Assembly (NCBI GenBank): GCA_049287725.1 | Contig: JBAQGJ010000123.1 | Span: 19,901 to 83,900, forward strand | DNA: 64,000 nt | From: Candidatus Acidiferrales bacterium | GTDB lineage: Bacteria > Acidobacteriota > Terriglobia > Acidiferrales > UBA7541 | Reading direction: 5' to 3' | Notes under the pieces: generated by a model | Database searches by the model: none | Told to the model about the DNA's origin: nothing | What the model saw: the letters and a program-made list of their open reading frames with translations, nothing else | In this document: piece by piece, positions 1-64,000 of the stretch | Numbering within the stretch: the first letter of the stretch is position 1 | Layout of the letters: the number at the start of each line of letters is the position of its first letter | Program-made: the position numbers and the translations under genes

Positions 1-336
1 TTTCTGCTGCCCAGCGACGAAGAATCGTTTGGTTTGGCGGCGCTCGAAGCCATGGCCTGCGAAGTCCCAGTGATTGCCACGAACGTCGGTGGTCTGCCGG
101 AGGTTGTGACCAACGGCGCGGACGGTTATCTGATTCCCCCGCGCGATATCGCGGCCGGAGCGCGCTATGCGCTCGAGATTCTGGCCCGGCCCGACCGCGG
201 ACGAGCGATGGGCCAGCAGGCGCGGGTCAATGCCAAATCGAAATACTGCGCGAATGACGTAATCCCGCAGTACGAAAGGTATTACGAGAGAGTGCTGGAG
301 CAAACCGGCGCCACCCGCCAAGTGCCTGCACTGTAA
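1..336 (+). CDS. Glycosyltransferase family 4 (GT-B), C-terminal fragment; 5' end outside window (BshA-like possible, not certain)
   Basis: Frame 1 is open from nt 1 (FLLPSDEESFGLAALEAMACEVPVIATNVGGLPEVV..GYL), the typical GT4 C-terminal donor-binding motif. Stop at 334-336. Confidence 0.8.
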   Translation, partial: FLLPSDEESFGLAALEAMACEVPVIATNVGGLPEVVTNGADGYLIPPRDIAAGARYALEILARPDRGRAMGQQARVNAKSKYCANDVIPQYERYYERVLEQTGATRQVPAL

Positions 337-535
337 TCCCTGTCCTTTCACTGTCTCTGTTCTGTCCCCGCGGCCTCAGTGTAAATTTTTGCGGAAATCG
401 AGCAATTTATTTACGTTACAGCAACTCCTGTAGGCTCTCAAGTTATTCACACAAAAGCACATGACTGGACTCATCTGGCAAGGCTCGTGCTCCTTCTACC
501 TCGCAGCCCAGCCGCTTGGTGACAACGGAGAGGAA

Positions 536-880
536 ATGAAACATCTATTCGCGGTCGCTACGGTGCTCGGATTCGTCATTTGTGTCGCGGTTCCTTCGGC
601 GAGTCCGAAATCAAACCTGGCCTCGGTTTCGGCAGTCCCCCACTTTATGTTTCAACAGCAATCTGACAACAAAGAGCAACCTCAAAAATTTGCTGGCGTG
701 ATCGCCTCCCTGAACGGCGAGCTTTTCGTCTTGAGAGATGACACAAATAACGTCTGGTACCACCTGGACAATCAAGACAAAGCCGGCAAATTCCTCGGGA
801 AGAAAGTTCTGGTCATCGGCACACTCGATGGACGCGCGGATGAAATTCTCATCCAGACCATCGAGGAAGAAAAAGGCTGA
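536..880 (+). CDS. Small secreted/envelope protein, unknown function
   Basis: ATG at 536 preceded by GGAGAGG. N-terminus MKHLFAVATVLGFVICVAVPSASP looks like a signal peptide. The longer 461 start has no such support. Confidence 0.5.
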   Translation: MKHLFAVATVLGFVICVAVPSASPKSNLASVSAVPHFMFQQQSDNKEQPQKFAGVIASLNGELFVLRDDTNNVWYHLDNQDKAGKFLGKKVLVIGTLDGRADEILIQTIEEEKG

Positions 881-932
881 AGAATCGCTACGAGGAACTA
901 AATCCAAGGAACACGGGATTCGTCTTATCGAC

Positions 933-1706
933 TCATGGGCGCTCGGCGATAGGCACGGGCTGTACGCTCTGAACGATTGTGTCTATATCGTCTTGCGCGA
1001 TCTTGCCGGAGGTGCCGGCCGCGACGGTGAGGATGAAGCGGTACTGCCGGTCGCGGTCGCTGAATACGCGCAGAGCGACGGGCCGCTGCTTGGCGGGATC
1101 TCCGAACTGAAATCCGCGAACTTTTCCCCAATCAAACGAATAGAACTGTCCGTCCGCCATCAGATCGAACCCGAAGGAAAGTTTCCACAGTAATAGTGCG
1201 TTCAACCTAAGCGCATCGCGTGTGCCCATCAGTGGCGAAAGCTGCGTGGGCGAGGCGCCGTAAACCGCCTGATACAGCTCGTAATTGGAATTGATCGGCT
1301 TGTCCGAGAATACAGTCGCAAACTTTTGATATTCGACGGGATTGGACGTCTTGATCGCCCGCATCGTGTCCACTTGCGATTCGGGATCGAAAAAGACGAT
1401 CACTTGCCCGGTGTCGTAGCGGAATTGTGTTGCGTTAAGCGAACCAACCGGCTTGGGGTTGCCAGGCCAAGGAGAATCGAACTCGTAATCGTACGCCTTC
1501 AGTACTGGCCCTTTCGCGGGCGCGGTCGGAGCCGGCAAGGGCTGAGGAGCTGTCGCTAGCCAGGGATTTTCAGACGTCCAGAGTTTCGCTTCGATCCAAG
1601 TGAGGGTTTGCAATCCAAATTTCACACTGTAGCCGGCGACCAAAAATACCACCACGAGAAGTATGATCGCCGACCGCGCGCCATTCTTTTCCGAGTCTTC
1701 GCTCAT
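933..1706 (-). CDS. N-terminally membrane-anchored hypothetical protein (257 aa)
   Basis: Single hydrophobic helix (AIILLVVVFLVAGY) followed by a Pro-rich linker and a soluble domain. Lies downstream of the LytS-type kinase on the same strand. Confidence 0.6.
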   Translation of the reverse strand: MSEDSEKNGARSAIILLVVVFLVAGYSVKFGLQTLTWIEAKLWTSENPWLATAPQPLPAPTAPAKGPVLKAYDYEFDSPWPGNPKPVGSLNATQFRYDTGQVIVFFDPESQVDTMRAIKTSNPVEYQKFATVFSDKPINSNYELYQAVYGASPTQLSPLMGTRDALRLNALLLWKLSFGFDLMADGQFYSFDWGKVRGFQFGDPAKQRPVALRVFSDRDRQYRFILTVAAGTSGKIAQDDIDTIVQSVQPVPIAERP

Positions 1707-1832
1707 TCCACCTGTTCGCCTAACCTGATATGTCGAGCGCCGCCATTCTACGCTATTAACAGGAGATATGTGGCGAAATGAGTACGTGACCCGAAGCTAC
1801 GCCTCACGCCGCTGCCGCACGAAGCGCAAAGT

Positions 1833-3149
1833 TCACAGCCCGGCGAATGGCTCCGCCGTGGCCAATTCAGGGATTTCGATGTGAATCAGCGTCCCCTGCC
1901 CTTCCTGGCTTCGTATGTCCATCTTGAACTGGTCCCCGTAAAGCAGCCGCAGGCGCTCGTGGACGTTGCTGATCCCAATTCCGCCACCGTACACGTCCGC
2001 TAGTCGCTCGGACGGAATGCCCATTCCGTTGTCCGAGATTTCAATCAGTAGCCGCCCGTCCACTTGACGCGTGCGCAGATGAATTTGTCCGCCTTCGAGC
2101 TTGGGCGCCAGGCCGTGCTTGATCGAATTCTCCACCATCGGTTGCAGCAACATGCTGGGGACAAAGATCTCCAAAGTTTGGTCGTCAATTTCTTTGAAAA
2201 TCTGCAATTTGTCGCGCCCGAAACGGATCACCTCGATATCCAGATAGTTGTCAATAAACTCAAGTTCCTCGCGCAACGGCACGAAGGTTTCGTGTTTGCG
2301 CAAAAGCCGTCGCAAAATATTGGAAAGCTTCAGCACTACCCCGCGGGCCATGTCTGGATCGAAGCGGATCAGCGAGGAAACCGTGTTCAGCGTGTTAAAG
2401 AGAAAGTGCGGATTAATTTGGCTGGTGAGCGCATCCATGCGCGCTTTGAGCAATAGCTGCTGGTTCTGCTCCAGGTTCATCTCGATGCGCGTGTTATTCC
2501 AGATCTTGATGGCCATCGCCACGCACATCATCGACGACATCACGATCAGCAGCGCATAGCCCCAGTTCGTAGGCCGGTAGAAAAATAGCCACTGGTCTTT
2601 CACTGCCTGCGCCAATTCAATTTCGCCGACCGTCACAGCCACGCAGGCAAAAAGTGGCAGCATCGCCCAGTTTCCCTTGCGATAACGAATCAGCTTCCAA
2701 ATCCATTCGGGAATACTGAGAAAAAGAAACGGACCGAAGTGCCAAACATCTTCTTTCTCGGGAATCGTCTCGCGCACGAAACCCGCCAGCAAACCCACCA
2801 GGGCCGCCCAGGGACTCGACAGCCATTCGTGATTGCCGAACGCCGGCAGGCTGATCAAAGAACCGCCGAGCAGGCCAACGATCCGTCCGCCGATCAATCC
2901 CATCAGAAACGAGCCTTCCAGCGTGAGGTCAAAAAAACGATAGCCGACCAGCCGCAAGAGGACGCCGATCGCGAGCGGTGGCGTGAGGAACAGCAGCAAC
3001 ATTACCTTCTGGTCGGAGTCGCGAATCTCGGTGAACAGCAAATTTCGGAATGAGCGGAAACGTACCAGCAAAGCCGCCAGAGACGCCGCGAAGCCCACTT
3101 TCAGCACCAGCGCGAACATCAACTCTTGCGTCCCTATCAGTGTGTTCAT
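1833..3149 (-). CDS. LytS/YehU-family sensor histidine kinase with multi-TM (5TMR-LYT-like) N-terminus
   Basis: INPHFLFNTLNTVSSLI H-box typical of the His_kinase (LytS) family. C-terminal HATPase motifs (QPMVENSIKHG, DNGMGI, GGIGISNVHERL). About 200 aa of TM helices at the N-terminus. Confidence 0.85.
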   Translation of the reverse strand: MNTLIGTQELMFALVLKVGFAASLAALLVRFRSFRNLLFTEIRDSDQKVMLLLFLTPPLAIGVLLRLVGYRFFDLTLEGSFLMGLIGGRIVGLLGGSLISLPAFGNHEWLSSPWAALVGLLAGFVRETIPEKEDVWHFGPFLFLSIPEWIWKLIRYRKGNWAMLPLFACVAVTVGEIELAQAVKDQWLFFYRPTNWGYALLIVMSSMMCVAMAIKIWNNTRIEMNLEQNQQLLLKARMDALTSQINPHFLFNTLNTVSSLIRFDPDMARGVVLKLSNILRRLLRKHETFVPLREELEFIDNYLDIEVIRFGRDKLQIFKEIDDQTLEIFVPSMLLQPMVENSIKHGLAPKLEGGQIHLRTRQVDGRLLIEISDNGMGIPSERLADVYGGGIGISNVHERLRLLYGDQFKMDIRSQEGQGTLIHIEIPELATAEPFAGL

Positions 3150-3300
3150 TTTGCGCGCAACGTGCGCTTCTCGAACCGTTCCTGAGCTACGTTAGCCAAA
3201 GCAGGCAACGATGTAAAGGGAACGAGCGGCGGTGATGCGTGAAGTCACCAACCGTCTCGGTGTAACACGAAGGGGTGAAAGCTGGCGATTCCGCCAAGCC

Positions 3301-3309
3301 TGCTATAAT
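3301..3309 (+). promoter_or_regulatory. Candidate extended -10 promoter element (TGcTATAAT) just upstream of ribA
   Basis: TGCTATAAT at 3301-3309, 10 nt before the ATG at 3320. No clear -35. Would give a very short or absent leader. Confidence 0.3.
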
Positions 3310-3319
3310 CAGAAATTCA

Positions 3320-3967
3320 ATGAAGCGCCGCAAAAAATCCGACATCTCCAGCAAGGCCCGCGTGGTCGCGAAGGCGCAATTGCCCACCGGCTTTGGCGAC
3401 TTCCAAATTTTCGGCCTCGAAGGACGCAAGCCCGGCGAAGAAGCGGTAGCGATTCAGCACGGCGCGATAAATGGCCGTGCAGGACGCGCGACGAACGGAG
3501 CCAAAGCGCCGCTGGTGCGCGTCCATTCCCAGTGCCTCACTGGCGACGTTTTCACGTCGGAACGCTGCGATTGCCGCGCCCAATTGGAATTCTCGCTGCG
3601 CAAAATCGCCAAGGAACCCTCCGGCGTCCTCCTGTACTTGCCGCAAGAAGGCCGGGGCATCGGTTTGATCAACAAGCTGAGGGCATACGAGCTACAGGAC
3701 GCCGGCCTCGACACCGTGGAAGCCAATCGCCGCCTCGGGTTCGCGGACGACACCCGAAATTACGAGTTCGCGGCCGAAGCGCTTAAGGCACTGGGCATTC
3801 GCGCCGTGCGCCTACTCTCCAATAATCCCGACAAGGTGAACCAATTGCAGCGTGCGGGCGTGCGCGTCGTTGAACGCGTGCCCTGCAGGCCGCGCACCAG
3901 CCGACATTCGGCCTCCTATTTGCGCACCAAGAAAGAAAAGCTCGGACATCTGCTGTCCGGCTTGTGA
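3320..3967 (+). CDS. ribA: GTP cyclohydrolase II
   Basis: LPTGFGDFQIFG, VRVHSQCLTGDVF.SERCDCRAQL (Zn cysteines), YLPQEGRGIGLINKLRAYELQD.GLDTVEAN. Start chosen at ATG 3320; the ORF is open from GTG 3275. Confidence 0.85.
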   Translation: MKRRKKSDISSKARVVAKAQLPTGFGDFQIFGLEGRKPGEEAVAIQHGAINGRAGRATNGAKAPLVRVHSQCLTGDVFTSERCDCRAQLEFSLRKIAKEPSGVLLYLPQEGRGIGLINKLRAYELQDAGLDTVEANRRLGFADDTRNYEFAAEALKALGIRAVRLLSNNPDKVNQLQRAGVRVVERVPCRPRTSRHSASYLRTKKEKLGHLLSGL

Positions 3968-4000
3968 CTCCCCGGAAGGCGCACTGCGAAAGGAGGCGTC

Positions 4001-4468
4001 ATGACGCTGGCGGATTCCATCTTGATGGAAATAGGGTTCCTAGCTATGCAACAACAAAACTCGCTGGATGTGGCATTGGCCTTCGTGGCGAAGATCAATT
4101 CCCACGACGTGAACGGCCTTGTGGAACTGATGACCGCCGATCACGTGTTCGTGGACGCCTTAGGCAGCACATTTCGCGGCGCTGAGCCGATGCGGCGGGG
4201 TTGGAAAGGTTATTTCGGTTCATTTCCAGACTATTCAATCGAAGTGACCGACCAATTCAATCGAGGTGACGTGGTCGCGATGTTCGGAAAGGCTCGCGGC
4301 ACGTTCGCCGTCAGCGGTAAATTGCCGCGGGAAAATTTTTGGGAAATACCCGCCGCGTGGAGAGCCGTCGTAAAGGATGGACGCGTCGCGGAATGGCGGG
4401 TCTATTGCGACGATGACCCCGCGCGCAAAATCATGACAGCCAACGCACCAGCCAAGACCAATCCCTAA
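4001..4468 (+). CDS. SnoaL/NTF2-like fold protein
   Basis: 155-aa ORF with a strong SD (AAAGGAGG, 6-nt spacer). FVAKINSHDVNGLVELMTADHVFVD pattern typical of SnoaL-like domains. Confidence 0.65.
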   Translation: MTLADSILMEIGFLAMQQQNSLDVALAFVAKINSHDVNGLVELMTADHVFVDALGSTFRGAEPMRRGWKGYFGSFPDYSIEVTDQFNRGDVVAMFGKARGTFAVSGKLPRENFWEIPAAWRAVVKDGRVAEWRVYCDDDPARKIMTANAPAKTNP

Positions 4469-4665
4469 CCACCGCCGACGAATTGCACGATTTCGAAGTT
4501 ATCGTTAGGCTCGACACGCGTCTCGTTCCACTCGGCGCGCGGCAGGATGTTCAGGTTACGCTCGATGGCCACGCGGTCGCGCGGCATGCTCAAGTGCTCG
4601 AGCATTCCGGCGATGTTCAAGCCGTCGGGGATTTCGCGATGTTCGCCGTTAATTGTTACGGTCAT
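4465..4665 (-). CDS. thiS: Sulfur-carrier protein ThiS (ThiS/MoaD beta-grasp family)
   Basis: 66 aa: MTVTINGEHREIP..L..AGMLE.L......VAIERN..ILPR.EW..T.V...D.FEIVQFVGGG, with the terminal GG. ATG at 4665 overlaps the upstream ORF stop (ATGA). Confidence 0.8.
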   Translation of the reverse strand: MTVTINGEHREIPDGLNIAGMLEHLSMPRDRVAIERNLNILPRAEWNETRVEPNDNFEIVQFVGGG

Positions 4666-5282
4666 TGCGCGGCGCCGGCGCCGGGAATTGTGGCGCGCGT
4701 GCGCATTGCGAAGCGAATTTCGTCTTTCCATGCTTCGGCTTGCGCATTGATCACCAGCGCCAGATCTCCCTTGCCGAGGGGAGGCAGCGGAAAATGGATC
4801 CGGACGCGCCCCTGTTCGTCGCTCGTGCCGCTGTAACTATCGCCGTCCAGCGCTCCTTCGATTACGGCTTTCACCTGCGCGCCAACTTGCGGCTGGCGAT
4901 CCGCACGCCGCGAGACTTCCAGTTCGAGAGACACCTTGCCCGCCGAAAGCCACGAGCCTGGATTGAGTAATTGCACCTGAATGCCACCGGGCCGGCTCGC
5001 CTGTGTGGCCGCCTCGGCGGAAGCGATCTCGACGTCCAACGCACCGGAGCGGATCGCTTCAATCACCGCGCGATGTTGTTCCTCCACTCGACGGCGGAGT
5101 TCTTCGGGTGTGTAGGGAGTCGCCGCCGCGTCCTGTTCGTAATTGGAAGCGCGCCGATGCAGGATGCGGCCATTCTGGTACACCGCGGTGTCTATGATCG
5201 GATGGTTGGGGCCGCGATCTTCGGTTTGCACGTGGAAGATCTGGTCGCCTACTTTAACGTCCGTGTTGAACCCGGAACTCAT
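4662..5282 (-). CDS. Hypothetical protein (206 aa), translationally coupled to thiS
   Basis: Uninterrupted ORF with coding-like composition. Its stop overlaps the thiS start by 4 nt. No motif recognised. Confidence 0.6.
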   Translation of the reverse strand: MSSGFNTDVKVGDQIFHVQTEDRGPNHPIIDTAVYQNGRILHRRASNYEQDAAATPYTPEELRRRVEEQHRAVIEAIRSGALDVEIASAEAATQASRPGGIQVQLLNPGSWLSAGKVSLELEVSRRADRQPQVGAQVKAVIEGALDGDSYSGTSDEQGRVRIHFPLPPLGKGDLALVINAQAEAWKDEIRFAMRTRATIPGAGAAQ

Positions 5283-5396
5283 TGACGGCCATTCCCTCTA
5301 CTCAGCGCGCGCACAAGTGAATTAAGCAATTCCGGTGTAATCGAGAGTTCATTTGACCGGCTGCACTCGGGCCGCTATTATAACAGCGCAAACAAA

Positions 5397-5768
5397 ATGA
5401 ACGGCAACTACCTCGACAACTATGGACCATTGTTGCTGATGTTTATACTCGCGTGCGGTTTGGCGGGGGCACTCGTTGTCGTATCTGCACTGGTAGGCAA
5501 ACACAAGCGTTCGCGCGAGAAAGATCAGCCGTATGAATGCGGCATCCGGCCGACGGGCGATGCGCGCGAACCAATCTCCGTGCAATTCTACATGGTGGCC
5601 TTGCTCTTTATTTTGTTCGATATCGAAGCCATCTTTCTGTATCCCTGGGCGTTGGTTTACAGCGATCTGAAGGTCTTCGGTTTTGTGGAGATGCTTCTTT
5701 ACATTATAATTTTACTGGCCGGCTACATTTACCTCTGGAAGAAGGGCGCGCTCGATTGGAGTCGTTGA
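5397..5768 (+). CDS. nuoA: NADH-quinone oxidoreductase subunit A (cluster 1)
   Basis: 123 aa, 3 TM. YECGI.P.GDAR...[21 protein letters not shown] motif. Confidence 0.9.
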
Positions 5769-5797
5769 GCGGCCGCCCCTCAGGAAACGAACTCATA

Positions 5798-6274
5798 GTG
5801 CAAGCACAGGACGCCGATAAAAGCCCGGTAGTGCATAAACTCAAAGAGTGGGACGGTCAAGCTGTCTCGGAAGTGCTCGAATTCCGGGGCGAAATCACCG
5901 TCGTTGTGCCACGCGAGCATCTGAAACGCATCGCGGACTACCTGGCGACGGAACCCTCCCTCCGCTTTTCGTTCTTGTCGGATATTACGCCTGTAGACCG
6001 CTTCCCGCTTGAGCCGCGCTTTGAAATCAATTATCACCTCGTCTCGATTGATCGCCGCGACCGCCTGCGCCTGAAGGTCAAACTGGCAGGTAACGACCCG
6101 GCGCTGCCGTCCGTCACAGGCGTATGGCCTACAGCGAATTGGCACGAACGCGAAGCCTACGACCTCTTCGGCATACGCTTCGAGGGCCATCCCGACCTGC
6201 GCCGCATCCTGATGCCGGACGATTGGGAAGGGCACCCTTTGCGCAAGGACTACCCGACCGAGGGATACCGATGA
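5798..6274 (+). CDS. nuoC: NADH-quinone oxidoreductase subunit C (cluster 1)
   Basis: [45 protein letters not shown] at 5798 with AGGAAA upstream. The annotated longer ORF (5537) would overlap nuoA. Confidence 0.85.
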
Positions 6275-6314
6275 ACCGCTGCTCGCTAGCGTCGAAAAAG
6301 GAGTTTGCGCGACG

Positions 6315-7514
6315 ATGAGCACCACTGTCGAAACGCCGACTGGCGAAGCGCAAACAATGGTCCTGAACATGGGGCCGCAGCACCCGTCCACCCACGGCGT
6401 GCTCCGCGTGATTTTGGAGTTGAACGGCGAAATCGTGGTCAAAGCCGAACCGGTGATCGGCTATCTGCACACCGGGATCGAAAAATCCTGCGAAGCGAAG
6501 ACGTATTCGCAAGCCATCACGTTGACCGACCGCATTGATTATCTGGCACCGCTTTCGAATAATTTGGGCTATTGCCTCGCCGTCGAAAAAATTCTTGGCC
6601 TGGAAGTGCCCAAGCGCGCGCAATACATCCGCGTGTTGCTGACGGAATTGACGCGCTGCGCTTCGCACCTGGTGTGGCTGGGAACGCACGCGATTGACCT
6701 CGGCGCGATGAGCGTCTTTCTCTACACCTTCCGCGAGCGCGAAGAAATTCTGAAGATTTTCGAATATTTGTCCGGCCAGCGCATGATGACCAGCTATTTC
6801 CGCGTTGGCGGCCTGGCTCTGGAGCCGCCTCCGGATTGGCTCGACCGCGTTCGCCGGGTGATGGATTCCCTGCCCGGTCACATTGACGAATACGAAGACC
6901 TGCTCACCAAGAACAAGATCTGGCTCGGCCGCACGCAGGGTGTGGGAATCATCAGCGCCACCGACGCAATCGCGATGGGCTGCTCTGGTCCGATGCTTCG
7001 CGGCAGCGGCGTCGCCTACGACGTGCGCAAGGCGTTTCCCTATTCCAGTTACGACGAATTCGATTTCAACGTGGTGACGCAAACGGCGGGCGATTGCTAC
7101 GCCCGATACCAGGTGCGCGTCGCCGAGATTCGCGAAAGCATCAAAATCGTGAAGCAGGCCATGGAAAAAGTCCCGGCCACCGGCCCGTTCCGGACGGAAA
7201 TGCCCGGAATCATTCCCCCATCGCGCGAGGAAATGAAAACCTCGATCGAAGGCCTGATTTATCACTTCAAAATTTTCACGGAAGGTTTTGCGCCGCCGCC
7301 GGGCGAAGTTTATCAGGCAATCGAATCTCCGCGCGGAGAACTCGGCGTGTTCGTCGCCAGCGACGGCTCCGCGAAGCCCTTACGCGTGAAGTTTCGCGCG
7401 CCCTCATTCGTCAACTTGCAATGTCTGCCAAATCTTGCGCAGGGACGCCTGATCGCCGACGTGGTCGCTTGCATCGGCACAACTGATATCGTTCTGGGGG
7501 AAGTAGACCGCTAG
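6315..7514 (+). CDS. nuoD: NADH-quinone oxidoreductase subunit D (cluster 1)
   Basis: 399 aa. [26 protein letters not shown]-terminal [13 protein letters not shown]. Confidence 0.95.
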   Translation: MSTTVETPTGEAQTMVLNMGPQHPSTHGVLRVILELNGEIVVKAEPVIGYLHTGIEKSCEAKTYSQAITLTDRIDYLAPLSNNLGYCLAVEKILGLEVPKRAQYIRVLLTELTRCASHLVWLGTHAIDLGAMSVFLYTFREREEILKIFEYLSGQRMMTSYFRVGGLALEPPPDWLDRVRRVMDSLPGHIDEYEDLLTKNKIWLGRTQGVGIISATDAIAMGCSGPMLRGSGVAYDVRKAFPYSSYDEFDFNVVTQTAGDCYARYQVRVAEIRESIKIVKQAMEKVPATGPFRTEMPGIIPPSREEMKTSIEGLIYHFKIFTEGFAPPPGEVYQAIESPRGELGVFVASDGSAKPLRVKFRAPSFVNLQCLPNLAQGRLIADVVACIGTTDIVLGEVDR

Positions 7515-7547
7515 ATTTTCGCAGGTACACACGGACACAAGAGACCT

Positions 7548-9362
7548 ATGCAACTGCCGCCGGCACTTGAACAAAAATTTGCCACTCTGCTTGGCCGCTA
7601 TCCGGTGAAGCGCTCGGCGCTGATTCCGATGATGATGTACGCGCAGGATCATTTCGGCTTTCTGAGTGACGAGCTTCTTGCGGACATCGCACAGCGCCTG
7701 GACCTGACCATGACGCAGGTCACCGAGACGCTGGCCTACTATTCCATGCTGCGCCGCAAGCCAGTGGGGCGCTATCACATTCAAGTCTGCACGAATATTT
7801 CCTGCATGTTGCGCGGAGGCAACGAACTCTTCGCGCACGTGCAGAAGCGGCTGGGCATCGGGAACAAGGAAGTATCGCCCAGCGGCACCTTTTCGCTGGA
7901 AGAAGTGGAATGCATCGGCGCCTGTACCGGTGCGCCGGCCATGCAGGTGAATTTCGACTATTACGAAAATCTCGACCCCGAAAAAGTGGACGTGATTTTC
8001 GAACAGCTGCAGGACGGCCGGGTGCCCAAGCCCGTGCCGGTGATTTCCGGCGCGCTGCACGAGCGCAATCCCAACGAAATTCCCGTGATCAGCAAGCGCT
8101 TTGGCATCCCCAATTCGCGCTCGATAGACGTGTACCTGAACCACGAGGGCTATCAGGCGATGGACAAGGCGCTCAACGTCATGACGCCCGAGCAGATCAT
8201 TGACGAAATGAAGAAATCGAATCTGCGTGGTCGCGGGGGCGCGGGCTTTCCGGCCGGGATGAAATGGAGTTTCGTTCCCAAGGACAATCCCAAGCCGAAA
8301 TACATCCTGGCGAACGGTGACGAAAGCGAACCCGGCACCTCGAAGGACCGCCCGCTGCTGGAATTGGACCCGCACCAGCTGATCGAAGGAATGGTAATTG
8401 CCGCGCGCGCGATTGGCTCACATCAGGGCTACGTCTACATTCGTGGAGAATACCGCTATATTATTGACATCATGGAAACCGCAATCGCCGAAGCCTACGC
8501 GAAAGGCTATCTTGGCAAAAACATTCTCGGCAGCGGATTCGATTTCGAGCTGGCCGCGCACACGGGCGCGGGCGCTTACGAGTGCGGCGAGGAATCCGCG
8601 CTGATGGAATCGCTCGAAGGCAAGCGCGGCTATCCGCGCATCAAGCCTCCGTTTCCGGCTGTCGTCGGCCTTTACGGCGGCCCCACGGTGATCAACAACG
8701 TCGAAACGCTCAGCACCGTGCCGGCGATCATTCGCGGCGGCGGCGAATGGTACGCCAGTCTCGGCACTCCGAAAAATGGCGGGACGCGCCTCTATTCGAT
8801 TTCCGGCCACGTGAACAAGCCGGGTATTTACGAACTGCCACTCGGTTTCCCGCTTCGCAAACTGATCGAAGACGTCGCAGGCGGCGTTCGCGGCGGAAAG
8901 AAACTGAAAGCAGTTATCCCCGGCGGCAGTTCTTGTCCTTTGCTCAGTGCCGACGAAATTGATGTCAACATGGATTACGACTCCGTCGCGAAAATCGGCT
9001 CGATGCTCGGCTCCGGCGGCACCGTGATCATTGACGAAGACACCTGCATGGTGGACCTCGCGCGGCGCATCATGCATTTCTACGCGCACGAATCCTGCGG
9101 CTGGTGCATTCCTTGCCGCGAAGGCACCACTTGGCTGCGCAAAATGCTGGACCGCTTCCACGATGGCGGCGGACGCGCGGAAGACATTCCGCTGATTCAC
9201 GAACTTTCGCAGAACATGCTCGGGCGCACATTCTGCCCGCTGGGCGACGCTGCCGCTATGCCGACGATCAGCATCGTCAAGAAGTGGCGCAATGAATTTG
9301 AAGATCATCTCCAGGGCAAATGTGCGCACAAGCCGGCCGAGATGATTCTGGGAGCGCACTAG
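7548..9362 (+). CDS. nuoEF: Fused NuoE-NuoF (NADH-binding flavoprotein module) in one 604-aa ORF
   Basis: N-terminal ~160 aa is NuoE (CTNISC...CIGACTGAP 2Fe-2S cysteines), continuous with NuoF (GRGGAGFPAGMKWSF, ESCGWCIPCREG). No stop or frame change between them. Confidence 0.9.
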   Translation: MQLPPALEQKFATLLGRYPVKRSALIPMMMYAQDHFGFLSDELLADIAQRLDLTMTQVTETLAYYSMLRRKPVGRYHIQVCTNISCMLRGGNELFAHVQKRLGIGNKEVSPSGTFSLEEVECIGACTGAPAMQVNFDYYENLDPEKVDVIFEQLQDGRVPKPVPVISGALHERNPNEIPVISKRFGIPNSRSIDVYLNHEGYQAMDKALNVMTPEQIIDEMKKSNLRGRGGAGFPAGMKWSFVPKDNPKPKYILANGDESEPGTSKDRPLLELDPHQLIEGMVIAARAIGSHQGYVYIRGEYRYIIDIMETAIAEAYAKGYLGKNILGSGFDFELAAHTGAGAYECGEESALMESLEGKRGYPRIKPPFPAVVGLYGGPTVINNVETLSTVPAIIRGGGEWYASLGTPKNGGTRLYSISGHVNKPGIYELPLGFPLRKLIEDVAGGVRGGKKLKAVIPGGSSCPLLSADEIDVNMDYDSVAKIGSMLGSGGTVIIDEDTCMVDLARRIMHFYAHESCGWCIPCREGTTWLRKMLDRFHDGGGRAEDIPLIHELSQNMLGRTFCPLGDAAAMPTISIVKKWRNEFEDHLQGKCAHKPAEMILGAH

Positions 9363-9369
9363 GAAACGC

Positions 9370-11658
9370 ATGGCCGAACAAAAGCAGATCACTTTTAGTC
9401 TTAACGGACAGCAGGTTACGACCGCTGCCGGCACGCTGGTCATTGAAGCGGCCAAGGTCCGCGGCGTAGAAGTCCCCTCGTTCTGCTATTACCCTGGAGT
9501 CACGCCCGCATCCGTGGCTGCGTGCCGCATGTGCCTCGTCGAAGTCGAAAAGATGCCGAAGTTGCAGACCGCATGCACTCTCGTCGCCACCGAAGGCATG
9601 GTGGTGAAGTCCGACACGCCGCAAGTCCATAAAGCCCGCAAGGACATGATCGAGTTCCTGCTTTCGAACCATCCGCTCGATTGCCCGGTGTGCGACAAGG
9701 GCGGTGAGTGCGAACTGCAGGACATGACCTTCCGTTACGGCCTCGATCACAGCCGCTTCACCGAAGAAAAGCTGCACTATCCCGAAGAAAAGTGGTCGCC
9801 GCTGGTTTATTACGATGCGCCGCGGTGCATCATGTGCTTCCGCTGCGTGCGCGTCTGCGATGAAGGCATGGACGTGAATGCGCTCGGCGTCGGTGCGCGC
9901 GGCGTTCATTCCGTGATCATTCCCAACGAACCCGGTCAGCTCGCCTGCGAAGAGTGCGGCATGTGCATTGACATCTGCCCGGTCGGCGCGCTCACTAGCG
10001 GCACGTATCGCTATCAGACGCGCCCGTGGGAAATGACGTACGTCTCGAATCCGTGCACCCACTGTTCAAATGGTTGCAAAACGACGCTCAGCGTGCGCAA
10101 CAACGAAATCCTGCGCGCCAACAATCGCGACGCTTCGGGAATCAACGGCGAATTTCTCTGCGGCAAGGGCCGCTTCGGTTTCGATTTCACCAACAACGCC
10201 GAACGCATCCGCCAGCCGCTGGTCCGCCGCAACGGCAAACTCGAACCCGCAAGCTGGGAAGACGCGCTGGAAGAAGTCGCGCGGCGGCTCAAGCAAGTTC
10301 GCGACACGCATGGCGCAAACGCGATCGGCGTGATCGGCTCGAATCACACGACCAACGAAGAAAATTACCTGCTGAATCGTTTCGCGCGCGCTACTCTCGG
10401 CACCAACAACATTGACCATCACCGCACCGCGGATTATGCCGGCCTCGCCGCCGCGCTCGGGCCGAGATACAAAGATTCGCTGGCCACGATGGACGACGTT
10501 TCCACCGCGCAGACCATCCTGCTGATCGGCAATGACGTCGCCAACCAGAATCCTCTTGTCGCCTGGCAGATTCGCACCGGCGTCCGGCACCACGGCACGC
10601 GCCTGTACGTAATCAACGGCCAGGAAAGCAAAATTCACCGCAAAGCTGCCAAGCTTGTGCTGCTCCCAAAAGGCGGAGAACGCGCTGCGCTGCGCTGGCT
10701 CACCCACGGAGAAGGCCAATTCGATGCCTCCACAAGCGAAGCACTCGTTCAACTGAAAACCGCGTTGGAAGCCGAGAAGGACGTTTTGATTCTCTTCGGC
10801 GCGGACATTCAAGGATCGGCGATTCAAGACCTGGTTGCGTTCGCCGCCCGCCTGGGCGGCCAGACCCGTTTCATGGCTCTCGGTGATTACTCGAACTCGC
10901 GTGGCGCGGCGGACATGGGCGTATTGCCGGATCGTTTGCCGGGCTACGCGCTTGTCAGCGATGCATCCGAACGCGGACGCTTCGGAAAGATTTGGGGTGG
11001 CGTTGAATTGCCCACGGCGGCCGGCTTGACCGCGCGTCAAATGATGGAAGCGGCCACAGCAGGAAAACTGAAAGCGCTGTACGTCATTGGCGCTAATCCA
11101 ATAAAAACTTTCAGCGTGACCCAACCGGATAAGCTCGCGGGCCTCGAGCTGCTAGTGGTCCACGAAATGTTTCCGACGGAAACCGCACAGCGCGCCGACG
11201 TCGTCTTGCCAGCGGCATCTTCCTACGAAAAAGATGGCACACTGACCAACACTGCGGGCGAAGTGCAAATGACGCACCGCTCGATTGATCCGCAAGGGCC
11301 ACGTAGCGATTTCGATCTGATTCGCATCCTTTCGCATCAATTGAGCATGCTGGGAGTCGGTTCGCCAATCCGCCTGCGCACGCCCGAAGCTGCCTTCGAC
11401 GAACTTCGCCAGAATGTGTCGGGCTACGATCTTTCTGTCGCCAATTTGCTTGCGGGGCGCGCACTGGTTTCGTCCGCCACGTCTCGTTCGCAGGAACCGG
11501 CCTACGATGTTCCGGTCGGAAATATTTTTTCGTCCAATGATTTTCTCTTTACCAGCGGTTCCCTGGGACGTTACTGTTCCAAACTCACTTCTACCAAAGA
11601 GGCAAAAGATACGCCGTGGATTTCGTCGCCCAGCATCCAGTCCTGGTGGTATCGCTAG
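9370..11658 (+). CDS. nuoG: NADH-quinone oxidoreductase subunit G
   Basis: 762 aa. Fe-S cysteine clusters (CRMCLVEV, HPLDCPVCDKGGECELQD, CIMCFRCVRVC, CEECGMCIDICPVGAL) followed by a molybdopterin-oxidoreductase-like domain. Confidence 0.9.
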   Translation: MAEQKQITFSLNGQQVTTAAGTLVIEAAKVRGVEVPSFCYYPGVTPASVAACRMCLVEVEKMPKLQTACTLVATEGMVVKSDTPQVHKARKDMIEFLLSNHPLDCPVCDKGGECELQDMTFRYGLDHSRFTEEKLHYPEEKWSPLVYYDAPRCIMCFRCVRVCDEGMDVNALGVGARGVHSVIIPNEPGQLACEECGMCIDICPVGALTSGTYRYQTRPWEMTYVSNPCTHCSNGCKTTLSVRNNEILRANNRDASGINGEFLCGKGRFGFDFTNNAERIRQPLVRRNGKLEPASWEDALEEVARRLKQVRDTHGANAIGVIGSNHTTNEENYLLNRFARATLGTNNIDHHRTADYAGLAAALGPRYKDSLATMDDVSTAQTILLIGNDVANQNPLVAWQIRTGVRHHGTRLYVINGQESKIHRKAAKLVLLPKGGERAALRWLTHGEGQFDASTSEALVQLKTALEAEKDVLILFGADIQGSAIQDLVAFAARLGGQTRFMALGDYSNSRGAADMGVLPDRLPGYALVSDASERGRFGKIWGGVELPTAAGLTARQMMEAATAGKLKALYVIGANPIKTFSVTQPDKLAGLELLVVHEMFPTETAQRADVVLPAASSYEKDGTLTNTAGEVQMTHRSIDPQGPRSDFDLIRILSHQLSMLGVGSPIRLRTPEAAFDELRQNVSGYDLSVANLLAGRALVSSATSRSQEPAYDVPVGNIFSSNDFLFTSGSLGRYCSKLTSTKEAKDTPWISSPSIQSWWYR

Positions 11659-12830
11659 TCAAGATCGTCATTTTGTTGTTTTTGGTTTTGACGACGCTGG
11701 CATACCTAACCTGGTTTGAGCGAAAGGTCGTCGCGCATATCCAATCGCGATGGGGCCCGTATTACGTCGGTGCGCACGGATTGCTCCAACCTCTCGCCGA
11801 TGGCGTGAAATTCCTTTTTAAGGAAGATCTCACGCCGCCGGGTGCGGATAAGTTCCTTTACATCCTTGCTCCTTTTCTGGCGCTCTCGCTCGCGCTGACC
11901 ACGCTTGCGCTGATTCCTTTCGGGCCGCCGGGAGTTCAAGTGCTGGGGCAGTCCACATTGATCGTCGCGAATGTGGATATTGGGCTGATGTTCGTCTTCG
12001 CCATCACTTCGATCGGGGTGTACGGCGTGGCATTGGCCGGCTGGTCTTCCAACAGCAAGTACCCGCTGCTCGGTGGGTTGCGCAGCTCGGCGCAGATGAT
12101 CAGCTATGAAGTTTCGCTCACGCTGTCGGTTGTGGGCGTCGTGCTGCTCGCCGGATCGCTCAATTTCAATGAGCTAATCGAAGGGCAGCGGGGCTACTAC
12201 TTGCACGTGATCCCGCGCTGGCACCTCATTCCGCAGATCGTCGGCTTTTTCTGCTATCTCACCGCCGCTATCGCCGAAACGAATCGCGTTCCATTCGATT
12301 TGCCCGAAGCTGAAACCGAACTGGTCGCCGGTTTCCATACCGAATATTCCAGTTTCAAATTCGCCATGTTTTTCATGGCCGAATACGCCAACATGATCAC
12401 CGTCGCGTGCCTCGCGACGATTCTCTTCCTCGGCGGCTGGCTCTCTCCCTTCCCCGAAAGCTGGACGTTCATGCAATACCTACCCGCCGTCGGGCTGATC
12501 GCGCTGGCAATCTATCTGTGGTACGACACGGCAGTACTCGCGCGGGGCATCGCGCGCATTCAGCTCGTCGTCATCTCCACCGGCGCCACGGTCATCGGCC
12601 TCGCATGCCTGGTTCCCGCAGTGATGTCCGTCATCCAGGGGCCGTTTTGGTTCTTGCTTAAAGTCGGCGTGATTATGTTTTTCTACGTCTGGACCCGCGG
12701 CACGCTGCCGCGCTTCCGTTATGACCAGCTGATGTCCTTCGGCTGGAAATTTCTGTTGCCCGTTTCACTCGCAAATCTGGTGGTGACGGCCCTCGTAAAG
12801 GTTTGGCCTCTGCTGGTGAGCCACGGATGA
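11616..12830 (+). CDS. nuoH: NADH-quinone oxidoreductase subunit H (cluster 1)
   Basis: FERKVVAHIQSRWGPYYVG, AETNRVPFDLPEAETELVAGFHTEYS, PRFRYDQLM. GTG start overlaps the nuoG end; exact start is ambiguous (GTG 11646 also possible). Confidence 0.9.
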   Translation: MDFVAQHPVLVVSLVKIVILLFLVLTTLAYLTWFERKVVAHIQSRWGPYYVGAHGLLQPLADGVKFLFKEDLTPPGADKFLYILAPFLALSLALTTLALIPFGPPGVQVLGQSTLIVANVDIGLMFVFAITSIGVYGVALAGWSSNSKYPLLGGLRSSAQMISYEVSLTLSVVGVVLLAGSLNFNELIEGQRGYYLHVIPRWHLIPQIVGFFCYLTAAIAETNRVPFDLPEAETELVAGFHTEYSSFKFAMFFMAEYANMITVACLATILFLGGWLSPFPESWTFMQYLPAVGLIALAIYLWYDTAVLARGIARIQLVVISTGATVIGLACLVPAVMSVIQGPFWFLLKVGVIMFFYVWTRGTLPRFRYDQLMSFGWKFLLPVSLANLVVTALVKVWPLLVSHG

Positions 12831-13336
12831 GCTTGCCCTTCATCGTTTTTTTTGTCTGCGCGCTCATCGCTGTGGGCGGCGCGCTGATGTTGATTCTGGC
12901 GCGCGAGCCGATTCACAGCGCGCTCTCGCTCGTACTGGTAATGATTTCGCTGGCGGTGCTTTACCTGCTGCTGGGAGCCGAATTCATTGCGGCAGTGCAA
13001 ATCATCGTTTATGCCGGGGCGATCATGGTGTTGTTCGTGTTCGTCATCATGTTGCTCAACGCGGGCATAGAAGAACGCACGGATTTCAGCAAACTGGCGA
13101 AATTCGCTGGCCTACCGCTGGGGATGTTGTTGTTGCTAATGCTGGCGCATCGGATGGCGCTCTCCGCAATCGGCAGAACAATTGCCAATGGTGCGGAAGC
13201 GGCGGCCACCGCTGCATCGACGCGCGAACTTTCGATGCAACTTTTTCAGAAATATCTATTCCCGTTCGAAGCGACGTCCATTCTCATCCTGATAGCCATA
13301 CTGGGCGCGCTCGTTCTAGCGAAGAAGGGCGAATGA
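12827..13336 (+). CDS. nuoJ: NADH-quinone oxidoreductase subunit J (cluster 1)
   Basis: ATG 12827 overlaps the nuoH stop (ATGA). NuoJ-like pattern: [49 protein letters not shown]. Confidence 0.85.
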   Translation: MSLPFIVFFVCALIAVGGALMLILAREPIHSALSLVLVMISLAVLYLLLGAEFIAAVQIIVYAGAIMVLFVFVIMLLNAGIEERTDFSKLAKFAGLPLGMLLLLMLAHRMALSAIGRTIANGAEAAATAASTRELSMQLFQKYLFPFEATSILILIAILGALVLAKKGE

Positions 13337-13641
13337 ACGTAGTCCCCATTTCATACTATCTGGTGCTGAGCGCGATTCTCTTCGGCTTGGGCGTCGTTGC
13401 GTTCGTTTTCAAGCGCAACATCATCACCATCTTCATGGCTGTCGAACTGATGCTTAACGCCGTAAATCTGGCATTCGTGGCCTTCGCGCGCGCACACAAC
13501 CAACTCGATGGGCTGGTCTTCGTCTTCTTTGTGATTGTGGTTGCCGCTGCCGAATCCGCCGTAGGTCTGGCCATCGTCATCACCGTTTACCAAAACCGGC
13601 GCACGCTCAATATCGAGCAGATTAACCTCCTAAAATTCTGA
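13333..13641 (+). CDS. nuoK: NADH-quinone oxidoreductase subunit K (cluster 1)
   Basis: 102 aa, 3 TM. MAVELMLNAVNLAFVAF and VVAAAESAVGLAIV motifs. ATGA overlap with nuoJ. Confidence 0.9.
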   Translation: MNVVPISYYLVLSAILFGLGVVAFVFKRNIITIFMAVELMLNAVNLAFVAFARAHNQLDGLVFVFFVIVVAAAESAVGLAIVITVYQNRRTLNIEQINLLKF

Positions 13642-15620
13642 TGCTCATACTCGATCATCTCTGGATCATCCTCGCGCTGCCCCTGCTGGGTGCGGCCATC
13701 AACGGACTATTGGGCAAGAATTTTTCGAAGCCTGTCGTCAATTCCGTCGGCATCGGCTCCGTTGCGCTTTCATTCCTTTGTGTCGCAGAGCTTGTCCGCG
13801 AATTCGTGCAGCTTTCCGCGGCGCAAATCCCGTGGGTGAAAAACTATTTCACTTGGATCACCTCCGGCCAGTTCAAAGTGGATTTCGCCCTACAGGTTGA
13901 CCAGCTCACGATCGTGATGCTCTTCGTGGTGACGTTCGTCAGCCTGCTGGTGCACATCTATTCCACCGGCTACATGGCGCACGAGGAGGGCTATTACCGC
14001 TTCTTCTGTTACCTGAACCTGTTCGTCTTTTTCATGCTGACCCTGGTTCTCGCCGCGAACGTCGTCCTGATGTTCGTCGGGTGGGAAGGTGTGGGCCTGT
14101 GCAGCTACTTGCTGATCGGATTCTGGTTTTTGAAACAATCTGCGATTAGCGCCGGAAAAAAGGCCTTCATCACCACGCGCATCGGCGATTTCGGCTTCAC
14201 GATTGGCATTTTGCTGCTGTTCTGGACGTTCCATTCCGTGGATTTCCGAGCTGTTTTCCAGCAAGCCGCGAACATGCCGGTGGAAGCCTTCGCGCCGGCC
14301 GGCGTATTAACGATCATTTGCCTCCTGCTCTTCACCGGCGCCATTGGGAAATCTGCGCAATTGCCTCTGTACGTCTGGCTGCCGGACGCGATGGAAGGCC
14401 CCACGCCCGTCAGCGCCTTGATCCATGCAGCGACGATGGTCACTGCGGGCGTCTACATGGTCGCGCGGATGAATCCCCTATTCTCGCGCGCGCCGTTTGC
14501 GATGTTCATTGTCGCGCTGGTCGGAGCCGTCACCGCGTTCTACGCCGCGACCATCGGCCTGATGCAGACGGACATCAAGAAAGTTCTCGCCTATTCCACC
14601 GTCTCGCAACTCGGCTACATGTTCCTCGGCCTCGGCGTTGGATCTTACGCCGCAGGCGTCTTTCACCTGATGACGCACGCCTTCTTCAAGGGTCTGCTGT
14701 TCCTCGCGGCCGGCAGCGTGATTCACGCCATGGGCGGCGACCAGGAAATGCCGCGCATGGGCGGCCTGCGCACAAAAATTCCCATTACTTTCTGGACGAT
14801 GTTTATCGCTACATTTGCAATCGCCGGGATCCCAGGATTCGCAGGCTTCTTCAGCAAGGACGAGATTCTAGACGCCGCGCGTTCCGGCCCCCACGCGAAT
14901 ATCTGGCTCTGGCTGCTTGGGCTGCTCGGTGCAGGGCTCACTTCGTTTTACATGTTCCGATTGATCTTCCTCACGTTCTTCGGCAAGCCTCGTTACGACG
15001 AGCACAAAGTTCACGTCCACGAATCGCCGCGGAGCATGACCGTGCCGCTTACATTGCTCGCGATTCTTTCTGTGATTGGTGGATGGGTCGCCGCGCCGCA
15101 TCTGGTTGGCGGCACCGATTACTTCGAAAAATTCCTGCATCCGGTTTTCACGGCCTACGCGCCGGCCAGCACGGTTGGCGCCGAAGCTACGTCGGAGGCC
15201 GCGGAGAGCGGCGGAATCATGCTGCTCCACGCGCTGACTGGATGGCCGGTAATTATCGCCTTGCTCGGCCTTCTCATCGCGTGGTGGTTCTACATCAAGA
15301 GTCCGGACACACCCAAGAAACTGGCGCAAAGCCTGCGCGGACCGTACACGCTCATTCTGCACAAATATTATGTCGACGAGCTCTACAACGCCGCGATTGT
15401 ACGGCCCCTACTCTGGATTTCCACCAACGTGCTCTGGCACGTGGTGGACGAAGGCTTGATTGATGGCACGGTGAATGGCACGGCTCGGGTCGCGCGCGAA
15501 TCCGGCGCGCAATTGCGCGAAATTCAATCGGGCAACGCGCGCACTTACGCCAGTTGGGTGGTGATTGGCGCGGTGGGCGTCACTTTGCTGATGCTTGGAC
15601 TTTGGGGAATGGGGCGCTAG
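13641..15620 (+). CDS. nuoL: NADH-quinone oxidoreductase subunit L (cluster 1)
   Basis: 659 aa antiporter-like subunit. [53 protein letters not shown], plus a long C-terminal lateral-helix region. Confidence 0.95.
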
Positions 15621-15627
15621 CGTGGAA

Positions 15628-17247
15628 ATGCAATCGCATTTGCTTTCGGTGATCGCCTTCCTGCCGCTGCTGGGAGTGCCGGCGCTGCTTCTGCTGCGCT
15701 CGGAAGACCACGTTTGGATTCGCCGCATCGCGCTCGCCGTATCGCTCGCGGAATTCGCGATTTCTCTTTTCTTGCTGCCAGGCTTCGATTCCGGAGCGCC
15801 CGGCTTCCAATTCGTTGAAATGCATCCCTGGATCGGCCAGGCCATCCATTACCACATCGGTGTGGACGGCATCAGCCTGTTCCTTGTGCTGCTAACCACG
15901 TTTCTCACGCCGCTCGCGATTTTGTGTTCCTGGCAGTCCATCCACGAATACGTGAAGGGATTTTTCATCGCGCTGCTGGTGATCGAGACGGCGATGATCG
16001 GCGTCTTCATCTCCCTCGATCTCTTCCTGTTCTTTGTCTTCTGGGAACTGACGCTGATTCCGATGTACTTCCTCATCGGCATCTGGGGACACGGCCGCCG
16101 AATTTACGCCGCCGTGAAATTCATTCTGTACACCATGCTCGGCTCGATCTTGATGCTCGTGGCGATGCTCTGGCTTTATAACGTCAGCGCTACTGCCAGC
16201 CTTCCCCGCACCTTCGATTTGCCTGAACTCACGGCGCGAATCCAAACGGGATACATACATCTCCCGCCACACACCGAACTTTGGCTCTTCGCCGCATTCT
16301 TCCTGGCCTTCGCCATCAAAGTTCCGCTTTTCCCGCTGCACACCTGGCTACCGGACGCGCACACTGAAGCCCCCACCGCCGGTTCCGTGATCCTCGCCGG
16401 TGTGATGCTGAAACTTGGCTGCTACGGCATGTTGCGTTTCTGCCTCCCGCTCTTTCCGGACGCGGCGCACCAATTCGCACCCTACATCGGCGTGCTCGCG
16501 ATCATCGGCATCGTGTACGGAGCGCTAGTGGCCACGATCCAGCCGAATTTCAAGCGCTTAGTCGCCTACACCTCCGTCAGCCACCTCGGCTTCGTAGTGC
16601 TGGGAATTTTCTCTTTCACCACCATCTCGATTCAGGGCGCGGTCTATCAGATGGTGAATCACGGCATATCCACCGGCGCATTGTTCCTTGGCCTCGGCAT
16701 GCTCTACGACCGCCGCCACACCTACGAAATCAAGGAATTCGGCGGCCTGATAAATCCCATGCCCGTATTAATGTCATTCTTCCTGTTCATTTGCTTTTCG
16801 TCTCTGGCCCTGCCTCCGCTCAATAGCTTTATCGGTGAGTTCCTGATTCTCGTTGGCGTCTTTCAATATCACCACGCGTGGGCTTCCTGGGCCGCCAGCG
16901 GCGCCGTGCTCTCGGCGATCTATTTGTTGTGGTCCTATCAGCGCGTCGCTCTCGGTGAAGTCACCGTTGAGAAAAATCGCACGCTTCCAGACGCTTCCGG
17001 ACGCGAGCGAGTGATTTTGGTTGCTACCGCCCTGGCAATTCTGTTTCTCGGCGTCGCTTCTCCGCTCTTCACGCGGCGCATGGAATCCTCGACCAATAAT
17101 CTGGTGCACCAACTCGGAGGCCGTCCGCAGGACGCAGCTCAGCCCGCACTGCCACCGCCGCCCGCGGGACCGCGTACCGTGATCGTCTCGCCACGCGAGC
17201 GTGACGCGTCGCTCACCACCATCTCCGAAAGGCGGGTGGCGCGGTAA
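15628..17247 (+). CDS. nuoM: NADH-quinone oxidoreductase subunit M (cluster 1)
   Basis: FVFWELTLIPMYFLIGIWG, HTWLPDAHTEAPTAGSVILAGV. ATG 15628 (GTG 15622 is an alternative). Has a C-terminal Pro-rich tail. Confidence 0.9.
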   Translation: MQSHLLSVIAFLPLLGVPALLLLRSEDHVWIRRIALAVSLAEFAISLFLLPGFDSGAPGFQFVEMHPWIGQAIHYHIGVDGISLFLVLLTTFLTPLAILCSWQSIHEYVKGFFIALLVIETAMIGVFISLDLFLFFVFWELTLIPMYFLIGIWGHGRRIYAAVKFILYTMLGSILMLVAMLWLYNVSATASLPRTFDLPELTARIQTGYIHLPPHTELWLFAAFFLAFAIKVPLFPLHTWLPDAHTEAPTAGSVILAGVMLKLGCYGMLRFCLPLFPDAAHQFAPYIGVLAIIGIVYGALVATIQPNFKRLVAYTSVSHLGFVVLGIFSFTTISIQGAVYQMVNHGISTGALFLGLGMLYDRRHTYEIKEFGGLINPMPVLMSFFLFICFSSLALPPLNSFIGEFLILVGVFQYHHAWASWAASGAVLSAIYLLWSYQRVALGEVTVEKNRTLPDASGRERVILVATALAILFLGVASPLFTRRMESSTNNLVHQLGGRPQDAAQPALPPPPAGPRTVIVSPRERDASLTTISERRVAR

Positions 17248-18719
17248 TGCACTTCCCTGCCGAGCAAATTTCGAACCTGCACCGCCTCGCGCCGGAAATT
17301 ATCCTGTGCTTCTTCGGCATTCTGATTATGGTCGTTGATCCCTTCCTCGGCGCTGCCCGCCAGCGCGTTCTGGGATGGATCGGATTTATTGGCACACTGG
17401 CCGCGCTCGGCGGCGTCTACGTCATGGCTCACGACCAGGGCATGGCCTACAGCGACCTGATTCGCGCGGACGCCTTCAGCGTGTTTCTCCATGCGGTGGT
17501 AATCGTCGCGGCGGCGCTCGCGATTCTAGGCTCTCTCGATTATTTAGACGAAGAGGGCATCCAGCGCGGCGAATATTATTCTCTGGTGCTTTTCGCCACC
17601 GCCGGAATGGGCATTCTTGCCGGGGCCAATGAACTGGTCACTGCCTTCATTGGCCTGGAGATGAGTTCCATCTCGACTTACATCCTTGCAGCCTTTCGCC
17701 GCCGCGCCACAAAGTCTAATGAAGCGGGCCTGAAATATTTCATCCTCGGCTCGTTCGCGACGGCGTTTTTCCTCTACGGCATCGCGATGACCTACGGCGC
17801 CACCGGCACCACGCGCATCGATCTAGTCCAGGCGTCGCTCGAAAATATGATGGCCACGCAGGGGCACCTCGCGTCGCTTCCGATCGCCGGCCTCGCGCTG
17901 ATGTTTGTCGGGCTGGGCTTCAAAGTGGTTGCAGCGCCGTTCCAGGTCTACGGGCCCGACGTGTACGAAGGCGCCCCGACGCCGGTCACTGCGCTCCTCG
18001 CCTCCGGCCCCAAGGCCGCGACCTTTGCTTTGATGCTGCGAATCTTTTACGTCTCCTTCGGGACGGCGGACAACTTCTGGTTCTGGGCTATCTGGATTTC
18101 TGCTGTACTCACCATGCTGGTGGGCAATCTTGCAGCGCTCGTGCAGACCAACGTCAAGCGCATGCTGGCGTATTCCTCCATCGCCCATGCCGGATATATT
18201 CTCGTAGGCTTTGCGGCAGCCACCGTTTACGGTGTCGCCGCGGTGCTCTTCTACCTCGCGGTTTACACCTTCATGAAGGTCGGAGCCTTTCTGGTCATCG
18301 CGCACCTGGGCCAGCGTGACGAGAAACGGCTGGAGATCACCGATTACGCGGGCTTGGGAACAAAGCAGCCCGTGCTGGCAGCATGCTTCACCCTATTTTT
18401 GCTTTCTCTGCTGGGATTGCCTGCCACCGGCGGCTTCCTCGGAAAGTTCTTCGCGTTTCAGGCGGCGCTCGATTCGCGCATCGTGTGGTTGGTGATCATC
18501 GCGGCAATCAACAGCGTCATCGGGTCGTATTACTATCTGCGTGTGATCATTGCGATGTATTTCTGGGAGCCTGCCAAGGACTACACTCCAACGAAAGTAC
18601 CTTTCGCGCTAGTCACCGCACTCGCGATCGCTGCAATTGGCACGCTGTATCTTGGGATCCTGCCGTCACACGTTCTCGACTACGCCAAAGCCGCCGCCGA
18701 TTCCCTCGCACTGCACTAA
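17247..18719 (+). CDS. nuoN: NADH-quinone oxidoreductase subunit N (cluster 1)
   Basis: 490 aa. LEMSSISTYILA, APFQVYGPDVYEGAPTPVTA, MLAYSSIAHAGY. TAATG overlap with nuoM. Confidence 0.9.
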   Translation: MHFPAEQISNLHRLAPEIILCFFGILIMVVDPFLGAARQRVLGWIGFIGTLAALGGVYVMAHDQGMAYSDLIRADAFSVFLHAVVIVAAALAILGSLDYLDEEGIQRGEYYSLVLFATAGMGILAGANELVTAFIGLEMSSISTYILAAFRRRATKSNEAGLKYFILGSFATAFFLYGIAMTYGATGTTRIDLVQASLENMMATQGHLASLPIAGLALMFVGLGFKVVAAPFQVYGPDVYEGAPTPVTALLASGPKAATFALMLRIFYVSFGTADNFWFWAIWISAVLTMLVGNLAALVQTNVKRMLAYSSIAHAGYILVGFAAATVYGVAAVLFYLAVYTFMKVGAFLVIAHLGQRDEKRLEITDYAGLGTKQPVLAACFTLFLLSLLGLPATGGFLGKFFAFQAALDSRIVWLVIIAAINSVIGSYYYLRVIIAMYFWEPAKDYTPTKVPFALVTALAIAAIGTLYLGILPSHVLDYAKAAADSLALH

Positions 18720-18769
18720 TAACCTGTTCGGCTTTTTCGGTGGGTCGCAAACCACCACGAAATGAAAAA

Positions 18770-18804
18770 GGCCCGGCAGCTCGCACATCCGCGAGCCCCG
18801 GGCC
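18770..18804 (-). terminator. GC-rich hairpin at the convergence point of nuoN(1) and atpE; intrinsic terminator for the - strand operon, possibly bidirectional
   Basis: GGCCCGGcaGCTCGCacatccGCGAGCccCCGGGCC. An A-run on the + strand immediately 5' (18764-18769) gives a T-run after the stem on the - strand. Confidence 0.55.
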
Positions 18805-18823
18805 TCGAATCTCTGCTCGAATG

Positions 18824-19135
18824 CTACTTCACTTTGAGGAACACGATGGCAAACGTATACAGCGCCATCGATTCAATCAGCACCAGCGCCAAAATCAACG
18901 CGAAACGAATCGCCGCAGCCGCTCCCGGATTGCGCGCCAAACCTTCGCAAGCCGCCGCGGTGGCCTTGGCTTGCGCGTAACCGCCCGCCGCCGAAGCGAT
19001 CGCCATCGCAAAACCTGAAGTGATCGCCACCCAATTCGTCGCGGTGGCCTCTCCCGCGGTCCCCTGCGCAAACGCCGCCGGAGCAAACGCAATCACCGCG
19101 ATCACTCCCAACAGAAACAACGCGTACCTTCTCAT
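18824..19135 (-). CDS. atpE: F-type ATP synthase subunit c with signal-peptide-like N-terminal extension
   Basis: Two-helix proteolipid with the EGLARNP loop and a carboxylate helix LVLIESMALYTFAIVFL. 103 aa; the first ~25 aa (MRRYALFLLGVIAVIAFAPAAFA/QG) are extra. Confidence 0.9.
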   Translation of the reverse strand: MRRYALFLLGVIAVIAFAPAAFAQGTAGEATATNWVAITSGFAMAIASAAGGYAQAKATAAACEGLARNPGAAAAIRFALILALVLIESMALYTFAIVFLKVK

Positions 19136-19241
19136 CGTGTTCTCCTCGTTTATGAATTTGCCGCCAGGCGGTGGCTCCCGTCATCCTCAAGCAGCCGGGA
19201 TCACACTGGACGGCGAACATGCCGAATAATAACGCCGGATA

Positions 19242-20054
19242 TTAGTGCTCTTCCGCTACCGCTCCCGCCACATAAATCACGGGAAGAATCGTAAAAACGA
19301 AAGCCTGCAGAACCGCCACGAAAATGTGCAGCAAAATGAATGGAATCGGTCCGACCAGCGGAACAATTGCTCCGACATAACCCAATTTCCCCAGATGTCC
19401 TAGGAAGAGATACATTTCCAGCATCAATCCCAGGAACAAGACGTACAGCGTCTCGCTGACAAACATGTTGACCCATAAACGAACCGTGAGCGAAAGCAGG
19501 CGCGCCAGATTGCTTACGATTTCAATCGGCAACATGATGGGAGACATCGCCAGAACAGGACCCAAGAAATGCTTTCCGTGCCCTAGCAGACCGTGCTTCA
19601 CGATCCCAACCCAGTTGTAATATAGGAAGACGACAATCGCGCAACCCAGTGGCACGGAAACTATCGCCGTGGGCGACATAAACGTGGGGAAAAGCCCGAG
19701 CAGATTGCAGATCAGCACGAAGATCCCGATGCTGCCAAGCATGGCGACATATTTCGGCGCATCGTGGCCCACGTTATCATCCAGCAGGTCTCGAACCCCG
19801 ACTCCCATCGAATTCGTCAGCAGCGCCTCCATGCATTGCTGCGTGCCGCCAGGACGGTCCACCGAGATCCGCGCTTTCAGCCACAGAAAGAAAACAGCGG
19901 CCAGGGCAAATACCACGACCTCGAATGCGACGTGATTGGGAATGGGAAATTCAGGATTGGCAGGCTTGATGTGCAGTAGCGTGAGCAACTCCAGCACCGG
20001 CTTGCCCAGCCATTGATTCAGCAGCTTCGTGACCCAGGATAATGCCTCTCCCAT
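19242..20054 (-). CDS. atpB: F-type ATP synthase subunit a
   Basis: LSLTVRLWVNMF (essential Arg motif), multi-TM. ATG 20054 preceded by AAAGGGTGG; the longer 20210 start overlaps atpI and is rejected. Confidence 0.9.
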   Translation of the reverse strand: MGEALSWVTKLLNQWLGKPVLELLTLLHIKPANPEFPIPNHVAFEVVVFALAAVFFLWLKARISVDRPGGTQQCMEALLTNSMGVGVRDLLDDNVGHDAPKYVAMLGSIGIFVLICNLLGLFPTFMSPTAIVSVPLGCAIVVFLYYNWVGIVKHGLLGHGKHFLGPVLAMSPIMLPIEIVSNLARLLSLTVRLWVNMFVSETLYVLFLGLMLEMYLFLGHLGKLGYVGAIVPLVGPIPFILLHIFVAVLQAFVFTILPVIYVAGAVAEEH

Positions 20055-20064
20055 TTCCACCCTT

Positions 20065-20493
20065 TCAGGAATCCGCGCGCGGAGCAGGCGGACCGCTACG
20101 GAAAAGCTGCCCCACCATTTCCACCAAAACCGCGGCAATGATCGTGAAAAAACCGGCCAGCAGGCTCGCTGCCGGAGGTTTAATGCCCCGCAGGATAGCA
20201 TAGGCGGCAACGATCAGCAAAGCGTAGCGCCCAATGAACTTAAAGTACACGCTCACCGGGACCTGTGCTCGTTGCGCCCCCGCCTGCGCCACCGAAAGCC
20301 GCGCCAAAGTGCCCACACCCTGCTTCATCCACCGGTAATTGATCCACGAAAGGACTGCCCCCGCAGCGAATCCCGCAGCTGCCCTGCCGCCCCACGCGAA
20401 CCAGGTAATCCCGATCCCGGCGGCTCCGATTCCCAGCGCGAAGTACTCAATCCGCCGCTCGGCCGCGGCATAAAACGCGTCATCCGCCGCCAT
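20065..20493 (-). CDS. atpI: ATP synthase protein I-like small membrane protein
   Basis: 142 aa, 4 predicted TM, located directly upstream of atpB (10-nt gap). Assigned by position and hydrophobic pattern only. Confidence 0.6.
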   Translation of the reverse strand: MAADDAFYAAAERRIEYFALGIGAAGIGITWFAWGGRAAAGFAAGAVLSWINYRWMKQGVGTLARLSVAQAGAQRAQVPVSVYFKFIGRYALLIVAAYAILRGIKPPAASLLAGFFTIIAAVLVEMVGQLFRSGPPAPRADS

Positions 20494-20731
20494 CGGCCTT
20501 CTCGGACCGCGACAACCGACGGATGATGTCCCACACGCCCGCGCCAAAACCCAGGAAGCCGAGAATCAAGGTAAGCAGCGGCGAGGTGTGCAGCCAGCGG
20601 TCCAGCAGGTAGCCCGCGCCTCCAGCGATCACGATGGACGCAATCATGATGACCGGCAGCTCCATTGCCATGGCTACTTGAGTGAGCCCGCCGTCGGGCC
20701 GCTTGCGAGGCGAGGGATCTGGCGAGGCCAT
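20480..20731 (-). CDS. atpZ: AtpZ/ATPase_gene1-like small membrane protein
   Basis: 83 aa, two TM (LPVIMIASIVIAGGAGYLLDRWL / LLTLILGFLGFGAGVW), the pattern of the AtpZ family. Overlaps the atpI start by 14 nt. Begins 13 nt after the nuoN(2) stop. Confidence 0.6.
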   Translation of the reverse strand: MASPDPSPRKRPDGGLTQVAMAMELPVIMIASIVIAGGAGYLLDRWLHTSPLLTLILGFLGFGAGVWDIIRRLSRSEKADGGG

Positions 20732-20744
20732 TATGCGTTACCGT

Positions 20745-22262
20745 TCACTGCCCGAACGTGGTGAGCACCGAATAAGTTGCGAGGCGCAGGAACTGCTCCG
20801 GAAAAATTCCCGCCGCGAGCGTGACAATCACCATGGCCGCCAGCGCAAATTTCTGCGCCCAGGAAATTACCGGCATTACCGGATCGCTGGACTCGCGCAC
20901 CCACATCGCTGCCACCATCCGGAAATAGTAGTACACCGCGGGGAGAATGTAGAGCACCCCGAGAACCGCCAACAGCGTGTGCTTGGTCTCGATCAGCGCC
21001 CAGAAAATAAGCAGCTTGGCCACAAACCCGGCCGTCGGCGGGATGCCAGCCAGGGAAAGTAGAAAAATCAGCATCAGAATCGCCGCGCCGGGACTGCGGT
21101 GGATCAGCCCATTCAAATCGTCAACGTCGTCGCCGATCACGCCTTTGCGCCGCAGCAAAATCACCACAGCAAACGCGCCAGTATTGAAAAACGCATAGAC
21201 GAACAAATAGAAAGTCATCGCCTGCAGGCCGCGCTCGTGCAGCGTTCCGTCTGGGTTCACCGAAGCCACAAATCCCAACAGGATGTAACCGACCTGCGCG
21301 ATCGAAGAATAGGCGAGGAGGCGTTTGATATTTGTCTGCGTGATCGCAGCCAAAGTGCCGAGTGTGAGCGAAAGCACACCGACCCACTCCATGATCGCCA
21401 CCCAATCGAGAGTGACCGGCAAGAAAATAGTCAGGAACAGCCGCAGCAAAAGCGCGAAGCTTGCGGCCTTCGACGCCACACTCACGTAAGCCGTAATCGA
21501 AGTCGGCGCGCCCTCATATACGTCCGGCGCCCATTGATGAAATGGCACCGCCGCGATCTTGAAAAATACTCCAGCGGCCACGGTCCCCAGTGCGAGGAAC
21601 GTCAGAAAATCCGTGCCGGGGTATTGTGCGTGGCGCTGCCGCATCGCCATCAAGATCGCCTCAAGGTTCGTCGAACCGGCGATGCCATACAAAATCGAAA
21701 AACCGTACGCCAATATTCCCGAGCTGAAGGCGCCCATAAGCATGTACTTCATTGCCGCTTCGTTCGAGCGGCGCTCGCGGCGCAAAAAGCCGCTGAGTAC
21801 GTAAAAGCTCAGCGCCATCGTTTCCAGCGCCAGGAAAAGCACCACCAGATCGTCCCCGCACGCGAGAAACATCATGCCGACTGTCGCGAACAGCATCAGC
21901 GCGTAATACTCGCCATGCTGCTCCTCTTCGATTTCCATGTAGCGAACCGAAAACAAAATTACCAGCGCGGTGGAAGCCAGAAACAAGAACCCGAAGAAGA
22001 TAAAAAACGGGTCAATCATGATCGAATTGAAGAAACCCACTACCGGACCAATTGGTGGCGAGGCATACGCCCGCAGCATGTAGAGCGATCCGCCGCTGAA
22101 GATCACTCCAAGCAAGGCGGTGAGCGCATTCCAGGATTTCTGGCGATTGGTCAGCAGAAAATCAGTCAGCAGTATCGCCAGCCCGAAAAACACCAGCATC
22201 GCTTCGGGCAATATCAGGAAGAAGTCCCCGCGGCTTCGTTCGAAGATCCACTGCCACGTCAT
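20745..22262 (-). CDS. nuoN: NADH-quinone oxidoreductase subunit N (cluster 2)
   Basis: 505 aa. LETMALSFYVLSG, VPFHQWAPDVYEGAPTSITA, LLAYSSIAQVGY. Confidence 0.9.
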   Translation of the reverse strand: MTWQWIFERSRGDFFLILPEAMLVFFGLAILLTDFLLTNRQKSWNALTALLGVIFSGGSLYMLRAYASPPIGPVVGFFNSIMIDPFFIFFGFLFLASTALVILFSVRYMEIEEEQHGEYYALMLFATVGMMFLACGDDLVVLFLALETMALSFYVLSGFLRRERRSNEAAMKYMLMGAFSSGILAYGFSILYGIAGSTNLEAILMAMRQRHAQYPGTDFLTFLALGTVAAGVFFKIAAVPFHQWAPDVYEGAPTSITAYVSVASKAASFALLLRLFLTIFLPVTLDWVAIMEWVGVLSLTLGTLAAITQTNIKRLLAYSSIAQVGYILLGFVASVNPDGTLHERGLQAMTFYLFVYAFFNTGAFAVVILLRRKGVIGDDVDDLNGLIHRSPGAAILMLIFLLSLAGIPPTAGFVAKLLIFWALIETKHTLLAVLGVLYILPAVYYYFRMVAAMWVRESSDPVMPVISWAQKFALAAMVIVTLAAGIFPEQFLRLATYSVLTTFGQ

Positions 22263-23881
22263 TACCGGGCCTCAGCATGCGCGGCAGCAGACGCCGGCGC
22301 AATCGCAGAAGAATTGGGCGGCACGGTTTGTGGATTCACGCCACTCGATGACGGCAAATTTGCCGGCGGCGCCGCCTCCGGCACTGCGTAATAACCAGGA
22401 TGCACGGTTTCAACCAAGCGATGAACCGGCTGGTCGAGCACATGGAACAGAGGTGCCGGATAAATTCCAATCCAAAACGCCAGCACTACCAGCGGAATCA
22501 GCGTCGCATACTCGCGCCCATTTAAATCCGGCAAATGTTCATTCGCAGGATTCGTCACACTGCCGAACATCACGCGCTGGTACAGCCACAGTAGATAAGC
22601 GGCTCCCAGAATCACTCCCAGCACTCCCCAGGCAGCCCATTGCCACCGCACTTCGAAAACGCCCCGCAGAATCGTAAACTCACCGATGAAACCATTCAGC
22701 AGCGGCATGCCCAACGAGCTCAGCGTCACGATCAGATAGACCGCCGCGAAATTCGGCATTGGCGTTGAAAGCCCGCCGAACTCCGAAATCAGCCGCGTGT
22801 GCCGCCGCTCATACAGAACGCCCACAATCAAGAACAGCGCCCCCGTCGAAATCCCGTGATTCACCTGCTGGATGATGCTCCCGTACAGCCCAAGCGGTGT
22901 GAGCGCGAAAATACCCAGCGTGCAAAAGCCCATGTGGCTCACCGACGAATAGGCGATGAGTTTTTTCATGTCTTTCTGCATCATGCACACGAGCGCGCCG
23001 TAAACAATCCCGATGATCGAAAGCACGATGATGATCCCGCGGTATTTCACCGTCGCGTCGGGAAACATCGGCACCGAAAATCGCAAGAATCCGTACGTCC
23101 CCATTTTCAGCAGCACGCCGGCCAGGATAACGGAACCTGCCGTCGGCGCTTCGGTGTGCGCGTCCGGCAGCCAGGTGTGGAACGGAAACATCGGTACCTT
23201 GATCGCGAACGCGAAGAAGAAACCCCAGAATAACCAGTTCTGCAGGCTACCAAATTGCGACGTAAAGGGATGCTCGATCACCTGCCGTATGTCGAACGTA
23301 TTCCGGTTGGCATAAATCGCCAGCACCGCCAGCAGCATTAGCACCGAGCCAGCCAGCGTATACAGAAAAAACTTGATCGCCGCGTACAGCCGCCGTTCGC
23401 TGCCCCACACGCCGATCAGGAAATACATCGGCACCAGCATCACTTCCCAGAAAACGTAGAACAGCACAAAATCCAGCGACATGAATACGCCCAGCATGCC
23501 GGTCTGCAGCAGTAGTAGCAGGATGTAATATTCTTTCTCGCGTTTGTGAATGGTCGACCACGACGACAAGATTGCGATCGCGCCCAACACAGTCGTCAGC
23601 ATCACCATCAGAAAGCTAAGCCCGTCAATTCCCAGCGTGAAGTGCGCGCCGATCGAGGGAATCCAGTCCGCGTTCTCTACAAACTGAAACTGGGGAGCCG
23701 CCGCGCCGGAATTAAATCGCCAGATCAGCGGCAGCGAAACCAGCAAGCCGAGGAAACCAAAAATATTGCCTAGCCAGCGGTGCAAATCGGCTCGCTCGCG
23801 CGGAATGAAAAGCAGCAGAATCGCGCCTACCAGCGGCGTGAAGAGAATCGTGCTTAAAATATGGCTGTCGGAAAAGAGCAT
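22262..23881 (-). CDS. nuoM: NADH-quinone oxidoreductase subunit M (cluster 2)
   Basis: 539 aa. YVFWEVMLVPMYFLIGVWG, HTWLPDAHTEAPTAGSVILAGV. Has a Pro/Ala/Ser-rich C-terminal tail. Confidence 0.9.
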   Translation of the reverse strand: MLFSDSHILSTILFTPLVGAILLLFIPRERADLHRWLGNIFGFLGLLVSLPLIWRFNSGAAAPQFQFVENADWIPSIGAHFTLGIDGLSFLMVMLTTVLGAIAILSSWSTIHKREKEYYILLLLLQTGMLGVFMSLDFVLFYVFWEVMLVPMYFLIGVWGSERRLYAAIKFFLYTLAGSVLMLLAVLAIYANRNTFDIRQVIEHPFTSQFGSLQNWLFWGFFFAFAIKVPMFPFHTWLPDAHTEAPTAGSVILAGVLLKMGTYGFLRFSVPMFPDATVKYRGIIIVLSIIGIVYGALVCMMQKDMKKLIAYSSVSHMGFCTLGIFALTPLGLYGSIIQQVNHGISTGALFLIVGVLYERRHTRLISEFGGLSTPMPNFAAVYLIVTLSSLGMPLLNGFIGEFTILRGVFEVRWQWAAWGVLGVILGAAYLLWLYQRVMFGSVTNPANEHLPDLNGREYATLIPLVVLAFWIGIYPAPLFHVLDQPVHRLVETVHPGYYAVPEAAPPANLPSSSGVNPQTVPPNSSAIAPASAAAHAEAR

Positions 23882-23975
23882 CCGTTCCCTCGCCTTTCAA
23901 ACCAAGTTTCAGACCAAGCGCCGCTGCCGCCACGCGGCGCAGGGCACGTCATGCCGCACCCGCTCACGCGAGAAG

Positions 23976-26048
23976 CTAGTGCATCGCGTGATGCGCCAAA
24001 TAAAGGTAATACCCCAGGAATCCGATCAGGCCGATAACGATAAAAAGCATGTAACTCTGCACCAGACCCGCTTGTATCATCCGCACCGGAAAACTCAATA
24101 CCCACACCAGCCGCGCGCCAAGTTTCACCGAACCGTCCACGATCCACGTGTCCCACCACATCGAAATCCGCGAAATGGCCCGCGTCAGCCAGCCCGCGCC
24201 GTTCACACCCAGCCCGTCAATCACATTCGCGTCAAACGCGCCCAGCGCCAGGCCAAGATCCTTCGCCCGATTCACGAAAATGGCATCGTAAATCTGGTCC
24301 ACGTAATATTTGTTGTAAACCAGCGTGTAGAATCCACCGAACGTCTTGGCGATCTTTGCCGGCAATTCAGTGCGCTTGATGTAGAGATACCAAGCGAACA
24401 AAATCCCCAGCACCACCAGCCCTTCGGACATTAGCATCAGGTAAATCTCGCCCATGTGCGAACCGGGGCCGTGCGCGGGCTCCGGCCGCAGCTCGTGCGC
24501 AACGCCCACAATCGGCTGTAGAAAATGAACGAACCGGCTATTGCCGCCCAGAATTTCTGGCCAGCTGATCCATCCACCCACAATCGAAAGGCCCGCCAGA
24601 ATCACCAGGGGCAGCAGCATGGCCTTGGGCGATTCGTGAATGTGGTGCTCGACTTCATGGTCCACGCGCGAGGTTCCGTGAAAGGTCATGAAAACGAGCC
24701 GGAACATGTAAAACGCCGTCATGCCCGCGGTGAAGTATCCGATGATCCAGAGTGTGACGTCTTTTTCATATGTCTTGCCGAGGATCAGGTCCTTGCTCAA
24801 AAATCCGGCGAAAGGAAAAATCCCAGCGATCGCTAGCGTCGCGATCAGCATCGTCCAATACGTGACCGGAATTTTCTTCGATAGCGCTCCCATCTTGCGC
24901 ATGTCCTGCTCGCCGGAAAGCGCGTGAATCACGCTGCCGGCCCCAAGGAAGAGGAGCCCCTTGAAAAACGCGTGGGTCATCAGGTGAAAAATTCCAGCGG
25001 TAAACGCGCCCACGCCGCAGGCCAGGAACATATAGCCCAATTGCGACACGGTGGAGTAAGCGAGAACTTTCTTGATGTCGTTCTGCACCACGCCGATGGA
25101 AGCCGCAAAAAGAGCCGTGATCGCTCCCACCAGCGCCACGAGCGCCATGGCTTTCGGCGCCATCTGATAAATCGCGTTCGTACGCGTGACCATGTACACG
25201 CCCGCGGTCACCATCGTCGCCGCATGGATCAAAGCGCTCACCGGAGTCGGGCCTTCCATCGCGTCCGGCAGCCAGACGTACAACGGGATCTGCGCCGATT
25301 TTCCGGTCGCGCCCACAAAAAACAGCAAGGCGATCGCCGTAATCAACGGATCGCCCATCTTAAAATGTCCAGCGGCCAGCGCTGGCCCCAACTCGGTAAA
25401 GCGCACCGTCCCCAGCAGCGCTGAAGTCAGAAAAATTCCCAGGAGAAATCCCGCGTCGCCCACGCGATTAACAATGAACGCTTTCTTCCCCGCGTCCGAT
25501 GCCGACTTCCGGTGAAAATAAAATCCAATAAGCAAGTAACTGCACGTCCCCACGCCTTCCCAACCCACAAACAGCAGCACCAGATTGTTCGCTAGCACCA
25601 AAATCAGCATCGCGAACATAAACAAATTCAAATAGCCGAAGAAGCGGTAATACCCGCCTTCGTGCGCCATGTAACCCATGGAATAGATATGGATCAGCAG
25701 GCCGACGCCCGTAACCACCAGGATCATCACCGCCGAAAGCGGATCGATCTGAAATCCCCAATCAGCCACGAAATTCGCGATCCGGCCGTCCAGCAGGTGG
25801 TAGGGCCCCGCGGGAATCCATTCGAAGAGAATCTTGGTCGCGAGCCGCTCGCTTTCTGGCATCGCGAGCAATTGAAAGAACGCACCGACGGAGAATAGAA
25901 ACGAAATGCCCACGCTGCCGACGCACAGCGCATCTATGATTTGCTTCTGAAGGCGCCGCCCGTAGAAAAGCATCGCCGCCGCCGTCAGCAGCGGAAACAT
26001 CGGGATCAACCAGATATGATCGAGGAAATACGGCTGCGGCGCGTTCAT
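23976..26048 (-). CDS. nuoL: NADH-quinone oxidoreductase subunit L (cluster 2)
   Basis: 690 aa. [54 protein letters not shown]. Confidence 0.95.
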   Translation of the reverse strand: MNAPQPYFLDHIWLIPMFPLLTAAAMLFYGRRLQKQIIDALCVGSVGISFLFSVGAFFQLLAMPESERLATKILFEWIPAGPYHLLDGRIANFVADWGFQIDPLSAVMILVVTGVGLLIHIYSMGYMAHEGGYYRFFGYLNLFMFAMLILVLANNLVLLFVGWEGVGTCSYLLIGFYFHRKSASDAGKKAFIVNRVGDAGFLLGIFLTSALLGTVRFTELGPALAAGHFKMGDPLITAIALLFFVGATGKSAQIPLYVWLPDAMEGPTPVSALIHAATMVTAGVYMVTRTNAIYQMAPKAMALVALVGAITALFAASIGVVQNDIKKVLAYSTVSQLGYMFLACGVGAFTAGIFHLMTHAFFKGLLFLGAGSVIHALSGEQDMRKMGALSKKIPVTYWTMLIATLAIAGIFPFAGFLSKDLILGKTYEKDVTLWIIGYFTAGMTAFYMFRLVFMTFHGTSRVDHEVEHHIHESPKAMLLPLVILAGLSIVGGWISWPEILGGNSRFVHFLQPIVGVAHELRPEPAHGPGSHMGEIYLMLMSEGLVVLGILFAWYLYIKRTELPAKIAKTFGGFYTLVYNKYYVDQIYDAIFVNRAKDLGLALGAFDANVIDGLGVNGAGWLTRAISRISMWWDTWIVDGSVKLGARLVWVLSFPVRMIQAGLVQSYMLFIVIGLIGFLGYYLYLAHHAMH

Positions 26049-26058
26049 TCGGCGGCAC

Positions 26059-26364
26059 TCACCATTTCAGGATGTCCATCTCATCCGCCAGCACGGTCTC
26101 GCGATTGCGGAAGAATGCCAGGATAATGCCGAGTCCCACCGCTGCCTCGGCGGCAGCGTCCGTGATAATGAAAATCGCGAACACCTGCCCATCCACCGTG
26201 CCCCACATGCGCGAAAAAGCCATCAAATTGATGTTCACCGCGTTGAGTATCAATTCGATAGACATCAGCATTATGATCACGTTGCGCCGCGTCAGCACGC
26301 CGATCACGCCAATCGTAAAAAGCGCCAGACTTAGAAACAGATAATGATCCACCGGGATCATCAC
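26059..26364 (-). CDS. nuoK: NADH-quinone oxidoreductase subunit K (cluster 2)
   Basis: 101 aa. [33 protein letters not shown]. Confidence 0.9.
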
Positions 26365-26870
26365 ACCCTCCGCTTGGCCATCACCACCGCGCCCACCATA
26401 GCCACCAGCAGCAAGATCGAAGCAATCTCAAATGGCAACATGTACTTGCTGAAAAGCGCATCCGCGACAGCTTCTGTATTCCTCGGGGAAATGTCCGTCG
26501 CTGCAGCGGCACCATGCAACGAGACGCGCCCCGACCACACAGCAAACAGCACCTGCGCAGCGAGCGCCAGCGACAACACCCCTGCAACCACCCATTGCCG
26601 GTTGAATTGGACCAATCGCATCGAGACGTCCAGATTCACCAGCATGATCACGAAGACGAACAGCACCATGATCCCGCCCACATACAGAATCACCTGCACA
26701 ATAAAAAGGAACTCCGCCTGCAATTGCAGAAAAATTCCGGCCGTCGCGAGTAGTGTGGTAATCAGAAATACCGCTGCGTGCACGATATTCCGCCGCGTCA
26801 CCATCAAAATGGCCGACGCCACCGCGAGCAGACTAAAGAAATAAAATAGAATGGTATTTAGCGCAGCCAC
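26361..26870 (-). CDS. nuoJ: NADH-quinone oxidoreductase subunit J (cluster 2)
   Basis: 169 aa. [50 protein letters not shown]. Abuts the nuoH(2) stop. Confidence 0.85.
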
Positions 26871-28193
26871 CTATTCACCATCCGCCGTCTGCACGGCGGC
26901 CACTGGCGCATCGTCTTTCGCCAGCAAAATCGCAACGCCCAGCGTAGCCAATGTCGTCGGAATCAACGACACGATCGGTCCCCAACCTAACTGTTGCCGC
27001 AGCACAATCGCCACAGCCACGCCAATCACGTTCACCAGCGCCAGAGGAATCAGGAATCGCCAACCAAGCCGCATCAATTGGTCAAAGCGGAATCGCGGGA
27101 ACGTAAACCGGATCCACAGGAACATATACAGGTACGCAAACACTTTAGCCAAGAACCAGAACGCGCCGTGTATTCCCTGCATCACACCTGCCGGCGCGAA
27201 CAGCGCGCCCAGCAGCGCTCCAGACAGCAAAAAACACAAGACCGCCACCGCCAGCATGACCATTTTCTGAATTTTCACCGGCTGTTTGGGCGCGAGCGAT
27301 ACGCAATACACAGCCACGACGAAAGTTATCAGCGAAGGAAACGCATCCAGCCACTCGACGGACGTCCCCGGAAAATGTTCGTGAAAACTCGCCAGCGGCC
27401 GTAGCCAGCCACCAAGAAAGACGGTCGTCGCGATACCTGCGACAATCACCATGTTCGCGTATTCCGCCAGAAAGTAGAGCGACCAGCGGAAGCCGCTGTA
27501 TTCCGTCATGTATCCAGCGACCAATTCCGATTCCGCTTCCGGCAAATCGAATGGCGCGCGATTGGTTTCCGCCATCGAACCAACCAGGTAAATAAAAAAT
27601 CCAAAAGGAACCGAAAAAATGAACCACACTCCCTGGTCGAGCTGTGCCTGCACGATATCTTTCATCGAAAGCGAGCCAGCCAGCAGCAACACGGACACAA
27701 GCCCTAGCCCCGCAGCCGTCTCGTAGCTCACTAGCTGCGCCGCGCTGCGCAAGGCTCCCAGCAGCGAGTAGTGACTGTTCGAAGCCCAGCCACCCAGCAC
27801 AATGCCGTAAATCCCGAGCGAGCTGATTGCCACGATAAAAAGCAATCCGATGTTGAGATCCGCGATTTGAAATGCCGGACCAATGGGCAGCGCTGAATAA
27901 GCCAGCAGCGCCATCGTCACGCTCACCAGCGGCGCGAGCCAAAACATCAACCGGTCCGCGTTGTCTGGAATAATGTCTTCTTTCAGCAGCAATTTCACGG
28001 CGTCCGCAATCGGCTGCAGCAAACCATGCGGACCCACGCGCATCGGACCAAGCCGCGCCTGCATGTCCGCCATCACTTTTCGTTCCATCAAGACGATGTA
28101 GCCGGCCAGCAGCGGCAACACCATCACGATCACCACCGCATAAATGACCGGCAGCACGAATCGTAGAATTTCAGGTGAAATCAGATGGCTCAT
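26871..28193 (-). CDS. nuoH: NADH-quinone oxidoreductase subunit H (cluster 2), unusually long (440 aa)
   Basis: MERKVMADMQARLGPMRVG, AETNRAPFDLPEAESELVAGYMTEYS, PRFRFDQLM. Confidence 0.9.
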   Translation of the reverse strand: MSHLISPEILRFVLPVIYAVVIVMVLPLLAGYIVLMERKVMADMQARLGPMRVGPHGLLQPIADAVKLLLKEDIIPDNADRLMFWLAPLVSVTMALLAYSALPIGPAFQIADLNIGLLFIVAISSLGIYGIVLGGWASNSHYSLLGALRSAAQLVSYETAAGLGLVSVLLLAGSLSMKDIVQAQLDQGVWFIFSVPFGFFIYLVGSMAETNRAPFDLPEAESELVAGYMTEYSGFRWSLYFLAEYANMVIVAGIATTVFLGGWLRPLASFHEHFPGTSVEWLDAFPSLITFVVAVYCVSLAPKQPVKIQKMVMLAVAVLCFLLSGALLGALFAPAGVMQGIHGAFWFLAKVFAYLYMFLWIRFTFPRFRFDQLMRLGWRFLIPLALVNVIGVAVAIVLRQQLGWGPIVSLIPTTLATLGVAILLAKDDAPVAAVQTADGE

Positions 28194-28196
28194 TTC

Positions 28197-29339
28197 TTAG
28201 CGGTCCACTTCTCCCAGCACGATATCAATGGTTCCAATGATCGCCACCACGTCCGCGATCAGCGCGCCGCGCGCCATTCTGTCAAACGCCTGCAAATTGA
28301 TAAATGAAGGCGGGCGCACGCGCACACGATACGGCTGCGTCGTTCCATCGCTGACGATGTAATAGCCCAGCTCGCCCTTCGGAGCCTCAATCGAGTGATA
28401 AACTTCGCCCGGCGGCGGCTTCAGCACTTTCCCGATACGCGCCATGATCGGCCCCACCGGAATATTTTCAATCGCTTGCAAACAAATTCGGCGCGATTGC
28501 CGCATTTCCTCCATGCGCACCACGTAACGGTCGTAGGTGTCGCCGGTCGTCCGCGTCGGGATTTCGAATTCATACTGATCGTACGCGGCGTAGGGTTGCG
28601 CCTTGCGCAAATCCCACTTCACACCACTCGCCCGCAGCACTGGCCCAGTCACTCCCATAGCGATGGCATCTTCCGCGCTCAAAATCCCGACGCCCTTGGT
28701 GCGGCCAACCCAAATCCGGTTTTCAGTAAGCAGCGTTTCATATTCATCAATCTTGGTGCTGAAATCGTCGCAGAAACGCTTCACATCCTGCTCGAACCCG
28801 TCATACGTTTCGTACTGCAACCCGCCGATGCGGAAGGCATGCGTCGTCAGCCGTGCGCCGCAATATTTCTCAAAGATCTTCAGAATCTCTTCGCGCTCGC
28901 GGAAACAATAGAAAACTGGCGTCAGCGCTCCAATATCCAACGCGTGCGTCCCCAGCCACAGCAAGTGGCTCGCGATTCTCTGCAATTCCGTCAGAATCGT
29001 GCGCACCACTCGCGCGCGCGGCGGCGCTTCCGCACCCAACAATTTCTCCACAGCCTCGCAATAGCCTAGCCCATTCGACACCGCCGCCACGTAATCCATG
29101 CGGTCCACGTACGGCGCAAACTGCTGGTAGCTGCGATGCTCCGCGATTTTTTCGACGCCGCGATGCAGATACCCGATGATGCATTCCGATCCCACCACGC
29201 GCTCGCCGTCGAGCTTCAGCTTCACTCGCAGCACGCCGTGCGTGGACGGGTGCTGCGGCCCCATGTTCAGAATAATTTCGTCGGCGCCCAGCACCGTGGT
29301 GCTGACGTTGCTCATCTCGTTTATGCGTTGCTCGGTCAT
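28197..29339 (-). CDS. nuoD: NADH-quinone oxidoreductase subunit D (cluster 2)
   Basis: 380 aa. [38 protein letters not shown]. Confidence 0.95.
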
Positions 29340-29353
29340 TCGCTCGGCCGTCG

Positions 29354-30088
29354 CTACTGCCCGCTCTCAATCCCCAGATTTTCGCGAACCCAGTCCGTAT
29401 CCTGCTTCAGGATGTCGTAATCCTTGCGCAGCGGATATCCTTGCCATTCGTCCGGCATCAGGATGCGTTTCAAATCCGGATGGCCTTCGAACACGGTGCC
29501 GAACATGTCGTAACATTCGCGCTCCAGCCAATTCGCTGCGGGCCACACTTCGCAAACGCTCGGCACCGGCTCGCCTTCCGCCGCGTGCGCTTTCAATCGC
29601 AAGCGCTCGTTCTTCGCAAACGAATACAAATTCAGCACGATGTCGAATCGCTTCTCGCGCTTCGGCCAATCCACCGCGGTCAAGTCGACCAACATGTCGA
29701 ACTTTTCCTCGTCGCGGCAATAACGAGAAATTTCACGGAGCTGTTCCACGGCAATCAGCACAATCGCTTGCTTGCGATCGAGGGCAGCCTCGCGAACGGC
29801 CTCGCCAAATTTCGCCTTGAGCCGCTGCACCAATTCGTTGTCGAGCGGCACAGGTTTCGGCGGTGCCTCTTTGGGCGGGGCGGCTGCCGGCGCCTTAGGC
29901 GGTGACGCGGCGGCTGGGGTTGCCGGAGCGGCTGGCTTGGCGGGAGGCGCGGTTGCAGCAGGCGGGTTCGCGGGCGCTGCCTGCGAAGGAGTCGTCGGTG
30001 CGGCTGGCTTGTTAGGAATAGTAGCGCTATCCGCCGGACCTTCCGGCGGCTTTGCGGCGGAATCTTTTTCCGAGGGGTCTTTGACCAT
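29354..30088 (-). CDS. nuoC: NADH-quinone oxidoreductase subunit C (cluster 2) with ~80-aa Pro/Ala-rich N-terminal extension
   Basis: [42 protein letters not shown]. The only ATG gives 244 aa. Whether the low-complexity N-terminus is translated is uncertain. Confidence 0.8.
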
Positions 30089-30239
30089 CGGTCCGATCGG
30101 CTACCGTTGCCGAACCCGCGAGACCAGCCAGCTCGCGCAGTTCGTTCGCAGCCCGCCTTTTTATCACACCCCAAAAAACAACGTCAATTCCACTTCGGGG
30201 CCCAATGTCCGCTGCGGCGCGCAACAATTGTCGCCGCGC

Positions 30240-30629
30240 CTAAACCCAGTCCAGCGCGCCCTTCCGATACAGCCACACATAGCCAACCAGCAGAATTCCG
30301 AGGAATACAATCATGGTGGCCAATCCATACAATCCCAGCTGGCCGTAGCGGATCGCCCAGGGAAAAAGAAAAATCGTCTCCACGTCAAAGATCACGAAGA
30401 GAATCGCCACAATATAAAAGCGCACCGAATAGCGGCCGCGCGCGCTCCCTTCCGGCGGCACGCCGCACTCATAAGGTTCCAGCTTGGCGCCTGTCGCTTT
30501 TGAATCCGGGCGAATGTATTTGAAAATAGCGAGAGTGACTGCGGGGAACGCCGCCGCGAGCAGCGCGTAAATCAAAATCGGAATGTATTGGCTCGGCATC
30601 GCCAAAAGAACTTCAAACGAACAGCGCAT
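30240..30629 (-). CDS. nuoA: NADH-quinone oxidoreductase subunit A (cluster 2)
   Basis: YECGVPPEGSARGRYSVRFYIVAILFVIFDVETIFLFPWA. The true start may be the internal ATG at 30599 (MPSQYIPIL...). Confidence 0.85.
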   Translation of the reverse strand: MRCSFEVLLAMPSQYIPILIYALLAAAFPAVTLAIFKYIRPDSKATGAKLEPYECGVPPEGSARGRYSVRFYIVAILFVIFDVETIFLFPWAIRYGQLGLYGLATMIVFLGILLVGYVWLYRKGALDWV

Positions 30630-30741
30630 CCTAGCACAGCGGTCAAGCCGCAGCTAGCCTCATCCGCGCAAAGATTGGCTCGCAAGAAAAGCCCGCCGTT
30701 CGAGCCGGGGAAATGAGCAGTTTTTCGATTGTAAAGAATTA

Positions 30742-31215
30742 TTAGTGCCGGGCGCCGTGTAAAACATCAATCGCGTGAGGCAGCAGCGCGGCAATCGCAT
30801 CCAGGGATTCCACTGCTCCGCGAGGGCTTCCAGGCAAATTGACGATGATCGTCGTACCGCGAATCGCGGCGACCGCTCGTGACAGAATCGCGCGCGGTGT
30901 TTTCTTCAAACCCTCCGCTCGCATCTGCTCCGCGAACCCGGGTATCAATCGTTCTGCCACCGCGATAGTCGCTTCGGGCGTCACATCGCGAGGGCCGACT
31001 CCAGTACCCCCGGTCGTGAGAATCAAGTCCACTTCCTTCGAATCGGCGGTGTTTCCGAGAAACGCTGCGATGGCGTCTTGATCGTCCGGCAATACGGCGG
31101 TGCGCGCGATTTGCCATCCAAGTTCCGTGCAACGGCCAGCGACGGCGGGTCCTGACTTGTCTTCGTGTCTTTGCGTGGCTACGGAATCACTGACGGTGAG
31201 GATGGCAACTCGCAT
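30742..31215 (-). CDS. mog: MogA/MoaB-family molybdopterin adenylyltransferase
   Basis: ILTVSDS, LILTTGGTGVGPRDVTPEAT, PGFAEQMR, IVNLPGSPRGAVESL. Confidence 0.8.
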   Translation of the reverse strand: MRVAILTVSDSVATQRHEDKSGPAVAGRCTELGWQIARTAVLPDDQDAIAAFLGNTADSKEVDLILTTGGTGVGPRDVTPEATIAVAERLIPGFAEQMRAEGLKKTPRAILSRAVAAIRGTTIIVNLPGSPRGAVESLDAIAALLPHAIDVLHGARH

Positions 31216-31233
31216 AGCGGTTGGTGCTGGCGG

Positions 31234-31998
31234 CTAACCTTCGGTGACTTCGGCGTCTGCGTTCTCGCCGTCGCGCTGTCCCTCGTCGATCAATCGCAAC
31301 GCTTCCATCAGCAGGCCAGTGGTAGTGCGGGAGATGGTCTCGCGAGAAGGCGCGCGGTTGAAATCAATTTCAAACTCACCATCGGGCCACCGGACCGCCT
31401 GAAACACGGCTGCCTCCCCTTCCAGCGCGCCCAGCCGCGCGTCCTTGCATTGCCCCGAAGCGAAAAAGAGGTCGCCCCTTTCCTCGCCGTGCCGCACGGA
31501 AAGCTGGCACGATTTCTGGCCCATCTCGAGTGATTGCATCAAATCCATGATGGACATTTCTTCCAGGCGCCCCTGAATTACGCCAGGACGCACCTGGTGA
31601 CTCTGCAATTTCTCCAGTTGCAGGCGGTCTACTACCTTCTTCGCGCGGCGTACCAGATCCTTCAGAAAAAATGGCTTGGGAATAAATTCTTCCACGCCCT
31701 CGACGATAGGACGCAATTTTTCTTCAATGTCGCTGCGGCTCGCGAGGAAAATAAATGGAATGGACTTCGTCTGCTGCCGTCCGCGCAACTTTTCGTAAAG
31801 CTGGCGGCCATCGAGTCCCGGCATGCGGTAGTCGCACACCACTAGATCCGGCGGATCATCCACGATTTTCAGCAGCGCATCCGCGCCGTCTGCCGCCGCG
31901 CGCGCGTCACAATGCGGCATCAATCCCTTCATCAGCAGGTCGAGGATCAACGCATTGTCGTCCACGACCAGCACCTTGACGTCCTTCATCGGAGTCAT
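31234..31998 (-). CDS. Response regulator: receiver domain + C-terminal DUF4388 (PATAN-type) domain
   Basis: REC motifs (VLVVDD, DLVVCDYRMPGLDG, FIPKPF). C-terminus GRLEEMSIMDLMQSLEMGQKSCQLSV...G.L.FASGQ...A..G...GE.AVFQAVRWPDGEFEIDF matches the DUF4388 pattern. Confidence 0.75.
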   Translation of the reverse strand: MTPMKDVKVLVVDDNALILDLLMKGLMPHCDARAAADGADALLKIVDDPPDLVVCDYRMPGLDGRQLYEKLRGRQQTKSIPFIFLASRSDIEEKLRPIVEGVEEFIPKPFFLKDLVRRAKKVVDRLQLEKLQSHQVRPGVIQGRLEEMSIMDLMQSLEMGQKSCQLSVRHGEERGDLFFASGQCKDARLGALEGEAAVFQAVRWPDGEFEIDFNRAPSRETISRTTTGLLMEALRLIDEGQRDGENADAEVTEG

Positions 31999-32498
31999 CG
32001 TTTCGCGCGCTTCCCACGCCTCAGATAGGTTCCGCTTCGCCCGCCCGTCTTCTTTACTAGATACACCTCAGCGATTTCCATGCCGCGCTCAAGCGCTTTG
32101 CACATGTCGTAAATGGTAAGTGCCGCCACTGACGCGGCCACCAGCGCTTCCATCTCCACCCCGGTCGGACCTGTGGCCGTCGCCTCGGACGTGATCTCGA
32201 TTCCATTCTTGCACAACGTGGCGCGCACATCTACGTGAGTCAACGAGAGGGGATGACAAAGTGGAATCAGCTCCGAAGTGCGCTTCGCAGCCGTAATTCC
32301 CGCGATCCTGGCGACTTCCAGCGGATTGCCTTTAGGAGACTTCAGCCGCCGGATGCTTTCAACGGTTGCGCGTTGCATGCGGATAAACGCGTGCGCCACG
32401 GCCGTACGCGACGTCGCGGGCTTCGTCGTGACGTCCACCATCCGCACGTTGCCCTTTTTGTCGTAATGCGAAAGCGTCCGAGTTCGACTGGCAGTCAT
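31995..32498 (-). CDS. moaC: Cyclic pyranopterin monophosphate synthase accessory protein MoaC
   Basis: MVDVT.K..T.R.A.A, KGN.LEVARIAGI.AAK.TSELIPLCHPL.L, GVEMEAL.A.SVAALT.YDM.KA. Confidence 0.9.
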   Translation of the reverse strand: MTASRTRTLSHYDKKGNVRMVDVTTKPATSRTAVAHAFIRMQRATVESIRRLKSPKGNPLEVARIAGITAAKRTSELIPLCHPLSLTHVDVRATLCKNGIEITSEATATGPTGVEMEALVAASVAALTIYDMCKALERGMEIAEVYLVKKTGGRSGTYLRRGKRAKR

Positions 32499-32546
32499 GA
32501 AGAGGATCTATCGGCGCGTCCCAGACGCGCCTTGGGACGCAATACT

Positions 32547-33779
32547 TCAGAACAAACCACGGCGCGGCAAAACGTCCGCCATCTCGCCCGCCGCAAAACT
32601 CAGCTTCGATTCGTGCACCACCAAAAAGCAATTCCCTTTCACTACCGACCCAATGTCTCCCGAACCTTCCCAGTGAATCATTTCCACTGTGGCCTCGCCG
32701 TTTGGCCAGCTCAATCGCGCCGGCAAAAAATGCGCTAGCGCAGGCTTTTCGTTTACGGGGTGCGCGAGCTTTGCTTTCAACACACTCAACGGATGTGGAG
32801 TATGCCCGCTCAGCAGATCAATCGCCGGCACCACGAACAGTTCAAAAGTCACCATCGTCGAAACGGGATTTCCCGGAAGCCCAAAAACCGGCTTCCCATG
32901 GCAGAAACCAAAAACTGCGGGCTTGCCCGGCCGAATCGCCACGGTATCAAAGTAAAATTCGGTCCCGAGTTCCTTCAGCACCTGTTCCACCAGATCGTAC
33001 TTCCCCACCGACACTCCGCCGGTAATCGCAACAATATCCGCGTCCAGCGCCCTCTGAATGCCGGCACGCAACTCCTCCAGATTGTCCGGCACGACGCCCA
33101 GCATAACCGGCTCGCCGCCCGCGAGCGCCACCTGTGCGGCCAGCGACACGTTGTTGCTGTTGCGGATTTGGAATTTCTTCGGCGGCTGATCCACTGGGAT
33201 CACTTCGTCGCCCGTCGAGAGGATCGCCACGCGCGGCTTCTTGGCTATCACGAGCCGCGATCGCCCTACCTGTGCGGCAATCGCAAGTTCTGCGTAACCG
33301 ATCCTCTGTCCGACCGTGAGTACGCTTTCTCCCACGCGAGTTTCCTGGCCCTCGAGCACGTAGTGAGCGCCCTCGCGCGCAGGCTGCTCGATAATCACGT
33401 GATCGCCTTCCGCTCGCGCGTATTCGTTCATCACGATCGCGTTTGCTCCGCGCGGCAATGGTGCGCCGGTCATGATCTGTACGCAAGTTCCAGGCTCCAC
33501 GACGCCCTCAAATGGGCCACCCGCGCGGCTTTCGCCGATCAATCGCAGTTTGGCGCCTACGTGGGCCGCATCGGCAGCCCGCACGGCATATCCATCGCGA
33601 GTAGACCGATTGAACGGCGGATAGTTCCGGTCGGCGGCCACGTTTTCAGCCACAATGCGTCCCAGCACATGCGAGGGGTTCTGTGTGAATTCGATGGTTT
33701 CAGTTGCGGGAGGGGGCGCGCACGGCCGCGCGCGAATCACTTCAATCACTTTAGCGCGCGCTGCTTCGTAGGAAACCAT
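32547..33779 (-). CDS. moeA: Molybdopterin molybdenumtransferase MoeA
   Basis: 410 aa. NYPPFNRSTRDGYAVRA, VAILSTGDE, RNSN, ITGGVSVGKYD, GLPGNPVS. Confidence 0.9.
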   Translation of the reverse strand: MVSYEAARAKVIEVIRARPCAPPPATETIEFTQNPSHVLGRIVAENVAADRNYPPFNRSTRDGYAVRAADAAHVGAKLRLIGESRAGGPFEGVVEPGTCVQIMTGAPLPRGANAIVMNEYARAEGDHVIIEQPAREGAHYVLEGQETRVGESVLTVGQRIGYAELAIAAQVGRSRLVIAKKPRVAILSTGDEVIPVDQPPKKFQIRNSNNVSLAAQVALAGGEPVMLGVVPDNLEELRAGIQRALDADIVAITGGVSVGKYDLVEQVLKELGTEFYFDTVAIRPGKPAVFGFCHGKPVFGLPGNPVSTMVTFELFVVPAIDLLSGHTPHPLSVLKAKLAHPVNEKPALAHFLPARLSWPNGEATVEMIHWEGSGDIGSVVKGNCFLVVHESKLSFAAGEMADVLPRRGLF

Positions 33780-33785
33780 GCTGTG

Positions 33786-35102
33786 TCACAGCCAGGATGC
33801 GAGTTTCGTATCTCTCGGGACGATCGTAGCGTCGCGTTCCGGCCCCGTGGAAATCATGCCGATCTCAACTTGCAACTCGTTCGAAATAAAATCCAGATAA
33901 TTCCGCGCCGCTTCCGGCAATTCCTTGACGTCGCGAATTCCCGGAGTTGCCTTTTGCCACCCCGGCAGCGTTCGGTACACCGGCTCTACTTGCGTCAGCG
34001 TCTCCACATCCGGAGGCATTTCGTCCAGAGGCTTGCCCTTCAACCGGTAACCGGTGCACACCTTAATTTCCGCCTGCGTATCGAACACGTCCAGCTTCGT
34101 CACCACCAACGAATCAATGCCGTTCAGCATTTTCGCGTATTTCAAGACGACCAAATCAAGCCAGCCGCACCGCCGCGGACGCCCCGTCACCGCGCCAAAT
34201 TCCTGGCCACGCTCGCGCACTGCCTGTGCGTCGAGATCCGGCATTTCGGTGGGAAATGGCCCGCTGCCCACGCGCGTCGTATAAGCCTTGGTCACGCCAA
34301 CCACTCCGCAAATCCGCGTGGGAGCCACCCCCAGCCCAGTCGCCACGCCACCAGACGTAGCATTAGATGACGTGACGTATGGATAGGTCCCATGGTCAAT
34401 ATCCAGCATGGTGCCCTGCGCCCCTTCAAACAGCACCGACTCGCCATTATCCAGCGCGCGGTTCAGCAGCACGCACGTATCCGTCACCAATCCGCGAATG
34501 TGCGCGGCAATTTCCAGATATTGCTCCAGCAATCCCGCCGTTTCCAGCGGATGGCCGTACGTCGCCCGACTGATCGCGTTTTTCTCCGCAATCACCCGCT
34601 CCAATTTTTCCTTGAAACCGTCGGCATCGAACAAGTCAATCACGCGAATCCCGCGCCGCGCCATCTTGTCCTCGTAAGCCGGTCCGATTCCGCGCGAAGT
34701 GGTGCCAATCGCCGCCGCGCCCCGCGCCGATTCCGCAGCTTTGTCCATTTCGCGATGATAAGGAAATATCAGGTGAGCGCGATCGCTGAGGAACAACCGC
34801 CCGCGCACGTCAATGCCAGACCTTTTCAGATTCTCAAGTTCGGCGACCAGCGCCGCCGGATCTACAACGGTCCCGGCCCCAATCACGGCCTTCTTTTCTG
34901 GGCGCAAAATTCCGCTGGGAATCAACTGCAGCACGTAACGATGATTATTGAAGATAACGGTGTGCCCGGCATTGTGGCCGCCCGCATAACGCGCCGTGTA
35001 ATCAAACGACTGAGCAAGATAATCCACCACCTTGCCCTTGCCTTCGTCGCCCCACTGCGCGCCGACCACACAAATCGCCTTCGTTCGCGACTTCTCGGTC
35101 AC
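33786..35102 (-). CDS. purA: Adenylosuccinate synthetase
   Basis: GAQWGDEGKGKVVD, GHNAGHTV, TTSRGIGPAYEDK, GRPRRCGWLD. Start placed at GTG 35102 (AGG/GGGGGG upstream); the ORF is open to 35135. Confidence 0.9.
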   Translation of the reverse strand: MTEKSRTKAICVVGAQWGDEGKGKVVDYLAQSFDYTARYAGGHNAGHTVIFNNHRYVLQLIPSGILRPEKKAVIGAGTVVDPAALVAELENLKRSGIDVRGRLFLSDRAHLIFPYHREMDKAAESARGAAAIGTTSRGIGPAYEDKMARRGIRVIDLFDADGFKEKLERVIAEKNAISRATYGHPLETAGLLEQYLEIAAHIRGLVTDTCVLLNRALDNGESVLFEGAQGTMLDIDHGTYPYVTSSNATSGGVATGLGVAPTRICGVVGVTKAYTTRVGSGPFPTEMPDLDAQAVRERGQEFGAVTGRPRRCGWLDLVVLKYAKMLNGIDSLVVTKLDVFDTQAEIKVCTGYRLKGKPLDEMPPDVETLTQVEPVYRTLPGWQKATPGIRDVKELPEAARNYLDFISNELQVEIGMISTGPERDATIVPRDTKLASWL

Positions 35103-35316
35103 CCTAGCCGCCCCCCAAGCCCCATTAGGCCGCACCTTCCCCGCTCTCGTTCACACTAGAAGCATTACAGGCAGGCTAAAACGAAAAACAGCAACAAACA
35201 ATCCTACCCTTCGCCAGACTCCCGCGCAAGCATCACACTGGAATGGTAGAAGAAGGGGGAAATAGTAGCGGCAGACCTCACGGGCAATGTCCTCAGCTGC
35301 GTGTTAGGCAGCTGCC

Positions 35317-35886
35317 CTAATAACGGAAACAATCCCGAGCGTGATCGTTCACCATCCCGACCGCCTGCATGAACGCGTAGCAGATGGTCGTCCCCACAAA
35401 GCGAAATCCCCGGCGTTTGAGGTCCTTGCTCATCGCGTCCGATTCACTCGAACGGGCCGGAATACCGCGCGAGCCGCTCCAATCATTCTTCTTCGGGCGG
35501 CCGCCGACAAACTGCCAGATGTACTTGTCAAACGTGCCGAATTCCTTCTGCACCGCAAGAAATGCCTCGGCATTGGAAATCGTGGCGGAGATTTTCAGCC
35601 GGTTGCGCACGATGCCCGCATCGGCCAGCAGCTGGCGGACTTTGCGTCCGTCGTAACGCGCGATTTTCTTCGCGTCGAAATTGTCAAATGCCCGCCGGTA
35701 ATTCTCGCGCTTATTAAGAATCGTCTCCCAACTCAAACCCGCCTGCGCGCCCTCCAGAATCAAAAATTCGAATAGCACGCGATCGTCGTGAACGGGCCTT
35801 CCCCATTCCTTATCGTGATATTCCGCCATGAGCGGCTTCTGCGCCCAATGGCACCGCTGCGGCTCGGGTTTGGCTGCTCGAGTCAT
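35317..35886 (-). CDS. tag: DNA-3-methyladenine glycosylase I
   Basis: YHD.EWG.PVHDDR.LFE.L.LEG.QAGLSW.TIL.KR..YR.AF, FVG.TICYAFMQA.GMVNDH...CF. Confidence 0.9.
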   Translation of the reverse strand: MTRAAKPEPQRCHWAQKPLMAEYHDKEWGRPVHDDRVLFEFLILEGAQAGLSWETILNKRENYRRAFDNFDAKKIARYDGRKVRQLLADAGIVRNRLKISATISNAEAFLAVQKEFGTFDKYIWQFVGGRPKKNDWSGSRGIPARSSESDAMSKDLKRRGFRFVGTTICYAFMQAVGMVNDHARDCFRY

Positions 35887-36131
35887 CGTGACTTTCTCGA
35901 TGGATGAGCCCCTACCGAGGCCGCTACCACAGAGAGGCATTGCGGGCACAAACAATCCGCATAGCGCCCGCGCAGTCCAGCCAACTCTTGCTTCGTGAGT
36001 TTCACCTCTTCACACCAACACCCCGCAGCGCTCGCCGCGCAGAGAAATTTCTCTCCGCACGCCGCGCACGCTTTCAGCTCCGGCCCAGAATCGGCCGGTT
36101 GCGCGTTCGGGCTGCCGCCGCTAATAGCCAT
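35883..36131 (-). CDS. Cysteine-rich CWC-type small protein
   Basis: CAACGEKFLC....AGCWCEEVKL......LRGRYADCLCPQCL. Stop overlaps the tag start (ATGA). Confidence 0.6.
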   Translation of the reverse strand: MAISGGSPNAQPADSGPELKACAACGEKFLCAASAAGCWCEEVKLTKQELAGLRGRYADCLCPQCLSVVAASVGAHPSRKSR

Positions 36132-36152
36132 GGTCCTGCCGGGGAATCGCGC

Positions 36153-36488
36153 CTAGGAAATGTGGCGCTGGAGGACTTTCTCGATCTGCTCTTTGGGCAC
36201 CGCGCCGACGATTTGATCGGCTACCTGGCCGCCCTTGAAAACCAGCAGAGTGGGAATGCCGCGAATATTGAATTTGCCCGCGGCGTTGATGTTCTCATCC
36301 ACGTTCAGCTTCACCACTTTTAACTTCCCTGCGTGCTCCTTCGCGATTTCTTCCACCGTCGGCGTCAGCATGTGGCACGGCCGGCACCAATCCGCCCAGA
36401 AATCAACCATCACGGGCTGGGTCTTGCTTGCTTCGACCACGTCCGCATCGAAGCTTGCGTCACTTACTGCCTGGATATTATCTGCCAT
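36153..36488 (-). CDS. trxA: Thioredoxin with non-canonical WCRPC active site
   Basis: 111 aa. VMVDFWADWCRPCHMLTP..EEIA.E..GKLKV.KLNVDEN...A..F.IRGIPTLLVFKGG. Confidence 0.9.
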   Translation of the reverse strand: MADNIQAVSDASFDADVVEASKTQPVMVDFWADWCRPCHMLTPTVEEIAKEHAGKLKVVKLNVDENINAAGKFNIRGIPTLLVFKGGQVADQIVGAVPKEQIEKVLQRHIS

Positions 36489-36544
36489 TTTTTTCCCTTG
36501 TCGCGCCCACACTCGCCCCTCGATGCCGGCAAGAGCTCTTGGCG

Positions 36545-38023
36545 CTATCCTTTAGATGTCCCGGAGACGCGTGGGATTCGAGACCTCTTAGCTGCTTCAT
36601 ACAGTGTGACATACGCCGCTGCGGAAGCCTTCCATGAAAAATCCTTGGCCATGCCGTTCTTTTGAAGGGTCTGCCAAACCTTCGGTTCTCGGTGCAATTT
36701 CAGTGCCGCCCGCACGCTTTCCATGAGCGCGCGCCCATCGTATGCCTCAAACTTGAACCCTGTTCCCTTATGGGTCTTGGCGTCAAAGCTCTGAATCGTG
36801 TCGTCCAACCCGCCCGTTGCCCGCACCACCGGAACGGTACCATAACGCAGGCTGTATATCTGGTTCAAACCGCAAGGTTCATAACGCGAAGGCATCAGAA
36901 ACATGTCCGCGCCGGCTTCGATTTTGTGCGCGAGCGTATTATCGTACCCGATCTTCACCGCCACTCTTCCCGGATTCCTTTCCGCCAGATCCTTGAACAT
37001 CGCTTCGTATTCCGCCTGGCCAGTCCCCAGCGCGATCAGCGAGATATTTTCCCTCAGTAATTCGGTGGCGACCTGCGCGATCAAATCAAAGCCCTTCTGA
37101 TCCACGAACCGTGAGACGATCCCAATTACCGGACGCTCCAGGCTTTCCGGCTTGCCTCCGAGCAGCTTGAACTGTTGCAGCAGATCCTTCTTGCAGACTT
37201 TTTTCCCGTCCAGATTGTGCGCCGAATAATTCTGCGCGATGTAGGTGTCCACCTCCGGACTCCACACCGCATAATCCACGCCATTCAGAATTCCCACCAG
37301 CCGGTCGGCGCGACCGCGGATGACCCCCTCCAGGCCATGGCCGTACTCCGGCGTCTGAATTTCCTGCGCGTAGCGCCGGCTTACCGTCGTTAGAAAGTCC
37401 GCGTAGACCAATGCGCCCTTCAGAAAATTCACGCCGCCGTAGAACTCTAATCCGTTCATCGTGAAGAGCCGGTCCGGCAGGCCGATGGTACGCATCACAG
37501 TCTGCGGAAACAGTCCCTGGTAACCGATATTGTGAATCGTAAAAACCGCCGGCAACCCGCGCACCACCGGGTCCTCGGAGTATTGTGTTCGGAGCAGCAC
37601 CGGCACGAGAGCGGTTTGCCAGTCGTGGCAATGCACCACGTCCGGCAGCCAAACGCGCTTCATGAATTCGATGCCGACCCGCGCGAACTCTGCAAACCGC
37701 TCCGCATTGTCTGGATAATCCGCGCCTTTTTCGCCGTAAAGCTGCTCCCGGTCGAAGTATCCCCGGTCGCCCACCAGGAAATAACGCACACCCGAAACAG
37801 CTGCGGCCTCACCGATGGCTGGAAACCGCAGACGATCCCCGAGCGGCACCGTTACGCTCGAAACCAATGTGGATGTCACTTTGTTTCCGCGGTAGCACGG
37901 CAGCAGCACAGCCACTTCGTGGCCCATTTCAACCAGCGCTTTGGGAAGCGCTTCCACTACGTCCGCCAGACCGCCCGTCTTCGAATACGGCAGTCCTTCG
38001 GACGATATGAATAGAATTTTCAT
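36545..38023 (-). CDS. glgA: Glycogen synthase (ADP-glucose type)
   Basis: MKILFISSEGLPYSKTGGLADVV N-terminus, HCHDWQTAL, MPSRYEPCGL.Q.Y.LRYGT.PVV..TGGL.DT. Confidence 0.9.
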   Translation of the reverse strand: MKILFISSEGLPYSKTGGLADVVEALPKALVEMGHEVAVLLPCYRGNKVTSTLVSSVTVPLGDRLRFPAIGEAAAVSGVRYFLVGDRGYFDREQLYGEKGADYPDNAERFAEFARVGIEFMKRVWLPDVVHCHDWQTALVPVLLRTQYSEDPVVRGLPAVFTIHNIGYQGLFPQTVMRTIGLPDRLFTMNGLEFYGGVNFLKGALVYADFLTTVSRRYAQEIQTPEYGHGLEGVIRGRADRLVGILNGVDYAVWSPEVDTYIAQNYSAHNLDGKKVCKKDLLQQFKLLGGKPESLERPVIGIVSRFVDQKGFDLIAQVATELLRENISLIALGTGQAEYEAMFKDLAERNPGRVAVKIGYDNTLAHKIEAGADMFLMPSRYEPCGLNQIYSLRYGTVPVVRATGGLDDTIQSFDAKTHKGTGFKFEAYDGRALMESVRAALKLHREPKVWQTLQKNGMAKDFSWKASAAAYVTLYEAAKRSRIPRVSGTSKG

Positions 38024-38177
38024 GATGGCGAGTCGAACCGAAAACGGTAGCGGAAGCCACCTGCTTCGTCAAGGAATTCCGGCCCAATTCATCCCGTGCA
38101 GCGCTTCAAGCGCGCACCGCGCAACGCCAGTCGAAATTTGTTCGCAACCGCCCCGGGTTGCTACACTCGGCGTCGCC

Positions 38178-38966
38178 ATGGCGCGACAACGGCTGGGCCA
38201 ACATTTTCTGGGCGATATTGGATGGCGCAAACGCATCCTCGCGACGCTGCCTCTCGCCCCAAACGACACGTGGATCGAAATCGGCCCCGGCCACGGAGAA
38301 ATGACGCAACTCCTCGCAGGCGATGGGCGCTGCGTCATCGCCATCGAAGCAGATCCAAAACTAGCGGAGGGCCTGCAAGCATCGGCGGACACGCAGCCCG
38401 AGCAATGGTCCGGAGTCGAGGTCGTTTCCGGCGACGTGCTGGCCACTGACGTCGGAAGCCTCGCCACCGGAAATTTTCGCGTATATGGAAATTTGCCTTA
38501 CTACATCACCTCGCCCATTCTGCATCATCTGTTTCGCTGGGCGAGCCAGATCTCTTCCATTCACATCGTGATCCAGTTGGAAGTAGCGGAGCGCATCGTC
38601 GCGCAGCAAAACGTACGCGACTACGGCTATCTCTCCACGCTGTGCCAGTTCTATGCCCAGCCGAAAATCGCGCTGCGCATTCCGCCGGGCGCGTTTCGCC
38701 CGCCGCCCAAGGTAAAATCCGCGCTCGTGAGCATGACGCTTCCCGGCGAGCGCGCACACCTCAACGTGGCGGATGAAAAACGCTTCCTGGAATTTGTGCA
38801 GGCTTGCTTCGCTCAGAAACGAAAAACGCTTCGCAACAATTTGCTGGCAATCGCTGACGATAAGGAGATCCACGAAGCCCTGGCCATCGTCGGCCTTCGT
38901 CCAGACGCTCGCGCCGAGCAACTTACCCTCGCGCAATTCGCCGCGCTATTTTCCCGGCTCTCGTAA
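38178..38966 (+). CDS. rsmA: 16S rRNA (adenine1518/1519-N6)-dimethyltransferase
   Basis: LGQHFL, EIGPGHGEMT, GNLPYYITSPIL, F.P.PKV.SALV. ATG 38178; the longer 37941 start overlaps glgA and is rejected. Confidence 0.9.
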   Translation: MARQRLGQHFLGDIGWRKRILATLPLAPNDTWIEIGPGHGEMTQLLAGDGRCVIAIEADPKLAEGLQASADTQPEQWSGVEVVSGDVLATDVGSLATGNFRVYGNLPYYITSPILHHLFRWASQISSIHIVIQLEVAERIVAQQNVRDYGYLSTLCQFYAQPKIALRIPPGAFRPPPKVKSALVSMTLPGERAHLNVADEKRFLEFVQACFAQKRKTLRNNLLAIADDKEIHEALAIVGLRPDARAEQLTLAQFAALFSRLS

Positions 38967-38967
38967 C

Positions 38968-39699
38968 CTAACTTTGCGGGTCTTCCAGCACGGCCTGCAG
39001 CCGGTCTGGATAATTCGTCATGATGCCGTCCACGCCCGCCGCCACCATCGCGCGCATCGTTTCCGTATCGTCCACTGTCCACGTCGCCACCTGCAAATCG
39101 AGCCGGTGCGCCTCCTCCACCAATTCCCGGGTAACCAGTTTGGCTCGCGGACACAGCTGCCGGACTCCCAGTTCGATCGCAGCCTTGGCGTGATCTCGGC
39201 CCGCTTCGTCCACCAATAAACCCATCATCATCGTCGAGTCTACTTGCCGCAAAGCCGTCAGCGTGGATTCGTCAAACGAAATCACGATCGTTCGCGCCGC
39301 ACTCTGCGATTTTTGCAGCGCTCCCGCCAGCGAATGATGCATGCCCCACGCCGCGTCGTACTTCACTTCGAGATAAAAGATCACATCATGCTTCTTCGCA
39401 AATTCTAAAATCTCTTCCAGCGTCGGTATCCGCTGTCCCATGAACTCGCGGTCAAACCACATACCGGCGTCCAGCTTGCGCAACTCCGCCAACGTGAAAT
39501 CGTGGACGTTGCCGCGCCCGTTGCTGGTGCGTTCCAGTGTGGCATCGTGGATAGCCACAAACCGCGCATCACGCGTCAGGTGCAGGTCCGTCTCAATGAA
39601 CCCGGCGCCCAATTCGACAGCGCGTTGATACGCTGCCAGCGTATTCTCCGGGGCATGCCCGGACGCCCCGCGATGCGCAATGACCCATGGTTTTCGCAT
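38968..39699 (-). CDS. Glycerophosphodiester phosphodiesterase (GDPD family), apparently cytoplasmic
   Basis: VIAHRGASGHAPENTLAAY..A.ELGA.FIETDLHLT.D...V.IHD.TL.RT. Confidence 0.85.
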   Translation of the reverse strand: MRKPWVIAHRGASGHAPENTLAAYQRAVELGAGFIETDLHLTRDARFVAIHDATLERTSNGRGNVHDFTLAELRKLDAGMWFDREFMGQRIPTLEEILEFAKKHDVIFYLEVKYDAAWGMHHSLAGALQKSQSAARTIVISFDESTLTALRQVDSTMMMGLLVDEAGRDHAKAAIELGVRQLCPRAKLVTRELVEEAHRLDLQVATWTVDDTETMRAMVAAGVDGIMTNYPDRLQAVLEDPQS

Positions 39700-40204
39700 G
39701 ACCACGGCTATCCTAGCAGACAAATCCGGCCTGCCGCCTAGCGCGTATTGCCGAGAGTGATGCAAATTGCACTCCGCTGGCAGCCGGAGTGCTCCTCGGC
39801 CTATACAGGATTTACCGGCTAGATAACCGCCACCAGACTCTGTCAGATTGGTTCACGTGACGAGGTAACGGTGATGTAAATCGTTGCCTAATTAGGACAA
39901 TCCATTGCCGGTCGAGGACGCCCCATAAGTATCAAGGCCCACGAAAACAAGCTCTCGCCGGTCCCAATTGTGTATGAACGATGTATCTCCAACAATTTCT
40001 GCGATGTAGCGCGAGGCTAGGCGAAATGTCTTGTAACCTCTTTTGGAATCTGGATTGCCCTCTACTTTCGCCTCTCAGCGGCGAACCGCTGAAATTCTAC
40101 ATTTTGCTCCAGTGCGGTCTGCCGTCCCGTGGCCGAATTGAAAGAAGAACATTAAGAGAGTTCTATAGCCCCTGAATGAGACCCGGGGCGGAGTTTTTGC
40201 ATCC

Positions 40205-41797
40205 ATGGCCAGCGCGAGATCTCAATTGAACCTCTCATCCGAGCCCGTTCAAGCGATGAACGTCGCGCCTGCAGGTTTTGATCCTGCCCACGAGCTTCCG
40301 AAACGCTTCATCGAATTCTTACTGCCATTTCATCGCGCCTTCACACCCCGGCAACGCGATCTGATTGGCCGCCGCGCTTCCGTTCTGGACGGCGCGCATC
40401 GTGGCCACTTACCGAATTACTTGCATCCGTGGCATGCCACTCAGGAATCCTGGCGCATCGAACTGCCGGAATGGTGCCAGGATCAGCGCAACCAAATGAC
40501 CGGCCCAGCCGATGACGCCGAGCTGGTGGTGAAGATGCTCAACTCCGGCGCACCTGGCGTAATGCTCGATCTCGAAGACTCCATGGCCAACACTTGGCCG
40601 CATCTGATGCAAGGTGTCTCGAACATCCTCTTAGCCCTGCGCGGCGAACTGACCTATTTCGACAAGAAGCGCGATCGCACTGTCAAAATCGAGCCAGGCA
40701 AGACAGTCCTCTCCCTACGCCCGCGCGGGCTCCATCTTCGCCAAGGCGGCGTGCTCAACGGCGAATCGCTGCCCGCCTCCATCTTCGATGTCGCGCTGAT
40801 CGCCTTTCAGCTGAATCCGGAAGAACTGAAACATCCGCTCACGTTCTACATTCCGAAATCCGAATCCGCCGAAGAAGCGCTGTGGTGGCGCGACCTTTTC
40901 CGTTCGATCGCGCGAGCGAAGGGTTGGCCGCACAACTACATCAAGTGCATGGCCCTGGTCGAATCCCACCCCCTCGCGTATCAAATGGAAGAATTCGCCT
41001 ACAATCTCCGCGACCACATCCTCGCGCTAAATCTCGGCCGCTGGGATTACATGGCCAGCCTGATTCATTTCAACCTGCACGATCCGAACTGGGTCCTCCC
41101 GGATCGGAACACCATTCCGCACGACGTTGCCTTCTTTCAGAATTTGCGTACGGCGATTCCCGAAATCTGCCACAAACACGGCTTGCTCGCGATCGGCGGC
41201 ATGACGGCGCTCTATCCCAGCCGTGAAGATGCGGAACTGAATGCCCGCGCCCTGGCGGTGCTCGAAAAGGACAAAAAGAACGAAGCCATGTCCTTGATGG
41301 ACGGCGCCTGGACCGGGCATCCCGATCAGAACGAAATCGCGGTCAGCCAGTTCCCTGCTCCGAATCAATTGCATGCCCGTCCCGCCAATCACAATACGCG
41401 TCCCGATTTGCGTCCCGTTCCGGCAGGCGTCGGCAAACATACTCTTAGCGGGACGCGCGCCGCGGTGCGTACGGTGATTCGCTATCGCCAAGGTGTCCTG
41501 AGCGGGCGTGGCGCCAGCCTGCTCGACGGCTACATGGAAGATCTCGCCACGGACCGCATCTATCGTCTGATGATCGCGCAACGCATCCGCCATCGCGATG
41601 TAACTCACATTCTCGATGACAATGGCGAACCTGTGGCTCATACTCCCGACTTCGTAACACGCCTTTTCGACGAAGAACTGGCGCGCATCACGCTTGAGTT
41701 GCCGCCGGGTACTCCGCCCGAGGCAATCGAACGTTTCACCCAGGCGCGCGTTTTAAGCGAGCGCATGATCAGTACCGGCGAGTTCAATCCGTCCTAG
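40205..41797 (+). CDS. aceB: Malate synthase A
   Basis: 530 aa. MLDLEDSMANTW, LRPRGLHL, NCMALVE-type region (IKCMALVESH), typical size of the A-type enzyme. Confidence 0.9.
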   Translation: MASARSQLNLSSEPVQAMNVAPAGFDPAHELPKRFIEFLLPFHRAFTPRQRDLIGRRASVLDGAHRGHLPNYLHPWHATQESWRIELPEWCQDQRNQMTGPADDAELVVKMLNSGAPGVMLDLEDSMANTWPHLMQGVSNILLALRGELTYFDKKRDRTVKIEPGKTVLSLRPRGLHLRQGGVLNGESLPASIFDVALIAFQLNPEELKHPLTFYIPKSESAEEALWWRDLFRSIARAKGWPHNYIKCMALVESHPLAYQMEEFAYNLRDHILALNLGRWDYMASLIHFNLHDPNWVLPDRNTIPHDVAFFQNLRTAIPEICHKHGLLAIGGMTALYPSREDAELNARALAVLEKDKKNEAMSLMDGAWTGHPDQNEIAVSQFPAPNQLHARPANHNTRPDLRPVPAGVGKHTLSGTRAAVRTVIRYRQGVLSGRGASLLDGYMEDLATDRIYRLMIAQRIRHRDVTHILDDNGEPVAHTPDFVTRLFDEELARITLELPPGTPPEAIERFTQARVLSERMISTGEFNPS

Positions 41798-42090
41798 GCG
41801 GCGGAAGAAACTTGCACGTGAGCGATTTAAGGGTAGTGTAGGGGACTTGGGAATGGCACCGAAAGGCAGCAGCGTAATTCAGGCGATGTTGAAGCGTCTG
41901 GCAGAAGAAGAAGAGCAGTATAAGAAAGAAAAGGCAGTGGGGTCAGTCGACGCAACAAAGCCGCTCCAGATAAGAGCGGCCGCGTACTGAGGATGTGATT
42001 CGACGGCAGCGGCCCTCGTGCCGTTCCAGTTCGGTGGATGGTAATTGCGGCTTCGCCGAAAGGAACGATACGTGCTTGGGGAGCGGTATC

Positions 42091-42444
42091 ATGGCGCTGT
42101 TCGTTGTAGTTGTGGTGGGTTTGGTGGTCGCGCAGACTTGGTTTGACTGGCGCGATGCGAAAAAAGGATGGGTCGTGCCGGAGTGGGCGAAGGGCATGGC
42201 GCTCGCGTGCGCCGTAGCTGCGTTGCTCACCGCCGCAAGCTCGTTTGCGTCCTTCTGGCTTCAGGATTCGGCCAGCGCTGCTAGCAGCCCATTCAACGCG
42301 CACTTGTTCTGGCCCGAACTGGGCTTCCTGCTCTGCACCATGGGCGCGATCATAGTCGCAGTCCGCAAAAAGCGGCTGCGCCTCATGCTGATCCTCACAG
42401 GCGTCTTAACCGCCGCCTTCTGGATCGGCATGACCATGTCGTAG
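42091..42444 (+). CDS. Small integral membrane protein (117 aa)
   Basis: ATG 42091 after GGGGAGCGG. Four hydrophobic helices. No family recognised. Confidence 0.5.
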   Translation: MALFVVVVVGLVVAQTWFDWRDAKKGWVVPEWAKGMALACAVAALLTAASSFASFWLQDSASAASSPFNAHLFWPELGFLLCTMGAIIVAVRKKRLRLMLILTGVLTAAFWIGMTMS

Positions 42445-42743
42445 CGCCGGCCTCGAGGCTCTTCCGGCGTCGTTCCCGCGCTCGTCGCCAAGCATCCGAG
42501 TACTAAGAATTCCATTACCGTACCCTCTCCACGCAGCCTGTTTGTTTGCCTCCTCAAGTTCCTTTAAAGCCCTCCGCTCCTTGCCTCCCCGCTTCCTTGC
42601 CCCCCTGCCTCCTCCAAACCTCCATTCGCCGGTAACCAACCGCCACTGGCCGAATATTGCGCGACGTGCCTCGCCTCCTCCTCTATTCTCGCCTCATGAA
42701 CGGCAACGCAGATCGCAACAAGCTTCGGACGGGAGACGAGCAA

Positions 42744-43076
42744 ATGACAAACGCGAATGGCGGGTCGTCGATCACATCCACTCTTGAGGGCGTGCGGTTC
42801 CCCGAAGCGGGAGCGACGCTGCTAATCGTGCTGGGTATCGTCTTTCAATTGGGCGAACTCGGCTACGGCCATCTCCAATCCGGCAACTTGTGGTTCTTTT
42901 CCACGATGTTGACGGACATTTGGAATATCCTCTCGTTGCGGCTCGATGTTCCAGGCCTCAGCGAACTGCTGCGCTACTGGCCGCTGGCGCTGGTCGGCCT
43001 GGGACTCGCTATCTTGCTCGCGACGCACGAAAACCGTTCGCGTCGTGCGCGCAGGGGAAACCGGCATGCCCAATGA
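42744..43076 (+). CDS. Small membrane protein, first gene of the LiaF-like/LytS/LytTR module
   Basis: ATG 42744 has GGGAGA 8 nt upstream; the ORF is open from 42657. Two or three TM helices. Overlaps the next gene by 11 nt. Confidence 0.45.
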   Translation: MTNANGGSSITSTLEGVRFPEAGATLLIVLGIVFQLGELGYGHLQSGNLWFFSTMLTDIWNILSLRLDVPGLSELLRYWPLALVGLGLAILLATHENRSRRARRGNRHAQ

Positions 43077-43809
43077 CATCCGGCGGTTCAGCTGGAGCTT
43101 CACGTTCGGCGCGCTCATCGTCGCCGCCGGCGTGGTGCTCCTTCTCGATCAGCAAGGGCTGATTAACGCTGACCGCGTCTTTACTTTCTTCTGGCCCGCC
43201 GTGTTCATTCTTGGCGGATCGGTGATGCTGGCAGACTGCCGCGGCAACGGCGGGCGCGGCGTCACGGGCATTGTGTTCGTTACCATTGGCGTCATCATTT
43301 TGCTGGACAGCCTCGGCATTGCTCACATTCGCTTTGAAACCTTCTGGCCTGTCATCGTCATAGGTGCCGGGCTCCTGATGATCTGGCGAGCGATTGGCGC
43401 TCCACGGTCAGGGCCGCCAGGCCGGAATTGGTGGGACTATCTGCGCTCGGGAGGATCCGGAGATTCCGGCGCGGAATTCAATCATGTGGCGATCTTCAGC
43501 GGATTTAAACGGCGCACCACTTCCAAGAACTTTAAGGGCGGAAAAATACTCGCGGTTTTCGGTGGTTTTCAGATTGACCTAAGGCAAGCCGATATTGAAG
43601 GTGACTCCGCCGAAGTGGAGGCCATCTCCTTGATGGGCGGAGGCGAAATCAAGGTCCCCTATACTTGGAACGTCGTAATGGAAGGCATCGGCTTCATGGG
43701 CGGATACGTTGACGAAACCGATCAGACCCCGCCCCCGGCTGGCACACCCCGAAAGCAATTAATCGTGAAGGGAGCCGCCATTATGGGCGGCATCGTCGTC
43801 AAAAACTAA
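43066..43809 (+). CDS. LiaF-like (DUF2154-type) membrane protein
   Basis: N-terminal 4 TM. The C-terminal segment GGFQIDLRQADIEG..AEVEAISLMGGGEIKVPYTWNV...G.GFMGG resembles the LiaF/YvqF C-terminal domain. Confidence 0.6.
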   Translation: MPNDIRRFSWSFTFGALIVAAGVVLLLDQQGLINADRVFTFFWPAVFILGGSVMLADCRGNGGRGVTGIVFVTIGVIILLDSLGIAHIRFETFWPVIVIGAGLLMIWRAIGAPRSGPPGRNWWDYLRSGGSGDSGAEFNHVAIFSGFKRRTTSKNFKGGKILAVFGGFQIDLRQADIEGDSAEVEAISLMGGGEIKVPYTWNVVMEGIGFMGGYVDETDQTPPPAGTPRKQLIVKGAAIMGGIVVKN

Positions 43810-43817
43810 GCGCGAAA

Positions 43818-44888
43818 ATGCACCCCATTCTCAGCAGCCCTCGGCGCATCGTGATTTACCTGTTCGCTTGGATTCCGATCACGGGCCTGTTGGCCTATCT
43901 GCTCACGGTTTTCCACGAGATTACCAACGTCGAAGCGGTAGCCTTGGCCGTTCCGCTTTGCTTCCTGCACGCGCTCGTCTGTCTATCGTCGTGGTATTCC
44001 TGCCGTGGCAATCCTCTCGATAAATACAGTCTCGGGCGCCTGCTGAGCACCCACCTCACCGCCGCCCTCGTCTCAGCCATCATCTGGGCTTTCGCCGCAG
44101 TAGGCCTTGCCAGCTCACTGTCGAGACTTCCGTCGTTCGAAGGCTTGAGCAGGCGCTTCCGCCCCGAAATTCCGGTGATGATCGTCACTGGCCTGCTGCT
44201 TTACTTGCTATGGGTGGCTCTCTACTACGTAATTATCGGCGTCGAGGCCTCACGCGAAGCGGAAGCGCGTGTGATGAAAGCTAGTGTCCTGGCGCGCGAC
44301 GCTGAACTGCGCGCACTGAAAGCGCAGGTCAATCCGCACTTCCTCTTCAATAGCCTGAATTCCATCAGCGCGCTGACCACCTCCGACGCTTCGAAGGCCC
44401 GGGAAATGTGCATCCTTCTCGGCGATTTCCTGCGCCGTACGCTGGGCCTGGGCGAGAAAGCCGCAATCCCGCTCGAAGAAGAACTGTCCCTGATCCGCGC
44501 GTTTCTCGCCGTCGAAAAAGTTCGCTTCGGCTCGCGCATCCAAATGGAAGAAAATATTGATAAGGCCGCGCTGGCCGTACCCGTCCCACCGCTGCTCTTG
44601 CAGCCTCTCGTGGAAAACGCAGTCGTGCACGGAATAGCCAATCTCGTCGAAGGCGGCTGGATTCGTCTGGACGTCAGGTCGCAAAATGGCGACTTGGCCA
44701 TCACTGTCGAAAATAGCTTCGACCCCGAAGCTCCGCCTCGCCGAAAAAGCGGCGTCGGCCTAGTCAATGTCCGCCAACGCCTCCAGGCTCGCTACGGCAA
44801 TCGCGCCACATTTGGCGTCCTGACGGAAGGTGATCGTTACCGCGTGGCCTTGACGCTCCCGGCGGAAAGCGAGATGCAACCATCATGA
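43818..44888 (+). CDS. LytS/YehU-family sensor histidine kinase
   Basis: VNPHFLFNSLNSISALT H-box, LLLQPLVENAVVHG, SGVGLVNVRQRL. Four N-terminal TM helices. Confidence 0.85.
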   Translation: MHPILSSPRRIVIYLFAWIPITGLLAYLLTVFHEITNVEAVALAVPLCFLHALVCLSSWYSCRGNPLDKYSLGRLLSTHLTAALVSAIIWAFAAVGLASSLSRLPSFEGLSRRFRPEIPVMIVTGLLLYLLWVALYYVIIGVEASREAEARVMKASVLARDAELRALKAQVNPHFLFNSLNSISALTTSDASKAREMCILLGDFLRRTLGLGEKAAIPLEEELSLIRAFLAVEKVRFGSRIQMEENIDKAALAVPVPPLLLQPLVENAVVHGIANLVEGGWIRLDVRSQNGDLAITVENSFDPEAPPRRKSGVGLVNVRQRLQARYGNRATFGVLTEGDRYRVALTLPAESEMQPS

Positions 44889-45655
44889 CCCGCGAAGCCG
44901 CCAAAAAGATCCGCGCCGTCATCGTTGACGACGAACAGCTCGCGCGACAGGTCTTGCGCGAATTTATGTCAAGCCACCAGGAAATCGAACTCATCTGTGA
45001 ATGTGCCAACGGCTTCGAAGCCGTCAAAATCGTCGCCGAACAGAAACCCGACCTGATGTTCCTCGATATTCAAATGCCCAAGCTCGACGGCTTCGAAGTC
45101 CTCGAATTAATCGGCAAGGACACCGCCGTCGTCTTTGTCACCGCTTACGATAGCTACGCGATCAAAGCCTTCGAAGTCCACGCTGTTGACTATCTGCTCA
45201 AACCCTTCGGCGCCGATCGCTTCGAAGCCGCGCTCGCGCGCGCAAAGCAGCGCCTCGGAGGCAAGTTGCCGGAAACGACGCCACCTGCTGCCGATTTGGC
45301 CGCTGCTGCGCGCCCGCCGGCTCAATATCTCGATCGCATTGCCGTGCGCGACGGCACGCGTGTCTTCATCATTCCCGTCGCCAAGCTTGATTACGCCGAA
45401 GCTCAGGATGATTACGTCGCTCTCGCGGCCGATGGCAAGAAGCATTTGAAGCAGCAAACGATTTCCAGCCTGGAATCCGCGCTCGACCCCTCGCGCTTCA
45501 TGCGTGTCCACAGGTCCTACATCGTAAATTTAGAGCGCGTCGCCAAAGTCGAGCCGTATGCCAAGGACAGCCACGTTGCAGTGCTCACCGGTGGCGCGCA
45601 ACTGCCCGTCAGCCGCGCCGGTTACGCGCGCCTGCGGGCGTTCCTCGACAAATAG
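44885..45655 (+). CDS. LytR/AlgR-family response regulator (REC + LytTR DNA-binding domain)
   Basis: VIVDDE, DLMFLDIQMPKLDGF, YLLKPF, C-terminal FMRVHRSYIVNL. ATGA overlap with the kinase. Confidence 0.9.
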   Translation: MTREAAKKIRAVIVDDEQLARQVLREFMSSHQEIELICECANGFEAVKIVAEQKPDLMFLDIQMPKLDGFEVLELIGKDTAVVFVTAYDSYAIKAFEVHAVDYLLKPFGADRFEAALARAKQRLGGKLPETTPPAADLAAAARPPAQYLDRIAVRDGTRVFIIPVAKLDYAEAQDDYVALAADGKKHLKQQTISSLESALDPSRFMRVHRSYIVNLERVAKVEPYAKDSHVAVLTGGAQLPVSRAGYARLRAFLDK

Positions 45656-45721
45656 CAGCCGCCACGCTCGAGAAATCTCATCTTGAGTCGATTCCGGGTT
45701 CCAGAACTTCTACTACTCCCG

Positions 45722-45749
45722 TTCAACGCCTGTTAACCACCTATATATT
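45722..45749 (+). promoter_or_regulatory. Candidate sigma70-type promoter of the GTPase operon
   Basis: TTCAAC - 16 nt - TATATT, about 100 nt upstream of the ATG at 45853. Pattern match only. Confidence 0.3.
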
Positions 45750-45852
45750 GCGAGCCCCGCCTTTTCGTAGTACTGTCCCCGCCATGCCCCGCCCTAAGAC
45801 GCGACGGTCCCCCCGCCACGGCGTTAAGGGCATTCAAAGGAGAGGTAGGAAA

Positions 45853-46419
45853 ATGGCATCCCCGGCGGACGCAAAGCTGCCCAATTCATCCAGCAAAGAG
45901 AACGCGGAAGGCGCAAACGTAGACAAGATACGCGACATATTGTTTGGGTCGCAGATGCGCGACTACGAAAAGCGCTTTTCTCGCCTGGAAGACACCGTAA
46001 CCAAGGCGGTCGAAACCCTGCGCGAAGACATGACCAAGCGCCTCGACACCCTGAGCAGTTACATGAAGGAAGAAGTGGATTCGCTCAGCCAGCGCCTCAA
46101 GGCCGAAAAATCCGAACGCACCGAAGGCGCGAAGGAAATCTCACGGGAAATCAAAGATAGCGCCAAGATCATCGAGAAAAAGCTGTCGCAGCTCGAAGAG
46201 CAGATGGCGGACGGGCACAGCGAATTGCGCACGAAATTGCTCGAGCACTCCAAATCCGTCTCCGCCGAAATTGACAAGCTGCGCCGCGACACCGCTGCCG
46301 CGTTGAATCGTGAAGTCGAAGTTCTGCGCGATGAAAAAACCGATCGCGCCGGCCTCGCCGATCTGTTCAACGAGTTCTCCCTGCGTCTGAAAAATAAATT
46401 CGAGCTGCCGGAAGAATAG
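45853..46419 (+). CDS. Coiled-coil protein (188 aa), first gene of the GTPase operon
   Basis: ATG 45853 preceded by AAAGGAGAGGTAGG. Heptad-rich, Glu/Lys/Arg/Leu-rich sequence with no TM. Confidence 0.6.
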   Translation: MASPADAKLPNSSSKENAEGANVDKIRDILFGSQMRDYEKRFSRLEDTVTKAVETLREDMTKRLDTLSSYMKEEVDSLSQRLKAEKSERTEGAKEISREIKDSAKIIEKKLSQLEEQMADGHSELRTKLLEHSKSVSAEIDKLRRDTAAALNREVEVLRDEKTDRAGLADLFNEFSLRLKNKFELPEE

Positions 46420-46464
46420 CCAGCGAGTGAATAAGGAATCGCGGAACTCAGCGGGAGGCGCGCC

Positions 46465-48306
46465 GTGAACCCGCCGGGCCGAGACCTTCCTTCCAACATG
46501 GCCGAGCAAGCGCAACGCCGCGCCCCTGTGGCGCAGGCTCCGGACACACCGACGGACAATAATCACGCCTACGAAGAACTACGCGAACTGATCGTCAAGC
46601 CTGAGCAGGAAGGCATCGCGGCGATTCAGGATCGCCTGGAAAATCTCGAAAAACGCACGCAGGACGTCAGCTCCGTAGTCGCGGAAGCGATTCAGATGCG
46701 CCGCGAAAAAGGCGACGACGAAGCTCTCGCCGAAGCTCTCGCTCCCACCATCCAGGAAACTCTCCGCGAATCCGTCCGCCGCGATCCGCAAGTTTTGGCC
46801 GATGCGCTGTTCCCTGTCATGGGCCCCGCCATTCGCAAATCCATAAGCGAAACTTTGCGCTCGATGCTCGAGTCGTTCAACGAAGCTCTCGAGCACAGCC
46901 TCTCCTGGCAAGGCCTGAAGTGGCGCATCGAATCCTTCCGCACCGGCCGGCCCTTCGCGGAAATCGTGCTGATGCACAGCCTGCTCTATCGCGTCGAACA
47001 GGTTTTCCTGATTCATCGCGAAACTGGCTTGGTCCTCAGTCACGTTGTAGCTCCCACTGCCGCCTCGCAGGATGCGGACATGGTTGCGGGCTTGCTCTCT
47101 GCTATCCAGCAATTCGCGCGCGATTCCTTCACTCCCGAAAAGACCGAAACCCTCGGAAACATGACGTTCGAAGAGCTGCAAATTCGCGTCGTCACTGGCC
47201 CCGGCGCCGTGATCGCCGCGGCCATCCGCGGCCACGCTCCTGAAAGCTACAGCATCGCGATGGACGAAGTACTCGAAGACATCCAGCGCTTCTACGGCTC
47301 GGCGCTCGCAAACTTCAAAGGCGATGCGGCTCCATTTCGTTCAGCCGAAGATCGCATCGCCAAACTGCTCGAAACCCAGTATCGCGAGAAGGCCGTGGAA
47401 AAGAAAAAGCCGCGCGCCGCGATTATCGCTGCATCCGTAGTCGCGGCGATTCTTCTCGTCTGGGGCGTCTACTCCACGTACTTACTGGTCGAATGGTCGA
47501 GCTTCCTGCACCAACTGCGCCACCAACCCGGCATCGTGGTGGTTTCCTACTCGAAAGACGGCCGCACGTTTCACATTCAGGGATTCCGCGACCCGCTCTC
47601 CGAAGATCCCAGAAAACTCGTCGCGCAGGCCGGACTCGACCCTGACTACGCCGACTTGCAACTGGCGCCGTATTATTCGCTGGACGACGCCATCGTCGCC
47701 AAACGCGCCACCGCGCTCTTGCATCCGCCCGCCGGCGTGAAACTCACGGCCAAAGACGGCGCGCTCGACGCCGCAGGCGCCGCCCCGCAGCAATGGATCA
47801 CACGCTTCGAAGAAAGAGGACCTTGGATTGCCGGCGTAAGCAAGCTCGACGAATCCCACTTGCAGAACTCTACTGTCCAGGAATTGAACGCGCAGAAATC
47901 CGCCATTGAATCAATCGCATTGCTCTTCCCCCTCGGCCGCGCCGAACTCGAGCCCGGACAGGAAGCCTCTCTAGCGCAAGCGGAAAAGGAAATTCGTAAC
48001 CTGGTCGCACAGGCCGCGCGCCTTGGTGAAGCCGTCAGCGTTGACTTGATCGGCCATACCGATAGCACCGGCGTCGAGGCCGCCAATCTCCCGCTCAGCC
48101 AGCAGCGCGCGGACCAGATTCGCGGCAGCCTTCTGCGCAACGGCGTTAAGGAAGTCAATTTGCGCCCGCACGGCGTCGGCACTACGCAACCACTGCGCAG
48201 CGAAGAAACCGAAGACGGACGCCGCCTCAATCGCAGCGTCACGTTCAAGATTTATTTCAGCGCCGCACCCGGTAGCGCATCCTCCGGCGCTGCTCCCGAA
48301 TACTGA
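46465..48306 (+). CDS. Bitopic envelope protein: cytoplasmic coiled-coil + Roadblock/LC7-like segment, one TM helix, periplasmic region ending in an OmpA/MotB-like peptidoglycan-binding domain
   Basis: GTG 46465 with GGAGG 6 nt upstream. TM AAIIAASVVAAILLVWGVYSTYLLV (nt ~47413-47490). C-terminus VDLIGHTDSTG....N..LSQQRAD.IR..L...GV.......GVG...P.......DGRRLNRSVTFKI is the OmpA-like signature. Confidence 0.75.
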   Translation: MNPPGRDLPSNMAEQAQRRAPVAQAPDTPTDNNHAYEELRELIVKPEQEGIAAIQDRLENLEKRTQDVSSVVAEAIQMRREKGDDEALAEALAPTIQETLRESVRRDPQVLADALFPVMGPAIRKSISETLRSMLESFNEALEHSLSWQGLKWRIESFRTGRPFAEIVLMHSLLYRVEQVFLIHRETGLVLSHVVAPTAASQDADMVAGLLSAIQQFARDSFTPEKTETLGNMTFEELQIRVVTGPGAVIAAAIRGHAPESYSIAMDEVLEDIQRFYGSALANFKGDAAPFRSAEDRIAKLLETQYREKAVEKKKPRAAIIAASVVAAILLVWGVYSTYLLVEWSSFLHQLRHQPGIVVVSYSKDGRTFHIQGFRDPLSEDPRKLVAQAGLDPDYADLQLAPYYSLDDAIVAKRATALLHPPAGVKLTAKDGALDAAGAAPQQWITRFEERGPWIAGVSKLDESHLQNSTVQELNAQKSAIESIALLFPLGRAELEPGQEASLAQAEKEIRNLVAQAARLGEAVSVDLIGHTDSTGVEAANLPLSQQRADQIRGSLLRNGVKEVNLRPHGVGTTQPLRSEETEDGRRLNRSVTFKIYFSAAPGSASSGAAPEY

Positions 48307-48318
48307 GCGAACATCGCC

Positions 48319-48816
48319 ATGCTCCAGAAGAAAGTCTGCATGCTGGGTTCGTTCTCCGTGGGTAAGACCAGTCTCGTGCGGCGTTTCGTCGAAAGTATCT
48401 TCGATGAAACGTATCACACCACCATCGGCGTTAAAGTAGACAAGAAAATCGTGAAAGTGAACGCCGAAGACGTCACGTTGATGCTGTGGGACATTTACGG
48501 CGAAGACATTTTTCAGAAGATGCGCATGTCCTATCTGCGCGGTATGTCCGGCTATCTCCTGGTCGTTGACGGCACTCGTCGCCAAACGCTTGCAGACGCG
48601 CTCGCCTTGCATGAACGAATCGTCCAAGAAATCGGCAAGCTTCCGGCGGTGCTGGTCCTCAATAAAGACGATCTAAGGGACCAATGGGAAATTGACCCCG
48701 CCCAGGAAGCGACACTCACCGAAAATGGCTGGACCGTTCGGCACACCAGTGCGAAGACCGGTGAAGCGGTCGAAAACGTTTTCCTCCATCTCGGGCAAGC
48801 AATGCTGGCCGGCTAA
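48319..48816 (+). CDS. Ras-superfamily (Rab/Ras-like) small GTPase, 165 aa
   Basis: G1 GSFSVGKTS, switch I YHTTIGV, G3 WDIYGED, G4 LNKDD, G5 TSAKTGEAVENVF. Starts 12 nt after the upstream stop. Confidence 0.85.
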   Translation: MLQKKVCMLGSFSVGKTSLVRRFVESIFDETYHTTIGVKVDKKIVKVNAEDVTLMLWDIYGEDIFQKMRMSYLRGMSGYLLVVDGTRRQTLADALALHERIVQEIGKLPAVLVLNKDDLRDQWEIDPAQEATLTENGWTVRHTSAKTGEAVENVFLHLGQAMLAG

Positions 48817-50889
48817 ATGTACTCGAGTTCCATTTTTGAATCGTTTTTCGCCGCGCAGGGTTACGCGCTCTTTGAACATCTCGGCGACGGCAATTTCCGC
48901 CTCATCGGCGGTTGGCCGTCCTGGTGCGCGGATATCTGGAGCCCGCGGCCCGCAGGCGAGGCAATCATCCGCTTGGGCGATAATTCACCATTCCTCGAGA
49001 ATTTCCTTTTCGAAGCGGGTGAATTCTGGAACTCCAAGCCTACCGGCTCGCTGAATTCCGGCAATTGGAGCGAGCGCGGCGCCTCCGCGAAAGACACGCC
49101 TCTTGAAGCCTCCGCCTACTGGCTCGAAGGAAAACAGATTCTCATCGTTCGCAATCTCTCCGAGACATTCGCGCAGCAACAAGCCTGGTTCCAAACCGCC
49201 CGCAATTCCCTGCTCGAACACGAAAAGCTCATCAAGGAAATCCAGAAGAAGGAAATCCTGCTGCATTGCATCGTTCACGACCTCACCCAGCCTCTCAGCG
49301 CCATGAACGGAGTGTTTTCTCTCCTCAAGCGCGAAGCCCTGGCCCCGGCGTTGAAGAAATATGTCATCTCCGGCGAACGTGAATCGCAGCGCCAGGAACT
49401 GATGATCCGTGGGATTCTGGAAGCATTTTCCGGCGACCTCGCCGCTCAACAAATTAACGATGCCGCCGCAACAGAAGTTCCGGACTTGCTAGCCTGTGCG
49501 AAACAAGTGATCGAGGAATTCTCGACTGCCTTTCGTGAACGCGGCGTCCGTCTGCGCCTCGATCCGCGCACGAATACCTCGCGCGACTGGCACGTAATAG
49601 GCGATGCTTCGCGCCTCGATCGCGTCTTTGGCAACTTGCTGGAAAACGCGATGCGCTACACGCCGAAAGGCTCAATGGTTACGGTCGGCCTGGAAGATCA
49701 AGGCGATTCCGTGCTGGCCTTCGTGGACGACGAAGGCCCTGGGCTGCCTCCCGGCCAGCGCGTCGATCAGCTTTTTGCGCTCTTTGCGAAAGGCAAGTCG
49801 AACGCAGGCAAAGCCGGCCTCGGGCTCTATTTCTGCAAGATCACGGTCGAGCGGTGGGGCGGCACGATCGGCGCGCTAACTCGTGAGCCGCACGGCGCGC
49901 GATTCTGGTTCCGCCTGCCCCGCGCGGTGAAGGCCGCGGAACTAACAAAAGCCGCGCCGCCAGACAAACCCTCTGGAAAAGAGAAATCGCGCGAAAGAGG
50001 CAAAGCCGAAAGGTCTCTCCGTATCCTCATCGCCGACGATGCCGAGCTCAATCGCGATCTCGTCGTCGAATTGCTTCAGAAGCGCGGACATGAAGCGGAA
50101 GCAGTAGCCGACGGCCGCGCCGCGCTCGCGGCTCTCGGTCGCCACGCCTTTGACGTCGTTCTCATGGACGAGGAAATGCCGCGCATGACCGGCCTCGAAG
50201 CGACACGCGCCATTCGCCAGCGGGAGGCGGGCTCAGGCAAGCACCAGATCATCATCGGCCTGAGCGGGCATGCCACCGAAGAGGACGAAGCCCGTTTTCG
50301 CGAAGCAGGCATGGACGCCGTTCTCGCCAAGCCCGTTCACATGGACAAGCTGTACTGGGTCGTCGAATCCACGGCACAAAGTATGCGGAAATCTGCGACG
50401 CGTGCTTCGTCGCTCACCGAACAGCTCCCGCCGGACGCGTCGCAATCTTCGGCGCCGATGCCAACTGCGGCTTCGAACGCAGCGGCGGCTTCCGAAGATG
50501 CTCACGCGCACCTCCGCCGCACTATCGGCGGAAACGAACGGCTAATCCACTCGCTCGCGAAAACGTTTCTGGCCGACGCGCCGAAGACTCTCGCTCTCAT
50601 CCGCAAAGCCATTGCCAATAAAGATCACGCCAAGCTAGCCAGCGCCGCACACCTGCTGAAAGGCTCCATCGCAATCTTTGGCGCGCCCAAAGCTGTGGCT
50701 GCCGCCCGCAATCTCGAAACCTTGGGGCGCGAGCGCAATCTGGCCGGCGCCGAAAACACCCTGCACGTTCTCGAATCCGAGTTCACAATTCTCCAGCAGG
50801 AACTTCACGTGATCCAATCCGCGCCTGAACCAGCCACGCGTCGAAAACCGCAACCGCGCAGTCGCAGCAACGCGCGCTTTCGTCGCTAA
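48817..50889 (+). CDS. Soluble hybrid sensor kinase: unknown N-terminal domain + HisKA + HATPase_c + REC + HPt
   Basis: ATG directly abuts the GTPase TAA. H-box IVHDLTQPLSA (His154). N/G boxes (NLLENAMRYT, DDEGPGL, GLGLYFC). REC (ILIADD, VVLMDEEMPRMTG, LAKP). HPt (AAHLLKGS, His612). No TM helix. Confidence 0.85.
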   Translation: MYSSSIFESFFAAQGYALFEHLGDGNFRLIGGWPSWCADIWSPRPAGEAIIRLGDNSPFLENFLFEAGEFWNSKPTGSLNSGNWSERGASAKDTPLEASAYWLEGKQILIVRNLSETFAQQQAWFQTARNSLLEHEKLIKEIQKKEILLHCIVHDLTQPLSAMNGVFSLLKREALAPALKKYVISGERESQRQELMIRGILEAFSGDLAAQQINDAAATEVPDLLACAKQVIEEFSTAFRERGVRLRLDPRTNTSRDWHVIGDASRLDRVFGNLLENAMRYTPKGSMVTVGLEDQGDSVLAFVDDEGPGLPPGQRVDQLFALFAKGKSNAGKAGLGLYFCKITVERWGGTIGALTREPHGARFWFRLPRAVKAAELTKAAPPDKPSGKEKSRERGKAERSLRILIADDAELNRDLVVELLQKRGHEAEAVADGRAALAALGRHAFDVVLMDEEMPRMTGLEATRAIRQREAGSGKHQIIIGLSGHATEEDEARFREAGMDAVLAKPVHMDKLYWVVESTAQSMRKSATRASSLTEQLPPDASQSSAPMPTAASNAAAASEDAHAHLRRTIGGNERLIHSLAKTFLADAPKTLALIRKAIANKDHAKLASAAHLLKGSIAIFGAPKAVAAARNLETLGRERNLAGAENTLHVLESEFTILQQELHVIQSAPEPATRRKPQPRSRSNARFRR

Positions 50890-51215
50890 TTTCCGCCTGA
50901 ATGATAAACGTCGCTCGTTTGACTTTCGCTTTTTATTCGCCTACACTAATTTCTGCATGAACCCAATACGGCGGGTGCTTTCGCTGTCCCATTGCCTTTC
51001 AGGGTGATCGCAGGTGACCACCCGGCTCTCCCGGACCGCGGCGCACCCGCCCCCAGTTCCGCAAGCACTGCGGCGCCCTACCCTGGTGGCGTCGCGACGG
51101 GCTCATCCCACTCTGGTCCCGGTGCCTGCGAAAACCGCGCCTTCTGCTGACTAAACGGGCACCCTTGCGGTACGCGTGCTTGCTGCCCGGCTCGGGCGGC
51201 GTGATACTCGGAGCC

Positions 51216-52205
51216 ATGAAACGGGGGATTGCGCTCGCAGGCTACCTCGCTGGACTCGCTGCCCTGCTGTTGCCGGCAACTGCGGCGCGCGCCGACGAGA
51301 TCAAGCTCAAGGATGGCTCGAAGATCATCGGCACGATCGTCGGCTTCGAGGACAATTCCTTCAGGGTGAAGACCAGCTACGGATTCGCGGTAGTGCAGAA
51401 AGACCAGGTCGTCTCCATCGTCGTCACAGACAGCGCGAAGAAGCCCGAACCGAACGCGCCGAAAACTGCCACCGCGGCTGCCGCGCCTGCGTCCGCAGCT
51501 ACACCGGCACCAAATTCACCGTCTGCGAAGACCGAAAAGGCGGAGCATGCAGTCGCAGCTCCGCCGAAGCCTGCCGCAACAGACTCTGCATCCAACGACG
51601 TTGTCGAATATCCGCACACGGACGCGCCGTCGGCGTCTGCGAACGGCGCGCCACCTTCCGCAGCGGTGAAGAATCCGCCGCAGCCGAAAGTTACGCCGGT
51701 TGCTGCGCCTCCACCGCCGAAACCTGCCGCGCCGGAGCCGATGCGCGAAGCAGTGAGTGGGAATACTTACACGAACGACACCTATGGGTTCCGCATGTAC
51801 AAACCGCCGGACTGGCATGTGATCGCGGGCGCGAGCAAGATTCTTCCCGGCGCAATCACGGCGATGGGCACGGACGATCAGACCACTTACTTGATGATCG
51901 GGCAGGAAACCGGAGGCAAATCACTGACGAGCGTGATTGACGCCGCAGACAAGCGGCTGCACGACGTGATGGACAACTTCCGGCCGCTCGACGAAAAGCA
52001 CGTGACCATTTCGGGCGTCACGGCAATCGAGCGGCGGTTTCGCGGGAGCGTGGACGAGCACGACTGGTCCGGAGTCGCTGTTTACATTCCACGCGGCAAT
52101 AGCGTGTACACAATCTTCGGCATGACGCTGGCGAGCACCGACCTGGTGCAAATTCAGGAAAACGTAATTTCCCGCGCCATTACCAGCCTGCAATTCACTA
52201 AGTAG
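51216..52205 (+). CDS. Secreted protein with Pro/Ala-rich linker and C-terminal globular domain, unknown function
   Basis: Signal peptide MKRGIALAGYLAGLAALLLPATAARA/DE. About 120 aa of low-complexity P/A/S, then a ~150-aa domain. Confidence 0.6.
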   Translation: MKRGIALAGYLAGLAALLLPATAARADEIKLKDGSKIIGTIVGFEDNSFRVKTSYGFAVVQKDQVVSIVVTDSAKKPEPNAPKTATAAAAPASAATPAPNSPSAKTEKAEHAVAAPPKPAATDSASNDVVEYPHTDAPSASANGAPPSAAVKNPPQPKVTPVAAPPPPKPAAPEPMREAVSGNTYTNDTYGFRMYKPPDWHVIAGASKILPGAITAMGTDDQTTYLMIGQETGGKSLTSVIDAADKRLHDVMDNFRPLDEKHVTISGVTAIERRFRGSVDEHDWSGVAVYIPRGNSVYTIFGMTLASTDLVQIQENVISRAITSLQFTK

Positions 52206-52290
52206 CGACCGAGAATTTGCGAGCGCAGCTTGTAGCCGCCTTGCGGATTCAGCGTTCGCGAGCAGTCGGAACCGAGCAGCACCTAACTCC

Positions 52291-52308
52291 GGCGAGGCAA
52301 GCCTCGCC
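52291..52308. terminator. Hairpin between convergent genes (secreted protein / pmbA)
   Basis: GGCGAGGcaagCCTCGCC followed by TT. Weak T-tract. Confidence 0.35.
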
Positions 52309-52418
52309 TTGCAACAGGCGTGAGCAAGCTCCCGCACTCCCAGATGTTGGCGGCGTTTCCACCTCGATGCGCGTGCGAGCCGCGGAGCGCTCTAATCTCT
52401 CGCTTCGCATTTCTGAAC

Positions 52419-53855
52419 TCAGAATTTGGTGACTTCGCTGAAATGAAAGTCGCGAATCTTCATCGGCGGCACCACCATCTCGAACGATTCTTCGCCCGTG
52501 GCGCGCACTGCCGGCCCGAGCATCTCGACCTTCGCCAGCGCATCAATAATTCCTTGATTGAAGCGGAAATTGCGGATGCCGCCGGCGACGCGTCCATTTT
52601 CCACGAGGAATGTGCCGTCGCGAGTCATTCCGGTCAGCACCTTTTCGTAGGGGTCCACTTCGCGGATGTACCAGAAGCGCGTCACCAGCACGCCGCGCTC
52701 GGTGGAACGAATCATGTCGTCTACCGATTTATCGCCGCCGGAAAAAACCAGGTTCATCGGCGCTTCGCCGTATTCATTCGGCAGCGTGAAGCCGTGGCCG
52801 GTGGGTTTCGCCTTCATTTTCTTTGCGGTAACGCGCGAATAAACCAAATTCTTGGGAACGCCATGATCTACTAGCAGCACTTTCTGCCGCGGCAAGCCTT
52901 CGCCGTCCCAAGGCGCGCCCACTTGCAGCGGATGGTAGACGTCGTCCCACAACGTGATGTTTTCGCCGAAAATCTTCTTGCCCATGCGCTCGTTGAGGCA
53001 GGAACGCTTATCGAGAATGGCCATTCCGGCAAAATCGTAAAAAATCGAGCCCACAAAATCGAGCGCCGCGGCCGGCTCCAGAATCGCCGTGTAGTAGCCC
53101 GGCTCCAGCTCGCGCGGTTTGCGCGAGCCCGCGGCCTTTTCGCTGGCGCTTTCAAAAAGCGCGTCCGGGTCAATATTCAAAATGTCCGGCGAATTGGACT
53201 TCGCCCAGCCCGAGGAATTCTCCTCGAGAATCGTGACGGAAAACTCAGCGCGCGTGTCGTCATGCCGGGCGGAAAGTCCCTTGGAATTCGCCAGCACGTT
53301 GCGCACGAATCCCGTGGTGAAAATTCCGGCGGCGGTTTGCTTCCCTTCTTCCGCCATTTTGCAAACGCGCGTGACGGCTCGCGCACGGTCTTGCGGAGTG
53401 GCGGAAACGGTCGAAGCGAAGAAGTGCGCAACCTTCTGATATTTCTGGGGCCCCAGCATCGGCAGCGGATCGGGATTTTCCGGCTGGTTGCGTGCCAAAT
53501 TCATGGCGGCCGCAACCACGCGGCGCAACGACTCTTCGTCGGTCTTGTTCGTGGTCGCGCGCGCGGTATGGCCATCCACCACTGCGCGCACAGAAATGCC
53601 AAGTGTGTGCTCGGAAACGTTCTGATGGATCGTATTGTTCGCGAAACGCGTCAGCGCATCTACAGTCGAATCAATTTCGACTTCCGTCTCGTCGGCTTCG
53701 CTCAATTTCAAAATGCGTTCAGCGATGTGTTCCAGGTCTGACGCCGAATACCGCGCACTTGCTACATAGCCCGTGGAATTCCCTGATGAAGCCCGTGGCA
53801 GCGCGCGCTTCTTGCGCGCGCGTGACTTCGATAGCGATTTTTTCTTCGCGGCCAT
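52419..53855 (-). CDS. pmbA: PmbA/TldE-family protein (TldD partner)
   Basis: TldD/PmbA fold pattern without the HExxxH site. ATG abuts the tldD stop (TAAATG). Lys/Arg-rich N-terminal ~25 aa. Confidence 0.85.
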   Translation of the reverse strand: MAAKKKSLSKSRARKKRALPRASSGNSTGYVASARYSASDLEHIAERILKLSEADETEVEIDSTVDALTRFANNTIHQNVSEHTLGISVRAVVDGHTARATTNKTDEESLRRVVAAAMNLARNQPENPDPLPMLGPQKYQKVAHFFASTVSATPQDRARAVTRVCKMAEEGKQTAAGIFTTGFVRNVLANSKGLSARHDDTRAEFSVTILEENSSGWAKSNSPDILNIDPDALFESASEKAAGSRKPRELEPGYYTAILEPAAALDFVGSIFYDFAGMAILDKRSCLNERMGKKIFGENITLWDDVYHPLQVGAPWDGEGLPRQKVLLVDHGVPKNLVYSRVTAKKMKAKPTGHGFTLPNEYGEAPMNLVFSGGDKSVDDMIRSTERGVLVTRFWYIREVDPYEKVLTGMTRDGTFLVENGRVAGGIRNFRFNQGIIDALAKVEMLGPAVRATGEESFEMVVPPMKIRDFHFSEVTKF

Positions 53856-55316
53856 TTATTTGGAGAACGCCACTCCCACCTTCACGTTGCGAAACCGCGC
53901 CGGCGATGCGCCGTGCCCCGTGCCCATCGTCTGCATCGGCTGTCCTTTGCCGCAATTGGGCGTGCCCCACAGCGTCCAGTGCTCGCGGGAGCAGATCGCA
54001 TCGCAACTGTTCCAGAATTCCGTGGTGATCCCGCTATAGCTGGGATTCTTGATCATGCGGCCCTTCTTGCCGCCTTTGATCTCCCAGCCAATTTCCGTGG
54101 AAAACTGAAAATGGTAGCGGCGGTCGTCAATGGACCACGAGCGGTTGGTCTCCATCAAAATGGCGTCGTCCGTATCCGCAATCAAATCGTCATAATTCCA
54201 CGCGCCGGGATTGATACTGATATTTGTCATGCGAATCATAGGCAGCCGGTTCCACGATTCCGTGCGCATGGTGCCGTTCGAGCGCGTCTCGCCGATGGCG
54301 GAAGCGAGCTCGCGATTACTCAGATACCCCGTAAAAAGCCCGTCAGTGATGATCGGAGTGCATTGCGCCGGCACGCCTTCGTCGTCGTAAGCAAACGTGC
54401 CGAGCCCTGGCCCATGCGCGAGCCGCGCGTCGGCCACTACATTCACAATGTCCGAGCCATATTTCAATTTCCGGAGCTTGTCCACCGTGAGAAAACTCAT
54501 CCCGGCGAAATTCGCTTCCTGGCCGAGCACGCGGTCGAGTTCAATGGGATGGCCGATGGATTCGTGAATCTGCAAGCCCAGCTGCGAGCCGCCGAGAATA
54601 ATCGTCTGCGTCCCCTCCGGGCATTGCGCGGCCGAGTGCAGCGCTACGGCTTCTTCGCCGATCCGTTGGGCATTACCCACCAGATCGAACGATTCGATCA
54701 GTTCGTAACCCTGCAGCGAATGCTGCCCGCCGAAACTATTCGGATACGAGCGCTTTTGAATTTCGCTGCCCGCAAAACTCGTCGCGACGATCCCGCCGCC
54801 CGCATGCATCTTGACCTGATGAATGGAGGAGCCAATGCTGGAGACAAATAGCTGGTCGATCCGCTTGAAGGACATCGAGCCTTCCGCCAGCGTGACGCCC
54901 TTCACGCCGAGCATTTGCTTGTCCGCGGCAATCAACAAATCAATCTGTCTCTCGACGGGAATCCGAAAAGGATCTTTCAGAAATGGATTCTGCCACGTGT
55001 CTACGTAGGCTTCTTCGGGGGCGAGCGCCACGTTCTCGCGCTTCGCGAGCGCGGAAGCTTTCGCGATGGCCACCGCTTCGGCGGCGCACGCCTGCACTCC
55101 CTCGCGAGTGAGCCGGTCCGTGGACGCAAATCCCCAAGCGCCGCTCGCGATCACACGAACGCCGATCCCCAGCGTTTCCGATTCGACGAGCGTACCTACT
55201 TCGCCGTTTTTCGTGCCGAGTTCGCGCTGGCGGATGTCCATCACGCGCGCGTCGGCATAGCTTGCTCCACGGCGTTTGGCCGTCTCGATTGCCCAATGGG
55301 CCCAGTCCTGCATCAT
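53856..55316 (-). CDS. tldD: TldD-family metalloprotease
   Basis: 486 aa. HESIGHPIELDR (HExxxH) and a C-terminal GxC-rich region typical of TldD. Confidence 0.9.
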   Translation of the reverse strand: MMQDWAHWAIETAKRRGASYADARVMDIRQRELGTKNGEVGTLVESETLGIGVRVIASGAWGFASTDRLTREGVQACAAEAVAIAKASALAKRENVALAPEEAYVDTWQNPFLKDPFRIPVERQIDLLIAADKQMLGVKGVTLAEGSMSFKRIDQLFVSSIGSSIHQVKMHAGGGIVATSFAGSEIQKRSYPNSFGGQHSLQGYELIESFDLVGNAQRIGEEAVALHSAAQCPEGTQTIILGGSQLGLQIHESIGHPIELDRVLGQEANFAGMSFLTVDKLRKLKYGSDIVNVVADARLAHGPGLGTFAYDDEGVPAQCTPIITDGLFTGYLSNRELASAIGETRSNGTMRTESWNRLPMIRMTNISINPGAWNYDDLIADTDDAILMETNRSWSIDDRRYHFQFSTEIGWEIKGGKKGRMIKNPSYSGITTEFWNSCDAICSREHWTLWGTPNCGKGQPMQTMGTGHGASPARFRNVKVGVAFSK

Positions 55317-55681
55317 GCGCGGGCGATCCGGGAATTAGGGATGGGATTGTCCGCGATCCCAGGCGGGAAAAACGGCTTGTTTGGTAGCGACAGCGAATAT
55401 CGAGTGCTCGTCAGTTTGTATCGAATAAGAATTGGCTCGGGTCTTTGTTTTGAACAACTTACGCGGTTTCGTGTTCTGGAAAAGCGGCAATTTGTATCGA
55501 GAAGTGACAGGGTGGTGGGGACGTCGATAGACGCGGATTGCAGCGTCTCGTGTAGTTGGTGCTGGCCGTTATGTCGCAAAAAAATCATCGGACCATCTTA
55601 GAGAGACAGGCCTGAGAATGCAAATTGGGTGTGTGCTACGAGTTCCTATGAGGGGCACTTACTGCACGCCGCGGACTACAA

Positions 55682-55714
55682 GCAAGAGAGATTCTTCGCT
55701 TCGCTCAGAATGAC
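55682..55714 (+). repeat. Repeat copy A (33 nt) of a short hairpin-containing element
   Basis: GCAAGAGAGATTCTTCGCTTCGCTCAGAATGAC, identical to 56318-56350. Confidence 0.9.
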
Positions 55715-55865
55715 GGCTTAAAGGCAAAGGCAACGGCAACGGCTCAAATGCGGAGACACGGCCTAAAGGCAACGGCGACAACTTAGATGCAAAGGCGGGG
55801 CATAAGTGCGGAGGCGACGGCGTAGAGATGACTTGGGGCGGCGTTGTTGGGGGAACGCGATGGGA

Positions 55866-56171
55866 TCAGTCTTGCTTTAGCGGGATGAAATCTTCGGCCA
55901 GATCTTTCCAGGTTGGGTTTGTGGATTCGATCAGGGCGACTTTTCTTGAACGCAGCCAGCCTTTGATTTGTTTTTCTCGTGCGATGGCTCTGTGGATGTC
56001 GCTGAATTGTTCCCGGTAGACCAGGCGCGTTACGTTGTATTTTTTCGTGAAGCCCTGGAGGAGCTTCTCACGGTGCTCGGTCATTCGTCCAGTGAGTCGG
56101 CTGGTGACACCTGTGTAGAGGACTCCGGATTTGCTGGCTAGGATATAGACGTAGCCGCCTTTCGTGCGCAC
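55866..56171 (-). CDS. GIY-YIG nuclease-family small protein (UPF0213-like)
   Basis: GYVYILAS..GVLYTGVTS.L..R..EHR, YNV.RLVY.E.F.....AI.REKQIKGW.R.KK-like pattern. 101 aa. Confidence 0.85.
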   Translation of the reverse strand: MRTKGGYVYILASKSGVLYTGVTSRLTGRMTEHREKLLQGFTKKYNVTRLVYREQFSDIHRAIAREKQIKGWLRSRKVALIESTNPTWKDLAEDFIPLKQD

Positions 56172-56189
56172 ATGTCACCTTCGAGCGTC

Positions 56190-56233
56190 GTCATTCTGAG
56201 CCCCGGATTTTTCGGGGCGAAGAATCTCTCTTG
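56190..56233 (-). repeat. Repeat copy B, inverted orientation, with an expanded internal hairpin
   Basis: GTCATTCTGAG-CCCCGGATTTTTCGGGG-CGAAGAATCTCTCTTG. Its ends are the reverse complement of copies A/C. Lies 19 nt upstream of the GIY-YIG start. Confidence 0.85.
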
Positions 56234-56317
56234 GCTTTTTGGGTGCGACTGCACGATCAGTCCGTTTTGCAGCTGCGAAGTACGCGATGGCTTACATCTC
56301 GCACGTTGTTACAGAAG

Positions 56318-56350
56318 GCAAGAGAGATTCTTCGCTTCGCTCAGAATGAC
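56318..56350 (+). repeat. Repeat copy C (33 nt), identical to copy A
   Basis: Exact 33/33 match to 55682-55714. Both copies share diverged flanks (TTGGGTG... upstream, RGCTTAAA.GCAA.GGCA.CGGC downstream). Confidence 0.9.
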
Positions 56351-56416
56351 AGCTTAAACGCAATGGCAGCGGCGAGCACAATGGCAACGGCGCTGACGCA
56401 CCGCGCACCGGACGCG

Positions 56417-56445
56417 AAAAAAAAGGGCGGGTCTTAGACCCGCCC
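56417..56445 (-). terminator. Rho-independent terminator of ahcY
   Basis: On the - strand: GGGCGGGTC-TAA-GACCCGCCC followed by TTTTTTTT, 33 nt after the ahcY stop. Confidence 0.8.
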
Positions 56446-56477
56446 CTACAAACATGTACCCGACACCGAGCTTGAAA

Positions 56478-57764
<1,287 letters not shown>

Positions 57765-57867
57765 TTAGATTTAGAGTGCGAAAAATTCGGGCCGAAAATC
57801 TTTTTACCGCAGAGACGCAGAGTGCGCAGACAAACCCTACGGCGACGGGGCCGGCGGGGACAAAGAA

Positions 57868-57887
57868 GGGCACGGCATGCCGTGCCC
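57868..57887 (-). terminator. Perfect palindromic hairpin between metK and ahcY (possible attenuator or partial terminator)
   Basis: GGGCACGGCATGCCGTGCCC, 7 nt after the metK stop. On the - strand it is followed by TTCTTTG. Confidence 0.4.
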
Positions 57888-57893
57888 CTACGG

Positions 57894-59075
57894 CTAACTT
57901 CGTGAGACAGCTACGGCGCCGCGGCTGCCGGCTTCCTTGCGGATGGCTTCGGCTTTGTCGGTTCGTTCCCAGGTGAAGCCCGGGCCAGTGCGGCCGAAAT
58001 GGCCGTAGGCCGAGGTGGGACGATAGATCGGCCGACGCAAATCGAGCGTCTCGATGATGCCTTTCGGAGTGAGCTTAAAGAAGCCGCGAATCAGCTCGGT
58101 GATCTGCGAGTTCGGAATCGTGCCGGTGCCGAAAGTATCGGCCATCACGGACACAGGTTCCGCAACGCCGATCGCGTAGGCAATCTGCACTTCCACTTTG
58201 GTGGCGAGGCCCGCCGCGACGATATTCTTCGCGACGTAGCGCGCCATGTAGCACGCGGAGCGGTCCACCTTCGTTGGATCTTTTCCGGAGAGCGCGCCGC
58301 CACCATGCCGGCTGTAACCGCCGTAGGTGTCCACGATGATTTTGCGTCCGGTGAGGCCGGCGTCGCCCATCGGGCCGCCAGTGACGAAACGTCCGGTCGG
58401 ATTGATGTGATATTTGGTCTTCTTATCCACCATCGCGGCCGGCAGCACGGGCTTGATTACTTCGTTCAAAACCGCGTCGTGCAGATCGCTAGTGGAAACT
58501 TTGTCGCTATGCTGCGTGGAGATGACCACGGTGTCCACGCGGACAGGACGGCCGTCAACGTATTCGATGGTGACTTGGGACTTGCCATCGGGCCGGAGGA
58601 AATCAACCACGCCCTTCTTGCGGACTTCCGCGAGTTTGTGCGTGAGGCTGTGCGCCAGTTGGATCGGCATGGGCATCAGCTCGGGCGTCTCGTCGCACGC
58701 GAACCCGAACATCAGGCCTTGGTCGCCGGCGCCGCCGGTATCCACGCCCATGGCGATGTCCGGAGATTGCCGGTTGATGGCGCAGATCACTCCGCAGGTA
58801 TCGGCATCGAAGCCGTACTTCGCGCGGGTGTAGCCGACGTCCTTGATAACGCCGCGGGCCACGTCCGAAAACGGTACGTAGGTAGAAGTGGTGATTTCCC
58901 CGGCGACAACGATGAGGCCGGTGGTGACCAGCGTTTCGCAGGCGACGCGGCCTGTGGGGTCGTCCGTCATGACTGCGTCTAAAACGGCGTCGGAAATTTG
59001 GTCAGCGATTTTATCGGGGTGACCCTCGGTCACAGACTCCGAGGTAAACAAGAACTTCTCATCGGCGTGTGGCAA
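57894..59075 (-). CDS. metK: S-adenosylmethionine synthase
   Basis: [51 protein letters not shown]. Start placed at TTG 59075 (GGAGGA 8 nt upstream); the ORF is open to TTG 59105. Confidence 0.9.
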
Positions 59076-59150
59076 AAAAGTATCCTCCAGAGGGATATGA
59101 GGCAAACCAAGGGCCTAAGCTGGGTTAGGCGAGACGACTGCAAAAACTAG

Positions 59151-59179
59151 AGGCTAGCATGCGACCATACCCCTGTCAA
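59151..59179 (-). promoter_or_regulatory. Candidate promoter of metK
   Basis: On the - strand: TTGACA - 17 nt - TAGCCT (with TG at -14/-15). Pattern match only. Confidence 0.3.
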
Positions 59180-59327
59180 TCATATGCAGCGAAAGGCCTT
59201 AAATCGCGGCTGAACGGCTGGTTGCGGCCATGGAAATGGGCTTTGGCGTGCGGATTCCGGCTTGGTGGCCGCTGTGCACGGGAACTGTGCTTCCGCAAAG
59301 TGCCTGTAGGCTGCACTCTGGGGTTGG

Positions 59328-60453
59328 TTACGCCATATCCCTTCGGTAGAGCAAGTAGGCGCGGATAAATGGGTCCAGATCGCCGTCCAGGACCTTTTGG
59401 ACGTCGCCACGCTCGACCTTCGTGCGGTGATCCTTGATGAGTTGGTAGGGCTGCATGGTGTAGGAGCGGATCTGGCTGCCGAAGCTGATTTCGGGCTTGG
59501 ACGCGTCAAGCTTGCTAAGGGCGTCGCGGCGCTTTTCCAGTTCGAGCTCGTAGAGCTGCGAGCGCAGGACTTTCATGGCGATTTCGCGGTTCTTGTGCTG
59601 GCTGCGCTCGTTCTGGCACTGCACGACGATCCCGGAGGGCAAGTGCGTGATGCGCACCGCGGATTCCACCTTGTTGACGTTCTGGCCGCCGTGGCCGCCC
59701 GCGCGGAAAGTGTCAATGCGCAAATCGTCGGGCTTCACGTTGATTTCGATGCGGTCGTCAATTTCCGGTATGACGAACACCGACGCGAAGCTCGTGTGGC
59801 GGCGGGCGGCTTGGTCGAACGGTGAAATGCGCACCAGGCGATGCACGCCGCTTTCGCCGGAGAGCATGCCGTAGGCGTTTTCGCCTTCGATTTGCACCGT
59901 GGCGGATTTGATGCCTGCTTCTTCGCCCGGCGTGGAATCGAGAATCGTCGCGCGGAACCCTTTTTGTTCGGCCCAGCGCAGGTACATGCGCAGCAGCATT
60001 TCGGCCCAGTCTTGCGATTCGGTGCCGCCGGCGCCGGGCTTGACGGTGACGATGGCGTTGAGGCGATCGTTCTCGCCGGCTAGCAGCGTTTTGGTTTCCA
60101 GCTCGGAGAGATAGGTGTCCGTTGTGGCCAGTTCTTTCGCGACGTCCTCTAGCAGCGAATCGCGCTGAGCGTCGTCTTTTTCTTCTTGGGCCAGGCCGAA
60201 ATAGGTTTCGATGTCGCTTTTTTTGCGATCGAGGGATGCTTCGGCGTTCACGCGGTCTTCGACCTGCTTGCGTTCTTGCAGCGTTTCCTGGGCTTTGGCT
60301 TGATCCTGCCAGAAATTGGGGTCGCTGGTTTTGGCTTCTAGCGCGGCGAGTTGTTTGCGTGCGGAATCGGCGTCAAAGAAAGCTCCGCACGAGCTGGATG
60401 CGTTTATTCAGCTCGGCGAAGCGTTGCTGGAGGTCTTCGATGTGTTCGGCCAT
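59328..60453 (-). CDS. prfB: Peptide chain release factor 2, requires programmed +1 frameshift (frame 0: 60453..60376; +1 frame: 60374..59328)
   Basis: ATG 60453 gives [26 protein letters not shown], then in-frame TGA. The +1 frame continues [24 protein letters not shown]... into the 307-aa ORF with SPF (RISPFD) and GGQ ([16 protein letters not shown]) motifs. Confidence 0.9.
60372..60378 (-). promoter_or_regulatory. prfB autoregulatory +1 frameshift site CTT TGA C
   Basis: The - strand reads GGAGCTTTCTTTGAC: the slippery CTT, UGA followed by C, and an internal SD-like GGAG upstream. Confidence 0.85.
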
Positions 60454-60467
60454 AGGGTGTTCACATG

Positions 60468-62246
60468 CTAATTGATTTTTCGGCTAGTGTCATCCCGCGT
60501 GGAACCATGGCGCCAGAACAGCGCCACTCCCAGCAGCGCGATCGTCACGACGATGCACAACCATGAGAACCAATCGCCGAAGCGGACGTAGGGCGTTAGG
60601 TCGCTGCGGAAATCGTAGGGGGCGTCTAGCTGGCCGCGAATGTCCAGTTGCAATTGCGCGGCTGTGCGGCCGTAGGGATCTATGGACTCGGTGTAACCGT
60701 TGTTGGTATCGCGCAAAAGCCAGCGGCGATTTTCTACTGCGCGGACGCGCGCCATTGCCATGTGCTGTTCAGGTGCTGACGAACGGCCGAACCAGCCATC
60801 GTTCGAGATGGTGACCAGCAGCTGGGCGCCATCTGCGGTGAAATGGCGTACTTCGCTTGGAAAAATCGCTTCGTAGCAGATAAAGGTGCCGAATTTGCCC
60901 TGCGGCAGTTGCGCGATGCTGTATGCCGAGCCCGGCGTGAAATCGGAAATGTCCGCGGTTAGTTTCTTCGCAAACGAGAGCCAGCCGCGCAGCGGGACGT
61001 ATTCGCCGAACGGCAGCAGATGAATCTTGTTGTACGAATAGACGCGCTCGCCGGCGGGATTCAGCATGACCGCGCTATTGAACGCCAGCCACTTCTCTCC
61101 GGGTAGCACTTTCCAGTCCACCACGCCGACCAGAAAATAATTCCCTGCCTCGCGCGCGATACGCTCGGCGCGCTGCGCAAACGCCGGCTCGGTAAACGTG
61201 AACGGCGCCGGAACCTCGGGCCAAATCACAATTCCCGGCGCGCGGTGCGCGGCGTCCACGCTGATTTGTTCGAGCTGGTCGAGTTCTCCGGCGTGCACTG
61301 CGAGCCAATCGACCGGATAACTCTCCGACTGCGGAAAATTGGTCTGGACCAGATGCGCGACGTAACGAGGTGTAGGCGATGGGATTAAATATGGACCGGC
61401 CAACGCGACCATGACTAGCACGATCGTGACGATCGCGGCTAACTTCCATGCGGCGAAGCTTCGCCCCGTGGCTTCAGGGGCTAAAGCCCCTAGAGAGGAG
61501 GAGAGCTTTTTGTCGGAGCTAAAGCTCCGACCCCCTGAAACTGAAACCCGGTACTCTGATTGGAGCGGTTCAGAAACGGCTTCAGGGGCTGAAGCCCCTT
61601 CGTTTTTGGCGGTCTTACGGCGGGACTGAAGTCCCGCCCTTCCTGCAAGCCCGAGACCCGGAGCAGCCAGGATTTCGTTTTTCGCTGCAAACTGGATGAG
61701 CGCGTAGGCCAGGAGCGAACCGTACGCCGCAATCAGAAAGCACAGGCCGTAAATTCCGGTCACCGACGTGATCTGCAGCAGCGCCATGCTGCGCGCCGCG
61801 GGATAGCCGGACAAATCCCACGACGATCCAATAATCGGAATATTCGTGCGGAAAAATTCGAGCGCGGTCCACAGAAACGGCGCCAGCATGCAAGCCAGCA
61901 GCTTGCTTTTCTTCGACGCCAGCGCGACGCCGGTGGAAAAAATCATGCAAATCAAGCCGCCGACGAATCCGATCAGCCCCACGAAAGCGCCCGCGATCCA
62001 CGGGTCAATATTTCCGTACTGCCGCATGACGGTGTCCACCCACGGCAGGCACACCGGATAAAAGACCTGGCCGTGCAGAAATCCGTAGAGTGGCGCTTCT
62101 TTCAGTGGCGCGCCGCAGCAAGCGAGCACGAGCATGCCCATGGCGATCCACGCCAGCAGGTACAAATTGTAATTGGGAAACGCGAGGCCGAGCGCGACTC
62201 CACTCCCTATGGCGAGCAAGACTCGCGCGTAACGAGGCAAGTTCAT
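60468..62246 (-). CDS. lnt: Apolipoprotein N-acyltransferase with ~65-aa in-frame insertion
   Basis: N-terminal multi-TM. CN-hydrolase domain (VIWPE, K..LLPFGEYVP, ICYE..F). C-terminal TM. 592 aa. Confidence 0.85.
   Translation of the reverse strand: MNLPRYARVLLAIGSGVALGLAFPNYNLYLLAWIAMGMLVLACCGAPLKEAPLYGFLHGQVFYPVCLPWVDTVMRQYGNIDPWIAGAFVGLIGFVGGLICMIFSTGVALASKKSKLLACMLAPFLWTALEFFRTNIPIIGSSWDLSGYPAARSMALLQITSVTGIYGLCFLIAAYGSLLAYALIQFAAKNEILAAPGLGLAGRAGLQSRRKTAKNEGASAPEAVSEPLQSEYRVSVSGGRSFSSDKKLSSSLGALAPEATGRSFAAWKLAAIVTIVLVMVALAGPYLIPSPTPRYVAHLVQTNFPQSESYPVDWLAVHAGELDQLEQISVDAAHRAPGIVIWPEVPAPFTFTEPAFAQRAERIAREAGNYFLVGVVDWKVLPGEKWLAFNSAVMLNPAGERVYSYNKIHLLPFGEYVPLRGWLSFAKKLTADISDFTPGSAYSIAQLPQGKFGTFICYEAIFPSEVRHFTADGAQLLVTISNDGWFGRSSAPEQHMAMARVRAVENRRWLLRDTNNGYTESIDPYGRTAAQLQLDIRGQLDAPYDFRSDLTPYVRFGDWFSWLCIVVTIALLGVALFWRHGSTRDDTSRKIN
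61452..61638. repeat. Cluster of five short GC-hairpins (REP-like) inside the lnt ORF
   Basis: GGCGAAGCTTCGCC (61452-65), GGGGCTAAAGCCCC (61477-90), GGAGCTAAAGCTCC (61515-28), GGGGCTGAAGCCCC (61585-98), GGCGGGACTGAAGTCCCGCC (61619-38). Also a 21-nt direct repeat with 1 mismatch at 61470-90 / 61578-98. Confidence 0.7.
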
Positions 62247-62526
62247 TCAGTGTTTGATTATAGGGTCTCCCAGCCTCAGAAAACGCCAATAAAGACGAGG
62301 GGTCTAACGGTTGCTACCAAATTGTCACCGTTGAGCGAACTAGCCCCACTCAGTTTCTCCTGACGGCTTTTTGACCAATAAAGAGAGACTGCCGGTTTGT
62401 GGCGATTCCAGATGGCAATTCGATGCATTGGCGTTCCGGTTTGATAAGGTACCCGGCACGTGGCCGTGCCGTCAATGGAAAGGAAGTTTGCTAGGCGGTT
62501 TGTTACAATGACCGCAGGAGAGATTC

Positions 62527-62760
62527 ATGCGCTCAGACGATGGAAAGCTCTTTCAACATGTTGTTGGTGTCACAGACCGCAATGTCGAGACCGGCGAAGA
62601 GTTCGCAGCCGACACGCTCAAAACCAACAAGCCGCTAGCCGTGGGAGAGAATATCGAAGTCGGCGGCAAGGTGTATCAATACCGTGGTGAAGACAGCTTG
62701 GGGTGTTCTATCTTCACATCGCCCGGACAGCATGTTTTGAGTGCCCGGTTCGGAAAGTAG
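62527..62760 (+). CDS. Small hypothetical protein (77 aa) in the lower-G+C islet
   Basis: ATG preceded by AGGAGA (5-6 nt spacer). No motif recognised. Confidence 0.5.
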   Translation: MRSDDGKLFQHVVGVTDRNVETGEEFAADTLKTNKPLAVGENIEVGGKVYQYRGEDSLGCSIFTSPGQHVLSARFGK

Positions 62761-62771
62761 TTCGGAGGTCT

Positions 62772-63158
62772 ATGAGCGGCAATCTCCATTCAAGCATCAT
62801 TAGGTTTTTCACCGAAAAAATGGAGGCTCATAATCGTGTTGAGCGGTGCGTACGGCAAAACGCAGATGGCGAATGTATTTTCGAGATTCAGCGCAAAGGC
62901 GACCTCCCGACGTTGATGGTTTACTTGAGCGATGCATACGACTACGGTCTTGGGGAATATCTCTCGCGGCCGCGATCTCTCGGGCGCGGCGACTTTATCC
63001 TTATAGCTGACCCTAATGCGAACTTCGATGAGAGTGTCGTGCCACGCGCCCGCGAAGACGAAATTGGTATCGGTAATATTAAGAAATTTATGGGTGCGCT
63101 GAACTTTAGGAACGTTTGGATGTATGACACTCCAGACGCGAAAAAAGGCAGGCGCTAG
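62772..63158 (+). CDS. Hypothetical protein (128 aa), 11 nt downstream of the 77-aa ORF
   Basis: ATG 62772 preceded by GGAGG. No TM or motif recognised. The 3' end overlaps the convergent NTase gene by 4 nt. Confidence 0.55.
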   Translation: MSGNLHSSIIRFFTEKMEAHNRVERCVRQNADGECIFEIQRKGDLPTLMVYLSDAYDYGLGEYLSRPRSLGRGDFILIADPNANFDESVVPRAREDEIGIGNIKKFMGALNFRNVWMYDTPDAKKGRR

Positions 63159-63766
63159 TCGTTACGCAAAGGCAATTCTTCGTATTTCCCGAGCTTCGAT
63201 ACGAAATTGCTAAATCTCATTTCCTCATTGGCGTGGAATAGTTGCGCGTGTAGAGGGTGATTGAACCGCTGTTTGAATTGCTGCCCAATCTCCGCCTTGA
63301 TTTTCCTACCAGCCTTCGCCACCGCTCTATCCGAGGTAGCCTTAAAAAACACAATCACATCCACGTCGGACGTTGGAAAATGGTCGTGCACGACAGAGCC
63401 AAACAATATCGCTCTTCTGACTCCAAGTTTCCCGTCAGATAGCCGCGCAATAAGCCACCTCGCCGCCTGCTTAAGTAAGTCCTCGTCCTCTAGTTCCTCA
63501 AGAGATGGGGGCGGCTTCGGGAGTGGTCGCTGTTTGACCTCATAGATTATGAGACCTAGGGCTACTGCTGCTATCGGCAATGTTACCCAGAGCGGAGAAA
63601 AATGGGGCACTCTCAGACCGTTTTTCCCTAGCTCCTGTGATAGAAATTTTGCCAGTGGCTCTGAGGAGAAAAGACTCCAAATCGCGGAGAGCCATGGAGG
63701 AAACGACCCAAATAGGAAAACAATCAACGCAGACCAGAAGGGATGCCGTTGGGTGAATTTTCGCAC
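63155..63766 (-). CDS. Membrane-anchored minimal nucleotidyltransferase (2 TM + Pol-beta/MNT-type NTase domain)
   Basis: TM1 FWSALIVFLFGSFPPWLSAIWSLF and TM2 LWVTLPIAAVALGLIIY, then ILFGSVVHDHFPTSDVDVIVF (GS...DxD NTase signature). GTG start with a TATAGT-like element 8 nt upstream and no SD. Confidence 0.65.
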   Translation of the reverse strand: MRKFTQRHPFWSALIVFLFGSFPPWLSAIWSLFSSEPLAKFLSQELGKNGLRVPHFSPLWVTLPIAAVALGLIIYEVKQRPLPKPPPSLEELEDEDLLKQAARWLIARLSDGKLGVRRAILFGSVVHDHFPTSDVDVIVFFKATSDRAVAKAGRKIKAEIGQQFKQRFNHPLHAQLFHANEEMRFSNFVSKLGKYEELPLRND

Positions 63767-64000
63767 GACGTAAGACTATACCGCGTTCGGCTTCCTCGGA
63801 AGGTCATCCCGCGTGGGTTTTGCTATCAAATGCTACCAAATCTGCTAGCATTGCGGCGCAAATCGGACTAGGGCGGACTAACGTCTGGTTTGGCTAAGTG
63901 GCAGCAAACGCAGAAAATCCCCGCTTTTGTTGGCCCTTCAAGGTTGGCGGTTCTTAATTATAGGCTTAAAGCCCAGTTGTTCGAGGGAGCGCTTGGCGCT

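Follow-up and report, generated by a model that had tools for sequence, protein, structure and literature searches.

How does a bacterial Rab-like small GTPase come to be encoded between an envelope-anchored protein and a soluble histidine kinase, and does this arrangement belong to a known system? The question is raised by four same-strand genes at positions 45853-50889 of a 64,000-nucleotide window (the whole stretch of DNA that was analysed) from a Candidatus Acidiferrales bacterium. Gene order, domain content and conserved motifs show this locus, at the level of sequence, to be an acidobacterial representative of Group 1 Rup, a signalling module of four genes.

Layout and identity of the locus

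The four genes, which like all features described here lie on the + strand, encode a soluble 188-aa coiled-coil protein (DUFY; 45853..46419), a 613-aa bitopic inner-membrane protein with a GTG start (DUFX:OmpA; 46465..48306), a 165-aa Rab-like small GTPase (Rup; 48319..48816) and a soluble hybrid histidine kinase of 690 aa that forms the output module (48817..50889). ORF calls and the sequence itself bear out the coordinates and the gaps of 45, 12 and 0 nt given in an earlier, sequence-only reading of this DNA, with the kinase ATG directly abutting the GTPase TAA. The same four products are present in the NCBI gene calls on an identical Candidatus Acidiferrales MAG contig, where they are named hypothetical protein, OmpA family protein, Rab family GTPase and response regulator, respectively. 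The good Shine-Dalgarno sequences that had been placed 5' of 45853 and 46465 are visible as AAAGGAGAGG and GGGAGG. A promoter-like element had also been described before gene 1; within the 197-nt space upstream of that gene, a putative weak TTCAAC-16 nt-TATATT element (45722..45749) can be read by eye, but it is sub-threshold, and a consensus promoter scan reported no sigma-70-like site upstream of gene 1. The genes that flank the operon are housekeeping genes and are syntenic in relatives.

A neighbourhood of the order DUFY > DUFX:OmpA > Rup > output protein, the last with an N-terminal domain that carries an invariant Gln, was defined as Group 1 Rup by computer analysis (Wuichet & Sogaard-Andersen, Genome Biol Evol 2014/2015; PMC4316618). 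The window locus shares this gene order, a cytoplasmic coiled-coil DUFY, a DUFX with a conserved domain followed by a transmembrane (TM) helix and an OmpA domain, and eukaryote-like G motifs without a Gln in G3. We assign it to Group 1 Rup because order and domains are the same, the G3 motif WDIYGE is Gln-less and Gln126 of the output N-terminal domain is invariant; membership is judged on these features rather than on phylogenetic clade. The exact layout is therefore a published one, where the sequence-only reading had found the architecture to match neither the MglAB nor the conservon layout, and the system is named but not characterised, since no experimental paper on Group 1 Rup was found in the literature. 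The locus differs from the published group in its acidobacterial origin, Acidobacteria not figuring among the Group 1 Rup entries in the table of the 2014 paper, and in its output, a HisKA-HATPase-REC-HPt hybrid kinase.

The earlier expectation that the four genes are co-conserved is supported by a gene-neighbourhood comparison. The order DUFY > DUFX > Rup > OutN (OutN being the N-terminal domain of the output protein) was found in 52 of 80 loci from about ten phyla, and OutN lies just upstream in six more. The loci come from Acidobacteriota, Nitrospira, Dehalococcoidia, Gemmatimonadota, Desulfobacterota, Cyanobacteria, Verrucomicrobia, Binatia and others, with RefSeq-annotated examples in Mesorhizobium and Nostoc, both genera on the 2014 list. 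A DUFY homologue immediately precedes DUFX in 79/80 loci, and where the flanking sequence suffices, nearly all loci keep DUFY-DUFX-Rup; some loci have no recognisable OutN gene or no adjacent Rup gene. Because the same order recurs in 52 of the 80 loci, and these span many phyla, the genes cluster far more often than chance would allow. Among 270 family members, DUFX was never found naturally fused to Rup, OutN or DUFY, and direct contact is thus without fusion support.

The membrane-anchored protein and its upstream neighbour

DUFX has a cytoplasmic N-terminus, one TM helix and a periplasmic C-terminus; Pfam and hydrophobicity uphold the topology proposed previously, a cytoplasmic part, a single TM and a periplasmic OmpA-like end. 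The helix (aa 315-343; 47407..47493) reaches a 19-residue Kyte-Doolittle maximum of 2.38 and is the sole segment at or above 1.6 in the four proteins, no hydrophobic segment occurring in the other three. It is preceded by the basic stretch EKKKPR, in keeping with the positive-inside rule.

Homologues of the cytoplasmic region are numerous, forming 4046 clusters at 50% identity (E<=1e-3). The first part of the region (aa 32-160; 46558..46944), delimited by an AF2 model and conservation, is modelled as helices at 32-59, 61-81, 85-106, 108-115, 121-143 and 148-160 and contains a near-invariant FPVMGPAIRKSI motif, with R124 and W153-R154 invariant. The second part (aa 164-299; 46954..47361) is predicted with high confidence to adopt a longin/Roadblock fold. 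In the AF2 model (pLDDT mostly 85-98) its elements follow in the order helix, strand, strand, helix, strand, strand, strand, helix, helix, and the best Foldseek E-value against the PDB is to the longin of the Rab GEF Mon1-Ccz1 (5ldd_B, E=8e-5). Other PDB matches are AP sigma subunits and the Sec22b longin (TM 0.78), and MglC, MglB, Roadblock and LAMTOR are also among the matches. At the sequence level, the best match of the isolated domain is Pfam Robl_LC7, sub-threshold at 18.2 bits vs. a cutoff of 23; the Roadblock match on the full 613-aa protein is likewise below threshold (Pfam, E=0.045), and a profile search of PDB sequences gave no match. The Roadblock-like segment recognised earlier at aa 165-262 lies within the predicted domain, although its sequence evidence falls below the Pfam threshold.

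The likeness of DUFX to eukaryotic longin GEFs (Mon1-Ccz1, TRAPP, DENN) is one of predicted fold. As with those proteins and their Rabs, a Rab-like GTPase gene here adjoins a gene for a protein of predicted longin-type fold, and the best Foldseek E-value leads to the Mon1-Ccz1-Ypt7 complex. In contrast to the eukaryotic systems, DUFX is one bitopic polypeptide attached to peptidoglycan and has no detectable sequence homology to longin GEFs, and Rup has no prenylation site, because it lacks a C-terminal Cys.

In the periplasm, a BON-like unit (aa 409-468; 47689..47868) was identified by its alignment (E=1e-18) to a stretch of protein P0150 that Pfam calls BON (E=1e-8), and it aligns to further P0150 repeats too; Pfam did not call BON on the window DUFX itself. 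The window protein has one copy of the unit, and longer family members have up to about six. The C-terminal part (aa 499-590; 47959..48234) is an OmpA-like peptidoglycan-binding domain (Pfam OmpA E=2.3e-12, above the gathering score), for which NCBIfam gives domain-level matches to YiaD, Pal, YfiB and MotB-type models.

At the N-terminus, the family consensus of DUFY has the highly conserved motif GxNxDKIRDILFGxQMRDYEKRFxRLE, and at the C-terminus the conserved motif KTDR..LA.L; Pfam matches to the window protein are of coiled-coil type only, all sub-threshold. Its proposed status as a coiled-coil paralogue of the 613-aa protein could not be demonstrated, as hhalign of DUFY with the DUFX N-terminus gave E=0.15 and the two have only a short N-terminal motif in common.

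The GTPase and the output kinase

The 165-aa protein had been read as a Rab/Ras-type P-loop GTPase, which is confirmed by Pfam Ras (E=1.4e-31) and by Rab23 as best PDB sequence match (2.5e-24), followed by a Thorarchaeota Rab. All five G motifs are present (G1 GSFSVGKT, G2 YHTTIGV, G3 WDIYGE, G4 NKDD and G5 SAK). G3 has Glu where Ras has the catalytic Gln61, and Phe occupies the Ras Gly12 position; both deviations are conserved across 71 Rup orthologues, in which the switch I Thr, the switch II DxxG and all nucleotide-binding motifs are invariant. The residue after DxxG is Glu, Asp or Ala, the three commonest, in 63 of the 71, that of the other eight not being listed. Rup has neither a lipidation site nor a TM.

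The kinase consists of a HisKA (aa 149-202) and HATPase_c (aa 262-369) core assigned by Pfam (49261..49923), a REC domain (aa 403-513; 50023..50355; Pfam Response_reg E=4.9e-24) and an HPt domain (aa 580-661; 50554..50799; Pfam Hpt E=1.3e-12), with His154 in the H-box HDLTQPL and an HPt motif AHLLKGS. The HPt domain had been singled out as a special feature, yet Hpt is present in 32/62 output proteins scanned, the window kinase included. As previously noted, there is no response regulator within the operon.

OutN (aa 9-149; 48841..49263), delimited by AF2, Foldseek and conservation, matches no family in Pfam. Its AF2 model (pLDDT 78) has a PAS-like core (aa ~2-113) and a long helix (114-149) continuous with HisKA, and the top Foldseek PDB matches listed are the PAS/LOV sensor-type proteins DosP, FixL, LOV-HK and ARNT (E about 1e-3, probability 1.0, TM 0.45-0.65), which suggests a PAS-like domain followed by a signalling helix. 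W71 is invariant and R129 and L133 are nearly so. Gln126 (codon 49192..49194, located by translation and alignment conservation) is invariant in 62/62, 56/56 and 103/103 aligned sequences and sits in a helix modelled at low confidence (pLDDT 53-59); the 2014 proposal was that the output protein possibly supplies this Gln in trans to the Gln-less GTPase (PMC4316618). OutN is carried by histidine kinases and, beyond the 2014 paper, by HD-GYP-type (HD_5), PP2C/SpoIIE, sigma-54 activator and adenylate cyclase proteins, or stands alone; by this distribution it behaves as a portable input domain that is swapped between output types. The predicted folds, longin/Roadblock-like in DUFX and PAS-like in the output N-domain, and the BON-like periplasmic unit also go beyond that paper.

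A signalling model and its alternatives

Group 1 Rup identity, together with the following working model, is the best explanation of the locus as a whole and in our judgement a fairly probable one. A flow from envelope to GTPase to kinase, as already put forward in the sequence-only reading, matches the hypothesis published for Group 1 Rup and is reasonable to infer: the state of the envelope would act through DUFX/DUFY on the nucleotide state of Rup, and from there through the PAS-like domain on the phosphorelay, the direction of flow being an assumption. The BON-like and OmpA-like domains would contact the envelope and peptidoglycan, and the helical region and longin/Roadblock-like domain, probably with DUFY, would form a membrane-anchored platform that docks soluble Rup. 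Without the catalytic Gln and with a bulky Phe in place of Ras Gly12, Rup should depend on partners for its nucleotide state. Longin/Roadblock platforms are GEFs or GAPs for small GTPases (PMC10933270), and by analogy with Mon1-Ccz1, TRAPP and MglB the likeliest exchange factor or state-setter for Rup would be this platform. The likeliest effector site would be the PAS-like domain of OutN, its helix bearing invariant Gln126 and near-invariant Arg129, and OutN may also supply catalytic residues to Rup in trans. Rup binding could be transmitted along this helix to the HisKA dimer and so switch a His-Asp-His phosphorelay, which would end on a response regulator encoded elsewhere.

An unlikely but arguable alternative is that the longin/Roadblock domain of DUFX is an MglB-like GAP or a spatial landmark, and that Rup is mainly a localisation or polarity factor recruiting the OutN enzyme to particular envelope sites, instead of passing on an envelope signal as an on/off transmitter. 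The Foldseek matches do include MglB, MglC and Rag/LAMTOR Roadblock proteins, a landmark role would suit DUFX in that its peptidoglycan anchor would make it immobile, and in the literature MglA, the only well-studied bacterial small GTPase, is a polarity factor under a Roadblock GAP. However, longin-type GEF and adaptor domains are closer to DUFX in structure than MglB is, Rup falls outside the MglA family and retains the G3 Asp, and the fourth gene nearly always encodes a signalling enzyme, with interchangeable outputs that are typical of sensory pathways. Ras substitutions at the Gly12- and Gln61-equivalent positions abolish GAP-stimulated hydrolysis, and the conservation of both deviations in the 71 orthologues could also mean that Rup, without Gln61 and with Phe at position 12, hydrolyses GTP at no useful rate. 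It would then be a permanently GTP-bound adaptor that bridges DUFX and the output, with a conformational change of DUFX as the signal. This seems quite improbable given that the nucleotide-binding motifs, switch I Thr and DxxG are invariant, as in a working switch, that a partner protein has an invariant Gln and a near-invariant Arg three residues on, and that in Rap/Rab GTPases a GAP can provide catalytic residues in trans (argued in PMC4316618).

The presence in a single operon of a small GTPase, a Roadblock-superfamily fold and a histidine kinase also recalls a divergent MglA/MglB module or an actinobacterial conservon (CvnA-D), the latter a likeness already drawn by the 2014 authors (PMC4316618); membership tests contradict both, and we regard either as very unlikely. 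MglA/MglB of Myxococcus and Thermus does pair a bacterial small Ras-superfamily GTPase with a Roadblock-superfamily domain, but the GTPase is of another family, Rup keeping its G3 Asp, and MglB is small and soluble, whereas the regulator here is part of a 613-aa membrane protein and a dedicated signalling enzyme is encoded in the operon. The conservon (CvnA-D / Mfp) shares the lack of a response regulator in the operon. Its membrane sensor is the kinase CvnA, with TM and HAMP by published description, whereas the kinase here is soluble, with neither, and the Roadblock-like protein is in the membrane; by Pfam the operon has no stand-alone Robl_LC7 gene and no DUF742/CvnC, and its Rab-like GTPase keeps DxxG intact, whereas that of conservons is MglA-type. 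An anti-phage or motor complex anchored to peptidoglycan, of a Zorya-like or stator-like kind, is more doubtful still: PADLOC weakly matches gene 1 with ZorA tails (best E=1e-5) and gene 2 with ZorB (E=9e-7), but these matches cover only the ZorA coiled-coil tail and the generic OmpA domain of ZorB, no MotA/ExbB-type membrane subunit is found, the flanking genes are the syntenic housekeeping genes noted above, and the DUFX TM sequence lacks the Asp that MotB-type stators have in theirs. Chance adjacency of unrelated genes, to which we attach practically no weight, runs against the short gaps and is refuted by the conserved gene order across phyla.

The output protein also resembles PAS-linked hybrid histidine kinases and phosphorelays (FixL, LOV-HK and the ArcB/TorS/BarA type), with which it shares a PAS-like input, a continuous helix to HisKA, HATPase, REC and HPt. 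It differs from them in that OutN matches no Pfam PAS family, in having no membrane anchor and in the probable ligand of OutN, which would be a GTPase and not a small molecule.

Gene content and assignment of the operon

Comparison of the ORF calls with the sequence revealed four genes on the plus strand at 45853-50889, separated by gaps of 45, 12 and 0 nt, exactly as a sequence-only reading of this DNA had claimed. Gene 1 (DUFY, 45853-46419, 188 aa), gene 2 (DUFX:OmpA, 46465-48306, 613 aa, GTG start), gene 3 (Rup, 48319-48816, 165 aa) and gene 4 (hybrid kinase, 48817-50889, 690 aa) are annotated by NCBI as a hypothetical protein, an OmpA family protein, a Rab family GTPase and a response regulator, respectively, and NCBI calls the identical four products on a 214-kb MAG contig of Candidatus Acidiferrales (Acidobacteriota). 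Purine-rich Shine-Dalgarno motifs do lie 5' of genes 1 and 2. The promoter-like element that had been described before gene 1 is weaker than claimed: the promoter/terminator scan by consensus reports no site there and nothing exceeding shuffled expectation, and only a sub-threshold TTCAAC-16-TATATT is visible. An Rfam search of the whole window returned zero RNA families, which indicates that the 197-nt leader of gene 1 carries no riboswitch.

The 165-aa product is a single-domain Ras-superfamily GTPase (Pfam Ras, E=1.4e-31) with canonical G1-G5 motifs, including GSFSVGKT (G1), WDIYGE (G3), NKDD (G4) and SAK (G5), so its identification as a P-loop small GTPase stands. Among solved structures it is closest to Rab23 and an Asgard Rab, and the best match to a eukaryotic Rab has an E-value of 2.5e-24. 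Across 71 orthologues GxxxxGKT, T35, WDxxG, NKxD and SAK are invariant, and with them the G3 aspartate (Asp58). The window protein has no catalytic glutamine in G3; the position after DxxG is most often Glu (53/71), Asp (6/71) or Ala (4/71), and the position of Ras Gly12 is Phe in 60 of the 71 orthologues.

Wuichet and Sogaard-Andersen (2014/2015; PMC4316618; here the 2014 paper) recognise two families, MglA and Rup, among prokaryotic GTPases of the Ras superfamily. Their Group 1 Rup proteins are encoded with three conserved partners. One is a cytoplasmic coiled-coil protein; the second contains an unknown conserved domain, in many cases with a membrane helix after it and OmpA at the C-terminus; the third is the signal output, a histidine kinase or else a GGDEF/EAL protein, and has an invariant glutamine in its N-terminal region, a residue that is notable because the Group 1 GTPases lack the G3 glutamine (PMC4316618). 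The window matches this description in its DUFY (coiled coil) > DUFX (conserved domain, transmembrane segment, OmpA) > Rup layout, written DUFY>DUFX:OmpA>Rup> in Table S2 of that paper (PMC4316618), in a GTPase of the 150-240 aa single-domain class that has canonical G1-G5 motifs with the G3 Asp and no G3 Gln, and in a fourth gene for an output protein with an invariant glutamine (Q126), here a hybrid histidine kinase. By layout and motifs, the locus is therefore assigned to the Group 1 Rup systems. The sequence-only reading had regarded the architecture as unmatched; it has in fact been published and named (PMC4316618). In the 2014 table, the rows for Group 1 Rup contain no Acidobacteria, so the window contributes a new phylum-level member of a kind of system that is already described.

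That reading had also judged the locus to differ from both the MglAB and the conservon layouts, and here we concur. MglA-type GTPases lack the G3 aspartate that is conserved in nearly all other P-loop GTPases (PMC4316618), whereas the window GTPase keeps it and is closest to Rabs among solved structures. No small soluble MglB adjoins it; the Robl_LC7 match is sub-threshold and lies within the 613-aa membrane protein, and no stand-alone MglB (Robl_LC7) gene is present among the four operon products and the flanking genes examined. The conservon was the comparison chosen by the 2014 authors for the Group 1 Rup system (PMC4316618). Its CvnA is a membrane HAMP histidine kinase with a C-terminal LPxR, in contrast to the window kinase, which has neither a transmembrane segment nor HAMP and ends in HPt, and its CvnC is a DUF742 protein, for which the four window products give no match. 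An MglA/MglB or conservon identity is thus contradicted by the G3 Asp, the missing Robl_LC7 or DUF742 protein and the type of kinase. A Zorya or other anti-phage reading was also rejected: the PADLOC matches cover only a ZorA coiled-coil tail and a ZorB OmpA domain, and Zorya needs a MotA/ExbB-type multi-TM subunit with a MotB-type partner, whereas gene 1 of the operon encodes no transmembrane segment.

Conservation and predicted folds

The module is not rare. The cytoplasmic region of DUFX retrieves 4046 clusters at 50% identity (E<=1e-3), and at least 572 loci were confirmed when species-representative genomes were scanned by pattern. Gene order was counted in 80 of these, with ORFs typed by profile searches; the sampled loci come from Acidobacteriota, Nitrospira, Dehalococcoidia, Gemmatimonadota, Desulfobacterota, Mariprofundaceae, Cyanobacteria, Verrucomicrobia, Binatia and Eisenbacteria, among others. 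The order DUFY>DUFX>Rup>OutN, where OutN is the N-terminal domain of the output protein, is kept in 52/80 loci; in six the OutN gene lies directly upstream instead, 13 have DUFY>DUFX>Rup with no recognisable OutN, and the remainder are broken by contig ends or frameshifts. This conservation contradicts chance adjacency of the four genes and bears out the proposed four-gene co-conservation. A RefSeq Mesorhizobium plasmid has the same order (hypothetical > OmpA family > Rab family GTPase > adenylate cyclase), as does a RefSeq Nostoc plasmid, and the Rup profile matches the GTPases of these two loci with E=7e-72 and E=6e-45, respectively. Mesorhizobium and Nostoc are also among the genera listed in the 2014 paper. 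Two Desulfomonile MAG loci (L059 and L078) have an OutN-SpoIIE gene 5' of DUFY and DUFX, and Rup was detected nowhere in either of them; both reach roughly 0.7-1.1 kb past DUFX. Seven MAG loci (L042, L001, L010, L013, L014, L021 and L033) have genes split into overlapping ORFs, and the in-frame fusion of a DUFX tail, Rup and kinase in the frameshift-ridden L042 was discounted; these split and fused ORFs look like assembly frameshift errors and not genuine fusions.

A hydropathy scan of the four products found a single transmembrane segment, at aa 315-343 of gene 2, which precedes a Pfam OmpA domain at aa 499-590. The periplasmic part also contains one BON-like unit (aa 409-468), recognized because it is homologous to repeats that Pfam calls BON in longer members of the family; homologues of ~900 aa (P0150, P0237, P0242 and P0207) have about five or six tandem BON-like repeats followed by OmpA. 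DUFX aa 1-322 was modelled with AlphaFold2 from an alignment of 98 diverse sequences (mean pLDDT 83); the model is helical at aa 32-160 and compact at aa 164-299 (pLDDT mostly 85-98), with the order helix-strand-strand-helix-strand-strand-strand-helix-helix. This compact domain is a predicted two-layer alpha/beta fold with a five-stranded sheet and flanking helices, as in the longin/Roadblock superfamily. Foldseek against the PDB placed the longin subunits of the Rab7 GEF Mon1-Ccz1 in complex with Ypt7 at the top (E=8e-5), along with AP-complex sigma subunits and the Sec22b longin (TM 0.78), and further down MglC, MglB, dynein Roadblock, LAMTOR and Asgard Roadblocks; the probability was 1.0 for Mon1-Ccz1, AP sigma, Sec22b, MglC, Roadblock and LAMTOR.

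By sequence, the domain matches no curated family significantly: the best Pfam hit for aa 164-299 is Robl_LC7 (E=0.0021, 18.2 bits, below the cutoff of 23), and the full-length product gives only a sub-threshold E=0.045. Sub-threshold Robl_LC7 matches occur in 5/73 DUFX-family members and Fuz_longin_1 in one. A profile search of PDB sequences with the longin-like domain returned zero related chains, and PDB sequence searches with the DUFX cytoplasmic region and the kinase N-domain gave nothing meaningful; for both DUFX and OutN, only the comparison of predicted structures was informative. The Roadblock-like segment of the sequence-only reading is thus upheld at the level of the predicted fold, and falls below threshold by sequence. 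In the 2014 paper the DUFX domain is unassigned, and the Rup proteins are said not to be predicted partners of MglB homologues (PMC4316618).

Gene 1 had been taken for an extra coiled-coil paralogue, an idea we reject as not demonstrable, since hhalign of DUFY against the DUFX N-terminus gives E=0.15. What the two share is a brief motif, [LIVM]R.[LIVM][LIVMF].G.[EQ] and then RL[ED], that opens the conserved region of each (window 45916-45990, DUFY aa 22-46; 46573-46620, DUFX aa 37-52). Its first part is found in 65/79 DUFY proteins, 17/78 DUFX proteins and 1 of the 4704 remaining ORFs; in the window DUFX, Lys replaces the Gly. The motif could be a binding site in both proteins or the start of a heteromeric coiled coil. 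Natural fusions would prove that the proteins touch, and none of 270 DUFX-family proteins carries a fused Rup, OutN or DUFY domain; the N-terminal extension of the homologue P0220 was examined as a candidate DUFY and found not to be one.

Gene 4 encodes HisKA, HATPase_c, REC and Hpt domains by Pfam, with the H-box residue H154 in HDLTQPL and with AHLLKGS in the HPt, and has no hydrophobic segment, in agreement with its earlier description as a soluble hybrid kinase. Three independent alignments of OutN (kinase aa ~9-145; 62, 56 and 103 sequences) have exactly two invariant residues, W71 and Q126, and Q126 is the invariant glutamine of the 2014 paper. The OutN model (pLDDT 78) comprises a PAS-like core (kinase aa ~2-113) and a long helix (aa 114-149) that continues into HisKA, with Q126, R129 and L133 on this helix in the predicted structure. 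The top listed Foldseek matches are sensor-type PAS/LOV proteins (among them DosP, FixL, LOV-HK and ARNT) and are weak (E~1e-3, TM 0.45-0.65); Pfam PAS families do not match OutN.

Among 62 OutN proteins (window kinase included), HATPase_c is found in 46, REC in 37, HisKA in 36 and Hpt in 32, with HD_5 (5), SpoIIE (2) and a sigma-54 activator (1) as rarer outputs; several OutN proteins stand alone at 146-199 aa. Judged from these architectures, OutN is a portable input domain. In other lineages the fourth position is occupied by a PP2C phosphatase, an adenylate cyclase or a short PAS protein. In six Pyrinomonadaceae/Blastocatellia loci (L043, L046, L055, L057, L058 and L061) the fourth gene encodes a conserved 286-292-aa protein with a C-terminal PAS by Pfam (three run) and an N-terminal ~175 aa outside the reach of the OutN profile, which may be a divergent input domain with no enzymatic output. 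The profile, which is weighted towards Acidobacteria, likewise misses the N-terminus of the Mesorhizobium adenylate cyclase (L081:8411-9481) and the 176-aa Nostoc protein (L082:7105-7647), thus indicating that the family is wider than the profile; both have a DATxE-like motif and then Gln residues in the next helix, like PAS-linker regions.

The operon had been said to contain no output regulator, and terminal response regulator or partner-switching genes, sought in the window, are indeed absent nearby. At 14 loci the gene 3' of the kinase is a fusion of REC to an RsbW-like HATPase_c_2 (L025:12361-13191, with equivalents in L027-L040 and L072); the window operon has no such gene near it. Together with the PP2C and SpoIIE outputs and the anti-sigma factor and SpoIIE genes alongside the Nostoc plasmid locus, these fusions suggest that the module often feeds partner switching and sigma-factor control.

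Candidate mechanism and significance

A mechanism is proposed in which DUFX, anchored to peptidoglycan, and DUFY would form a membrane platform whose longin/Roadblock-like domain docks Rup and sets its nucleotide state. The PAS-like OutN would be the effector site for Rup, and we infer that Rup binding would be transmitted through the OutN helix to the kinase core and then through REC and HPt to a response regulator encoded elsewhere. Rup lacks the residues for classical intrinsic or Arg-finger-assisted hydrolysis and would thus be partner-dependent; the invariant OutN glutamine and a near-invariant arginine three residues further on may act in trans. The idea of a trans-acting glutamine is that of the 2014 authors (PMC4316618), and the possible role of the arginine is our addition.

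We tentatively suggest that the longin/Roadblock-like domain of DUFX may be the missing nucleotide-state regulator of the bacterial Rab-like Rup GTPases, as a GEF or GAP platform. The same Foldseek matches include MglB and MglC below the longins, and DUFX might be an MglB-like GAP or a landmark, with Rup as a localisation factor; we consider this reading doubtful. That Rup is a static GTP-locked adaptor would sit with the loss of the G3 glutamine; we think it quite improbable.

Rabs and their longin partners (Mon1-Ccz1, TRAPP and DENN) organise eukaryotic membrane traffic. If DUFX is indeed the regulator, the Rab-plus-longin partnership would predate eukaryotes as an operon-encoded bacterial device for envelope signalling. 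Group 1 Rup proteins are the bacterial GTPases nearest to eukaryotic Rab/Ras/Rho/Ran (PMC4316618; PMC4915359), and the 2014 study proposed that the eukaryotic Rab/Ras ancestor came from Group 1 Rup by horizontal transfer (PMC4316618); the Rab-longin pair could then have arrived along with that ancestor. A corollary would be that the Gln and near-invariant Arg of a PAS-like domain form a trans catalytic pair, a new kind of GAP.

A search of mainly open literature yielded no experimental study of any Group 1 Rup system, and papers to 2026 cite just the 2014 classification; more than 10 years on, the searchable literature offers no demonstrated function, partner or regulator for these proteins. 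The residual interest of the locus lies in a widespread, functionally uncharacterised system near the eukaryotic Rab/Ras lineage. The fold assignments make the question of its GEF, GAP and effector experimentally specific: the candidate regulator is now a structural one, a predicted longin/Roadblock-like domain tethered to peptidoglycan, and the candidate effector site is a PAS-like domain with an invariant glutamine. One input serves many outputs (kinases, cyclic-nucleotide enzymes, PP2C partner-switching phosphatases and sigma-54 activators), a pattern that marks a general sensory pathway from envelope to cytoplasm. Hosts in culture exist, including Nostoc, Mesorhizobium, Chloroflexus and Flavobacteria, and some are genetically tractable.

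Flanking genes

Upstream of the operon, at 42946-45655 on the plus strand, are genes for a LiaF-like membrane protein (LiaF-TM), a LytS-type His_kinase and a REC-LytTR regulator. Most of the closest relatives keep these three genes in synteny with the Rup operon; they are missing from L006, L012, L018 and L019, among others, and from all distant loci. Since synteny is confined to close relatives, we rejected them as part of the module and count them as neighbours; they probably constitute an adjoining envelope-stress two-component system outside it. Downstream of the kinase, a 346-aa ORF (51165-52205, plus strand) with a hydrophobic N-terminus and a long Ala/Pro-rich stretch matched no Pfam family and is syntenic in close relatives only; it is preceded by the sole sigma-70-like site of the scanned region (50919-50947). 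Elsewhere in the window, the AT skew between 12000 and 28000 changes from about -0.20 at 12-18 kb to about +0.24 at 20-28 kb.
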